From positions 68,526,273 to 68,590,272 of the forward strand of contig JARDVH010000059.1 of assembly GCA_030324005.1 (NCBI GenBank): DNA of 64,000 nt, written 5' to 3'. Under the pieces are notes generated by a model. It saw only the letters and a list, made by a program, of their open reading frames with translations. It was not told where the DNA came from and did no database searches. The stretch is from Negaprion brevirostris (Eukaryota). Of the stretch, positions 1 through 64,000 are shown in pieces (the first letter of the stretch is position 1; the number at the start of each line of letters is the position of its first letter). The translations under genes were made by a program, and so were the position numbers.

Positions 1-1163
1 TGCATTTTCTCCACAGTTTCCCTCTGTCACAAGAGTATGAACAGCGCTCTAGTCTAACCAACGTCCTATTTACGTTTGATGTAATTTTAGACTCAAAACC
101 CTGGAAAAAGTTTCACCTTGTTAAATGAGGTGCAACTGGATTTTTAAATAAACAACTAACTTCATAATAATTGTTTGTAACCCTTACTGTCCCCCAAAAA
201 GCTAATTTTATATTTATGGAATGTTAAATTGCTCTGCAATATTTTAAAAATCTACACATTTTTAAAAGCAGGTTGTTTTTATCTTTATTTCATTTATATC
301 ATAACATTTAATTCACAATCTGAAAAGTTAAATTAAAAGATCTGGAGTGCTTTTAACTTCCTGGTTTTTCATGTGTGGATATTTTAATTTGATGGGTTGA
401 CTTCCAACTTGCTGCTAGCTGCTGGATGTCAAAACAACCCCTCGATTTGACTCCAGGTTTAAAATGGTGTCAGGAAAGGGAACTTCCTGCCATGGAGTCC
501 TCTTTTGTGGGCAGCTTTCTGTGGGGTCAGTGATGAGTGTCTGTGTTTCGCCATTGACCATTAAATCCAGGTTATTGTGTTCACTTATACACTTACCCAC
601 TCTTTCTGCAAAAATGCCACTATTATTAAAGCACTTTTACTATTTAAAAAAGGGCATTATAATTATACTGCTGGTTAAGAAACTGAGCCAAACATAACTG
701 AAAGATCTCAAGCTTTTAAATTAGCTAGTTTCAGCAAGGGCTATATTTGGCTTCAACAGGCCTGGGTTCAAGAATGAGGAGGCACTAGAGAAGGGAAAGG
801 GAACAAAAATTTAACTGAGATACCTGATCATTGCTAGGGAAATGTGTATGTGGACATGGGCTGAGGACAGAATGAGACTACAGGATGTAAATGGGATGAC
901 AAAGAGTAAATTGGGGTGCCATCATGCACTAAAATATTCAGTTCTGGACCTCAGATCGGATTCTCAATTGATTTAGCAAAGCAAAGCATTTCAGGAGAAG
1001 CTAACATGGCAGAAAACTATACATTTACTGTAAACAACGATAAAATACAGCTAAAGAAAAGTAGTTGAACTTGATATCCTAATGGGACGTCCCTTCTCCG
1101 TAAGAAATTAAAACACTGAACATAATTCAGAATTAATTAAATTCCACTAACTGTAAATCTTAC

Positions 1164-1252
1164 CTCGGTCGTGGATGGTCACATGGTGATTCTTTGCGTT
1201 TTCTTGAGTCTATTCTGGCTGGGTCAGAGGAATTTTCACCCATTCCACTCAT
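1164..1252 (-). CDS. NCOA2: First coding exon (coding part, 89 nt) of a p160 nuclear receptor coactivator, most likely NCOA2 (TIF2/GRIP1/SRC-2)
   Basis: Minus strand translates MSGMGENSSDPARIDSRKRKESPCDHPRP(S), close to recalled human NCOA2 [29 protein letters not shown] and including the RKRK basic motif. Donor GAG|gtaaga at 1164/1163. The paralog call rests on MSGMGEN, R13, E21 and the 19-nt UTR; some residues are NCOA1-like. Confidence 0.85.
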
Positions 1253-1271
1253 CTTGTGGACATATAAGCAG
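1253..1271 (-). other. NCOA2: 5'-UTR part (19 nt) of the NCOA2 first coding exon
   Basis: Acceptor tctcttttaacttcactag|CTGCTTATATGTCCACAAG ATG. The 19-nt leader has the length and most of the sequence of the recalled human NCOA2 leader. Confidence 0.8.
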
Positions 1272-1607
1272 CTAGTGAAGTTAAAAGAGATGTTTCAATT
1301 AACACTATGAAAAAGCACTGAACTCTCTCAATTTTAATACCTGGTAGGTTCTGTATAAGTTTCTATGCTTATCTGTCCGGGATAGTTCGACTTATGCTCA
1401 AGTTCCAAACTTGTTAACTCATTTGAGATTTCATATTGAAAAACTGATATTAGTGTTAATAGTTAAGCATATCGAAACTTCATGTCATAAGCATGTCATA
1501 AGCCAAATTTGCATAACATGTTATACAGCATGCAACTAACTCATGATAATCCTTCAGTATGATATAACAATGTTAACACAATTATAGCATGGAGGAAAAC
1601 ACATTAT

Positions 1608-2068
1608 GGCCTGAACTTTTCAGATGGTGAGGCATGAACCGTACCATTTGGAGAGTCAGTGAGGATGCGTTCCACTGATTCTGACAGTCACTGTCATTTT
1701 ATACTGAATGTTAATGGGCAGCAGGCAGAACTTCTGTCCTCACTTGGAAAGGTGTTCCATCCTAAGACAACCGGCAGCCGACAGCTCTTCAACCTATCCA
1801 GGCACAGCACTGTAGTGGCCAAAGGAGGCACTGCTGCAAGGTCTCCGAGACTATTTCATATCCTGAGCTTTCTGACATCTGCCAGCCAAAAATGGATGCT
1901 GGGCAGGAAAAGGCCCTCAAATGACCACTTAATGGGGCATGGACGGGTTTCCCATCTGAAACTCTACCTGCCCCTGCATAAAATCAGGTCCAGAGCAACT
2001 CGAACCCACTCAATGTCATGCTCTCTCACCTTCTCAAGACCCCTCAAGTGGAATGTAAAATTCAGGCT
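1608..2068. mobile_element. Non-autonomous DNA transposon (MITE), PIF/Harbinger-like
   Basis: TIRs ggcctgaactttt ... aaaattcaggct; 3-bp direct repeat TAT on both flanks; interior more GC-rich than the surroundings. Confidence 0.65.
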
Positions 2069-2499
2069 TATGCATAAATAATATGAAATATCAGTACTAT
2101 AGGGAAGAAAAAAAAGCAGAAAGTTTACCACATGACACAAAAACTGAAATCTCTGCCTAACTTTACACCAATCCTGACCAATGGAAACTACCTTTAGTCA
2201 GATAAATTCAATTGCTTTACAAGACCATGGCCAAAAATAGCAGTGGTACAAACTCAACAGCAAAATACAAAATATTTTCAGTTGGTGAACACAGTAAGTG
2301 AAGGCAGTTCTGATCATTGCACCACACGAGTTCTTGGTCAGCAAGTGTTGTTGACCTGCTACTTGACCAAGGAAGGTTTGTTTCTAGTTAAACCCAAACA
2401 CGAACTTGCCTTCAGTGGTAACTCTCATCTTCTCCAGAAGGTCACGTGTAAAGCCCCAACTCAACGACATCAGCAGCTGAGACTTAATCTCAGCTGACA

Positions 2500-2640
2500 C
2501 ACTAGTGAAGGCCTGCTGCATCGTTAAAGGTGCTCACTTTAGATGGGATGTTAAACCAAGGCCCCAGATTCCCTCTCAGGGAATCACTGAAGATACAATG
2601 ATCAAACGGTAAGATGTTCTCTTGATCAACACACCACTAA
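2500..2640 (+). mobile_element. Deu-domain SINE fragment (SacSINE/AmnSINE-like)
   Basis: aggtgctcactttagatgggatgttaaaccaaggcccc...ctctcagg resembles the recalled Deu core; related copies near 53800, 55280, 58350 and 60270. Confidence 0.55.
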
Positions 2641-2789
2641 CTTGCCTTGACGCTATCCGATCTGAAAGATCAACATTTGTCCAGCTGTGTAACCCAGAAC
2701 ATTGGGGTCTGGTTGGCTGTTATATAATCCCTATATAATGAAAGGTACAGTTCAAGTGATTCTCAGGGATGTATGATCTTTATCAATGA

Positions 2790-3740
2790 TTTGGATGAAC
2801 AGCAATCTATATTAAGGATGTGGACTAAGGAGCCAACTATATTGTAACCAAGTTTGCTGAATATACTAGAGGTAGGTAGGAAAGCAAGTTGTGATGAGGA
2901 TGCAGAGTCTGCAACGGGATAGGTTAAGAAAGTGGGTAAAAATTTGGCAGATGGCAAGTAATGTGGGAAAAAATGTGAGGATGTCCACTTTGGCAGGAAG
3001 AATAGAAAAGCAGAATTTTACTTAACTGAAGAGAGGCTGCAGCACAGTGGTGTTTAGATGCCCTTGCACATGAATCACAGTTAGCAATGGGCACATGAAA
3101 GTATTTCTGAAGACAAATGGAATGTTGGCCTTTTTGCAACAGGGATGGAGTATAAAAGTAAGGAAGTCTGGCTACAATAGAGGGCCTTGAGGCAACACCT
3201 AAACTGCTTTGTACAGTTCTGGCCTTCTTACTTGGATTGGAGGTAGTTCAGAGAAGGTTCATTGGAGTGGTTCCTGGGACAAAGGCCTGTCTTTTGAGGA
3301 AAGCTTGAACAGGTTGGGGCCTATATCCACTGGAGCTTAGGAAAATGAGGCATGATTTTTCTCCTAAGATTCTGAGGTGGCTTGATAGGGTAGATGCCAA
3401 GAGGGCATTTCCCCTCATGGGAGGGAAATTTAGAATTGGGGCACAGCTTAAAGACAATTGGTCTGTCGTTAAAGCCAGAGGCGAGGAGAAATTTCTTCTC
3501 TCAGATGTGTTAGTTTTTGAACCTCTCCTCCACATCCAGCACTGGAAGCTGGGTTATGGAATATATTCAAGGCTGAGTCCAACAGATTTTTGACCTGCAA
3601 AGGAATCAAGGATTATGGGAGGCAGGCAAGAAATTGGAGTTTAGGCCACAAATCAGACCAGCCAGGATCTTGCTGAATGGCAGAGTAGGCTGAATGGACA
3701 GAATGGCCTACACCTGCTCCTGTTTCTTATGATTTTATGA
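2790..3740 (+). mobile_element. CR1-clade LINE, 5'-truncated and degenerate (RT C-terminus plus 3' UTR)
   Basis: aagtttgctga (KFAD of the RT motif), tggcagatg...aatgtgggaaaa...cactttggcaggaagaatag, and the tail gaatggcctacacctgctcctgtttcttatgattttatg; frameshifted. Confidence 0.85.
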
Positions 3741-4149
3741 CTTATCCATTGGATTAATTCTGATAGTTAACTGCAAATTTAACTGAAGATTACAAGACAG
3801 TTATAGGAGTTAGTTTGCAGATTTTGACCAATATATCAATTTGGTGACCAGCTGTAATACTGGCTGAGGAAATATATCCTAGGAGAACAGTTTAAGCAGT
3901 TGCCAATACGAGTCACATCAGGAATAACTCATACCATTACAAAAGCTACTGTTTGTTGTCCTTTCAGATGCTTTCACCAAATTCCCATGGTGGCAGTGTT
4001 GGAGGATTAATATGTTTGTGACAAGTAGGCACAAGCATTACTTGAGTTAACAGTCGTAGCAAAGCAGACTTTCCAAAAGGAACTAAAGTTTGAAAAACTT
4101 GCATAATTGATGCGATAACAAATTTAAGATAACACAGCACAGGTTTTTT

Positions 4150-5234
4150 TGTGGCGTGATGCTTCTGTGCCTTTAAGAAATGTACTTCTATCATCTTTCC
4201 ATCAGGGTTTGTTTGAAAATCAGCTCTGTTTTACAAGGTGCCAATTGTCTGGAAAAACAGGGCGCTTCAGGTTGAGAATGCAGGGTTAAGACTAATTTTG
4301 GCTAATAGTGTGATTCAGAGTTGATGCATTTTCATTCACTTGGGTTTCCCTTGGGGTTTCAGTGTATTTTGATTAGGTTCATTGACAAAAGACAGAGTTA
4401 TGTGCAAATGGGAGCAGCTAAGCTTGCAGGGAAGCTATACAATTACTCTTTTATTTTAAAGCAATCAGGTTTCTGCCTGGTCCTGAAAGAAACAGCATGG
4501 TGGCAAAGTGAGAGTGAGACAATGGTTAGCACTGCTACCTCACAACGACAAGGCCTCAGTCTCAATTCCAGCCTTAGGTGACTGTGTGTAGAATTCATAT
4601 ATTCTTCCTGTGACTACTTGGATTTCTTTCAGGTGCTCAGGTTTCCTCCCCCGGTCCAAAGGTTTACAGGTTAGGTGGATTGGTTATGCAAAATTGCTCC
4701 TTAATGTCTCAAGATGTGTAGGCTAGGGAGATTAGCAGGATAATATGTGGGGTTACAGGGATAGGGCCTCGATAAGATACACTATCAGAGAGTCAGTGCA
4801 GACTCAATGGGTTGAATAGCCTCCTTTTGCATTGTAGGGAGTTTATGATTCTATGAAGCAAGAGTGGTCTTTCTGTCTCTCTCTACAGGTGTTTAAAAAG
4901 CTCTAAGATTGTTAACAAGTACAAGAGTTCAAGCTTGTGCGTTGCTAACTGATTTTGAAGACAGGTTTTAAGTTTGCAAGAGGAATATTACTTGAATTGG
5001 AACTAAGACAGATAGATCAGCAGTTAAGAATTGTATCTTGTCATGTTTAAGTACTGTTCAAATACTTGTTACAGTTAAACTGTATTGTTAAATAAAGTTT
5101 ATTTTGATAAATGCTTCCTAGTGTGTCAATAGAATCACCCTGCACTGAAACACCTTATCCTTACAATGCTGAAATAGCAAATAGTTAGGGTCTAATCTAA
5201 CTTGATAATATACTTTGGGGTTTCTGATCTAACA
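4150..5234 (+). mobile_element. Probable solo LTR interrupted by a SINE
   Basis: TG...CA ends (tgtggcgtga...gatctaaca) and AATAAA near 5092. No TSD found. Confidence 0.4.
4497..4856 (+). mobile_element. HE1-like (V-SINE) tRNA-derived SINE, near full length
   Basis: tRNA-like head ggttagcactgctacctcac, V-domain ggtgctcaggtttcctccc...ggttaggtggattgg, and CR1-type tail gcagactcaatgggttgaatagcctcc...atgattctatga. Confidence 0.85.
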
Positions 5235-5299
5235 GTGGGCTATAGCTACAATAGCTGATGAGTTCGTACAAAATGCCAAAGTTAAGCAAGCCCATATGT

Positions 5300-5900
5300 T
5301 ACGTAGAATTTTATGGTCAGAAAGAGTCCCATTGTCCAACAGGTCTATGCTGGTGTTCATGCTTAACATGAGTCTCCACTTATTGCATTCCACCCCATCA
5401 ACACGTCCCCCTCAAAATGCATCTAAGCTAAGCATTTCAGCCATTCCATATAATAACAAGTTCCATATTCTCAATTTTTTGAGAATGCATTTCTTTCTTC
5501 TGAAGTTTTTTTTTCCTGAAATCTTTATTGAATTTATTAGTGATTGTCCTGTGGGCCTTAGTTTTGGACGTCCCCACAAGTGGAAGTATCTTTACAACCC
5601 GTCCATCAGATCCTGTCAGAACCAAAAAGGCTTCTATCAGGTCATTTCTCAGATATTTGCTTTTCTAGAGAAAAGAGAACCATCCTATTCAGTTTTTCAT
5701 AGATTACTGTTACACAGATGGAGGCCATATAGCCCTTCTGAACAATCTGTTAATCAGTTCCACTCCTAACTCTTTCCCATTAGTCTTAAGTTTCTTGATA
5801 GTTGTATCATCTCTCTCCAGTAGCATTCTTTAAATTCTTTTTGAACTTTCTCAACTTTCTATTCTCCTTTTGTAAGAACTGTCAAAATACTCTGCATTTA
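5300..5900 (-). mobile_element. Old CR1-type LINE 3' remnant
   Basis: Degenerate reverse-complement CR1 3' ORF/UTR motifs (e.g. ccccacaagtggaagtatcttt, tctagagaaaagag). Confidence 0.5.
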
Positions 5901-6004
5901 ATCATTTCTGCGCTTTGGAACTCTATTCCTTAATAAATTAATCCTAGTGCCCACTTCACAATTTAATGGCTTTGTTGACATGTGTTGTTATTTTTATTGA
6001 AAAT

Positions 6005-6100
6005 TCTGATGAAATATCAGACTTGAAATTTTACCTCCCATTTTTTTTTCACAGATGCTGCCAGACCTGATTACTTCCAGCATTTTCTGTTTTTATTTAT
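6005..6100 (+). mobile_element. Penelope-associated terminal repeat fragment
   Basis: tctgatgaa...cacagatgctgccagacctga...ccagcattttctgtttttattt; the same motif recurs near 35390-35510 (-), 37130-37230 (+) and 49180-49280 (-). Confidence 0.6.
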
Positions 6101-6609
6101 TATTGACGTATTAGATTTGCAGAAGCCAGACTGACTGGGATTCTAAGGGACTACCTTTAGTTTGCTTGTGCCTCTCCATTAATGATACTGTCCATAACTG
6201 GAACTGGAACATTACTCTGAAACTTTCCAAATGTTAAGCGCAAACAGCTTGCAAACATTAGCGATAGCAAAAAACAATAAAATGGACAGTATAAAACACA
6301 AGTGCAAAATAAAAATATAACAGGGCAATAGTGCTGAAGAGGAACAGAACGCAACAGAATAAGTTAATATAAGGGCAGGGGAAGAGAAAAAGGTGCAAGA
6401 AATAGAAAGTAGCATTCACACCAAATGAATGACTATCTTTTTAAAATTCAGATTGTTGTCCTGATGGATATGTCCTTCAGATATATTTGAGAAAAGTAAC
6501 TTCAAAATATCAAATGTTTAATTTAGAAAAATACTGAATAATGAAAGTGCTCCTTTTCATGTTATGAAAATGTCCTATGACCCAAATTATTTCCCTTATA
6601 AATTATCCC

Positions 6610-6760
6610 TTCATGTCCTGGGATGCGTATGTTAGAGGGACTAGTGGGGAAAATACGTGGGGTTTTGGGGTTAGGGCCTGGGTGGGATTGGGATTGGTGT
6701 CAGTGCAGACTCAATGGGTCGAATGGCCTCCTTCTGCAGTGTAGGGTTTCTATGATTCTA
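6610..6760 (+). mobile_element. HE1-like SINE 3' half
   Basis: gtcagtgcagactcaatgggtcgaatggcctcc...ctatgattcta matches the 3' part of the 4497-4856 copy. Confidence 0.8.
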
Positions 6761-8929
6761 TAAAACTACACTGCTATTGTCACTACTTTTTTTGATTTCA
6801 AGGTGCTGTTCACATTGCTGCATCTGCCACTGTGCTCACCAAACAGGAAAGGATGTGTTGTCAAAGCGAAAGTCAAAACCACTATTTTAATCTTAAAAGT
6901 AAAAGAATTAGTGACAACACAACCCACAAGGCAGAGAAACTGCTCAAAAAAGAGTTAACTCTTTGAGGACCACACTTTCCACAAGAGCATTCTTGTGCAA
7001 GGTACTGCAACTATGATGATGACCTATAAGCCTCTAACACTAGTCACAGTGAAATCAGGTGTTTGGTGCTGTTACCTCACCTTTTCTATGCATGTATAAT
7101 GAAGATACAAGCACACTCAAGACGAACATTCAACTGTTCCACTGTGTCCTTCCACAAGAAAGGAAATTCAATCTTAGTTTACATTGCTCGCCATNNNNNN
7201 NNNNGTCAGGCAGAAGTGCTGTAGAAACTTTAACTAACATGGTTCAAATGGTCCTTGTGCCATTTTTCCATGGTTTTCTGCGCCTTTTCCAGCAATGTTT
7301 TGATAGGTCAGTGGCAGAAACCAAACTGAAACTTTGCCCATTGTCAGCTGATTCAATCTACCACCTTTTTTTGGGTTATCTTGTTAATTATTTTACTAAA
7401 ATCCAAGAAAATGATACATGCACACGCTCTCAAAGTTATCTCCAATAGGAGATGCCCAAAAATGTTGAAGCTGGGGACGGGATACATGCAACAATGAATG
7501 GGTTACATAGAATTACCCACAAATGTGAGATTCCCAAAAATTGGGGCCCTGCTTTTCTACTCTACAAGCTGAGGATTTTTAAACTGAATGAGTAGGTTTG
7601 ATGGATCAAATGGCTGTTTCTTATCTTATGGCCTATTCACTGGTTTACTTCTGGTAGTTAACTTCAAATTCAACCGTGAAGATTACAAGACAGTTAAAGA
7701 AGTTAGTTGGCAGATTTTGACTGACAGTTCAATTGGGTGACCAGTACTGAAGGCAGGTTTTAACAACAGTGCAGAAGACAGGAACTGCTCAGAACTTTGA
7801 GGGCTAGATCAAAAGGAGATCCTAAGCCACTTTTGGCCCCACAGGCCGCTCCTTGCACAGCTCTGACCTAAAGCAGCGTGTGGGGTTTTCAAATTCTCAC
7901 TTCAGGTAGGATAAGGCTAAGCTGAAAAACGCAAGCGAAGGGGCTGTGATGAAGTTACAGTTGAGTATGACTCAAGGATACGAGCATCTTCTACCTAGAA
8001 AGATGACAACTGGATGGAGGTAGAATTGAGGCATTCAAAATCTAGCCAAATACTTAGATAGCACAAAGAAAGCCCAGTGTCAAATTATTTACTGATATTA
8101 CGCCTCTTCTGTAGGAAACTGCTTTCTTTAGCTTGTTAAATAATCATAGCAGCATGATTAACATCAATAACATAACTCGGTGGCTTAAGAACACAAACCC
8201 ACGAATCTACTGGAAGACAACTGCTCCATTGTGCATTTCTGTCGATGCATTTCTTTTGAAAATGAAGTAATTGGGACAAAGTTGCATCAAATTTAAAAAG
8301 GAATTACTTCCAGGGTCAATTAAATAAGCATATTGATCAACAAGTAGCATGCTAGAAAATCCCAAGACTCCATTCTCAGTAATTAAGGCAGACACATTGA
8401 GACAAACACATTGAGGCAAAAGTGTCAGTTTCAAACTGTTATCCACTAATTTCTCTTATAAAATGTGTGTGTCTGTCTGGTGAAAACACAGTCTTCACCA
8501 TGAGGCTTTCACATTTAAACGATAAATGAAGCATGGTCCAGTTAAATGAAGCATCAGGTGTCTGTTTGTACCCATGAAACCAAACAGAAGGCAAGTAAAA
8601 TGGCAAGAAAGGTTGGTTTAATTATACCTTATGTTTGCATTTTGCAATGCACAAATATAATTTTGGCATACTTGTAGAAGCAACAATCATGTATCTTTTA
8701 ACTTTACTTCTTCCAGACTGCTGTACAGGTTCTCTGAACTTCAACTTCAAATGGCAGAGAATGTGTACTCTATAAATGGCAAACAAACTCTACCTTTGTG
8801 GATTTCTTATTAGGATTTTGGACACACAGCTAACCACCACCAAAAAATATGACCTTTGTAGGAATGAAATAGAGTCTCCTTTGCTCCTCCCACCATTGAT
8901 AGGAGCTGGAGTATTTCTTTCCAACAACT

Positions 8930-9800
8930 AGCAGTTAGAATTCACTTCATTCCGCCTTCTTAGGCAGCCCCTTGGGGTTAAGAATAGCCTACTTCCACTC
9001 TGGTTCAACAGGATCCAAATAATTGGTAAGTCCAGTGTGTGATCTGCAGACACTGCCACATGCAGGACAAGTGGCTCTTGGACGGTCAGGTAATGAGTTG
9101 TTCGGAGGTTTGTGTACTCCCTCCAATGCTTAAATTCCACCTCTGCACATTGCTGATAAAATCTCCCTGTCATCCAAGTCTTCAAAGCATATAGGTCTGT
9201 AAGGGTCACTGCTGCCTACTAAACCATGACCTTAGTCTCGTGTTCAAGATTCTGGTACGTAAGTATGATTTTCCTCATAAGGTCAAAGGTTGAGCTGGCA
9301 CAATGGAGATAATAATGAATTTTATCAAACTGTGGCAAACTGAAAGACAGTCATCCTACAGGTGTCAGATATCAAAAGTGCATCTTCAAATCTACCTTTT
9401 AAAGAACAAGATGGTGGGTCGGAAGGGTGCAAAAGATCCAACAATTAATGGACACCAACCGTATGTACGTGTTCTTTGGGCTGTCAAAATGTCTGGGCCC
9501 AAGCACCCAGCAGAGGATCTCATCAAGGGTGGCCATCAGTGCTCGTGAGAAAGAACCTTTTGAAGAATTCCTCAATGAGATTCTGGCTTCAACTTGAACG
9601 CCCTGAACTCCATTTTCCAATATCCCTCCTCATGCCCCTCATTTTGGGGAAAGCAGCGCATGCTGGTACACCACAAGAGTACTGTGACCATAGCAGTATT
9701 TGGAAAGGAAAACGAGCACAATGGGAGTAACGACAGAGGTGTCTCCCTGCTGACTAATAAAAGGAAGATTGTGACAAGGATCCTCAATAGCCCCCTCCCT
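8930..9800. mobile_element. RTE-clade LINE remnants (fragments apparently in both orientations)
   Basis: The plus-frame peptide AVFGKENEHNGSNDRGVSLLTNKRKIVTRILN resembles the RT N-terminal motif IFKKG...NYRGISLL...GKI.ARIL. Heavily decayed. Confidence 0.55.
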
Positions 9801-10949
9801 GTGGCCAACTGGCCCCACCTTTCTAATACATCAATAAAACAGTAACCTCCAAAATAAAGATTTCCTTTAGGGCCTGGAAATGCAGCAAAATGGATTCCAT
9901 GAGCCACGATAGTCATGCACAGTCAGAAAGGCATGATATTACATTCATATCATAATTCTCCAACAGCAGTTTGAAAGAGTATAGAAAATTCTTAATACTT
10001 GCTGCAACAGGTTTATGCCTTTGGGTCTATATAAAAGAATGCAACTTCCTAGCAATATGTGACTTTATTCAGTTTCCACCATTAATTCCAAGATGTAACC
10101 CTAAAAGGAAAATGGCAATCCTCCCCTCAACAAACACTTGGGTGAGACTCTTTTGGGATTTGTCTGGTAGAATAGGCAAAGTGTAACTCTGGAAGCACTA
10201 GGTATTCTCAAGCTGTTCCCTAGAAACCTAATCAGTCACAAGCCAAAGATTCTTTTTCATTTCAGAAAGTTTAAAAAACAAGAACGTAATCTTGTTAAGA
10301 CCCAACTACATAAACTGGACTCTGACTCGGAACCGCATGCTTTGGGGACAGGCTATTCTGGTTGCATCCTGGGGTTCAGCAATTTGCATGTCACTGCTAA
10401 CAGCTCACACTGTTTGACACTTCACATAATGTGACAAAACTATGCGGTAAATTCACAAATGCATCGTTATTTTGTCATAAGGAGGCAGTTTTAGTCCTTT
10501 TGCCTGTTTTTTTTAAGTGGGAACATAACAGGACTCAGATGAAATTCAAAGTGAAGGACTTAATGCTCTGTTCCTACCTGCAGTGAGCTGGGAAATAGAT
10601 CCAAGGCTGTCAACAGAAACATGCAATGGCTTCATTTATTTGTATAAGTCGGGGTTCCATTATGTACAACTTTGAAAACGAGTGATGCCTATTCTACACT
10701 ATCCCCACTCACTGCAAGGCAGCCAGATTAGTGTCCCTTAAAAGGGACTACTGGGACAACCGCATGGTTTTGGAAGATGAGCAGGGATTTTTTTTTCGTA
10801 TGTGTTCACAAAAACCATATCACCCACTTCGCCTTCTGCTGAGCGAATCCCAAGTCCCTTTATGTATAAGTTGCCAGATCAGCTACACAGCTGTCGTTGG
10901 ATTTACTGCCACCTCACCAAACATGCATTCCTTTGGCATCATTTCATAT

Positions 10950-11210
10950 AAGCATAGAATGCAGAAGGAAGTCATTCAATCCATTAAGTCTTCACCGACT
11001 CATTGACAGGAATCTTGCCCAGGCCCCCTCTGTAACCCCACACATTTACCATGGCCAATCCACCTACATCTTTGGGAAGAAACCAGTGCGTCCAGAGGAA
11101 ACCCACACAGATATGGAGAGAACGTGAAAACTCCACACAATCACCCAAAGCTGGAATTGAACGCAGGTCTCTGGTGCTGAGAGGCAGCAGTGCTTACTAC
11201 TATGCCACTT
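10950..11210 (-). mobile_element. HE1-like SINE
   Basis: Reverse complement of the tail, V-domain (gaggaaacccacacaga...actccacaca) and tRNA head (ggaattgaacgcagg...ggcagcagtgct). Confidence 0.85.
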
Positions 11211-12619
11211 TGGCTTCTCCCATTTTATTTGGGGGTCACCACAATTCTACCTGTCAGTCAGCCATTCCTATTCCAATTGTGTGTTCAAGTCTTTTGCGGG
11301 TACATTTTTTCATCCAACATCAGGCTTTCCTCTTCTTGGCAGGCCCATCTCCATCATCATATTTCCTCTTTCTCCCTCCACTAAATGATCACACCATTTC
11401 AATCTCTTCTCAGTTACTTTTTTCAGTCTCCCACAACCTTCACTAACCCCCTGATGTGCTGATTCCTGATTTTGTCTTTTCTCATTACACCACACATCCA
11501 TCTAAGCATCCACGTCTCATTAGTATCTAGTCATTATTCCTGTCTTCTTGATGTTGCCCAAGTTTTTACACTATTTAAGAAAGCCCATCTCACAGTCTCT
11601 TGCAGATTCTTCTTTTCAGTTTCAGGTGATACTTTTCTGTCACAACACTCCACTGCACTTCTTCCAAGTACACCTACCAGAGTTAATTCATTGCTTAATT
11701 TCCATGCTTGTCTTCTGCCAACATTGACTCTTGAAACTACCCTTTCTCCAAGTCTTCGCCCAAAATCTTCACACGTTTACTCTGACCCTCTTTCCGAGGC
11801 TCAAACCGACAGTCCATTAGGTCTTTGGTTTACTAATCAGCATACTGGTGTCTTCCAATACTTTTCTTCAATTCTCCAGGTACTCAGCCATGTTCTCATT
11901 CTTCCCATCACCCAGCTCAATCATTGACCTCACTCCCTCAATGTCATTGGTAATAATTTGAGTGTTTTGGCATTGGAAGCACGAAAGGTACAATATTTGG
12001 ATGAGTAAAACCATTTTTATTATTGCTTAGTAGTATTTGATCACTGTTTTACACTAAGGTTAATACTCATATCTATGCTGATTTTGGGTTCACACATTTG
12101 AGGTCAGACATTCCACCATCTTCTATAGTCCAGAAAATTCCAAAATCCAGAAGTGACCCAAGTATTCCAGACTGGAGAGGTTACAGCGTGTATAAACGTG
12201 TTTACTTTTTAAAAGGACCCACCTGCATCCCAGCAATGCATTAATGATCTGGTTACAAATGAAGCTGCAAGCCATATTTATGTGAATAAAGAGGTCAGTT
12301 ATGTCTCATTAAAGTGATGAAACCTGGTCAATTTAGTTAGTTAATTTATTAGTCACAAGTAAGGCTTACAGTAACACTGCAATTTGAAAATCAGGAAGAA
12401 ATTACATCCCTAGTTCATGTTTCAATTTTACCATGCGAGTAGAAGTAAGTTTACATCTACCAACCGAAATGATGTAACAGAGCCAAATATTCACCTACTG
12501 CTGATAATTAAAATACATTTCAATCAAATGGATGCAACAATTGGTTGTTAGTCAATCTTGCTTGCAGTAAGTGAGATTGCAATTCAATGTCCAATATTCA
12601 CTATATGCTCACTACTTTC

Positions 12620-13500
12620 TACACCACCACACACCCTGCTTCTCATGGTCCTCTGTTTTACTCTCCCAGAGTCCTTGCCTCTACCACATCTATTTTGACT
12701 ATGCCAGTTTCCATTCCAGTGTTTCTGATGTCTTCTTTTTCCCTATAACTGAGGAGTCCCCACCCACTGTGGTTGACAAGGATGGCANNNNNNNNNTCAT
12801 TCCATTCCACGCACTCTGCTCTCAACTCTCTCAAACCCCCAGCAGTCACCTCAGGCTATGAAGCTTTCTTTGTCTTTGCACACCATCTCAGACTTTACAT
12901 TCAATGCAAGTCCTATCATTTCCACCATCCCCAGCACAATGGCAATACCTAGCACATCTCTCCGTCCCCACAACTTTCAAATTTTAAAAGGGATCGTTCC
13001 CTGGTCCACTCTTCAATTGCCCCCAAAACTCTCTTCACTTCCTGCAGCACTTTGGCTCTTTCCTCTCTTCCTTTTTACCACCCAAGACCCCAAACACCTT
13101 CCAGATGAAGCAATAATTTACTTAACTTCTTGTAACTTAATATTCTGTGTTCACAGTTCACAACAAGATCTCTCTACATTAGGGAGACAAGGACGTTCAC
13201 CTTATGGAACATGTTCATTCAGTCCAAACATTACTCCAAGCTTTTAGTTGGGTCATTTCAATTTTCTTCTCCATTCCCGCTCCAACTCCTCTTTTCCTCG
13301 GTTGCCTATACTGTTCCGATAAAATGCAACATCAGCTCCAGGAACAACTACAGCATTCCAGACTCAGCATCAAGTTCAACAATTTCAGATCAGAACCTCC
13401 TTGTCTCACTGCCACCCATTTTCACTTTGCATTGACATCTCTTGACATTTAATCTTTCCTACCTTCTACCCAATCACCGACCTTCCCTTTTGTTCATTCC
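12620..13500 (+). mobile_element. Penelope-like retroelement remnant (GIY-YIG endonuclease region)
   Basis: NLIFCVHSSQQDL then ctctacattagggagac (LYIRET) is a decayed NLVYCI.C..C..LYIGET GIY-YIG motif; many stops and frameshifts. Confidence 0.65.
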
Positions 13501-14319
13501 TTCCCTCCAAGCTTAACCAGACTTTTTAAGATGGCTATATTTTAAACTGACTCATTTATTTTAAAGGTAAATGGAGAAGGATGTGACCTATGGAATCTGC
13601 CCAAATCCATGTAGCCTCATTATGAAATCTGCCCAGAAACAAGCATGTGCGTCCTGGTTGTGAAACTAAAACTGTATACATTTGCAAAGCTAAGGGCAGA
13701 GTAAAGGAGTGCCATACCAGAATCAAACTTTTCATGTTTAATAAATGTTTTGTTTCTTGTTGTTAAAACTGATTAGGGGTCCTCCATGTTTTCTAAAAAT
13801 AGTAAAAAAGTTATGGCCTTTTGAGCTAGGATTTCGTACCGGAATCTTCCTATCCAGTTATAACACCAATTGAGATTGTTAAAGTCTTAAAATGCGATAT
13901 CTTGTGCAATTGCTTTGCATCAGTCACTGGGAAAATTCATATTTGTTTTTAAAAGTTGTCTACGGGGATCATACAAAAATACTAGATGCATTTCTTTTTA
14001 ATCGGCAGATCTTTAAAAAAGGTTGATACGGGGGTAGTGAGTTATGTATGCTTATATTAAGTACTTTTTGCATGGATCCTTATGATGAATGAAAATGTAA
14101 AATATACCATTACAGAATAATTATTTAATAGAATACATACCCTAACTCCAAATAATGAGGGATTTAACTTAGTTTATGAAATGTCTGCTTTTAGTATTTG
14201 TCTCTCCTTAAAAAAAACCTATTCATGTTTTGTTTCCACACACCCTTACCTATCTCACATCAAATTAATACATCAGTCCTGATGAATTCTGAATCAATAA
14301 TTTCCTCTGGAGAATCCTG

Positions 14320-15540
14320 CTCCTTTAAAGTATCAGGAGGAGGGCATTCAGCCTATCGTGCCCATGTCAGCTCTTTGAAAAAGCTGTCTAATTCTGACCC
14401 ATGTCCCACCGTTTTCCCCCTTACCCTGCAAATTAGTCAACTTCAAGTCACATGCCAAATTGTCTTTGAAACCTCCTATGGAATCTGTTTCCACCACCCT
14501 TTCAAGTCACGCACTCCAGATAATAACAATCCTCTCTGAAAACATTTCTGTTTGTTTTACGATTTATTTAAATCGTATCAGCGCTAATTACTGATCCACT
14601 TGCCAGCGGCGGCAGTTTCTCCTTCCTTGCTTTATCAAAATCTCAGAGGTCTTAACTTTTCTGCTCTAAGGAGAGCAATCCTAACATCTCCAATCTCTCC
14701 ACATAACTAAACTTTCTCATCCTTGGCATTGCCTGGTGAATCCTTTCCAAGGCCTTGACATCCTTCCTAAATTGTGGCACCCAGAAATGTACACAATACT
14801 CCAACTGAGGCCTATCCAGAATTTTTTTTTTTTAAAGACTTCCTTCTTTTTGTACTCAATGCCCCTATTTATAAAGCAAAGTATCCCTATCCTATACACT
14901 TTCTGAACAGCCTCCTCAACTTTCCCTACCACCCCCAAAGAGATTCAATCACTTTGTTCTTGCACAACCTTCAAAATGGGATTTAGATTATACCGCCTCC
15001 ATGTATTTTCTCCCAAGTGCATAACTTCATATTCATCTGCGCATTTTGCCCGACTATGTCCTCCTTATATCTACAACCAATCTCCTCACTTGTTTGTGAT
15101 GTTGCCAAGTTTTGGTCAGCTGCATGCTTCAAAAATTCCATCCCTAAACTCAAGTCCAGTCATTTTTATTTTAAAAGAAGCAATACTGATCTCTGTGGCC
15201 ACCCCCCCACCGCTGTTTCCCATCCCTCAGCCAATTACATATTCCAGGTTATATCATTCATTTAATCCAATGTCCTTTTATCTTCTGGAGTTTGCTTTGT
15301 TAGATTTTATCGATTTTTAGTGGCACATATATATATATACACAATATCTACTTTACCTTCATTTTACTCACTGTTACTTCATCAAAAACACACATCAGAT
15401 GAGTCAAATATGATTTGCACATAACAATTCCTTCAGTAGCTCTAGCCAGCTACTTTCATAAACTTTCCTTCTCTTAGGCCCTGATCAGTCCCGCCATTCC
15501 TTTAACTATCCTTTTACATTTTGTACATTTACTTTAGAAG
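14320..15540 (-). mobile_element. CR1-clade LINE remnants
   Basis: Minus-frame ILCFINRGIEYKKKEV is a typical CR1 ORF2 C-terminal motif; 3'-tail-like sequence near 14330. Confidence 0.75.
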
Positions 15541-15599
15541 GGATTTTTGGGACCCATTTTCTTTCAACCACCCTTTACTCTTATAGTCTCTGTCTTTAC

Positions 15600-15807
15600 A
15601 AAGAACAAAGAGCAACCCAGCACGGGAAACAGGCCCTTCGGCCCAACGAGCCTGCGCCGCCGCATCCTCCTACACTTACCCTGCCCTGCGTGTATGCGAG
15701 TGGAACCCCTAACTTAGCCAGATTCAGGGAAGAATAGTGTCAATTTGGTATACCAATCAGCCTAAGAGCACATCTTTGGGGTGTGGGAGGAAACCGGAGC
15801 GCCCGGA
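15600..15807 (-). mobile_element. HE1-like SINE/CR1-tail fragment running into a gap
   Basis: aacaggcccttcggccca...gcacatctttggggtgtgggaggaaaccggagcgcccgga. Confidence 0.75.
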
Positions 15808-16118
15808 NNNNNNNNNNNNNNNNNNNNNNNNNNNNNNNNNNNNNNNNNNNNNNNNNNNNNNNNNNNNNNNNNNNNNNNNNNNNNNNNNNNNNNNNNNNNN
15901 NNNNNNNCCCCCCCCACTCCAAACAAACAAAGTCAACAGTCAGGTGATTGAAGTTTTGCTGTATCATTTTCTCTGGCCTCCAGATTTACTCCTCTATAAG
16001 CTCCACAATATCTCTATGGGCTCTTATGTAAATACCATCAATCCTTTTCTATTCCTTTACTCTAACCAAATAGGTTCAATCTTTAAACCTTCCAGCATTT
16101 CATCCCTGTGTAGAGATT

Positions 16119-16250
16119 CCATGATGTGGAGATACCGGCATTGAACTGGGGTAAACACACCGGCATCTCCACATCATGGCTACCATCGACACCGCAAACT
16201 GCTGGCTCCAAGTGGAGAACATCTCCAAGAAAATCACACATATCGACCTA
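16119..16250 (+). mobile_element. Penelope-like element 5' fragment with an inverted duplication
   Basis: 20-bp inverted repeat (16119-16138 / 16160-16179, one mismatch) overlapping an ORF start at 16176, MATIDTANCWLQVENISKKITHID, recalled as a shark Penelope ORF N-terminus. Confidence 0.55.
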
Positions 16251-19200
16251 GAGCTTCCATCCCAGATATTTCAGTGTGCGAGTGTATCCCAGAAACATCT
16301 TCAGTACATGCTGTGTGGAAGGACACCCTCCTCCTTGTGAGATGGTTGCCTGAGTCCTTCGGTCAAGGGCTGCATTCTCAATGGTTGGTTGTGAAGAATG
16401 CAAAAACCTATGTGCAAGGTTCTCCATAAATGCAAGTTTTCACAACGACCAAAGTGTTTAACAACCAATGGAATATTTTTGAAGAGTGGCTATTGTTGTT
16501 TATAGGGGACAGGAGCAATTTGACACAGAACTGCAGCACTTAAACTGATGGGCCCAAACCAAGTTATATTCTACATCCTCCTTAGAAACAGTGGTCCTAA
16601 TCTACAAGCCTGACCTATTTCAATATTCCTTTATACTGCTTTCTTTTAGCCATCCAGCTAACATATTTTTAAATGTATACCTGGCCTCTGTCTAACCATT
16701 AAAACTCTTAGCACATTCCACAACCTCATAATCAATATTGTGTGTGAAACACATTCCAGTGCTCTCTGTTCTAATTTACACAGAAAAGTTGAACAAAAAA
16801 CAATATAGTTGACCAGTTACTCAGTTTTGTGGGCGCTGGCTGGCATTCTCAGCTGTTCAAAAAAAACTATTTTGGGGATCTGTTATGTCCACTTGAACCG
16901 GTGAAGGGGACCCTCAGCATCTCATGCAATGGTAACATTCAAGTAAAGCACTTAATAAAAAGTACTTCCACTCATCACCCAAGCTAAATCACCACACACA
17001 CCATCGACTGCAGTGACGGGAGAAAATTCCCATTGACGGCATCTCTGTTGGTATGCATGATACCTCTCTGGCCCTTATCTACAGAATCCTACAGTGCAGA
17101 AGGAGGCTGTTCAGCCCATCAAGCCTGCACCAACGACAATCCCACCCACGCCCTATCCCCACAACCCCATGCATTTACCCTAGCTAGTCCCCCGACACTA
17201 AGCAGCTCGCAAAACAACCTGACAGCCTTATATAAGTCAATGCCAAGCATTCATCAACCTATCACTAGACACCAACAGGCCCTTAGATAACTATCAATTC
17301 TGCAGATGCGTTGCAGCAATTCACCAAAGACCCAGAAGAACAAGGGCAGCAGATACAAGGGAACACCACCACCTGCAAGTTCCCCTCCAAGCTACTCACC
17401 ATCCTGACTTGGAAATNNNNNNNNNNNNNNNNNNNNNNNNNNNNNNNNNNNNNNNNNNNNNNNNNNNNNNNNNNNNNNNNNNNNNNNNNNNNNNNNNNNN
17501 NNNNNNNNNNNNNNNNNNNNNNNNNNNNNNNNNNNNNNNNNNNNNNNNNNNNNNNNNNNNNNNNNNNNNNNNNNNNNNNNNNNNNNNNNNNNNNNNNNNN
17601 NNNNNNNNNNNNNNNNNNNNNNNNNNNNNNNNNNNNNNNNNNNNNNNNNNNNNNNNNNNNNNNNNNNNNNNNNNNNNNNNNNNNNNNNNNNNNNNNNNNN
17701 NNNNNNNNNNNNNNNNNNNNNNNNNNNNNNNNNNNNNNNNNNNNNNNNNNNNNNNNNNNNNNNNNNNNNNNNNNNNNNNNNNNNNNNNNNNNNNNNNNNN
17801 NNNNNNNNNNNNNNNNNNNNNNNNNNNNNNNNNNNNNNGCCTCTCCTCTGAGTCCCGTCACTTAAACAACAGTAAAATTCAACCAGACATGGTACTACAT
17901 CAATCAGGATTTCTGCTCAGAGTTATTTTTAAGTGATGCTTATCCAGGTGCCAAGATGAAGATAGAGTCTGCCCAACCAAAATGAACTCCCCAGCTAACA
18001 ATCTGTCAACACACTCCAAGAAAGTGTGCACGGGCATTGAAAAGATGAAGGAACAATCTTTTCAGCCACATCTTCATTTCAACACCCAGCACATTTTTGC
18101 CAGAAAAGTCACTGACTAGTGATTGGGAGAAGGAATTCTGGCTGATTTTTTTCTCCCGTTCTCAGTACAGGAATGCCGAAGCCAACTGTAACATCAACGC
18201 CAGCTAAAATGCACCAATTCAATCGCCTTTGGAATAGATCAGTCAGTGTCAATGAGATGCTAGATATGCACTAATACAAGTACTACACCCTCCATTAATC
18301 ATATAAAATGAAAATACATGTTACAATATTCATCAGCATGAGAAAGGTTTAAAAAATTCATTAACTTCATTGGTGCCAAAACTAAGGGAAGCAATTTTAA
18401 TAAGTGAGGAAGAAAATAAGAAAAAAGCAAGCAAATTCAGCATCAAGCAGATAAACCTTGCCAAGATGTGGTGACTAAATGGTGTTCTAGATTTACTTCA
18501 CAACTCTTGATTTTTCTCAAGTACACAGAGCTGCTCTCTTAAAATCATTTTAACAAGAAAATTAGCACTGAAGAATTTTAAGTAGATTAAATTATATTAT
18601 TCAGTTTCTCTCCATCAATGAATATATTTACAGGTCTGCATTTAGGCAGAAGCTATGAATTTTTACAACACTGCATTAAGCACTGGTCAGTGTTAAAAAT
18701 TAAATACAGGGTTATGCGGTTCCTTTAAAAGTTTTTACATTAATAGTTGCATACACTTATGTCATCATTTTTTTTTATATTGGCAAGCAAAAGCACACTG
18801 ATACATAAACCAAGTGACTCATCGCCCTAAAACTATTGTGTTAATTTTTGGTGCAACGTTCGCCAAAGCATTGTTGTCCAATACACGTGGATAATTATAT
18901 GCACATGTTCTTCAATGCTTTTGTATGTTTGTTTTTTTTTAATTGTGTCATTTTAGCAGCATGCAAATGTTTTTTGGTTATGAATGATTTACCACTTTAG
19001 GTGCCATGACAAGAATTCAATGACAAAGACATTTTCCAACAGCTGCTTTCTAAACACACAGTGCATTTCTCCTACCATCATTTACACCACAATGGCTGCT
19101 GCCTTGCCTTTGGTGATAACAGAATGTCTTGTCTACATATTCAACTTTTACAATCATATAAAACCTTTATAATCTGTAGCCAGTAAAGGCAGCTTATAAC

Positions 19201-21825
19201 ACGCTCACATGCATTCAAGCATTTAGTTCTTGTCCATGGCCTTTACTTCATCAAGCAGTGAAAAGGCTCAGAAGATGGCACCACCACAAAACTACTGTAA
19301 TAAAAAGCTTCTTTTGTTCATGAAAGCACAGATGGCTAAAGACCCTAGCAACTCATTTACTCCATTAAAATTGTAACCATTTTATCCACTACATAAATTT
19401 AAAATATTGCCATTCAAGGAAGCAATTATTTAACGAAGTGGACTTGGTGCACAGGTAGGAATCACAATCAAAAATCAGACTCTCAAACTGGACTTGAGTG
19501 GTTGTCTGGATACAAAGTTTAGAACCTCCCCAACTGCTCAGACATGTCCTGTCCTGAAGTTGCAACGGCCTCAACTGCCAATTCACATCACAGATTCTGG
19601 AAAGGCACAGGAATTCCAAGGCATAAAATGCAAATGCATTTTTTCCCAACTATTTCAGAGTTTGCTTAAAATAATAAAAAAAACTAGGGGAGATCTGTGC
19701 TCAGTTAAGCAATTCCCTAAAATTTGTGAAAAATATTTGTATCCATTACTCTCCAGAGAGGGGTGGAAGGCAAACACTACATTTCCAGTGATTGTGAGAA
19801 ATATAAGCCCCCTTCTCCCTATCAAGTGTAGTTTTGCATGCAGAAGCAGCAAAAAGTCGTCTCAATTTGTGTGCAATCTTATATAATACAACAATTCTGC
19901 AGTTGTACAATTTCTTTACATGACAATTTGACATTTATTTAAACTTCCTTTTTTTTAAACAAAGAATTGCAACACTATTAGAGATGAATGCGATTCTCAA
20001 TATTCTATCTGGAAAACACATTTCAGTGCAGTTGGAAAACTTCCAATTAAGCTCAAAGTTTCCTTTTACTATCTATTGAGATTGGACCACAAGAAGTTTA
20101 CTCAAAAATAATCTTTCTGGTTCATGTGTCATCACGATAAATTACAAGCAACATTCGGGCTCCACTAGGTTAAGTTTCAGTTTATTTTGGGAAGGGAAAT
20201 GGGCCATGCTGTGAATTTTGCATTCCTACAACTCACTGGCAGTTAAGACACACCTACATCAAGAATAGAAAGTAAGAGTATAAGATAGCTCTCTGTACTC
20301 TTGCACAACAATACGCTTCACCTCCAATCTCAAAAGTGTCCCCTGTAACACAACTGCTTTCATCATCCTCAGTGGCCATCAATGAATGGTGTGCAAAAAA
20401 AAAGCTCATGTAACCAGTACAGCCAGACATAACGGATAGATACCAAGAGCAGAGGGAAAATTGTACAAGTCTGCCACGGCTCATGTGCATTTTAGCAACA
20501 CTGGCTCAGCAAGTCTGCATCAGAAGATCAGAGTTCTAAGCACCACTGTCAGAGCTTCCATAAGCAGCAGTGTCACCAGGGGCATTTTTCACTAATTTCT
20601 TAACGATATTAATCTATACACAAAATGTGCTTGTGTTTAGATTAAACACCACCTCCACCAGCCCTCAACAAGGCCTCCAAATCTGATCGACCTTATCTAT
20701 ATCACACCACTCCTCCAAAATAAGAATTTATCTCCTCTTACCTTCCCTTCCTTTCTTCCATCTCCAACACTTTATCTTCCCTCACTCAGCCTCTAACCCT
20801 CCTCCGCTTTCTTTCTTCCCATCTCTAAAACATTGGCCCCCAGCCCTCCCCCACTGGCCTTTTTAGGCTTCCACTATTCAGAGTTCTTAACTGATTCAGG
20901 TCCCATTGCACACTGCAATCTAAACACCACGTGCTCTTCATTCCCCAACAGGCCAAAAGTGATTGTCTAATAACATTAAAAAAATCTTACCTCTACTTAC
21001 CCTTCCCGATAAGTGTTTCCATTTTTAATGGCTACGTCCACATTCATAACAGAAGTTGCACCTATACTTCCTGCCATTGGTGGTATGGCACCTCACTTCT
21101 GAATCACCCAAATCATTTGCCTGTGCAGAAAAACGGCATTACTCCAACCAACTCTAATTTTCCTAAATTTCCACCTTTTGTTGTTCAAATGTAAATGATG
21201 CAAAATTAAACAATAAGGAAAGAAGCCTTTAAAATGACAAGTGACTCACATTGGACCAGGGTATGCCAATGACCCCTAACCACAAATCCCATTTTATATG
21301 AAGAATGCACGTGACCAACAAGTATTGTCCAACAAAGGTGATAAACCAAAGCTGGTTAAGTACAGACCCAATTAACCTGACAGTGGGAACAGAAACAAGC
21401 TTGATGATGAGCTACTTTGAGTTTTACAGGTGATAGAAAGTCTATAAAGGGGGCAAATAAAAATTCAGACCCTAGCATTCACTTCAATTCAGAAAAGGGC
21501 CCTTTTTTTTTATTCTGAACCCCACAAAAATCAAGGTAAATAACAACCAACAATTACCAAATTAACTCTGATGCCACTAGTTACTTGACCTCTTTACTTA
21601 AACAAAATCGAAGAAAATACATTTCTTATTGTGCCTCCAGTGACTACGGTGGTGGCATTGTGAAGGCAACTGTTATATGCTTTTGTCAAACAACGTTTTA
21701 ATGCATCACCCAAATCAACCTTCGATCAATGGCATTACCTCAGGAATTCCTGTGTAATAAATGTAGCAAGAATAAACTGATATTTGCTGCAGTGTAAAGA
21801 ATAGTTCTCAAAACAGTATCTAAAG

Positions 21826-22080
21826 AACATAGAACATAGAACACTACAGCACAAACAGGCCCTTCGGCCCACGAGTTGTACCGATCACATCAACACCTAC
21901 NNNNNNNNNNNNNNNNNNNNNNNNNNNNNNNNNNNNNNNNNNNNNNNNNNNNNNNNNNNNNNNNNNNNNNNNNNNNNNNNNNNNNNNNNNNNNNNNNNNN
22001 TCGTCTCTCCAGGGAAAAGAGTCCCAGCTCCTTCAACCTAGCCTCATAAGGCATGCCTCCCAGTCCAGGCAACATCCAGG
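21826..22080 (-). mobile_element. Young CR1 3' end spanning a gap
   Basis: gaacatagaacatagaaca tail repeats; minus-frame MLPGLGGMPYEARLKELGLFSLERR. Confidence 0.85.
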
Positions 22081-23137
22081 CAAGATCTGGTATTGAATTC
22101 CATCTTCCACTGTTAGAGATAATTAAAACCAATTTCTGCCAATTTCCACTAATTAAAATGCCAGGTCTTTTTTCTGATGATTTGTTAACTATTTAGTGAA
22201 GTTAAATCATAACTGTAGGACAAGGGAACATAGACAAACTGTCAAAAGCAAACTCCAGGCCCGAGTCAGTGGTAAAAAATATGGGGAAGAATTTTGTTTC
22301 AGTAGGTAGCACTCTCCCCTGGAAGAGACGACGCTGTGGCTTACTTCCTGCCCAGTGTCCTTCAGCGTCAGTGAAGGCGGTTTTACAGCCCACACCGTTG
22401 TCTAGCCTAAGACGGTCCATGTAGCCTTCTTACTGCTGTAACAACCCAACAACCCAACTCCCCATGACCCTTGTGAAGTTTAGGGGAGAAGGAGATCTAA
22501 GAGACTAATGGGGTATAAAAACTGTTATCTTTGGTCTTTTGGTTGGTCAAGTAAAAGGCAGTTAAAAGGGCTACAAAGAATAATTCATATCAGAAATGGT
22601 TTTCTATTTAAGGTGGTGACGGCAGAAACTGGATTAAATGGATGTTATGATGATGCAATCTAGTTTCCAGAAGGCTTCCCCTTGTGATCTGTACTTGAGC
22701 CTGCGACATTTCAACCAGAGATTATATCTTATAAAATCAATCTCACAACCAGAAATGAGGTCAGCCATAAAAATGGAGAATGATGGGAAAAGATACAAAT
22801 CAACAAAGCACTTGAAAAGTGATATAGGTTAGTATTTCAGCTGGGAATCTTCAGAACTGATGCAACTGGTATGCGGTCAAATTATTTTGGATTTATACAG
22901 TAACACTTCAGCTCATGCTTAAGCTTTCTTGGTGCTTGGGTAGTGGGGGTCAGGGTGCAGAAAGGAGAAATATTCCATTTTTTCACTGCTTATGTCTCCT
23001 TATCGTCCAGCTAATATTAATCCAGCAGTTAAATGGATTAAACAGTTTGGACCATTTACTAATTAATACCAATCAATCATTAATTAACTAGTGAGCTTCT
23101 GAATCAGCAAAGGCAGTTTTATGCCTATTTTCTTTAT

Positions 23138-23215
23138 GGTAAAAAGTCTGACAACACCAGGTTTTAGTCCAACCGATTTATTTGATAACAGACTCACAAG
23201 CTTTCGGGGTTAGTC
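23138..23215 (-). mobile_element. Penelope terminal repeat (pLTR) fragment, cut by a gap
   Basis: About 50 bp identical to the sequence starting at 24241; carries the 3' half of a hammerhead motif (CCCC GAAA GCTT GTGA on the minus strand). Confidence 0.65.
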
Positions 23216-23871
23216 NNNNNNNNNNNNNNNNNNNNNNNNNNNNNNNNNNNNNNNNNNNNNNNNNNNNNNNNNNNNNNNNNNNNNNNNNNNNNNNNNNNNN
23301 NNNNNNNNNNNNNNNATAGAACACAAACATAAGTGGGCATTTATTCACTATGAGCTCCAGCAGTAATCACGATTCAGTGTTCCAATTCCAGCCAGACCTT
23401 CGGGTCTTCCTTCCTGGGTCATGATGCAGCCCCAGAGTTAATCAGGAACTACAGTCCTGCAGTCAGGACACAGGCTTAATCTGGTCACGATTCAAACCCC
23501 TTCTGCAATAGTACCAGCATCCCTGTCTTTGAAGTTACTTGTGCGATCGTGGCTGTCCCAGCAGGACTCTTCCTGTTAAAAGCCGGTATCAGGATCTGCT
23601 ATCAGCAGCTGTCAAAAGCCGGTATCGTAAACTACCATCTGTGTAACGATGTCCAACTAACACAAATAGGTAAAATTTACAAAGTCTACAAAATAACAGC
23701 CACATTAGTCTAACTGTCTTTATAAAAATGAGAGTTAAAGCATGTAAGACATGAACAAATAACTTATATTACTGCCAGAAACAGTATAAGCTAAAGGAGA
23801 TCAGCCATGAGGAAGGGTTATGTTTGTGAGATGTTCTAGGTACAAAATCCATTAACCCTTTCCCTACTTCA

Positions 23872-24125
23872 AAGAAGTCTCACAACACCAGGTTAAAGTC
23901 CAACAGGTTTATTTAGTATCAGGAGCGACTGGAGCGCTGCTCCATCATCAGGTAGGTTCATAATCGTGGCACATGTAGGCAAAGGTACAATTGCAAGATA
24001 ATTGTTGGAATGAGTCTACTGGTACAGACAGTGCAAGTGGAGAGAGGGATAATTTCATAGTAGAGGTGTGAATTGTCTCAAGCCAGGACAGTTAGTAGGA
24101 TTTTGCAAGCCCAGGCCAAATGGTC
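23872..24125 (-). mobile_element. Penelope pLTR/3' fragment, second subfamily
   Basis: aagaagtctcacaacaccaggttaaagtccaacaggtttattt...ggagcgctgctccatcatcagg; reverse complement of the motif at 42966-43040. Confidence 0.65.
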
Positions 24126-24152
24126 AGTTACATTTTACACCATTTGGCAACA

Positions 24153-24240
24153 TTGGTGGCAGAGTGGTTAGCACTACTGCCTCTCAGTACCAGGGACCTG
24201 GGTTCGATTCCCAGCATGAGTCACTGTCTATGCTGAGTTT
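24153..24240 (+). mobile_element. HE1-like SINE head with intact Pol III A/B boxes, truncated by a Penelope repeat
   Basis: TGGCAGAGTGG (A box) ... GGTTCGATTCC (B box). Confidence 0.75.
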
Positions 24241-24420
24241 GGTAAAAAGTCTGACAACACCAGGTTTTAGTCCAACCGATTTATTTGATAATAAACCCAC
24301 AAGCTTTCGAGGGGTCACCCTCTTCGTCAGGTGAATGGAGAGTTCTGGCCTCAGACAGAGCATATAAAAGCACAGACAGTTTAGAGATTACTGATTAGAA
24401 TGCGAATCCTTACACCTAAC
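24241..24420 (-). mobile_element. Penelope pLTR fragment
   Basis: Shares its terminus with the 23138 copy and contains the hammerhead motif at 24297-24334. Confidence 0.65.
24297..24334 (-). ncRNA. Minimal type I hammerhead ribozyme motif
   Basis: Minus strand: UCAC CUGACGA A GAGGG UGAC CCCUC GAAA GCU U GUGG. Both core boxes, a perfect 5-bp stem II, a palindromic AGCU stem III and a 4-bp stem I are present. Confidence 0.65.
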
Positions 24421-25419
24421 CTGCTGTTCAAGTTAGTCCAATGCCGACATACCCACATCATATTTTCTTTATGCCCAGCCCTTGACTCTCTATTACCATT
24501 CTGTTCCACAATTAACGAATGGGGTGCAAAGTAATAAAATTGGTTTCATGTAGTCAGATGATCTGAAGGTTTGATTACATCTCAGCTGGACACACTGATA
24601 CCTTTATAACTAGTAAATCACTATAAATCCGTGATAATCCATATTGCACAATTGTGTGAGACACTTTGCCTTCAAGAGTAGCAGCAAAGGTGGTATAGAT
24701 AAGCTATGGATATACAAATTAAAAAACCTCTACAAAACTACCAATGAGAAATCTCAAGGATACATGAAAGCAACCAGTCCTGAATTAGCAGTCAGGAGGA
24801 ATGAACCAAACGCATTAAAAGGAGACTGATGATTTTTCACCATCTTTTCTCCCCTCTTATGTCCCAACACTAGCCCAGCTCAAAATAAGATTCACAATCA
24901 TATGCAAAAATCATGTTTCTGTGTAGTTAAAATGACTATGCTTCTGCAGTAGCTTCAGGAACACTAATTTGAAGGCATCAGCATCTCTTATCATGATATG
25001 GTCTTGATATATTTCCCCAAATGTTCACTGTCAGCTAAAGAGGGAGATGGTATACAGTAAGGAGCATGTGCATCATGCACAATTCACAGCATGCCTCAGC
25101 CAGATTCTCCTGAAAAATGATTGTGAGCTGCTTTCTCATTCCAAATGATCTCAAAGCATACTGAAAGAATGAAATGATGCAGTTCAGCCCCGATCACTTT
25201 TCATATTCTAGTGTATTTACTAAGTGTTTAACCAGTTATAACTATTTTGTTTGATTTCCAAAAGAGAGATATGCAAATTGGTCACTGCTACTTATAAATC
25301 TAAATAAGTGATTATTTAAACAGGTTTTCTCAGTGGAAATGACAGCAAACCCCTATTCTCTTCATTTAGCTTCCAATGCAGGTTTGTAATTTTGGGTCAA
25401 ATTTGGGTGGACAAACATA

Positions 25420-26220
25420 TAACTTCAGAGCAGGAGTGGGCCATTCAACCACTCAAGCTTGCTCCACCATTCAGTAAGATCACGGCTCTTCTGACTGTGG
25501 CTTCACTGCCACGTTCTTTCCTATTCCCTTATCAACCACAAACCTATCAGCCTTAAAATATTCAATAACCCTGTTTCCACTACTCTCTGGGAAAGAGTGT
25601 TCCACAGACTTAGGATCCTTGGAAAGTAATTCTCCTTGTCTCTCTCTGAAATGGAAGTCCACTTTATTTTTAACACTGTGCCTGCCAGTTCTAGTCTCTC
25701 CCACAAGGGGAAACATCCTCTCAGGGTCTGTCTGTCAAGCCCTCTCTGGGTCTTGCATGTAAGGTCACCTCTAATTCTTCTAAACTCACTGGATGTGGCC
25801 CAACCTGTCCGACTTTTCTTCACCTGGTTTCACCACCCCACCCCCCAAACTAATTCTAATGCAATTATGTCTTTTTTCAAGATTAAAACTGTGCACTGTA
25901 CTCTAGATGTGGTCTCACCAATACCCTAAACAACTACAGCAAAACATCCCTACTTTCATATTCCATTTTTACCTCCAGAAAACAACAATATTCCATTTGT
26001 TTTCCTCATTACTTGCTGTAACTGACTTTGTGATTCATGTACCAAAACACATAGATGGCACTGTACCTTGGTGCTCTGCAATCTCTGTTTAAATAATATG
26101 CTGTTTTTCTATTCTTCCTGCCAAAAGGGATAAATTCACATTTTTCCAAATTTTACTCTCATCTGCCAAATTTTTGCCCACTCAATTCATCTCCCTTTGC
26201 AGACTCATGTCCTCTTAGTC
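25420..26220 (-). mobile_element. CR1-clade LINE 3' portion
   Basis: Minus frames EFRRIRGDL, MFPLVGETRTGRHS and LWNTLSQRVVE; tail agagcaggagtgggccattc. Confidence 0.85.
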
Positions 26221-26864
26221 AAAGGGTCAAGTGGCCTTCTCCCACACCCAAGTCCAATATTCCTGCATTCCTATAGAAACAAAGGTATCAGGCTCAAGTT
26301 GTCTTTTTTTTTTAAACATTTAGTACAGCCAGTATTCCAGTTGCTGCAATGGATAAGTGTTGAGATTTTTAAAACCTCTAATTAATAGGTGCAAGAACAA
26401 GGGCGGAGAGCAATGGGTTTCGCTTGCCAATTTTTGCTATTCTTATCCCAAAGGCATTGACCTCTTGCTAAGATATGAGCCAGACACTTTCGGCAGGCAG
26501 ACCTGCAAAGTCACAGCTTAGAATCTGCAGCCAGCAACGAGCAAGCTGAACCACTGTTTCATTCATTTACAGCTACCCACAGGCATCAAGTGGACTTTTG
26601 CACAGCAACTTGCAGTAATTAGAAAGCTAGTCCAACGTGGGCACACTCAGCCAGGAATCTGTGGGCATGGAAAATAACATCCGACATGTTTCTTCAACCA
26701 GACTGAACAATTCTTACTGAGATGCACAGTCTAAACCAGCATGGTATTGGTAATTCAATACAAAAATCATGCACATGGAGTCAGGAGGGGAAAAAGAGTT
26801 GAGATTGAGGGGGGAAGAGAATCGAAATCAAAAATGTTGGGTTTTATTTTCAAACGAAGTTATA

Positions 26865-27720
26865 CTGGCACTGGAGTGAGTGCAGAGGAGACTCACTAAA
26901 TTGATTTCGGAGTTGAGAGGGTTGGCTTAAGGAGAGACTGAGTAAACTGGGGCTATGCTTATTGGAATTCAGAAGAATGAGGGGAGATCTTATAGAAACA
27001 TAAGATTATGAACAGAATAAATAAGACAGAAGCAGGGAAGTTGTTTCCACTGGCAGGTGAAACTAGAACTAGGGGGCATGATCTCAAAATAAGAGGAAGC
27101 AGATTTAAGACTGAGTTGAGGAGGAACTTCTTCACACAAAGGGTTGTGAATCTGTGGAATTCCCTGCCCAGCGAAGCAGTTGAAGCTACCTCATCGAATG
27201 TTTTTAAGGCAAGGATAGATACATTTTTAAACAGTAAAGAAATTGAGACATAGAACATTACAGCACAGTACAGGCCCTTTGGCCCTCGATGTTGCGCCAA
27301 CCAGTGGAACCAATCTAATGGCNNNNNNNNNNNNNNNNNNNNNNNNNNNNNNNNNNNNNNNNNNNNNNNNNNNNNNNNNNNNNNNNNNNNNNNNNNNNNN
27401 NNNNNNNNNNNNNNNNNNNNNNGAAAGCTTTAGGATTTTCCTTGATCCTATCCGCCAAAGTCTTCTCATGTCCTCTTCTAGCTCTTCTTAACTCTCTCTC
27501 TTTAGCTCCTTCCTGGCTAATATATAACTCTCCAGTGCCCTAACTGAGCCTTCACGTCTCATCTTTACATAAGCCTCCTTCTTCCTCTTCACCAGACTTA
27601 TGGTGAGTGGGCAAGTAAGTGGAGCTGAGGGCATAAAAAGATCAGCCATGATCTTATTGCATGGTGGAGCAGGCTTAAGGGGCCAGATGGCCTATTCCTG
27701 CTCCTGGTTTCTTACATTCC
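26865..27720 (+). mobile_element. CR1 3' end with a nested younger antisense CR1 (~27249-27596)
   Basis: Host frame LFPLAGETRTRGHDLKIRGSRFKTELRRNFFTQRVVNLWNSLP breaks at ~27248, where an inverted tail (catagaacattacagcacag) starts; the host 3' UTR resumes at ~27597. Confidence 0.85.
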
Positions 27721-30700
27721 TGCAAGAATTAAATTCCAAAGAAATCAGAGTTCACACTTGCAGAACTCAGATTGTTTGACAGTAATTAAAACATATGATG
27801 CCATTAAAAATTTATTTACATTTGAATTAAGTTTTTTCTGCTTGTTTAATGGGTAAGCAAAGCAATTTCACAATTTTCTAATTGATTTAACGCAGTCATT
27901 CGATGACATACCTATGTAGCTAAGCTTCTGGAGAAGATCAAATCAAATCCTATTCCTGGGTTCTCCATTGTACTGCACGGATGCTGAAGTTTGTGTTTGA
28001 TTTACTCCATAATAACTGTGATGCTGATAGTTGTGACATGAAATTTAGACCATTATTTATGCAAGCCTCAACAATGAAGGTTAGCAAGTTGCTTATGGAT
28101 CTTCACTGTAGGAATATTAAAATGTTCTCTCTTAATAGCACTAACCTGCTACCTCACCTGTTGACTGTAGAACCCAACCATTGTTCAACATCTTATCTGA
28201 CTGACAACGTCACCAAGTGTAGCACTTCCTCAGCACTACACTGGGATTTGTTGGAATGTTTTATACAAACATTCCAAAGACTATCAAAATTATGTTACCA
28301 TGTTAAATGGATAGAATCAATGCTGGCATCCCAATCTATAAATACAACTCAAAGTAAACATGCTTCAGAAGCTCCATTTTTTTCTATTTCTGAGCTATTC
28401 TTTTGATATTTACTTTCCTCTAATGGCTCAAAAATGGATGTATTAGTCAGCAACAAAAAGCCAGATTATATTTACTGACTGAAAGCTGATCACCCTCATN
28501 NNNNNNNNNNNNNNNNNNNNNNNNNNNNNNNNNNNNNNNNNNNNNNNNNNNNNNNNNNNNNNNNNNNNNNNNNNNNNNNNNNNNNNNNNNNNNNNNNNNT
28601 GAATTTTTTATTTCATAGACACTTCAAGATGCCACTGGGATAGTACAGTGTGATAACACATTAGTCTGCAAATGGATAGCAACGGTTTTCTATCACTTGC
28701 AGAAACACTCTAATTATTGTCCACAATATTAAATTTCAAACAACAGGCCTTCAGGAAACAATCTTCCAACTGTTGCCTTAAAATTTTCCAGATAATCCTA
28801 TCAGGTGGAATTTGCAGTGAATATTCATACAAGCACAAACTCAACTGTAGGCAGCACTGCAACACACAGTGACTGTAGTGCAGCAACAACATTCCACCAA
28901 AACATCACACAATAGCTTTCCCTCAAAAAGCAGCTTATCCCCAAATGTTAGTTGTTCAGTGATTTGCTTCTATGTAATCTAAAATTATTCTGCACCATTA
29001 CAAATGCATATAAAGCATGCAGGATTCTGATTCTGCACACTATAATGTATAGAAAGACGACAAAATGTTAATTACCACTATCATATTGTATACTAAAACC
29101 ACTGGTAAAACAGTGACACCCTGAATTTTCTCTTTCCAACATGAATACAACTGCACTCTTCAATTATATAATTGCAGGAGGATTCCACACAGATGGCTTT
29201 AAGTGAATTAGGGGAGATTTTAAATGTTAAAAGAAATTGTCTTTCCTCAGGGGAAGCTTTACATAACTAGACATCATTAACTGATATTGATAACTATGAT
29301 AACAAACCAGCTTATTGCAGAAATATGAAAATATTCTCTTCTCTGAATTAAAAGACTACACCACTTTTTGGTTATAATAACTGCACTGCACATTTGATTT
29401 TCAAAATCCAAACTGAACCCAGTTAAATGTTTAAAGTATTATGTTTACCTCAGTAAGAAGTGAAATGTGACAGGTTTATTCTTTTGTTACCCCAGCAAGT
29501 ATCAAAGTAAAAGACTGTTTCCTCATTAAAGCCTCTCCTGCCATTTAACTGAAGATTGTAAATTATATTTTTGTGCAATTAAATGTTTGACTTAGAGATA
29601 TCTTCGCTTACCATAACAACTATCATTTAGTTTTATTAGCAACTGTAGATCGCCAACATATACTCGTTCTTAACCTTCGCCTTATGGTGTATTTTGCTTT
29701 CCTGAAATTGCATAATAGAATACATATGCTGCAGTAAGCATCATGCAAACCAGGAAACTATCAGCTTCAATCTCTGGTGTCAGCAATGGTTGAAAGTCCA
29801 GGAGCTCTAAGACATTTACTGACTAAATCTAGATGTGAAGTATGACACTTAGACATGGAAGCAGAGGACTTCTGACCTCAAAATCACTCGAGAGTCACTA
29901 ACCTTTGGAAAAGAGATGAAGAGAAGCAAATCAGAGGAAAGCACAAAAAAAAAGTGATTTGCATGGATGTGGAAAATTGGTCTGCTTACCACTGCAGGAG
30001 AACAGATTTATTTAATGTCTGCACAAGTGCAGATCACAATTATATTTGCAAATCTGGTATAATATAATCATTAAGGTGTTGGAATGTGATTCATCCAGAC
30101 ATCTACAAGTCAACCTTTGCTACACTGGGCTTCTTAACCAAATAGGAAAAATCCTGGCTGCTACACTAGTGGCGAAGCAGCAAAATAGCTCCATCACACT
30201 CATAACACACCTGTCTGCTAACACACAGGAATGGATACAGTGAATATCAGTGCTTTCAAATGAGTCATCAAAGTCTGGTGCAACACCATGGCAAACAGAC
30301 CTTAAATTAATCATTTCTATGTTTATCTCCAATCTACTGACCACATGTACTTTGCACAATGCAAATCTTACAGCAACTACTCAATTATACCATAGATTTT
30401 TAAATTATGTAGCAGTATATGAAGTATATTGATACACTGAGCTTTTGCTTTAAAAAAAGCAGGCAGATTTGCTCAGATTCGAGCAATCTTAATTGGTAGA
30501 GTCAGATATTAATTAATAGGTGTGCTTGACTGCACAGACTGATTTTTTAGAAAGGTTCAAAGATCAAGCCTGAGCTGTTAAAAAGCAGTACCTCCTCATT
30601 AATTTCTCCCCCTAAATTTTAAGAAAATGCTTATGATGCATCAGGTTCACCTAATAATGGTGGTAAATAAAAATTATAGCAGGTTCTGCATTAGAACAAT

Positions 30701-31599
30701 AGCAGATTAAAGCTCAGTCTGATGTGTTAACCAGCCCTCAGTATATAAAGCACACCATTATGAATATATTAACACTCGCACCTTAGAGACTTAATGGGAA
30801 GTTCAATTTCACACCACAATTTTTCCACAGTCGCTTGAACTGTAGTATTGGTTTTGCACAGCTATTTGATGCATATTTTCATCTTTGTATTACAAGAGTG
30901 CCTTTATAACTTATATACGACAGTGGATTTTAACAGGTCCTCCTTTGACAGAACCAGGCTGTTATTAAGATCAAGACTCACCCACTTCATCATGCAATAA
31001 ACAGCATATGGTATTTCACCTTTAAGCTTCTGACTACACAGTAAGAATGCTGGAATCGTTTCTCCAAAAACAGAAAAATATCCACGACGAGGTGATTTAA
31101 TCTAGAACAGTTTTAATGTAAGCAGAAACAACTAAACCAGACCAGACATCAAGCAACCACAGTAACCTGTGGAGTGAGGGTTACATCTTCATTGGTTGTA
31201 TCAAATCATGTGATTTCAACATCTTTAACTTAAATACAATTACAAGCTGTCCCACTTAAAGGAGAGCAGCAACAACAGATATACATTACAAATCATTAAT
31301 TAATTTATGCGTTACAATGAAACATCAAAAACAAACAGCAGAAGCTGGCTTTCAATTGCTCTCAGCATCCTCTTCACTGGCATTATTTACCACAAAGTCA
31401 GGTTACTCAGCTGGTAAGAATGTGTATAGGCATAAGAGTACACATTGCATTCAAGTTGTTCATTTGAATGACTCGGCTTGTTTATCCAATGGACCCAGGA
31501 AGGTCTCTTGATTCAATTCCCGCTGGAATAAACTGGAGTNNNNNNNNNNNNNNNNNNNNNNNNNNNNNNNNNNNNNNNNTCTCTACTGTCTGCATCACA

Positions 31600-34100
31600 A
31601 ACTCTGATATTGCAGGGCATCATGGAGGGATGGAGTTACCTGGATGAAGAAGCATTATAAAACACTGGCTTGGCTTCAACTGGAGTACTGTGTTCACCAT
31701 ACTTCAGCAAGGCTTTAGAGGGCAAAGATTTATAAAAATGATTATAGGGATTAAGTCAAGTGGATAAATGGCTATTTTCCTTAAAGGGAAAGTTGAGGGG
31801 GATTTGAAAGAGGACATCAAAACCTGAGGTGTCTGGACAGAACTGAGTGAGAAATTGTTCCTATTGGCAGAAGGATCAAGGAGGAGAGGACAGTTTTAAA
31901 GGTGACTGAGAACCAAAGCTAACATGAGCATAATCTTTCAGGCCTCTTTAGTGTCAGGATGGGGCCAGAAAACTGGAGCACTGAAAATGTTACATCCTTT
32001 TTGACCAAGAGTATAAGGATAAATCCAGCAATTACATGTGGTTAGGATTTGGAATGCAAAGGAGGTAAAGGAGGGAGATCCAATCCTGGCTTTTAAAAAG
32101 GAAATTGCATAAGCACCTGAAGGACAAATTTTTTGCAGGGTTAGAGAGAGAAGGAAGGAAGAGTGGGATTCACTAAACTGTTCCTGCAGTGAATCAGAAG
32201 GGACTGGATGAGCCAGATGGCCTTTTGTGTTGTAAGCATGCTCTGTTTTAATGAATGTTGCCATAAAGCACATTAGCCCTAAAAATTGGGAGGATTTTAG
32301 AATTCAACTAAAGGCTGATCAAGAAAGAGAAAGAGAATACAGTGCGAGTAAATAAAAGCAGATTGTGAAAGTTTCCATCAGTATATAAACAAAAGGATCA
32401 GTCAGTATAAGCATGGATGCCTTAGAGGCAGAGACAGGACAAATTATAAATGGAAAATAAGGAACTGGTAGAGACAGTAGGCTTTCTTAGACAAAAAAGT
32501 CTAGAATACCAAGGACAAAGTCTAATGAGAGTGAGGAACTAAAGGAATTGGTATAGTAAAAAAGTAATGGAGAAAATAAGACTGACTAATAGTCAACAGA
32601 TCTATTGAATCTGATTACCTCTATCCTAGGGCATTAAAAGAGGTAGCTACAGCAATAGCGAATGCATTGGCTTTAATCTTCCAAAATTCCTCAACCTCCA
32701 GAATGGTTCCCCCATAGATCAGAAGTTAGCAAATCTGACCCCGCTACTTAAGAAAAGCAAGAGAAGAAAACAGAACTATAGGCCGTTGGTAACCTAACAA
32801 GTAGGGGAAATCCTGGAATCCACTATTAGAGTCAGACTTTTAAGACACTACAAAAAGCCCATCAGTCCATCGTGTCTGCACCTGACATCATGCACCTAAC
32901 TATTCTAACCCTATTTTCCAGCACTTGGCTCCAAGCTTTGTATGTTATGGCATTTCAAATGCTCATCTAAATACTCCTGAAATGTTGTGGGGGTTCCTGC
33001 CTCTACCACCCTTTCAGGCAGTGAATTCCAGATTCCCATCACCCACGGGTACAAAAATCTTTCCTCAAATCCCCACTAAATCTTTGGCCCCTTACCTTCA
33101 ATCTACGCTCCCTGGTTATTGACTCCACTATTAAAGAGAAGGTTTCTTCCTATTTCTGATCCATAGCAAATCATTCTGGAAGTTAGGGAATTTTGGAAGA
33201 TCTAAATGAATGCATTCACTATCACTGTTGCTACCTCTTTCAAATCCCTGGGATGCAAGTCACTAAATTCAATAGGTCTGTTGACAGTTCAATTAATTTC
33301 TCCATTACTTTGTTTTTAAACCAATTCCTTTAGTTCCTCATTTTTGCTAGACTTTTAGTCCCTACCATTTCTGACCTTTTTTCTCTTCTATTAGGGACAT
33401 AGCCTACTATGGCTGTCCCTGTCCTTAGTAATTTTGTATGCCTCAATCAGGTCAACATTTTCTGCTCGGAGGAAAACAATCCCAGCCTAACCAGTGTCTC
33501 TTCATAGCGGGAATGTTCCAGCCCAGGCAACATCCTGATGAATCATCTCTACACCCTTTCTAGTGCAATTACATCCTTCCTATCGTGTGGCCACCAGAGA
33601 TGCACACAATACTTTAACTGAGGTCTAAGAAAGTGTTTTATAGAGCTCCATCATAACCTGCCTGCTCTTTAATTCTATACCTCAGCTAAAGGCAAGTGTC
33701 CCACATGCCTGTTGCCTTCCGGTGTCTTTGGACATGCACCCAAAAAGTCTCTCTGGCCCTCTGTTCTTCCTAGCATCCTACCATTCATTGTGTTTTCCAT
33801 TAGTCACACGATAATAGGTCACTTAGAAGTTCATTATGCGAGGCAAAGTTAACACAGATTTATGAAAGGCTAATTGTGATTAATCATCTGTTACTGAGAG
33901 TTTGAAGTTGTAAGTAGCAGGGTGGATGAGGAGAAACTGTGAATGTATTGTATTCGGATTTTGAGAAATATTTAATAAGGTACGACACAAGAGCTTACTG
34001 CACAACAATAGAGCTCCGGGGATTGAGACTAATACATTAGCATGGATTGACAATTAGTTAATGAATAGAAAACAGAAATAAACTGATCATTTTCAGGTAC
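31600..34100. mobile_element. Cluster of nested CR1 fragments in both orientations
   Basis: Plus-strand ORF2 (NYRP...LES.I) breaks at ~32830 and resumes at ~33805; antisense CR1 pieces lie between; a separate plus-strand 3' end spans 31600-32250. Confidence 0.75.
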
Positions 34101-34293
34101 GAGTTAGATTAAGGAAATCACATATTGCTCAATGCAAATTGTATTCAACTTAGTTCAGTAGTTGCGTTCTCGTTCAACTCAGAAGGCTGTGGATTCAACT
34201 TCACTTGTACACAATCTAGATTCACACTTCAACGCAATGCTGAAAGAATGCGCCAACATCAAAGATTCCAGACAATCATCTGGCTCTCCACGC

Positions 34294-34448
34294 AGGCGGG
34301 ATCTTATGGTCCTGCCAACAACTCACTCCGCCCGTGTTTCCCAGCAATGTGGAGTGGTATCAACAGGAAAGAAGATCCTGCCTCTGGCAACAGTGCACCA
34401 CCTCCCGCTGCTGAGAAAAATGCTGCAGGGAGGCCAGAAAATCTGTCT
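34294..34448. mobile_element. Short MITE related to the 1608 and 49040 elements
   Basis: aggcgggatctt start, internal inverted aagatcctgcct, end gaaaatctgtct; similar internal layout to 56551-56748. Confidence 0.45.
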
Positions 34449-34474
34449 TTTAATACAACGTTACATTTGCAAGG

Positions 34475-34725
34475 TATGGTACTGCAATGGCTAAGTGACT
34501 CAAATAGTAATCCAAAGCTTTGGACTCACCGAGTTCAAATTTTTGAAAGAAAATTCTAGAAATACAAGGCGACAGCTTCAGAAAAAGCGATCATTAAGCA
34601 GTCATGTCATCTTAGAAACAGGTTCACTAATATCTTTGGGGAAGGAAGTCTTTTATTGTTAGTTGGTGTGCCCCACGTGACTCAATAATTGACCAACATG
34701 GTTGACCTTTAACTGTTCTAGGAAG
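34475..34725 (+). mobile_element. tRNA-derived shark SINE (same family as the split SINE at 50115/52307)
   Basis: tagtaatccaaag...gagttcaaat...ggttcactaatatctttggggaaggaa...gtgactc...tggttgacctttaactg. Confidence 0.6.
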
Positions 34726-36829
34726 TAAAATAACATCATGGCTGTGGCCTGCCGGTCAGTGAAGCTACGGGAGATCTTTCGCTGTAAAATGCAGGGTCTC
34801 AAGTGGCAAGTCTACTCACCATATAGGTCAAACTCAGTTGTAATGTCCTCCAAAACTCAGTCTTCCTTGCAAAGAATTTCTTCCTCTTCTAGAATGTAGC
34901 TTGATGGTCCAGTGAGGAAGGTTGGATGTTGCATTGGGACATAAAATGCTTTGGATGTATAAAGGAGATCAAGATGGAGGAGACAGGTCATTGTCTAAAG
35001 ATGCTGAATTCTAATTAGCTGTGGAATTTAGTGGGCATGCAATAATTTTGGTGATCAGCCTACCAATGAAAGTGGAGATGTGTCAATGCTTGGCCTGCTA
35101 AAAAGCTCCAGTGAAGCCCAAGGCAAACCAGAGGCGCGGCGTCTCGTCTTCTGATTGGGGACATTACAGCCCTGAGGATTTTTCTGTTTGTGTCAATGCA
35201 CTACACATCTCAATGTTTACAAAGCCATTATATAAATGCAACATTCTTCTTAAATTTTGGACTCTGGTGTGCAAAACAGTAACATTAAAAAACCCAAAGC
35301 CTCTACTTTCAGTGCACATATTTTACTCTTTTTAAAACATTTGCTCATGAGAGGAGTGTACTCAATTCCAGATTTAGATTTAAAGGCAAAATACTGCAGA
35401 TTGNNNNNNNNNNNNNNNNNNAAAATGCTGGAAAAACTCAGCAGATCTGACAGCATCTGTGGAGAGAGAATACAGTCAATGTTGCCAGTCAAGATGACCC
35501 TTTTGTCAGAGCTGGTTTAGAGTTCTCTGGATACTAGTTGTATTCCGAACACATTATAAGCAATTGGACAATCAGCAACATAAAGGAGTACAAATCTGGT
35601 ATTTGATTAAAGACTTCAGTTCCTAGAAGATAAATATAGGGGCCTGATATTTCTTTCTGGGGAACAACCAATATTGCATCCATTTTACCAATGTCAAGTT
35701 ATACCCAAGTATTCTTACAATCTCATTATTTATGTTGATGTTAAGTTTGAATATACAATGTCAGCTGATGCTCTAAGTACACAGTCACACATCAACACAA
35801 ATGCTCCCTGCATACATCAGCCTCTTTCAGTTGCTGTTCCAAAAGAATACAATCTGGGCCAAAAGGAAACTCTTAATTTTAAGACTGGAAGTAGTAAGGA
35901 TTCAAAGTTTAAACTCAGTCAACCATCTTTCACCACATGAGTCAGTGGATAGGTTGATTACGTCTAAAATTCTGCAATCATTGATTTATATTTGAGTCAG
36001 GTATGAATCTGAGCATGCATCAAATCCAGGCCGGGCACACACTTCTCAAACCAGGCTGACTTTTTAAGCCATTTTTTACTTTATATTTAAGCAAATTATA
36101 AAATAATACATCCTCCTCTTGCCACAAACCTCACACTAATAAGGGGTTGAAGTGTGCCACCTTAGCCTCGTGAATTATCTTAGGATCTTGTGTGTTTTGA
36201 TTTTGCACAGCTTTTTACAAGTGTCCTATTTACACTGACAGAATTATGCGGAAATCACTGAACAATAGTCACACTTATTAGGACTGCTTATGCTCCAGTC
36301 ATGATATGGTCACTCAACTGGTCAGTTAGGGTATTAAATCCCTTAAACTAGAGCGTCCCTGCTTCTGTGCTGTTTCACTAGTTGGATAGTTAGAAACCAC
36401 ACTTTGCTTTCTCCCCTTAACGTGGATCTGTGCTACAAACAGATTTAAAATTACCTGACAATCTGGATAGCTCAAGGGTTGGATCTCCCTTCAATTGAAG
36501 CATATCTTGTGTGTGGCATCCATCACTCCGACAACTCCTGATTAGCTCAGATTTCAGACCACTAATCATAGTCTTTAGTCATTCTGTACAATTCATTAAT
36601 AACGAGTCAACAAGTTCACCAGGTTGATGGATACGTTTATTAAATTTAGCCTTTTCAGGTTTTTTTTTGTTTTGAGGTTAAAATAAGCATCCAATGATTT
36701 TAAAACTTCACGAAATTTTGCAGATGATTTGCTAATTCCACCTAACTATATCAGCTAGCTATTGGGTCTACCAAATAAAGCAGTGTATTAACTGGATAAG
36801 CTTCAGCCTTTTTAATCCAGACCCAAAGC

Positions 36830-37230
36830 AATTATGCATCTTCATCCCTTTTTGTTTGTCTCACACAAACCTTCCCCCTTTGCACTGGGCCATCCATCAC
36901 TTGCTCTTTAGTTTTGCTTTCACTGAGCACCGACATTTGTTCTCCAATAACACACACTATCTTAGCTTTATGTCATTATCCGCACCTTCTTCAGTTAATG
37001 CTACCATTAACACTCCCCTTGTCTATATCCATGACATCTTTGTCAATCACTCCTACATCCCACCTATTCCTGCCTTCTATTCTTAACTACTTTCTCCAAC
37101 TATATAATCCATCACATTTCTACCCCTCTTCAGCTTTAAAGTCACACAGATTTGGACATTAACCCTGTTTCTCTCTTCACAGATGCTGCCAGACAAGCTG
37201 AGTCAAAACAGTATTTTCTGTTTTTTTATA
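36830..37230 (+). mobile_element. Penelope-type 3' UTR/terminal repeat
   Basis: Pyrimidine-rich UTR ending in ctcttcacagatgctgccagac...ttttctgttttt. Confidence 0.55.
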
Positions 37231-40200
37231 CTTATTGAAGGCACCTCTTTCTCCAAGATCTTTAATTTTGTGATTGGTCTGGGCCTTGGATAGACCCAAA
37301 TTGCATTTATATTTTGATTTTGGATCCACGGATAAGGTTTAAATTGCAGGGTTTAACTTTGAGAGATTTCCAAGATGGTGCCACTATACGATTCTTCCCA
37401 CACTTACCAGTTTTTGTGGGCTCCCTCAGAAATAGTATTTGCTATTTCAGCATTTAAAAGTTTTCAACAACAGCTGCCTGGAGGCGCTGATTAAAGTCTC
37501 TCCTGTTTTAGCGCAATGTTTTTGGGTCTTGGAAGCATCCAATCCTGGCTTTTGCTGGGTGGTAAAGTCGTCCATTCAGTTCTGGCACAGAGTCAGGAAT
37601 TAGCTTTTTTGGGCTGCAATTTAAATGGCAGTTTCTGACCAGTGCAGTATTTAACTTGTGTTGTCTAGGAATTTTAAAGTTTTAGCTTACCCCTGTTAGA
37701 TCTGTTGATTCTGCACACTCTGGGTAATGAAGCCAGACTTCCATAGGCTTCAATGGAGTCTTTTGCTGTAGCGAGGAATTTATTTTCTGTCTTCAGTGTC
37801 TAAGCCTTTATTTTAAGCTTTTCTCTTGATTTCCTTTTATGCCTTTGCTCCTTGAGTTTTTCTTCAGGTCTGAATGCTTCTTTGATTTTAATTTTCTTCT
37901 GCAGTCTCTATGAGATTTTGAGTTTGTGTATTTGCAGCACCATTTTGTAAAGTATTGGTTCAGGATGCCTTAGGTAGCGAATTAGCAAATATTAACTACT
38001 ATAAACTATGTACATTAGATACAATAAAGATCCAAGCTCAGAGCTGTCTTCAGGCTGTCTTCTACACATGCCTCTGTCCAAGACTATGCTGAACCTGGGT
38101 TTGGGTTTGGTTTGTTGGGGGGGGGGGGGGGAGTGGTGAATGCTCTNNNNNNNNNNCCCCCCCCCCCAGGGGTGAATGCCCTTATCTCACCTTGTCCCAC
38201 GTTATCCCTTTTATGTGCCAGACCTCTTTACAGTAGTGTCAGTACTAAAAGCGTAAATCCTTGCTAAACAGTAATGGTTCCAAGAGCAAGTTTATGGGAG
38301 TTTGTATAATAATAACAACTCAAGTCAAAAAAACCTGGCTCAATTATAAGGGGGCAAAACGCAGCATGCTGTGACATGCAGATTTCTGGCAGTGCAAAAT
38401 TAAAATAGTAGCTTTTCCAGTGTAATTAAATCATTTCACTTTTGATACAGTAGATTACAAGACATAAATTCTTCAAACTTATTTCCAGTTGTTTGCATAC
38501 AATGCACTGTCAAAACGCTATCTTGAGTGCAAAAGGAATAAGCCAATCAGCACCTCCAGCCAGCTTCACTGGTCAATTAGCTGATCTGTACCTTAATTCC
38601 GTTTTTCTTTGTTCTATAACTAATACTCAGTGTGATCTTGGTTTTGAAAATTTCAACTAACCCACATTCAAGGCCATTTGGGGGAAAACCATACTCCAGA
38701 CTTCCACCACCAGTATGGAAAATGTCCCTCCTAATTTTCCTAACTAGTCAAACTCTAATTTTAAGATTACATTCCCCTTCTTTTCAAAAAGCAGTACTGA
38801 ACATATTACAATATAAAATCAGAAAAAAAAAGAACCATACAATGGGCCACCTGCCTTTGAAAGAGAACAAGATGGTGTTTCTGACAAGGGCTGTCTTGAT
38901 ATCTCTATCAATGAACAAATTCCTTTCGCATTTTGACAGAGCTCCTTGTAGTTCTAGCATTTTCTGCTCTGATTTGAGACTTTCAGCCTTTCTAGTTTCT
39001 TTTCATTCTCATAAGCAATTGTACAGTTACTCTAAAGAATTCACATATGAAACTTGGAACATTTTACAAAATGGTGGTGCATCATCATTAGTGAAGTTTT
39101 ATTCTGCTGTTTGATCAGCTGGAACTCACTGGGGTAGGGTACTTTCAGTAGGAGAGCATGTTTCCCCTCCTATGCCGTCCAGAGCAAAAATCACCCTCTG
39201 GTACAACTTGGGGGTCAGTGCGGGGGAGGGGCATGGAGGAGAACAGCAGCATTGATTGCATAGAACTAAAGTACAAAGATCACACTGGAGCCATCAGACA
39301 TTTTTTTAAAATTCTGAAACAAATCAGCACCCCTCCCGACAATCTGCTTCCATTTCTGCTTTAATAAATTTTCACTTCCTGTTCCTCTCCAAATGCCAGC
39401 TACACTCCTAACTTTAAAATTCCATTTGTTACTTTTAATATACAGGATACTGCAGTGTGGGATACTGGCCTCAATCATGAAGATCTCATAAATCATTGAG
39501 GTGCTTATGCATTGTGGCTTTCTCATAAAATAACACATATGGTAGGAATATGAAAAGGGCATTTTGCCCATTGAGTGAAATCAGCTCAGTAATACTGAGC
39601 TACTAGCAACTGCAGCACCTCAGTATATTTATAACCAAAACATACTGTTTCCAGAGCTAATCTTTTATCATTTCATTCACATACTCTAAACAGGTTTTAG
39701 TCAATGTTTTCCACATACTTGTAGAAGCTATTAACTACTTCAGAGATCATTAACAGCTTCTTATAAACAGATGGCATGGGAGCTAACTGAGCCTGACTGA
39801 AACCTATGAAAAACTAGAAATGTCAACTTAACTTTCATAAACTACTGACTAAGGGGCATTTGCAGTAATGATCATAATGTACTTAACTAAGTAAACAAAG
39901 AAAAGGCATAGACATATTCAAACCCTCAGCATCAGGAAATCACATTTTCTGAACACTATTATTTCACCCAATCCCCAGCAAATTTTCACAATCCCCTTCT
40001 TATAATGATGTTCATCTGGAGGCAAATGGCTGCTGCAAAGTCACTATAATGGAAAATGTGTAAAAGCACACATTGCAGTGAATTGGATGATTCAGACCAC
40101 AGTGCAACTGTGGCAATTTCTGCTGTCATTCTATTCTGTCAAAACTGGANNNNNNNNNNNNNNNNNNNNNNNNNNNNNNNNNNNNNNNNNNNNNNNNNNN

Positions 40201-40739
40201 NNNNNNNNNNNNNNNNNNNNNNNNNNNNNNNNNNNNNNNNNNNNNNNNNNNNNNNNNNNNNNNNNNNNNNNNNNNNNNNNNNNNNNNNNNNNNNNNNNNN
40301 NNNNNNNNNNNNNNNNNNNNNNNNNNNNNNNNNNNNNNNNNNNNNNNNNNNNNNNNNNNNNNNNNNNNNNNNNNNNNNNNNNNNNNNNNNNNNNNNNNNN
40401 NNNNNNNNNNNNNNNNNNNNNNNNNNNNNNNNNNNNNNNNNNNNNNNNNNNNNNNNNNNTTAACTGCTTTCGTTCATTATTAGACATTTTTTAGCTTGTT
40501 TAGCAGCTGGGGACACTCCATTTCATCTGGTTAACTTTAGCATTGAGGTAGTGTTCCCCCCCCCCACCCCCGCCACAGCTGAAGTGAGTTAGTGAGGAAG
40601 GGAAAAGAGTGAGCATCCATTAGGGTAGGAAGAGAAGACAGGAAACAATGCAGGAATCCCAAGAGTACTACATTAGAAAACAGACATTGAACAATTAATA
40701 CTGGCAGCAATAAAAAAAAAGAGAAGACAACCACTAATA

Positions 40740-42074
40740 TAAAAATGAAGGAACAGCAGTTGGCCACTCAACCCCTTAAACCAGTCAAATATATCTGACC
40801 TGTATCTTTCCAATGAGCTTTGTTGGTCCCATATCTCTTAATGTTCTACCTAACAAAAATCTATTGATCTGATTTTGACATTTTTAATCAAGCTAGTCTC
40901 AGTCTTTGGGAGAATGTCCCAAATATCCACTACACTTTATGTGAGGAAGTACTTTCTGGGTAGTGTAGCTCAAATCTGAAGGTTATGACACCTTGTTCTG
41001 GAATCATTTACTACTAGAAATCCACCCATCAAATCCTTTGAATCAGCAAAATCATCCCTTAATCTTCATAATCAAGGGAATGCAAGCCTTGTCTAAGAAA
41101 CCTGTCCTTAAAATTTAACTCTTCCAGCCCAAGTACTCGGACAAATCTGTGATGCACTCCCTCCAAGGTTAATATATATTTCACAAGGGACAGTGCCCAG
41201 AACTGAACACAATAGTCCATGAGGTCTGATCAAGACTTGGTACAACTGAAGCATAACTTCAGTTTGTACTCTTTGTATTTCAGCCCCATTAAGACACATG
41301 AAACGTTCCGTTGGCCTGATCACTTTTTATACCTGCATACCCAAATTCCTCTGCTGCTTGGTTTCTTATATTACCATTAAGAACATTTTCCACTTGTTTT
41401 TCTTGGATTCACTCAACATTTCCCCACATTGAATTTCATAGAATCATAAAATAATTACGGCATGAAAGGAGACATTCAACCCATTGTGTCCATGCTGTCC
41501 CTCAATGAGGAGAATTTAGTTCATCCCACTTCAATGCCTTTTCACCTCTAGCACTGCAAGGAAAGAAAAGAAAAGGAACACAGGAAACTGTAGGTCAGTT
41601 ATTTGAATGTTGAATGTCATTCTGAGAACATGCTGGAATCCATTATTAAGAAAGTAGTAGAAATCATAATACAATTTTACAGAGTCAACAAACAGGAAAT
41701 CATGTTTGACAAATTTAGAGTTCTTTAAGAATGTAACAATAAAGGGGATAAAAGAAGGAAACCAGTAAATGTGTATTTGTATTTCCAAAAATATTCAAGA
41801 AGCTGCCACATAGAAGGTTACTACACAAGAGCTGATGGTGTTGAAGCTAATATATTAGAACAGATAGGGGATTGGCTAGCTATCAGGAAACAACTGGTAT
41901 AAATGGGTCATTTTCAGGTTAACAAACTAGCTAGCGGGATGTGTCAGGGATTAATGCCTTGGCCCCAACTATTTACAATCTAGGTTAATGACTTGGAAGA
42001 AAGGACCAAGTGCATTTTAACCCAATTTACTGACAGGTAGGAAAGCAAGTTGTGAGGAAGATGCAGAGCCTGCA
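40740..42074. mobile_element. CR1 remnants (minus ~40740-41430, plus ~41560-42074)
   Basis: Minus EVMLQLYQVLIRPH; plus GNCRSV, KSCLTNL and the taggaaagcaagttgtgaggaagatgcagag motif shared with ~2878. Confidence 0.75.
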
Positions 42075-42965
42075 NNNNNNNNNNNNNNNNNNNNNNNNNN
42101 NNNNNNNNNNNNNNNNNNNNNNNNNNNNNNNNNNNNNNNNNNNNNNNNNNNNNNNNNNNNNNNNNNNNNNNNNNNNNNNNNNNNNNNNNNNNNNNNNNNN
42201 NNNNNNNNNNNNNNNNNNNNNNNNNNNNNNNNNNNNNNNNNNNNNNNNNNNNNNNNNNNNNNNNNNNNNNNNNNNNNNNNNNNNNNNNNNNNNNNNNNNN
42301 NNNNNNNNNNNNNNNNNNNNNNNNNNNNNNNNNNNNNNNNNNNNNNNNNNNNNNNNNNNNNNNNNNNNNNNNNNNNNNNNNNNNNNNNNNNNNNNNNNNN
42401 NNNNNNNNNNNNNNNNNNNNNNNNNNNNNNNNNNNNNNNNNNNNNNNNNNNNNNNNNNNNNNNNNNNNNNNNNNNNNNNNNNNNNNNNNNNNNNNNNNNN
42501 NNNNNNNNNNNNNNNNNNNNNNNNNNNNNNNNNNNNNNNNNNNNNNNNNNNNNNNNNNNNNNNNNNNNNNNNNNNNNNNNNNNNNNNNNNNNNNNNNNNN
42601 NNNNNNNNNNNNNNNNNNNNNNNNNNNNNNNNNNNNNNNNNNNNNNNNNNNNNNNNNNNNNNNNNNNNNNNNNNNNNNNNNNNNNNNNNNNNNNNNNNNN
42701 NNNNNNNNNNNNNNNNNNNNNNNNNNNNNNNNNNNNNNNNNNNNNNNNNNNNNNNNNNNNNNNNNNNNNNNNNNNNNNNNNNNNNNNNNNNNNNNNNNNN
42801 NNNNNNNNNNNNNNNNNNNNNNNNNNNNNNNNNNNNNNNNNNNNNNNNNNNNNNNNNNNNNNNNNNNNNNNNNNNNNNNNNNNNNNNNNNNNNNNNNNNN
42901 NNNNNNNNNNNNNNNNNNNNNNNNNNNNNNNNNNNNNNNNNNNNNNNNNNNNNNNNNNNNNNNNA

Positions 42966-43040
42966 GCGCTCCGAAAGCTAGCGGCTTTTCTATCAAATAA
43001 ACCTGTTGGATTTTAACCTGGTGATGTGAGACTTCTTACA
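42966..43040 (+). mobile_element. Penelope pLTR end with the 3' half of a hammerhead motif, at a gap edge
   Basis: agcgctccGAAAgctagcgg...aaataaacctgttggattttaacctggtgatgtgagacttctt. Confidence 0.65.
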
Positions 43041-43212
43041 CGATTTATTGTCACATGTATTAGTATACAGTGAAAAGTATTGTTTCTCGTGCACCACACA
43101 AAGCATACTGTTCATAGGGAAGGAAAGGAGTGTGTGCAGAATGTAGTGTTACAATCATAGTAAAGATCAACGTAATGCGAGGTACATCCATTCAAAAGTC
43201 TGATGGCAGCAC
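43040..43212 (-). mobile_element. Rex/Babar LINE 3' UTR fragment
   Basis: Reverse complement of the ~53430-53600 tail. Confidence 0.75.
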
Positions 43213-43419
43213 TGAATGGCTAAGCAGCTCAAGGGAGGCGAGTGACTCACTCTTGCTCCTATTCTTACGCTCTTATGGTAATAGTGTGAGCACTAGGCTG
43301 GCACTTCCAGTAGCTGCAAATCTAAAGAGATGCAGAAATAGACATGGGAAGACAGGAGACAAATGAGAATTGGCAAGAAAAAAAAAAGGAAAGCATCAAC
43401 AAAGCTGGCAAGTCAAAAT

Positions 43420-45365
43420 CTCCAAATTGCACAAAAACATGGAATTATTGTGAACTGTGAAGAAGGTATTAAACCTTAACAGGATATACGCTGGTGGAAT
43501 AGGCAAACAAGTGGCAGAATAAATTTAATGCAGAGAAGTGCAAAAAGATTCATTTTGATAGCAAAAATAAGGAAAGGTGATATAAAGGGGTCCATTCTAA
43601 AAGGAGATGCAGGAACCAGAAGGACCAGGAATAAATATGCACGAATCATTGTAAGTGGTAAGACAGGTTGAGAATATAGTTAAGAAAACATGAGGGATTG
43701 TGGGCTTTATAAAGAAAGTATAAAAACATGAAATTTATGTTAAACTGTATAAAACGGTGGTTCTGCCTCAATTACTGGAGTATTGTATCCCGTTTTGAGT
43801 ATCACACTTTAGGAAGGATGCAAAGACATTTGAGAGGATGCAAAGGATTCAGGAGGATGGTTCTCAGGATGAGGAATTTTCATTGCAGGGAAAGATTGGA
43901 AAGGAACATTAAGAGGAGATTTGATGAAGGTGTTGAAAATCATGAGGTCTGTGGACAGAGTAGATGAAGAGAAGCAATGTTCCTATTGGCAAAAGGATCC
44001 AAAACCAGAGGACACCAATTTTAGGAGATTGAAAGAAAACAAAAACAACACAAGATAAAACTTATTTTTAAACGCAGCAAGTGCTTAAGATTTGGAATGT
44101 ACTGCCTGAGAAAATGATGGGAGACAGGTTCAAAGAAAGCCTTCAAAACAGAATTTGATAATTTTGTGACAAGTCTGAGGGAGGTCATTAACTTTTAAAA
44201 ATAATTCAAACTCAGTTATTGGTCAAAAAAAATTACACCACATGGTTTCATATTTTAAACAAACTTTACTATATAGAGTTAAGCAAAGCAAGTACTAATT
44301 TAACATTTTCATAAACATTTCTACTTACAGCCAAAAATTTCTCAATAGGACACTCCTTGTTCAATTTTTATTTACACCAGAATTCCCCTATAAATTACTG
44401 GATCTTGAGGGTTCCTTCACTTCCCCTGAAAATAAACCAAATTGTGCTACAGCTTTCGCAAATTCACTTGGGTTCAATTCAGCATTCCCACTATTCTCCA
44501 AGCCAACAAGATTTCTTGAGTTCTTCCACCAACATTGGGCTAGGCAACCCTGCAACTCTATGTACCTCACAACTGACCCCAGCTCAAGCATGGGCTACAC
44601 CCATTTCTTTGCCAATGACTCCAAAATCAGAAAAAAAAAATAATCGATCAGATAACCCTTTTCTTTTGGTCAAAAGCTTCTTTACAGATTTTGGCAGCTT
44701 TCTCTCTCTGCCTACTTCCAAGCTGTCCCAGCTCCAGACATAAACTGCCTACTTCATAGCTGCTCCCAGGCTAACAGATTGTATGACAAAACACACAGAC
44801 CCCAAATCAAAACAGGCCTCCCTGCCATCTATTCTCATGGCGTTAAAGCTCACGAAGGAAATCCCAGACAGAGACAAACTCATTAAATTCCTGCTTTAAA
44901 TCTGCCTTTTGATCTGAAAAGTATATGGATATATGTTATGATCTTGTTTACCCCACTGCTTTCAAACATTTTAAATCTGGGATCTACTGGAATAATTTAA
45001 ACCCCTTAAGGAGATAACTGTAGACATATCGTCTGTACCAAGACCCTCAAAAAAAAAGGGCCATCTATTGTTTACTGCTTTCCCATTTCTTGCTCTGGCC
45101 TTAATAAAAACAGGCTACCCTTTGAATCGTAATTGCGTTAGGTCTGTTTGCCAACCTCTCACCAAGAGCTTTCACTTTCTTACACTTAATTTCAATCCAC
45201 ACTTTAAATGTGTAATCCTAAAACATAATGCATTATGAAATTAAACAATTGCACAACAAATATCTGGAGAGAAAAATATTGCAGGGTAGTGCAATCAAGT
45301 GGGTTGCTCTGGCAGAAAGCCATCATGGGCAAGAAAGGCTGAATGTCCTTCTGTGCTGTAACAAT
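43420..45365 (+). mobile_element. CR1 3' portion split by a solo LTR
   Basis: CR1 ORF2 end runs to gaatttgat at ~44159 and resumes at ~45259 with the 3' UTR (ggctgaatgtccttctgtgctgtaa). Confidence 0.75.
44165..45258. mobile_element. Solo LTR (~1.09 kb)
   Basis: Ends TGTGACA...CACAACA; flanks aattt/aatat (5-bp TSD with one mismatch); interrupts a CR1 cleanly. Confidence 0.7.
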
Positions 45366-45504
45366 TTAAATGTTGCATATACAGAGCAAATGTAAAAAGA
45401 GCTGCAAAGGAACAGAATATCCGGAAATCATAGTATTAATGATATAAAAAGTAAATAGAGCTGACGGTCTATGAAGATATTTTTACCAAAGTAATCTCAA
45501 AAAC

Positions 45505-46240
45505 AGATCTACAACAAATATTTATACAGCCTCTTTAATGTAATAAGCTGCCCTAAAACACTTCACAGCAGCATTGTAAAACAAAGTATAATACCGAGCC
45601 ATATAACAAGATATTAAGTCAGACGATCAAAGTAAACTTTAAGAAGTGTTTTAAAGGAGGAAAAGTGTAAGAAAGGAAAAGTCAGGTAGTGAGTTGGAAA
45701 ATTGTAGAGAGAAATCTAGAGCCTATGTATTTAGACATAGCCACCAACAGTTGACAATTAAAATCAGAGACTAATTTGAAGAGTGCAAGTACCTCAGAGG
45801 AAATTAATGAGGCAGGGAGGATCGAGACCATGGAGAGATTGGAAAACAGTGGAAATTTTAAAAATTAAAACATATCTTGACCAGGAGCCAACAGGATGGG
45901 ACTTGGTACTAGTTAAAGGCAGCAGAGTTTTGGATGACCTTAAGTTTACTTACACTGGACTGTGGGAAGCCTGCCAGGAATAGTCAACTCTGGAGGTAAC
46001 AAAAGCACCAATGAGTGTTTCAGTGGCAAGCAACTAGAGACAGTGATGAAGTCAAGTAATGTTACAGAGGTGGAAATAGACAATTGTACAGTGGCCCAAA
46101 CAGGATACAAGTTCAGGGTTAAGTAAGTGTGAACAGACCCAGCTTAATTTCAACTTACTGGCAGGGAGAGAAATGAAGCCGGTAGCTAGAGAATGAGGTT
46201 TGCAGCATGGACTAGAAGCAATGGTGTTGTTCCTCACCAT
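45505..46240 (-). mobile_element. L2-like LINE 3' remnant
   Basis: Tail acaacaaatatttatacagcctctttaatg...cacttcacag; similar copy at ~47040-47230. Confidence 0.55.
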
Positions 46241-47489
46241 TTAGGGAATACCTTATTAAGATGGTACCAAAGATCATGGGATTTGCTTATGAGACACTAG
46301 AGAAACTGGCATTCCTTCCATTGTGATAGTTAACGGATGATCTTGTCGGTGTTCACTGTGCAGTAAACAGAGGGGAGGGGGGAATGAATTCTGCTGGTCA
46401 GTGACTTTATAATTAGAAGATGCAAATCATTTAGTTATGCTTAGTCTCTAAATCCCCATGCTTNNNNNNNNNNNNNNNNNNNNNNNNNNNNNNNNNNNNN
46501 NNNNNNNNNNNNNNNNACATGAAAAAGCAAGGTGTTAACTAGCAGCTAAGTACTAAATAGCAGGTGACCACCACCTGGTACCTTTACATAATGTTGCCAC
46601 TCCACCCGACACCAATTTACTCATCCCCATTAATGTCGTTCATTAGTCCCCACTGACATTCACACTTCCCCACTACTAAAAAAGGACTTCAAATTTCTGT
46701 CTTACCATCTAATTAAGAAACAAAATCAATGGCGTTACATGGTCCCCACACATTTTACACTTGGTATATTCTCTCAATTGCAGCTGGTGTGCAAGGTGTA
46801 AAACACATTGGTGTTAAAGATTTGCACTGCAATTAATAAAGTAGATATTATCGCCCAGCAATTTATAAAGCCAGTGGGGCAAAATGTCTGGGAATGGTGG
46901 TGGCAGAAGCTACAATTCCACAGTGAAAGTTTTGCAACGAGTTATATGGATGCAAAAATCAGAGTTCAAAGAAACAGATAGGAGATGGGAAGGGATAAAC
47001 ATAGCAAGTTCCTCCAGGTAGTTTGAGCACTGGGCAACAGCAGCAACTTATATGACACTTTTAACATTATAAAATGCCTCAAGATGCTTCACAGGTGCAT
47101 TATAAAACACACCAAACCACATCAGGAAAGAGGACGACAAATGTCCAAATGTTTGGTCAAACAGGAGCAGTTTAAAAGGAGGAAAGCCAATTAGAGAGTG
47201 GAGAGATAATTCCAGAGCTTGGGCCCAGGTTCAATAAACATTCATATTATGCCACACACCATATCGAGTTGGTGGGAAGACATACAAGCCAATTCTCCAC
47301 ACTGTGTATACGTGCATGGATTAATTTTCTGTCCCTTGAAGTGACAACTCTGGTTCAAAGGCAGTCCAGGGAGCTTTGATCACATGACTACCTGGCTCCA
47401 TGACGACATCTGCATGGTCCCGTGCAGCTCAGTATCTTTGCTTGTGATTGTGCAACAGCAGCTTTTTATATACATTGATCTTTGCTCAT

Positions 47490-48360
47490 CAGTCGTGGGC
47501 ATCACCAGCTAGGTCAGCATTTATTGGCCATCCTGAATTGCCCTTGAGAATTTGGCAGTGAGCCACTTACTTGAACCACTGCTGTCCATGTGGTGTAGGT
47601 ACTCCCACTATGCTGTCAGTGAAGGAGTTCCAAGATTTTGACCTAGCAACATGGAAGGAACTAAGATATAATTCCAAGTCAGTATGGTGTATGGTTTGGA
47701 GGGAAATTNNNNNNNNNNGGTGATGGTATTCCCGTGTACCTGCTGTCCTTGTAGGTGGCAGAGGTTGTGGATTTGTAAAGTACTGGTGAGTTGCTGCAGT
47801 GCATCTTACTGATGGTATACACTGCTGCCACATGTGTCAATAACAGAGGGAGCAAATATTTTAAGATGGTGGATAGGGTGCCAATTAAACAGACCACTTT
47901 GTCTTGGAAAGCACTAAGCTTCTTGAACATTGTTGGGGCTGCACTCACCTAGGCAAGCAGAGAGTATTCCATCAAATTCCTGACATGTAAATGGTGGATA
48001 AGCTTCAGGAATTCAGGAGATGAATTACTCATTGCAAATTTCCAGCTCCTATCTGCTCTTGCAGCCAGAGTAGTTGTGGCTGATCAAAAATAGCCCCCTC
48101 AACAATCATGTTACTGCAGGATTCAGCAATGGTAATGCCATGTAAAGATGGTTAAATTCTCTGTTGTGGAAATGGTCATTGCCTGACACTTGTATGGTTA
48201 CGTGCCAGTTATCAGCCCAAGCTTGAATGTTGTCCTCATCTTGTTGCATGCAGGCACAAACTGCTTCATCATCTGAGGTGTTGCAAATGGTGCTGAACAC
48301 TATGCAATCAGTGAACATCACTACTTATGATGGAGGAAGGTAATTAATAATGCAACTGAT
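47490..48360 (-). mobile_element. Non-LTR retrotransposon (CR1/L2 group) 3' portion
   Basis: Minus frames MFTDC.VF...MQQDEDNIQAWADNW and YTISKMHCSNSP; related copies at 17270-17416 (+), 49790-50050 and 55500-55800. Confidence 0.75.
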
Positions 48361-49039
48361 AGTCGGGTGAAGAATTTGAAAGAATCCCATGGTCTAACAT
48401 CACACAGTTCACCTTCCCCTGACAGTTTTTCTCATCAACTGTCTTGGTCTCCTTGTTCCTCATTTGTCCATCAACGGGAACAGTCTTTTGCAATATACCC
48501 GAGGTGAATTATTACAATACCCATAGTAAATCCACAGGTTTCACCCAATACTTTACGGTTTCCTTCCTCAAGTTGTTGTTGCTCCTAGCTTTGCAGCTGC
48601 ATCCTGCACTTTACCCAACTTTGCCCTAATGCCAGCTTTCAGGGTTTTGCACACATTATACTTGCTGATCACCCTGCATCATGCCAAAATTACTTCACTT
48701 ACCAAAATACAATTTAACCCATCTATAAAGAGCTTTCACTTGATTTAAAATGTCCATTAAATCTTTTCCATCAGAGGACTCAACGTAAGAAGCCAAAGGC
48801 ACCATTACCAAACACCATTAACCAAACAGCTGTACACATGCAGGTTGTACCTCTTAAAGTGAGTCTCTCTCAAGTGGGGGCCTCCAATGGAAAATACTGA
48901 GAATGCAAACTCGCATACAACCATTGTTAGGACACTGAAGTCTAAGGAGCCACTGTCATGTGCATTTAACAAGCAAAGATTCTGCTTAAATAAACCAAGA
49001 ACTGTTGCAGAAATACAAAACCAAAACACTGGATACTGG

Positions 49040-49166
49040 GGCCTGAATTTTACCACCCCACCCGTCACAGGAATCGGAGCGTGCAAGAGGCGGACAATGG
49101 GAAGGTCTATTGACCTTGGCTGGGGTTTTACAGTTTCAGGGCAGGCAAGGCCATAAAATCCCACCC
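49040..49166. mobile_element. Short MITE, PIF/Harbinger-like
   Basis: TIRs ggcctgaatttta / taaaatcccaccc with 3-bp direct repeat TGG on both sides. Confidence 0.65.
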
Positions 49167-49174
49167 TGGAAGTC

Positions 49175-49770
49175 TGAAGTACAAACAGAAAATGCTGGGA
49201 ACATTCAGAATGTCAGGTGAAATCTGTGGAGAGAAGGAGAAACCGAGTTACCATTTCAGATCTGTAACTTTAATCAGAACTGAGAAAAATTGGAAATGCA
49301 ACATGTTTTAAGCAAGTGAAAAGGTGGGGATGAGGAGGAAGAAAAAAAAATCACAAAGGGAATGTATGCGATAGGATGGAAAACAGGAGCGGTCCATTAA
49401 CAAAACGATTGATGGTCCAAGGCCGAAGGGAATGATAAGAAGCCAAATAAAGAATCAAAAGGTATCTAGAGGTGGTGTGAATGGCAGAATAGTGAACAGT
49501 TGTCCTCAAAAAAAGAGAAAACCAAAACCAAAGAGAAAGGAAACAAAATGGAAACATAGGCTACAGGTTGAAACTATTGAACTCAGACAGTGTAAGGTGC
49601 CCAAGTTAAAACAGGAGGGTGACGTTGACCTTCATTGGAACAGTGCAGGAAGTTGGGGATGGAAAGGTCAGAGTGGGAGCAAGATTGAGAATTAAAATGA
49701 CAGGCAGCTTGTAGGCTGAACAGAAGTCCTCTCCAAAGTGGTCATCCAATCTGCATTTGTTTCCTAAAGA
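49175..49770 (-). mobile_element. Penelope-like element 3' remnant
   Basis: Reverse terminal repeat (acagaaaatgctgg...atctgtggagag), purine-rich UTR and decayed endonuclease-region sequence. Confidence 0.6.
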
Positions 49771-50114
49771 AAAAGAGACTGCAACTGTACACTGGTGGTG
49801 AAATGAGTGAATGTTGTGGATGGGGTGCCACTGAAGCAAGCTGCTTTGTCTTAGATTATTTTGAAAATCTTGAATATTGTTTGAGTGCAGCTTCAACAAG
49901 CAAGTGGAGCATTTTCCATTACACCCCTGACATGTGTGTTGTAATTGATGGATAGGCGTTGGGGAGTCAGTAGGTGAATTTCTGTAGCCACAATATTTAT
50001 ATAGCTAATCTAGTTGAGGTTCTGGTCAATGGTAACCCGCAGGATGTTGATCCACAGTAGTTTTCCGGAGGCCAATCAAAAAACACTTCATTGATTCAGC
50101 AAACATCTTTAATT

Positions 50115-50224
50115 TCTTCTTAAATTCTTATGGGATGGGAATGTCACTGGCTGAGCCAACATTTATTGCCAATCCCTGAAGGCATTTAAGAGTCAACCAA
50201 ATTGCTGGGATCTGGACTCACATG
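50115..50224 (-). mobile_element. 3' part of a split SINE
   Basis: tgggatgggaatgtcactggctgagccaacatttattgcc...ttaagagtcaacc...ctggactcacatg, then similarity stops abruptly. Confidence 0.65.
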
Positions 50225-50433
50225 CAACAGATTCAGGAGTGCAACAATAGAGAGTCAGCAGCATTGAGGTTGTCATCAATAGGTGGGAGGGAAGTTCTGA
50301 AAAGAAACTTTCCTCTCCCTGCCTCTTTGGACAGATCAAAGTATTTTTTTTTACAAATTTGCCCTTGTAACATAAGCTGTGGCACGTTTCTTTGATCCTA
50401 CCCTTTTCCTTTCATTTCTCTTTTTTTCCCCAG

Positions 50434-50553
50434 ATGATAATTGAGCCCACCAGTCAGAAGCTGCTGCCAGACCCCCTTAAAGAGCCATATTACCAGCCAC
50501 CATACACCGTTGTGTTAGAGCTAACAGATGTGTTGCTGCACCCAGAGTGGTCG
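50434..50553 (+). CDS. TIMM50: Isolated internal coding exon of mitochondrial import inner membrane translocase subunit TIM50 (possibly a non-functional duplicated fragment)
   Basis: Long polypyrimidine tract ...tttttttccccag|ATG...TGG TCG|gtaagt; 120 nt, phase 0/0. It encodes [40 protein letters not shown] versus recalled human [40 protein letters not shown]. Confidence 0.92.
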
Positions 50554-50773
50554 GTAAGTCTCTCAACTCCTGGTCGTACAGCATCTCGCGGCAACACTCG
50601 CCACAGGGAATGCTTCTGCAACAAGTGAACCACTTTGGCAAGATTACCTCAGAGGAGGAGGAAAGTCTGCGGAAAAGGCTTTCTGTTCAAAAGATTTTTT
50701 TAAAAGAAAAGCAAACTTTTTCAAAATGTTCATCTTCAAGTTATCATCTTGTCATTTGTCCAATTAGAGCGTT

Positions 50774-51403
50774 GAACATACAGCACAGGAACAGGCCCTT
50801 CAGCCCACGATGTTGTGCTGAACATGATGCCAACTAATTAAACTAATCCCTTCTGCCTGCTCTTGGTCCATATCCCTCTATTCCTCACATATTCATGTGC
50901 TTATCTAAAAGCCCCTTCAACGCCCCTATTGTATCTGCCTCCACCACCATCCCTGGCAGTGAGTTTCAGACACCTACCACCCTCTGTGCAAAAAATCTTG
51001 CCCTTCACGTCATTGCCTTTGAACTTTGCCCCTCTCACCTTAAATGCCGTATTAGACATTTCAACTCTGGGAAAAAGATTCTGACTGTCAACCCTATCTA
51101 CGCCTCTGATAATTTTATACATTTCTATCAGGTCTCCTCTCAGTCTCCGCCGCTCCAGAGAAAACAACCCTGGTTTGTCCAGCCTCTCCTTATGGTTCAT
51201 ACCCTCCAATCCAGGCAGCATCCTTGTAAACCTCTTTTGCACCCTCTCCAAAGTCCTCCATATCCTTCCTGTAATGTGGCGACCAGAATCAAAGCTAACC
51301 TTAGTTTTATAAAGTTGCAACACGGAATCCTTATTCTTGTACTCAGTGCCGCAGCCAATGAGGCAAGCGTGCCATACGCCTTCTTTACCACCCTACACTC
51401 CAC
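50774..51403 (-). mobile_element. CR1 (HER1-like) LINE 3' end
   Basis: Minus ORF LERVQKRFTRMLPGLEGMNHKERLDKPGLFSLERRRLRGDLIEMYKIIRG; tail gaacatacagcacaggaacaggcccttcagccc. Confidence 0.9.
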
Positions 51404-51639
51404 CTAATGCAGGCCGAGAGTATTGGCTTTAATTTTTGGAGCAAGGTTTATACCTGGGACCTCAGGCATGAGTCCAGCTGCTGACCAAAGATTGTAAAAG
51501 CCTCTGAGGAAAAGCTGTTGTTACTTTTCATATCGCTAATGCCCTGTATGTCAAACTCAATTTGAGAAAAGCAAACTTTAAATTGCAAAGTTAGCAAATA
51601 ACCAATAGAGGAATGGAAAATGAGATTTCTTATTAAAGA

Positions 51640-51766
51640 CACCATGGCACAACAGTTAGCGCTGCTGCCTCACAGCACCAGTGACTCAGGTTCAATTCCA
51701 ATTTTCAGTCACTATTTGCGCGGAGTCTGCATGTTCTCCCTGTGTCTGCGTGGGTTTCCCCCGGGT
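51640..51766 (+). mobile_element. HE1-like SINE 5' half
   Basis: gttagcgctgctgcctcacagcacc...ggttcaattcc...catgttctccctgtgtctgcgtgggtttcc. Confidence 0.8.
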
Positions 51767-51769
51767 GAG

Positions 51770-52304
51770 TTTAGGAGTTGCAGCTATATAGGAACCTGGT
51801 CAGACCGCACATGGGTACTGTGCTCAGTTCTGGTTGCCTCATTACAGGAAGGATGTGGAAGCCATAGAAAGGATGCAGAGGAGATTTACAAGGATGTTGC
51901 CTGGATTAGGTGGCATGCCTTATGAGGATNNNNNNNNNNNNNNNNNNNNNNNNNNNNNNNNNNNNNNNNNNNNNNNNNNNNNNNNNNNNNNNNNNNNNNN
52001 NNNNNNNNNNNNNNNNNNNNNNNNNNNNNCACAATTCCCCACGTCTGTCCCTGAGAGGACCGATTTTACCCCTAGCCACCCTTTTGTTCTTAAGATAGGA
52101 GTAAAATGCCTTTGGATTCTCCTTAACCCAACCTGCCAAAGCCATCTCATGCCCCCTCTTCGCTCTCCTAACTCCCCGTTTGAGATCCCTCCTACTCTCC
52201 CTGTATTCCTCCAACGCTCTCTCTGTTCCCAGCTGCTTAGACCTGACATACGCCTCTCGTTTCTTCGTAACCAGGTCTTCTATATCTCTAGTAGTCCACG
52301 GATC
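51770..52304. mobile_element. Two CR1 fragments converging on a gap (plus 51770-51929, minus 52030-52304)
   Basis: Plus PHYRKDVEAIERMQRRFTRMLPGL; minus EEYRESRRDLKRGVRRAKRGHEMALAGWVKENPKAFYSY. Confidence 0.85.
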
Positions 52305-52306
52305 AC

Positions 52307-52482
52307 AATCAGATGGATTTTTATGACAATTGACAATGATTTTATGATCATCATTAGATTTTTAATTCCTGGTTTTTACTGAATTCAAATTTCACTCTCA
52401 GGTTGGGGTTCAAACCCAGATCCCCAGATAATTACACTAGGTCTCTGTTACTAGTCCAGCGATAATACCACTATGCCACTGC
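52307..52482 (-). mobile_element. 5' part of the split SINE
   Basis: aatcagatggatttttatgacaattgac...gaattcaaattt...ggggttcaaacccagatcccc...ttactagtccagcgataataccactatgccac (reverse tRNA-like head). Confidence 0.7.
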
Positions 52483-53184
52483 ATTTCCATATCTCTTTCT
52501 TGTGCATGATGCAGCATCTATAGTTCCTTGTCATAGCATAATCTCTGCTGGCATTTTCAGAGTGATGACGCAACCATTTTCCCCCTAAATGTTTTATGTA
52601 AAATGTCACAATTCGAAAATTTTCATTGAGTTCTTTAAGTAAGAGAGTTTGAATAATGCTGAAGTTCAAGATAAGAATGCTGTAGACTTACTTAGAAAAT
52701 GGCTACAAATTTCAATGTTCTTTGGTTTATTCACATTTACAGAATATAGCAAATGATTTGAACGAACAGATGAAAAAAATTCTGACTGATGACGGTACCA
52801 TTGCAATTCTTTTCCAACCAAGCTAAAAAGCACAAAGCATATATTGACTGAGTTGCAAATCTCAATTAACAAGGGTTTTTAAAAAAATTAGACAATGTAT
52901 AATTAATGCCGTTGTTTTATGAAACAGATGTTGTAATTGTCATTACTAGTAGAGGCAATTCAGAGTGCTCCTAGTTGTACAACTTTAATCAGTGACTTAG
53001 CAACTAAATGATTCACTGTAGGATTCTGCCAATAGTTCAATGTGTTTATCTAGTGAATACTAAACAGGCAGTCAGGATGGTGCCAGTTAGTATTTCAGCC
53101 CTGGGTTAGAAAAGAAACAAATTGTCCAGAACCATCACTCATTACTGCTGATCAGTAAATCTGCTGAACACATACATATTCTTT

Positions 53185-53615
53185 CCATTTGTATTGCAGC
53201 TTGGTACATCTCCTGTTCTGTCCAAGACCGCAAGAAACTACAAAGGGCTGTGAACGTAGTCCAGTATATCATGCAAATCAGCCTCCCATCCGCTGCCTCA
53301 GGAAAGCAGCCAGCATAATCAAGGATTCCACGCACCCTGGACATACTGTCTTCCACCTTCTTCCGTTGAGAAAAAGATACAAAAGTCTGAGATCACGTAC
53401 CGACCAACTCAAGAACAGCTTCTTCCCTGTTACTATCAGACCTTTGAATGGACTTACCTCACATTAAGTTTATCTTTCTCTAAATCTTATGACTGTAAAC
53501 TTACATTTTGGACCCTCTCCTTTCCAATGAATGAGATGCTTTGTCTGTATAGTGCACAAGAAACAGTACTTTTACTGTATACTAATATACATGACAATAA
53601 TAAATTAAATCAAAA
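53185..53615 (+). mobile_element. Rex1/Babar LINE 3' end
   Basis: CLRKAASIIKDSTHPGHTVFHLLPLRKRYKSLRSRTDQLKNSFFPVTIRPLNG is the characteristic Rex/Babar C-terminus; the tail ends gacaataataaattaaatc. Confidence 0.8.
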
Positions 53616-54049
53616 ACACATGTCGACAGACCAAATTTGCTTGTGATACTCCTGTAACCAAATAGCCTACCAATGCCACCTGAGCTCGTAACTGAATAAC
53701 TACCCGAATGACGTACTAAAATATAAATTGAACACTAGGCTCCACACCACAATAAAAAATGAGGTCTTGAAGCCTAGGCAAATGTAACCTAGGCTAGTAC
53801 TTCAGCACAATACAGAAGAGATGTTTCACTGTTAAAGATACTTTCTTTCAAATGAGACATTAGTTTAGAGGATCTTGGTTTAAAGATCAGTTTAGATGGC
53901 CACAAAACACCTCACTGCACTATTCAGAGATTTGGGAGTCTATCTGAAATCCTTGCTGACTCTCAAAAATGTGATGTTTGAGGAGAATGTTATGGTAAAA
54001 GTTGCTTTTAGAAAAAAATGAAATAAAGTGAATGAGAAAAATAGTTAAA

Positions 54050-54278
54050 GTAAAGTCGCCATCGTCCCAGGTGACCATAGGCTGCTCTCTACTTTGAGGG
54101 GGACAGCTGACTCAGTGATGAAGAGCAATGCCAACAGCATGGGGTTCAATTCCCCCATCAGCTGAGGTCATTCATGAAGGCCCCACCTTCTCAACCTTGC
54201 CCCTTGCCGGAGGTGTGGTGATCCTCAGGTTAAATCACCACCAGTGTCGATGGTCATCTGGAACTATTGTGACTTTAC
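54050..54278. repeat. SINE-derived unit bounded by 29-bp inverted repeats
   Basis: 54050-54078 versus the reverse complement of 54250-54278: 24/29 identical; internal GGTTCAATTCC B box. Confidence 0.6.
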
Positions 54279-55802
54279 CTAGAAAAATAACTGGACCTCT
54301 TGTCATTGTTATAATGGCTCAAATCAACAGCAAGTATGTTTCTTTTTACTTCTTGATCGCGTAGTCTTGTGACAAAAATAATTTTTGACCCAATCACCAA
54401 GGATAAAGTGAAATCAGCCATGATATCTAACAACATTTGATATGAGATTTCTATCAGAAGCAAGGTAGAAAGAAAATTATTTCCCCATTTTGACAAAAAA
54501 CCAAAATACTGGGCTAGTTGGAAGATTGCACTGTAAATAACAATCTCAGTATGTTGAGCTAAAACAATCAGTTCCTGTTGAGAAATCAAAATATTCAGGT
54601 TTAGGTTCCCAACCTAAAAATATTTGCAGACTTATATGTTCACTTAGCATAATCTACTAAACAACAGACAATCATATCAGAACTTCCAGCTTATTAAATT
54701 TTAGTATGAACATGCAATGCAAAGACGAATGTGGAGGAGGAGGAGGTGAGGAAAGAACCCCCCCCCCCAACAAACAGATGAACTAGGCTGCTTGAGACAT
54801 GTACCTATTCACTCTTCTTTGTTCAAAAGTAAAGACATTTTGCAAAGTCATAATTCCACTGGCCCTCTCATTCAATTGCTATTCTACACTTGAGCTTAAA
54901 TAATGAATCAGTCACTGACATTATGTCAAAGTTCCGTCCTTAACCAATAGCATACACACGAACCACCAGCGCTCACTGAATGCCAGTTCAAGACACTCAA
55001 GACCAAAAACTCCCAAAGCATAAGTATCGAATCCTAGCAAGTTTCTCCAGTGCCACCCCAACTGAGAACAATTAGCGAGCATAGATCAGGTCAGATTTCA
55101 AAGACAAGTCCTCCTTCTTTTGTATTTTTTAATTTGTGATCAGGATGTAGGTGCATTGGCAGGCCTGCATTTAATAGCAATCCAGAGTTGCCATCAATGG
55201 TAGGCCTTTTCTTTCAATCATTCCATCAAGCTGGCATTTGCAATGCCATATTAAAACACAGCTTCAATACTGAAACTGCTGTTTTTCAAGTGAGATGCCA
55301 GGTATTAAACCAAGGTCCTGCAAACTGAGAACAAGTTCAGGTAAATATTAAATATGCACAGCTCCCGTGATGGCTTTACATAAAAAATTCTAGGATACCG
55401 ATCCAGCCACAATAAACATGTTCAAAAGAATGATATGCAACTTTGAAGGGGAAAAATGTCATTTTGACATTGCTGCTTTTGTCCTTCTTATGAGGTCTCA
55501 GGGCAAGCAGAACTGTGAAATAACATTGACAAGTTGCTGAAATATGCTGTACGTAGTTAGTACTTCATTCACACTACACCAATGGTAAAGGGGATGAATA
55601 TTGAGTTCTGCAGCAGGGGTTTTTATAGGCTGGACTACTTCATCCTGGACAGCTTTGAGCTTCTTTGATGGCATCTTTTCAAGGCAAGCATGGAGTAGAG
55701 TATTACATTGGTAACTCGGCTTTATAGGGGCTAAGTGGTAAGAGGAGATGAAATAGTGTTCTCAGATTCTGCCCCAATTTTGTAGTCAACGTCAATGGAG
55801 TT

Positions 55803-56285
55803 ATAAGAACATAAGAAATAGGAGCAGGAGTAGGCCATCTAGCCCTTTGAGCCTGCCCCGCCATTCAATAAGATCNNNNNNNNNNNNNNNNNNNNNNNNN
55901 NNNNNNNNNNNNNNNNNNNNNNNNNNNNNNNNNNNNNNNNNNNNNNNNNNNNNNNNNNNNNNNNNNNNNNNNNNNNNNNNNNNNNNNNNNNNNNNNNNNN
56001 NNNNNNNNNNNNNNNNNNNNNNNNNNNNNNNNNNNNNNNNNNNNNNNNNNNNNNNNNNNNNNNNNNNNNNNNNNNNNNNNNNNNNNNNNNNNNNNNNNNN
56101 NNNNNNNNNNNNNNNNNNNNNNNNNNNNNNNNNNNNNNNNNNNNNNNNNNNNNNNNNNNNNNNNNNNNNNNNNNNNNNNNNNNNNNNNNNNNNNNNNNNN
56201 NNNNNNNNNNNNNNNNNNNNNNNNNNNNNNNNNNNNNNNNNNNNNTGCATACCTGGAAACAATAGTTCTTCCTCAGGGTTCTAGA
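55803..56285 (-). mobile_element. Young CR1 3' end spanning a gap
   Basis: ataagaacataagaaataggagcaggagtaggccat tail, nearly identical to the 61025 copy. Confidence 0.75.
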
Positions 56286-56550
56286 TCTTCTGCCATCACC
56301 ACTGAAAATTCTCTGTTTCTGCCATGGCTCATAATTCTGAGTTGGGGACTGTCACGCAGACCTGGGGCCCAATTGTAGCTTTAAAGGAACTCCACTAATG
56401 ATCTGCCTCCAACAATCTGGCCATCTTCTTGCAAGCCGGAAGATTTTCCTATTGACTTGTTTTGCTAAGGTTTCTTGCTGGGAAAAAAGCAGTTTAGAGC
56501 CATTCTGGGCATCAAAAACAAAAAATGCCTTTTGCTTTTTAAAAAGATGA

Positions 56551-56748
56551 TGGCTGAAATTTTTCAGCTAGTACCGCCAGCAGAAACTTCAGATCCCATC
56601 AATGGTGACTCCCCACAATGCCCTGGTGGCAGAGTGTTTGAGGCATACAAAGTCCTGTAGATATCAGCGGGACCAGAAGACAGCACCATCGGCCAATGGC
56701 AGAGCCACTGAAATATGCCACGGGGGTGTGCATAAGAAAATCTTATCA
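56551..56748. mobile_element. Degenerate MITE
   Basis: tggctgaaattttt...gaaaatcttatca imperfect TIRs around a GC-richer interior. Confidence 0.4.
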
Positions 56749-58344
56749 CTGGAGAAATGACTTAGATTATTACAAAATATCTTCCAATGTCAATAAAACA
56801 AAACTTTAATGTTTCATTTCAATCTTCAACCAGCCATTTAAGTTTGTAGTTGAGGTGATGAAATGCTACACAGAAACTGAATTAACCAGACCAAGAAAGC
56901 TCACCTTGAAATCAGCTCAGTTTGTGTGTAGGGAAACACGGAACTTGTTGGACAACCTATTTCACTGACTTGCAACCTGGCTAGGCATCTCCNNNNNNNN
57001 NNNNNNAACACAATGAATCTGGCAAAGAATTGCGATATGATCAACGTTACCTATTACACAATCCAAAAAGGGAATCCAAGCACGCACACTGACACACACA
57101 TACCCAACAAATTACAATAAAACAGTACGTCCTTTTAGGCATTTTCAAATCTTAACATAATTGCTTTGTTTTTCAAATCTTACTCAGGATTTTTGCTTCC
57201 TTTCTCTCACTTCCCCATCTGGTCTCATTTTAGTCCAGATGGTGAAACCACCTGGACATCTCCACAACTGCTTTCTAAACCTTAATATAAGCCAACAGGA
57301 GGCACACTTTGCGGTGCAGTCGCTCTTCTTGCCAATTTCACTTTGCCCCAAAGTGAAATAATGACTCAGTCAAGAGTAAACAAAAGTCAGCCATTGAGGG
57401 GAGCTGTTTTTGGATGGCATCAAGATTGATATCCTCTCCAAGCCGTGTCCTAACATTCACTACATTTAGGTTACTACAGCGTACAGTGTAATGCCTTAGC
57501 CCAATAATGATGATGGCTAATTCTGAAAGGGTACCAAGCTTTATAATGAAGACTTTCACCTAGGTAATCAAGTTACTATTTGCTCACTCTTGTTGAATTG
57601 CGCTCACTAGGCAGACAATTAGGGGGAAAATGTCGCTTGATAAAATACAATTTGGCCAAGAAACCCAAACAATGCTGCTTAACTATATTTATACTGACTG
57701 CAGTTAAAAACTGAAATTATTACTTTCATTCCTGTCTTTTTGAAGTCTGATGTTAAGAAAACCTCCAGCTCCATTTTCATAATTAATACAAAGACACCGG
57801 CAAGCATCCTTAAACCAACCACTGCTGAAATGAAGTAAACGAGAGCACATTCTGAAAGCACGCAGTAGCTTATCGCCTCTGTGATCTATCCAGCGATAGC
57901 TGACAAGCTAGCTACACAAATCCTTTAGACTTGCTAATCAGATAGATCCTCTAAAACTCAGGACAGTCGAGTAATTCAAAACTCCAATGCCTTCTTTTCC
58001 AAATGCTTAAACAGAGTTCCCTGTTAACAAAGATCATAATTAGCTTACAATTGTGTGATTTAAAAGCCAAGTTATCCTCTAATCATATAAAACACTGTTG
58101 GTTAATCAAATTTTGTGAGTAAAATATTGCAAGTTATAAAGATTCAAATGAGATTTGAATTTGAATCAGATTGCTCACATTTTAAAATCTTCCAGTGAAA
58201 ACATCAAGTTATATAGAATCGAAGACAGAAAATGACAAAGCCACCACCACTTGTATTACATAAAAGCATAGAATTGTGTAATATTTTAATACTGTTTTCA
58301 TTACAAAAAACAGAGACAAACGTAGCCCATATTCATTGCAGAGC

Positions 58345-58650
58345 TGAGCAAATGTTCCATTGAGAGGTGCCATCATTTGGATGCATTGTTAAACTAGTAG
58401 CTAAAGATCCCATGGCAGTGTTCCAGAAACAGAAGAGTTCTCGCTGTGTCCCAGCCAACACGTATCCCCTAACCAGCAACACAAAAATAGATCTAGTCAT
58501 TTATCTCATTTTCAGTCACACAACCTTGTTGATCCCAAATTCTGCCATGTTTACGCACATTAGAACACAAAGTACTTTATTGGCTGCAATGCACTATGGG
58601 ATATCCTGAGGATGTGGAGCACTTTATAAACAACAAGTTTTTTCTTCCTA
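58345..58650 (+). mobile_element. Deu-domain SINE
   Basis: gaggtgccatcatttggatg...aaagatcccatggcagtgtt...gagttctc...tgtcccagccaacacgtatcccctaacc followed by an L2-type tail. Confidence 0.7.
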
Positions 58651-61024
58651 CAGTACAGGCCTTACGCACCAATGACAATTTGGAGTACTATAAACTCTTA
58701 ACAGTTAAAACCATGTGGAAAAGAAAATCAAAATTTTAACATACCTTGGCTTTACTCCAAAAACACCCCTAGGGCATTTCGGTTGCAATATGACTGACAA
58801 TCTTCAGACATTATCCTCCTCACTCTGCCAAAGAAAATGTAATATTTATCAAAATTATACATCGTCAATTCAATCCTTCACTCAATGCATACTCGAGTTA
58901 AACTACAGTGGTTTAATTAACAATTATAATGCGATAATGATTTACAGCTCTTTGGAATAAGCACTGGAGAACAAAGTCCACAAAATTATACTATCAAGGG
59001 ATTTGTTAAATCAAAGCATTAGAATGTGTTTCTGCAGATACTAGATTGGTTCCATCTTTTCATTCACACATGGGTTCCATAACCTGAATCCCAGGTTGAG
59101 CATCATGTCTCCTAACTCTGAGCCTCCTGTATTAAATAAGCTTGTATTTCTAGCAAGCATTATTCCACAGCAGATATTGCCTTGAATTCTGAATTAATTA
59201 GCACTTAGGCTAAGAGGGGCCTGATGTCTAAAACAACAATGCCACACTGCTGCAATAGGGGGTGTTTAGTACAGAGGTTAAGGCAGCACAGTAGAAGCAT
59301 TTTACCCCACACAACAGGAAAATGCTTAGTGCCAACTGAGCATTCCCTTGCAGCAATATGTTCATCAGCAAATCCCTCAACATAAAACCAAATTCTGCTT
59401 TTTCCTCAGTACTGTTTCAGGGTCTTTTGTATTAATCTTTTCTAAATCTCAAGTACTATATTCTCAAGTAACAGAAGTTGTTGTCCTTGTGTTCTCACCT
59501 GTACACACCATAAATCCAGGCAGACATTCATTGCTCCAACATCTATGCAAGTTGACAATTGCATCACATTCAGAAGTACAATTGGGAAGCTTTGTCCTAA
59601 TTTGCATGGTTTAACTTAACTATAATCAACATTTAAAGTTCTCAGAATCTATATGGACACCGCAACAAGGACAAAGTTATGATACTGTGACAATACCACC
59701 CCCAACTCGCATTTAGGCTCCAAAACCAGACAAGGCCATGTTCTGCCAGACCTCAACTGAACTATTAATTTGACATCTGGCATATAGCACGTTAACTGTA
59801 ATTTTAACTGTATTGTTTGCATTTCTGGAGACTACTATTGTAGAAGATGCATGCACAGATACACATACTTGTCTGCATACACAACTGTGATGCAGATAAT
59901 GCAACTATGACTGCACAGTCATTAAAACCAAAAAGTAGGATACTTTAAAAAATTCTTCCTGATCTAAACTCATTTCAGCATGGAGAATATTAAAATCAAA
60001 ATCATTTTTCAGAAAAATTGTCCTGAATCAGTTTTTCTTTAAACAGTACTCCATGTGTGCAACTTTAATATACCCTAAATGGGGCCCCTTTCCAGTGGAA
60101 GAATGCCGGTTTATTTAACTGCTTCAAGGAGGACTGGAGCACGAAACACCCGTACATCTTGCATGTTACAGGCCACCACAGAGGGCCTGAGCTGCTTAGC
60201 CCATTATTGGTCAGAAAGGATGGTACACAAGTGATATTCAACTCACAGAGGTGTCAGGTAAACAGACTTAACGTGACCTCCATGGCAGAAATGTAGGGGA
60301 CTTCTCCCCAGAGAGCCTTGGTTAATATTTATCCTTCAAGCAGCATCATACTGCTGTGAGTAAACAGAATATAGTTCCCACATTGCAAGGACGGCCACTT
60401 TCAAACGTTCAGAATTGTCTGTAAAATGCTCCAAGATGTCTTGAAGTCATCAAAGGCATTATATTTTAACTATTCTTATGCGGAACTTTACAAATGTCTA
60501 AGCAGCTCCAATATACAATACCCTGAGACAATCCTCAATCATTCATATTGAGATCATGACTGCCTAGAACCTTAACTGGAGCCACTATATCCACATCATG
60601 ATTACAAAAGCACAGCAGTTATTGGTTATTTTATACTAAACATTCACCTTCCTACTGATCAATCTGTCAAAGATCATGAGTACTCACTATCCACCAAGAT
60701 TGCGGCAGTTTTGCAACTTATAATTTTGGGGGTGGTGGAAGGAGGAGGAGAAGATGAGTGAGTGAGGAAGTGTGGAGCAAGAGACAGCAGGGGTGAAAGA
60801 GATTGGGGTTGCAGGGGGAGGGCAGGAAAGAGGAAATGGGTATTAGACAGAAATATGGAAAAATAAGATAGATATATAAAAAAGGAGATTCTATAATGTT
60901 AACCCAGGGGAATCCAAAACATCTCCAGCAGAGTGACTGCACAAAACCTTAAAAAGGGCCTTTAAAGGAAAACTAAAGAACAGCAATTGAAAAATCCAAT
61001 TGTTATTTATTGCATAAATTATTC

Positions 61025-61310
61025 ATAAGAACATAAGAACATAATAGGAGCAGGAGTAGGCCATCCAGCCCTTCGAGCCTGCCCCGCCATTCAATAAGAT
61101 CATGGCTGNNNNNNNNNNNNNNNNNNNNNNNNNNNNNNNNNNNNNNNNNNNNNNNNNNNNNNNNNNNNNNNNNNNNNNNNNNNNNNNNNNNNNNNNNNNN
61201 NNNNNNNNGGCCTATAATTCCCTGCCTTTTGCCTGCCACCCTTCTTAAACAAGGGCGTGACATTAGCTGTTTTCCAATCTTCCAGTACTTCCCCGGAATC
61301 CAGCGACATT
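61025..61310 (-). mobile_element. Young CR1 spanning a gap
   Basis: cataagaa tail repeats; minus frame EDWKTANVTPLFKKGGRQKAGNYR. Confidence 0.85.
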
Positions 61311-61813
61311 TGGTTAATATTTTATACAATTCCAACACATTACCAAAACATCACCGTTTTTAAATTCATGGAGCATATTGTGTTCTTCCAGGACTCATTA
61401 GGTAACAATTGGGAGTTTTTAATGTAGGTAACGAAATCACATAACAGTTGTACAATTTCCAGGATCCAGTCTCTGCTAATTTGAATAATTGTGATAACAT
61501 AATTTATCATTACTTGAGCCTTACTCTCTTCCTTTGAAGATTCTTAATTCTACTCCCGCCAATGTCAGTGTGGTTATCAAGTCACCTGGGCTGGTCCAAA
61601 ATGCAAGTCACTGATACACAATGCTAAGGCCAGATGAGAGAGAAGAGGTTCGAACCCTTAATCTCAACTATTTGTGCAACTTCACACGTCATCTCAAAAG
61701 TGAGCAACAACAATGTAGTTCCAATAAGCTGTTTGATAAATCTTATACTGTTGATTTTACTTGATTAATGGAGCCAAAGCCTCATACTATATTTTTTATA
61801 AAATATGCATATA

Positions 61814-62393
61814 AAGGCAGTCCTCGACTTTACAACATTCAAGTTACGATGAACAGTACTTAAAACACTGTTAAATTACCTTTACAACATTGGTTTCAAA
61901 TTTATGACGCCACACCAGCACGGACACACATGCAAATTGAGTTTCTGTACCACCCATTTGGGTGGCTGGACAGGTCAAACCATCTTAAGATTGGAAACAA
62001 GTGTTTTATTCTATCAGAATGTTTTTCAAAACCATTCTAATGCTTTTATACACTTGTGTATTTAATATGTACTTAGACTTGCTTAGTTCACAGTTAAACA
62101 GGCAACAGGCAGTGATCAAACGGCTTCATTATATACCCCAAACTTCATTATATCCCCACGCTAAAGCGTGTTGACATCAGCAGTTGCGTCAGCAACTTGA
62201 CAAGGCAAGAGTTGAGAGCATTTTACACTGTTGAGTGCCCCATGTGTGATTTCGAGCCTTGGCTCAGGAACCATTTCCCCCATTTATATCATCATTCCTA
62301 TGGAAAAAACGGTTCCAAATTATGGCATTTTAACTTACAACATGGGTTTTCAGGAACTGAACCAATTGTGTCACAAGACAAAAGGGCTGTTTA
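61814..62393. mobile_element. Tc1/mariner (Tigger/pogo-like) non-autonomous element
   Basis: Left end TA|aaggcagtcctcgactttacaac; decayed right end gtcacaagacaaaagggctgttta|TA; TA on both flanks. Confidence 0.55.
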
Positions 62394-64000
62394 TACCAAC
62401 CTGGCTACTTCCTAAAATTAAAAAGAAAACTGCTCAAACACTTTAAAAAGGCTCAAGCTACGTCTGCATATAGCCCTTAAAAAAAAAGAGAACTTTCTGG
62501 CAATAACTGAAAAGCTGACACCTCAATTTCTGAAGACATGCTAACAGCCCTGTGGACTGAGACAAAGGGGAATTGCACAAAGGCTTTTTACATTTCATAA
62601 GGCAGGTTTGGCGAACAAGAGACTTCTAATCTGCTAGGAAAAAAGATCCTGCACTTTTATTTTCCAAATTCTTAAATGGTTAAACATCAACAATCTTGAG
62701 AATCCAGACGAAAGGAATACATACCCTTGGCAAAGCAGACAGATGGGAGTCACATGATATGACCCCCCAAGNNNNNNNNNNTCTGTTTTGCTATACAGAT
62801 AATCAGTCTGCCATTTTCCATCTAGCAAGCAGCAGCTCACAAAAAAAGGACTCTGTCCTGGTTTGAAATCCTGGCTTGCCATCAACGTTGTTTCTACTGG
62901 AACTACTAAACTTCCATGCCAGAACCTAAAACAAATTAATTTTTAAGTGCCTACCACATTGCGGGAGTCATCACTACTAGAAAAGTGAATTATCCAGCAT
63001 CAGTTTTCAACCTGCAGACTTCTGTAAAAGAATACACCACTTGACTTTGTTTCTGGACTCTGGATTCGCATGAAACAATTATTTTCTGTGTGGCCTTTGC
63101 CCTGTAACTTTCTTTCTCAATCCCTTTTATGATATGATTGCATGCCCCATCCCATTTTGTGTACAAATAAACTAACCCTCAGTTTACTCTCTCTCAGGTT
63201 TGCTGTGGGGCTATTAAAAAATTGGATCACAGCAAGACTGAGCACTTGGAAAACACACCACTGCTTATAAAGGGGGAAGATGAGGGTCAAAAATCAAAAC
63301 ACCTTTCTCTTTATGGATGGGTGGTGAGAGAAGAAATCAGGGCTGTTTAAAATTAAACTCCCTCCTGCAACTCGATTTATACAAACGTAANNNNNNNNNN
63401 AGACTGTGATGATCTTATAACACGTTAGAATGTTTCAAGTAAATGTGTTCTCTTACAGCATCACTGAGCATAATGTCTCACTTTTGTTCATGTGAATTCA
63501 TAATTGACTTATAATATTTAATTTTAAAAATGCATGCAAATTTATTACATTTCATTAATTCTGATGAGTTTTTAAAGTAGCAGCAAGTGAAAACAGGTAA
63601 CGTAGAACCGGTAGATGGCCTTAGGTCAGGGGGAATCTTTTGCCACACTTGTGGTCAGTGGACAGAAAGGTTTGGGTACCACTGACCTTCTCCATCTAGT
63701 CAGACAGGTATAATGATTCACTTTCGTCAAAGCACGTCTCACCTGGTATATATTTGGATTTGAGTTGCATGCCACAATGTATTTTAATACAATCTGTAAA
63801 GTCTTATGAGAAGAATCCACTTAACAATTGTGCCAGATCCTAGTTCTGTTATATGTCAGCCCAACCCATCTCTTGAAAAAAAAGGAGCTATTTTCCAGTG
63901 ACTGCAATGGTAGATGGAACTTTCTTTAAAACCATTCTTTCATACATCTACAAATCAGCTTTTTTAATCGCCTGGTATCTTTTCAAAGACTACTTTTAAT

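Follow-up and report, generated by a model that had tools for sequence, protein, structure and literature searches.

A splice-intact TIMM50 exon near NCOA2 in a shark genome assembly, probably misplaced by a repeat-induced chimeric join

Results

An intact TIMM50 exon lies antisense to NCOA2

The window analysed here is the whole 64-kb stretch of Negaprion brevirostris contig JARDVH010000059.1, and coordinates are counted from its first letter. The host locus is marked by the coding part of the first coding exon of NCOA2 (1166–1252, minus strand), which shares 28 of 29 aa with shark NCOA2 and is the only NCOA2 exon found in the window. Its residue 14 is Ile, where the three shark proteins used for comparison have Leu. 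An exon of the mitochondrial-import gene TIMM50 lies some 49 kb upstream of it, antisense to NCOA2. The block around this TIMM50 exon is presumably inside a 5′ intron of NCOA2, to judge by the structure of the human gene.

The TIMM50 exon is internal and occupies 50434–50553 on the plus strand. It is 120 bp long, has phase 0/0, contains no stop and is bounded by AG and GT; its acceptor consists of a long polypyrimidine tract with CAG, and its donor is GTAAGT. The end of the upstream intron, with the polypyrimidine tract and AG (50225–50433, plus strand), is continuous with the exon in a contig of a related species (X1 record 4). The start of the downstream intron, with the donor (50554–50770, plus strand), is covered by the same contig and by a second one (X6 record 21), through to 50804. 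Sequence, protein comparison, a profile and tblastn all identify the exon, which corresponds to aa 174–213 of protein P0011. Of the 17 TIMM50 matches from chondrichthyans, 13 agree with its 40-aa peptide at 100% identity and the other four at 98%. The boundaries are conserved as well: locus L001 carries AG and GT at the same codons, and all 13 genomic read-through ORFs inspected part at the same donor. A preliminary description had seen here a clean exon with a strong acceptor and donor and intronic flanks, and the sequence, the 17 proteins, L001 and the ORFs agree. The CpG richness it had noticed in the 130 bp after the exon is real too, since 50554–50683 contains five CpG, a count reached in only 5 of 449 N-free stretches of 130 bp.

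Broader searches added little. Pfam returned no family for a 39-aa exon peptide, and a PDB search with the exon peptide found yeast Tim50 only (E 0.04). A metagenome scan retrieved 54 TIM50 loci, the best at 95% identity and none at 100%, and gave no match to the intronic flanks of the block. Rfam yielded four matches over 45600–55800, all far under the gathering score. A search of sequencing runs listed no RNA run that carries the sequence; six RNA-guessed runs share 0.05–0.06 of the words, which is about the exon's own share and was not counted as evidence.

No second TIMM50 exon was found in the sequenced part of the window by tblastn with the 17 proteins or by a profile HMM, in agreement with the preliminary description, which had missed neighbouring exons by eye. 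The sole other tblastn match (31350–31505) has 30% identity and E values of 0.008–0.06, whereas true exons match near 100%; with the next-best HMM match in the window at E 5.3, we regard it as chance. The block is an unspliced intron–exon–intron piece of TIMM50. As had been stated before, it is not a processed pseudogene, in which introns are removed and exons joined: splice sites and intronic flanks are kept, and there are no joined exons.

TIMM50 and NCOA2 are on separate records in all nine sharks and rays that have a record length for both, where separate means that record lengths differ and each record is the longest contig of its protein cluster. The two records measure 30.0 and 199.5 Mb in the white shark and 24.4 and 191.9 Mb in the small-spotted catshark. 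The non-linkage previously asserted from the human genome therefore extends to cartilaginous fishes.

Repeats and a discordant gap surround the exon

To the left of the block, 45600–50104 belongs to the host locus and comprises old repeats and unique DNA. It is followed by the tail part of a SINE on the minus strand (50105–50203), likely the host-locus copy, which falls in a high-copy bin. The SINE continues through 50204–50224 (minus strand). Its head part, again host locus and on the minus strand, is found at 52307–52490.

Between these SINE halves, the TIMM50 intron runs into a decayed, 5′-truncated CR1 LINE on the minus strand (50771–51400), which tblastn with P0157 aligned to ORF2 aa 763–925 with a frameshift and deletions. 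Unique DNA separates it from the head of a second SINE family (51645–51767, plus strand), cut at 51767 and recognised by self-BLAST to 11097–11207 and 24167–24241. We presume this family to be HE1-like, and the assignment of the names HE1 and SacSINE1 to elements of this window is likewise our assumption. Among the rows listed, contigs of two of the four runs introduced below have loose ends at 51767. A young CR1 piece on the plus strand follows (51775–51929; ORF2 aa 776–826 by tblastn), and the assembly contig dead-ends inside it. The names HE1 and SacSINE1 appear for shark SINEs in PMC3747384 and PMC5499810.

The gap reported in the preliminary description is present as 100 N (51930–52029), a nominal size. 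Beyond it lies a 5′-truncated CR1 with an open frame on the minus strand (52030–52306; ORF2 aa 297–387), which faces the gap and has the SINE head immediately next to it. The preliminary description had set the right end of the block at 52306; 52030–52306 is a separate CR1 piece on the far side of the gap. Since this CR1 adjoins the SINE head and points into the gap, its insertion at 52306 alone accounts for the split SINE, of which it is the likely cause.

The foreign block thus ends at a contig end with discordant flanks, a plus-strand CR1 (aa 776–826) facing a minus-strand CR1 (aa 297–387) across the gap. Three other 100-N gaps of the window have an adjoining ORF2 match (21901, 27323 and 61109), and at each of them a CR1 3′ tail and the ORF2 match have the same orientation; two of these tails were matched by BLAST to the tail at 50771, and the third was judged by eye. 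The remaining three 100-N gaps have no adjoining ORF2 match. If both CR1s were complete, the gap at 51930 would need at least 330 + 1647 nt. The assembly is fragmented, with 21 gaps in 64 kb and a median ungapped piece of 2.9 kb.

Contigs of related species show TIMM50 intron on both sides of the exon

Contigs of 4 of the 24 listed runs were aligned to 45600–55800 at 90% likeness, with eight records per run. In X4, all eight listed contigs match without a single difference over 6,212 aligned letters, so that X4 comes from the species of the window, perhaps from the very sample behind the assembly. The other three runs, X1, X6 and X8, are from relatives that stand about 2–3% apart from the window. 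Over the left flank, the listed X4 contigs are identical up to 50046 and the relatives are 1.9–3.2% diverged.

One contig, X1 record 4 (942 letters), contains the exon and both intron flanks and matches 50204–50804 with five substitutions, and its first 324 letters are unaligned there. X6 record 21 covers 50421–50804. These two contigs indicate that the flanks of the block are true timm50 intron in the relatives and that the CR1 at 50771 is part of this intron; its 3′ end adjoins the intron there too, and the relatives' contigs end at 50804. Because X1 record 4 leaves the window at about 50204, donor and window part inside the SINE half and not at 50224, where the preliminary description had drawn the edge of the foreign block (50224/50225). 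A different contig, X1 record 3, runs over 49181–50176 and so connects the left flank with the greater part of the SINE tail.

This departure bears on the idea that a real timm50 gene, nested or relocated and divided by very long introns, is present. The intact exon and splice sites would suit such a gene, and single exons could hide in gaps. Against it, the X1 donor contig leaves the window at 50204, the two genes are unlinked in 9/9 species, and the remaining exons do not lie collinearly within the 64-kb window: none occurs in the 50 kb upstream or the 13 kb downstream. The preliminary description had held that its reading would be overturned if they lay collinearly on the scaffold. We find a nested gene scarcely credible.

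The block differs from the relatives at 5 of 601 positions in X1 and 5 of 384 in X6 (0.8–1.3%), and the flanks at 179 of 6253 and 159 of 5239 (about 3%). Fisher's test gives p = 0.0014 for X1 and 0.057 for X6, or 0.013 and 0.36 with all differences put outside the exon. Both flanks diverge alike, and the block differs from them. Given this low divergence, the block is not decaying as an old copy would. The closeness could come from constraint around the exon, from a locally lower rate of change or from a foreign-species origin of the DNA, any of which would suffice.

The block (50204–50804) is two to three times closer to the relatives than the flanks are. Within 50421–50804, the alignments to the window carry 15 gap letters in X6 and 17 in X1, which suggests that the TIMM50 intron flank has lost about 15 bp in the window.

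Several depth and word-share observations were not counted as evidence. Among the listed X4 contigs, none falls in 50047–52452 or bridges either end of the block. Low X4 cover was considered and set aside: depth in the exon bin is 2.17 versus 4.3–8.9 in other low-depth bins, and all of it could be spill-over from the neighbouring CR1. In the three relatives, exon-bin depth is near the single-copy level, and the word shares of the two runs labelled organism A (0.41 in the one whose contigs were aligned, 0.32 in the other) are no higher than those of the relatives. Together, these shares and depths raise the idea that the block is other-species DNA and do not show it.

Elsewhere in the aligned region, all three relatives stop matching at 48959 (151–198 letters run on) and resume at 49180–49181 (after 1,266 other letters in X8). 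X4 contigs cross 48959 and 49180 without difference, so that 48960–49180 is a real structural difference between species. This serves as a control: real species differences show up where repeats do not intervene. The 53-N gap at 46464–46516 is spanned by contigs of all three relatives, and an X4 contig starts exactly at 46517. At 54084–54245 there are many opposite-strand joints, and each of the four runs has long loose ends at 54245; this is a high-copy element with inverted ends, probably a MITE or the end of a DNA transposon.

The left junction probably falls inside a shared SINE

The preliminary description held that one SINE breaks off at 50224 and resumes in the same orientation at 52307, and that an uninterrupted copy at 34475–34725 fixes the normal spacing of the halves. 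The first part stands: single contigs fit both SINE halves in one orientation in three of the four runs (joints 50207→52345 and 50177→52365, with a short side of 21–22 letters). The tail and head halves are joined in this way in generic contigs, and X6 record 22 runs from the head at 52373 into the right flank. The spacing does not stand, as the 34475–34725 copy is too decayed to fix either spacing or register; 52 of 300 shuffles reach its score to the head half and 10 of 300 its score to the tail half. Homology of this copy to the sequence past 50224 is not significant, 452 of 1883 random stretches being equally good. We also considered the two joints as empty-site alleles and rejected this, since the short side has only 21–22 letters, the coordinates are the same in three runs, and the ends lie within the SINE halves, away from the junctions, a pattern to be expected of generic SINE copies.

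At the left, the switch of loci takes place within a contig, with no assembly gap. In the one X1 contig that bears on it, the switch point lies in a repeat common to both loci, the SINE stretch 50204–50224, which is likely the switch zone between SINE copies. As X1 record 4 matches from 50204, 50224 is ordinary donor sequence and the switch occurs inside the SINE.

The block edges offer a motif that resembles a target-site duplication (TSD): CAACAGAT (50225–50232) is like CAATCAGAT (52306–52314), an imperfect, gapped 8/9 match with a post hoc chance of about 0.003. The left copy, CAACAGAT, is present in the X1 donor contig and so would not be recipient sequence, which a TSD has to be. Exact words common to the two junction regions do not exceed 5 nt, and 50195–50260 contains no poly(A), LINE or other repeat tail and no tandem array.

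These observations weigh on the CR1-mediated transduction that the preliminary description had offered as one route. On this view, transcription of a CR1 lying antisense in the timm50 intron (52304–52032 its 5′ part, 51359–50771 its 3′ part) would have run on through the exon, and the product would have been inserted into the SINE with a target-site duplication of 8–9 bp, the antisense transcript explaining the retained introns. The two minus-strand CR1 pieces are indeed collinear in ORF2 (aa 297–387, then 763–925), and the TSD-like 8/9 match sits at the two SINE edges. However, the would-be 3′ end has no tail, and the left "TSD" with 21 bp of SINE is present in the X1 donor contig. Of the two pieces, the 3′ one is decayed, and they are separated by the gap and by 530 bp or more of unrelated sequence that includes the plus-strand CR1. 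According to PMC3747384, stringent 3′-end recognition is a requirement of LINEs that have SINE partners, notably CR1, which also speaks against this route. Taken together, CR1 transduction is very improbable.

A chimeric assembly join is the preferred explanation

The explanation we favour, and hold to be probable, is that the block is the species' one true timm50 exon, misplaced by a repeat-induced chimeric assembly join. The true host locus would read SINE tail, minus-strand CR1 insertion, SINE head. The true donor locus would be an intron with a SINE fragment, the exon, and an intron with the minus-strand CR1, the second SINE and the plus-strand CR1. The assembly path would have entered the host SINE and left it near 50204 via the SINE copy of the timm50 intron. 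The chimeric contig would then follow timm50 for 1.7 kb and dead-end in the young plus-strand CR1 at 51929, and the dead-ended contig would have been scaffolded back to the host's minus-strand CR1 across 100 N. On this model, we infer that past 50204 the SINE of the donor goes on in register, and that the join is a product of the assembly alone.

The model has costs. Its weak point is the left junction, where the argument draws on one contig of one relative; the 324 unaligned letters of X1 record 4 could fit elsewhere via a further joint (there are 1032 more) or be a private indel. As the left switch has no gap, the misjoin must be a within-contig error there. The likeness of CAACAGAT and CAATCAGAT must then be a coincidence. 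Among the eight listed X4 contigs, moreover, none displays an empty host site or the exon in its true donor setting.

A larger misplaced piece would be a second kind of artefact. Here the left flank (at least 45600–50203) would also be timm50 intron, the false join would lie only at scaffold gaps, and the break in X1 would be a private indel. The discordant gap at 51930 is compatible with this, and the 324 unaligned letters could then be that indel. Yet in divergence (about 2–3%) the left flank resembles the right flank and not the block, contigs of 3/3 relatives span the gap at 46464, the whole sequenced stretch to the left is free of upstream TIMM50 exons, and the in-register SINE halves would be a coincidence. 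We give this reading a slim chance. That one or the other artefact, the chimeric join or the larger piece, explains the locus we hold with considerable confidence, and the exon is a genuine TIMM50 exon whose neighbourhood is probably false. The preliminary description had kept mis-assembly as a fallback; it becomes the likelier explanation, in the form of a within-contig chimera at a SINE and not of a simple misplaced contig.

The strongest competitor is a real, recent insertion at the DNA level, in which a break near the host SINE/CR1 would have been repaired by a template switch into the SINE of the timm50 intron (FoSTeS/MMBIR or class 2 TSIP-like). This would be a germline SINE-to-SINE event in one shark species, by which a splice-intact exon of a small chromosome was copied to the 5′ region of NCOA2, with at least 1.7 kb of unspliced timm50 copied antisense to NCOA2. 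As the splice sites point against the direction of NCOA2 transcription, such a copy would be inert. In favour of this reading, there is no gap in the contig that holds the left junction, the SINE halves flank the block in one orientation, and low divergence fits a recent copy. Repeat-to-repeat junctions and interchromosomal templated insertions are described in humans (PMC5120786 and PMC5110952), and an insertion via SINE homology predicts the same picture in the relatives as a misjoin does. On the other side, a gap between discordant CR1s conceals the right junction, and 50204 is unbridged among the listed X4 contigs, yet 48959 and 49180 are bridged, a weak point since repeat tangles may block bridging. 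With pieces of 2.9 kb, chimeric joins should also far outnumber such events. We therefore judge this template switch to be distinctly unlikely, and a real movement of a TIMM50 piece by any route to be unlikely overall. The capture by insertion proposed at the outset is not shown: a CR1 insertion explains the split SINE, the left switch lies inside a shared SINE, and the right end is a contig end. With the terms used, a literature search found no paper on CR1 transduction or on a TIMM50–NCOA2 event.

Discussion

If the locus is an artefact, it warns that chimeric contigs in fragmented shark assemblies can transfer a genuine exon of an essential gene to the wrong chromosome, so that the timm50 model looks incomplete and a duplication is wrongly signalled. 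If it is real, it would document, with a date, how repeats mediate the copying of an exon in a vertebrate genome that evolves slowly. The type of event is known and only the lineage would be new, the shark counterpart of Alu–Alu mediated insertion. It would then offer raw material for exon shuffling, caught before decay, and the antisense exon would probably leave NCOA2 unaffected.

Among known systems, LINE 3′ transduction resembles the locus in that a LINE 3′ end adjoins the moved sequence. It differs, as do processed pseudogenes, in that the present block keeps its introns and lacks a tail, and its LINE, which is decayed, is common to the relatives' donor site. The lack of a poly(A) or LINE tail in 50195–50260 likewise separates the block from class 1 TSIPs. 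Class 2 TSIPs, as presented in PMC5110952, come closer: the template is intronic sequence from a distant locus, with no poly(A), no exact TSD and an apparent small loss of target. In contrast to them, the junction here lies within repeat homology, the right junction is in a gap, and the block is known from an assembly and not from reads. Interchromosomal Alu–Alu or FoSTeS/MMBIR insertions share a breakpoint inside two copies of one SINE family; those in PMC5120786 are array- and PCR-verified human copy gains, whereas the present case is about 2 kb and known from the sequence of an assembly.

Short-read repeat-induced misjoins share with our locus a switch inside a shared repeat, a dead end in a young repeat and undecayed donor sequence. 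Misassembled regions tend to be flanked by transposons, according to PMC7852129, which concerns collapsed high-coverage tomato regions and not chimeras between loci. At the present locus, the case for such a misjoin comes from contigs and not from reads.
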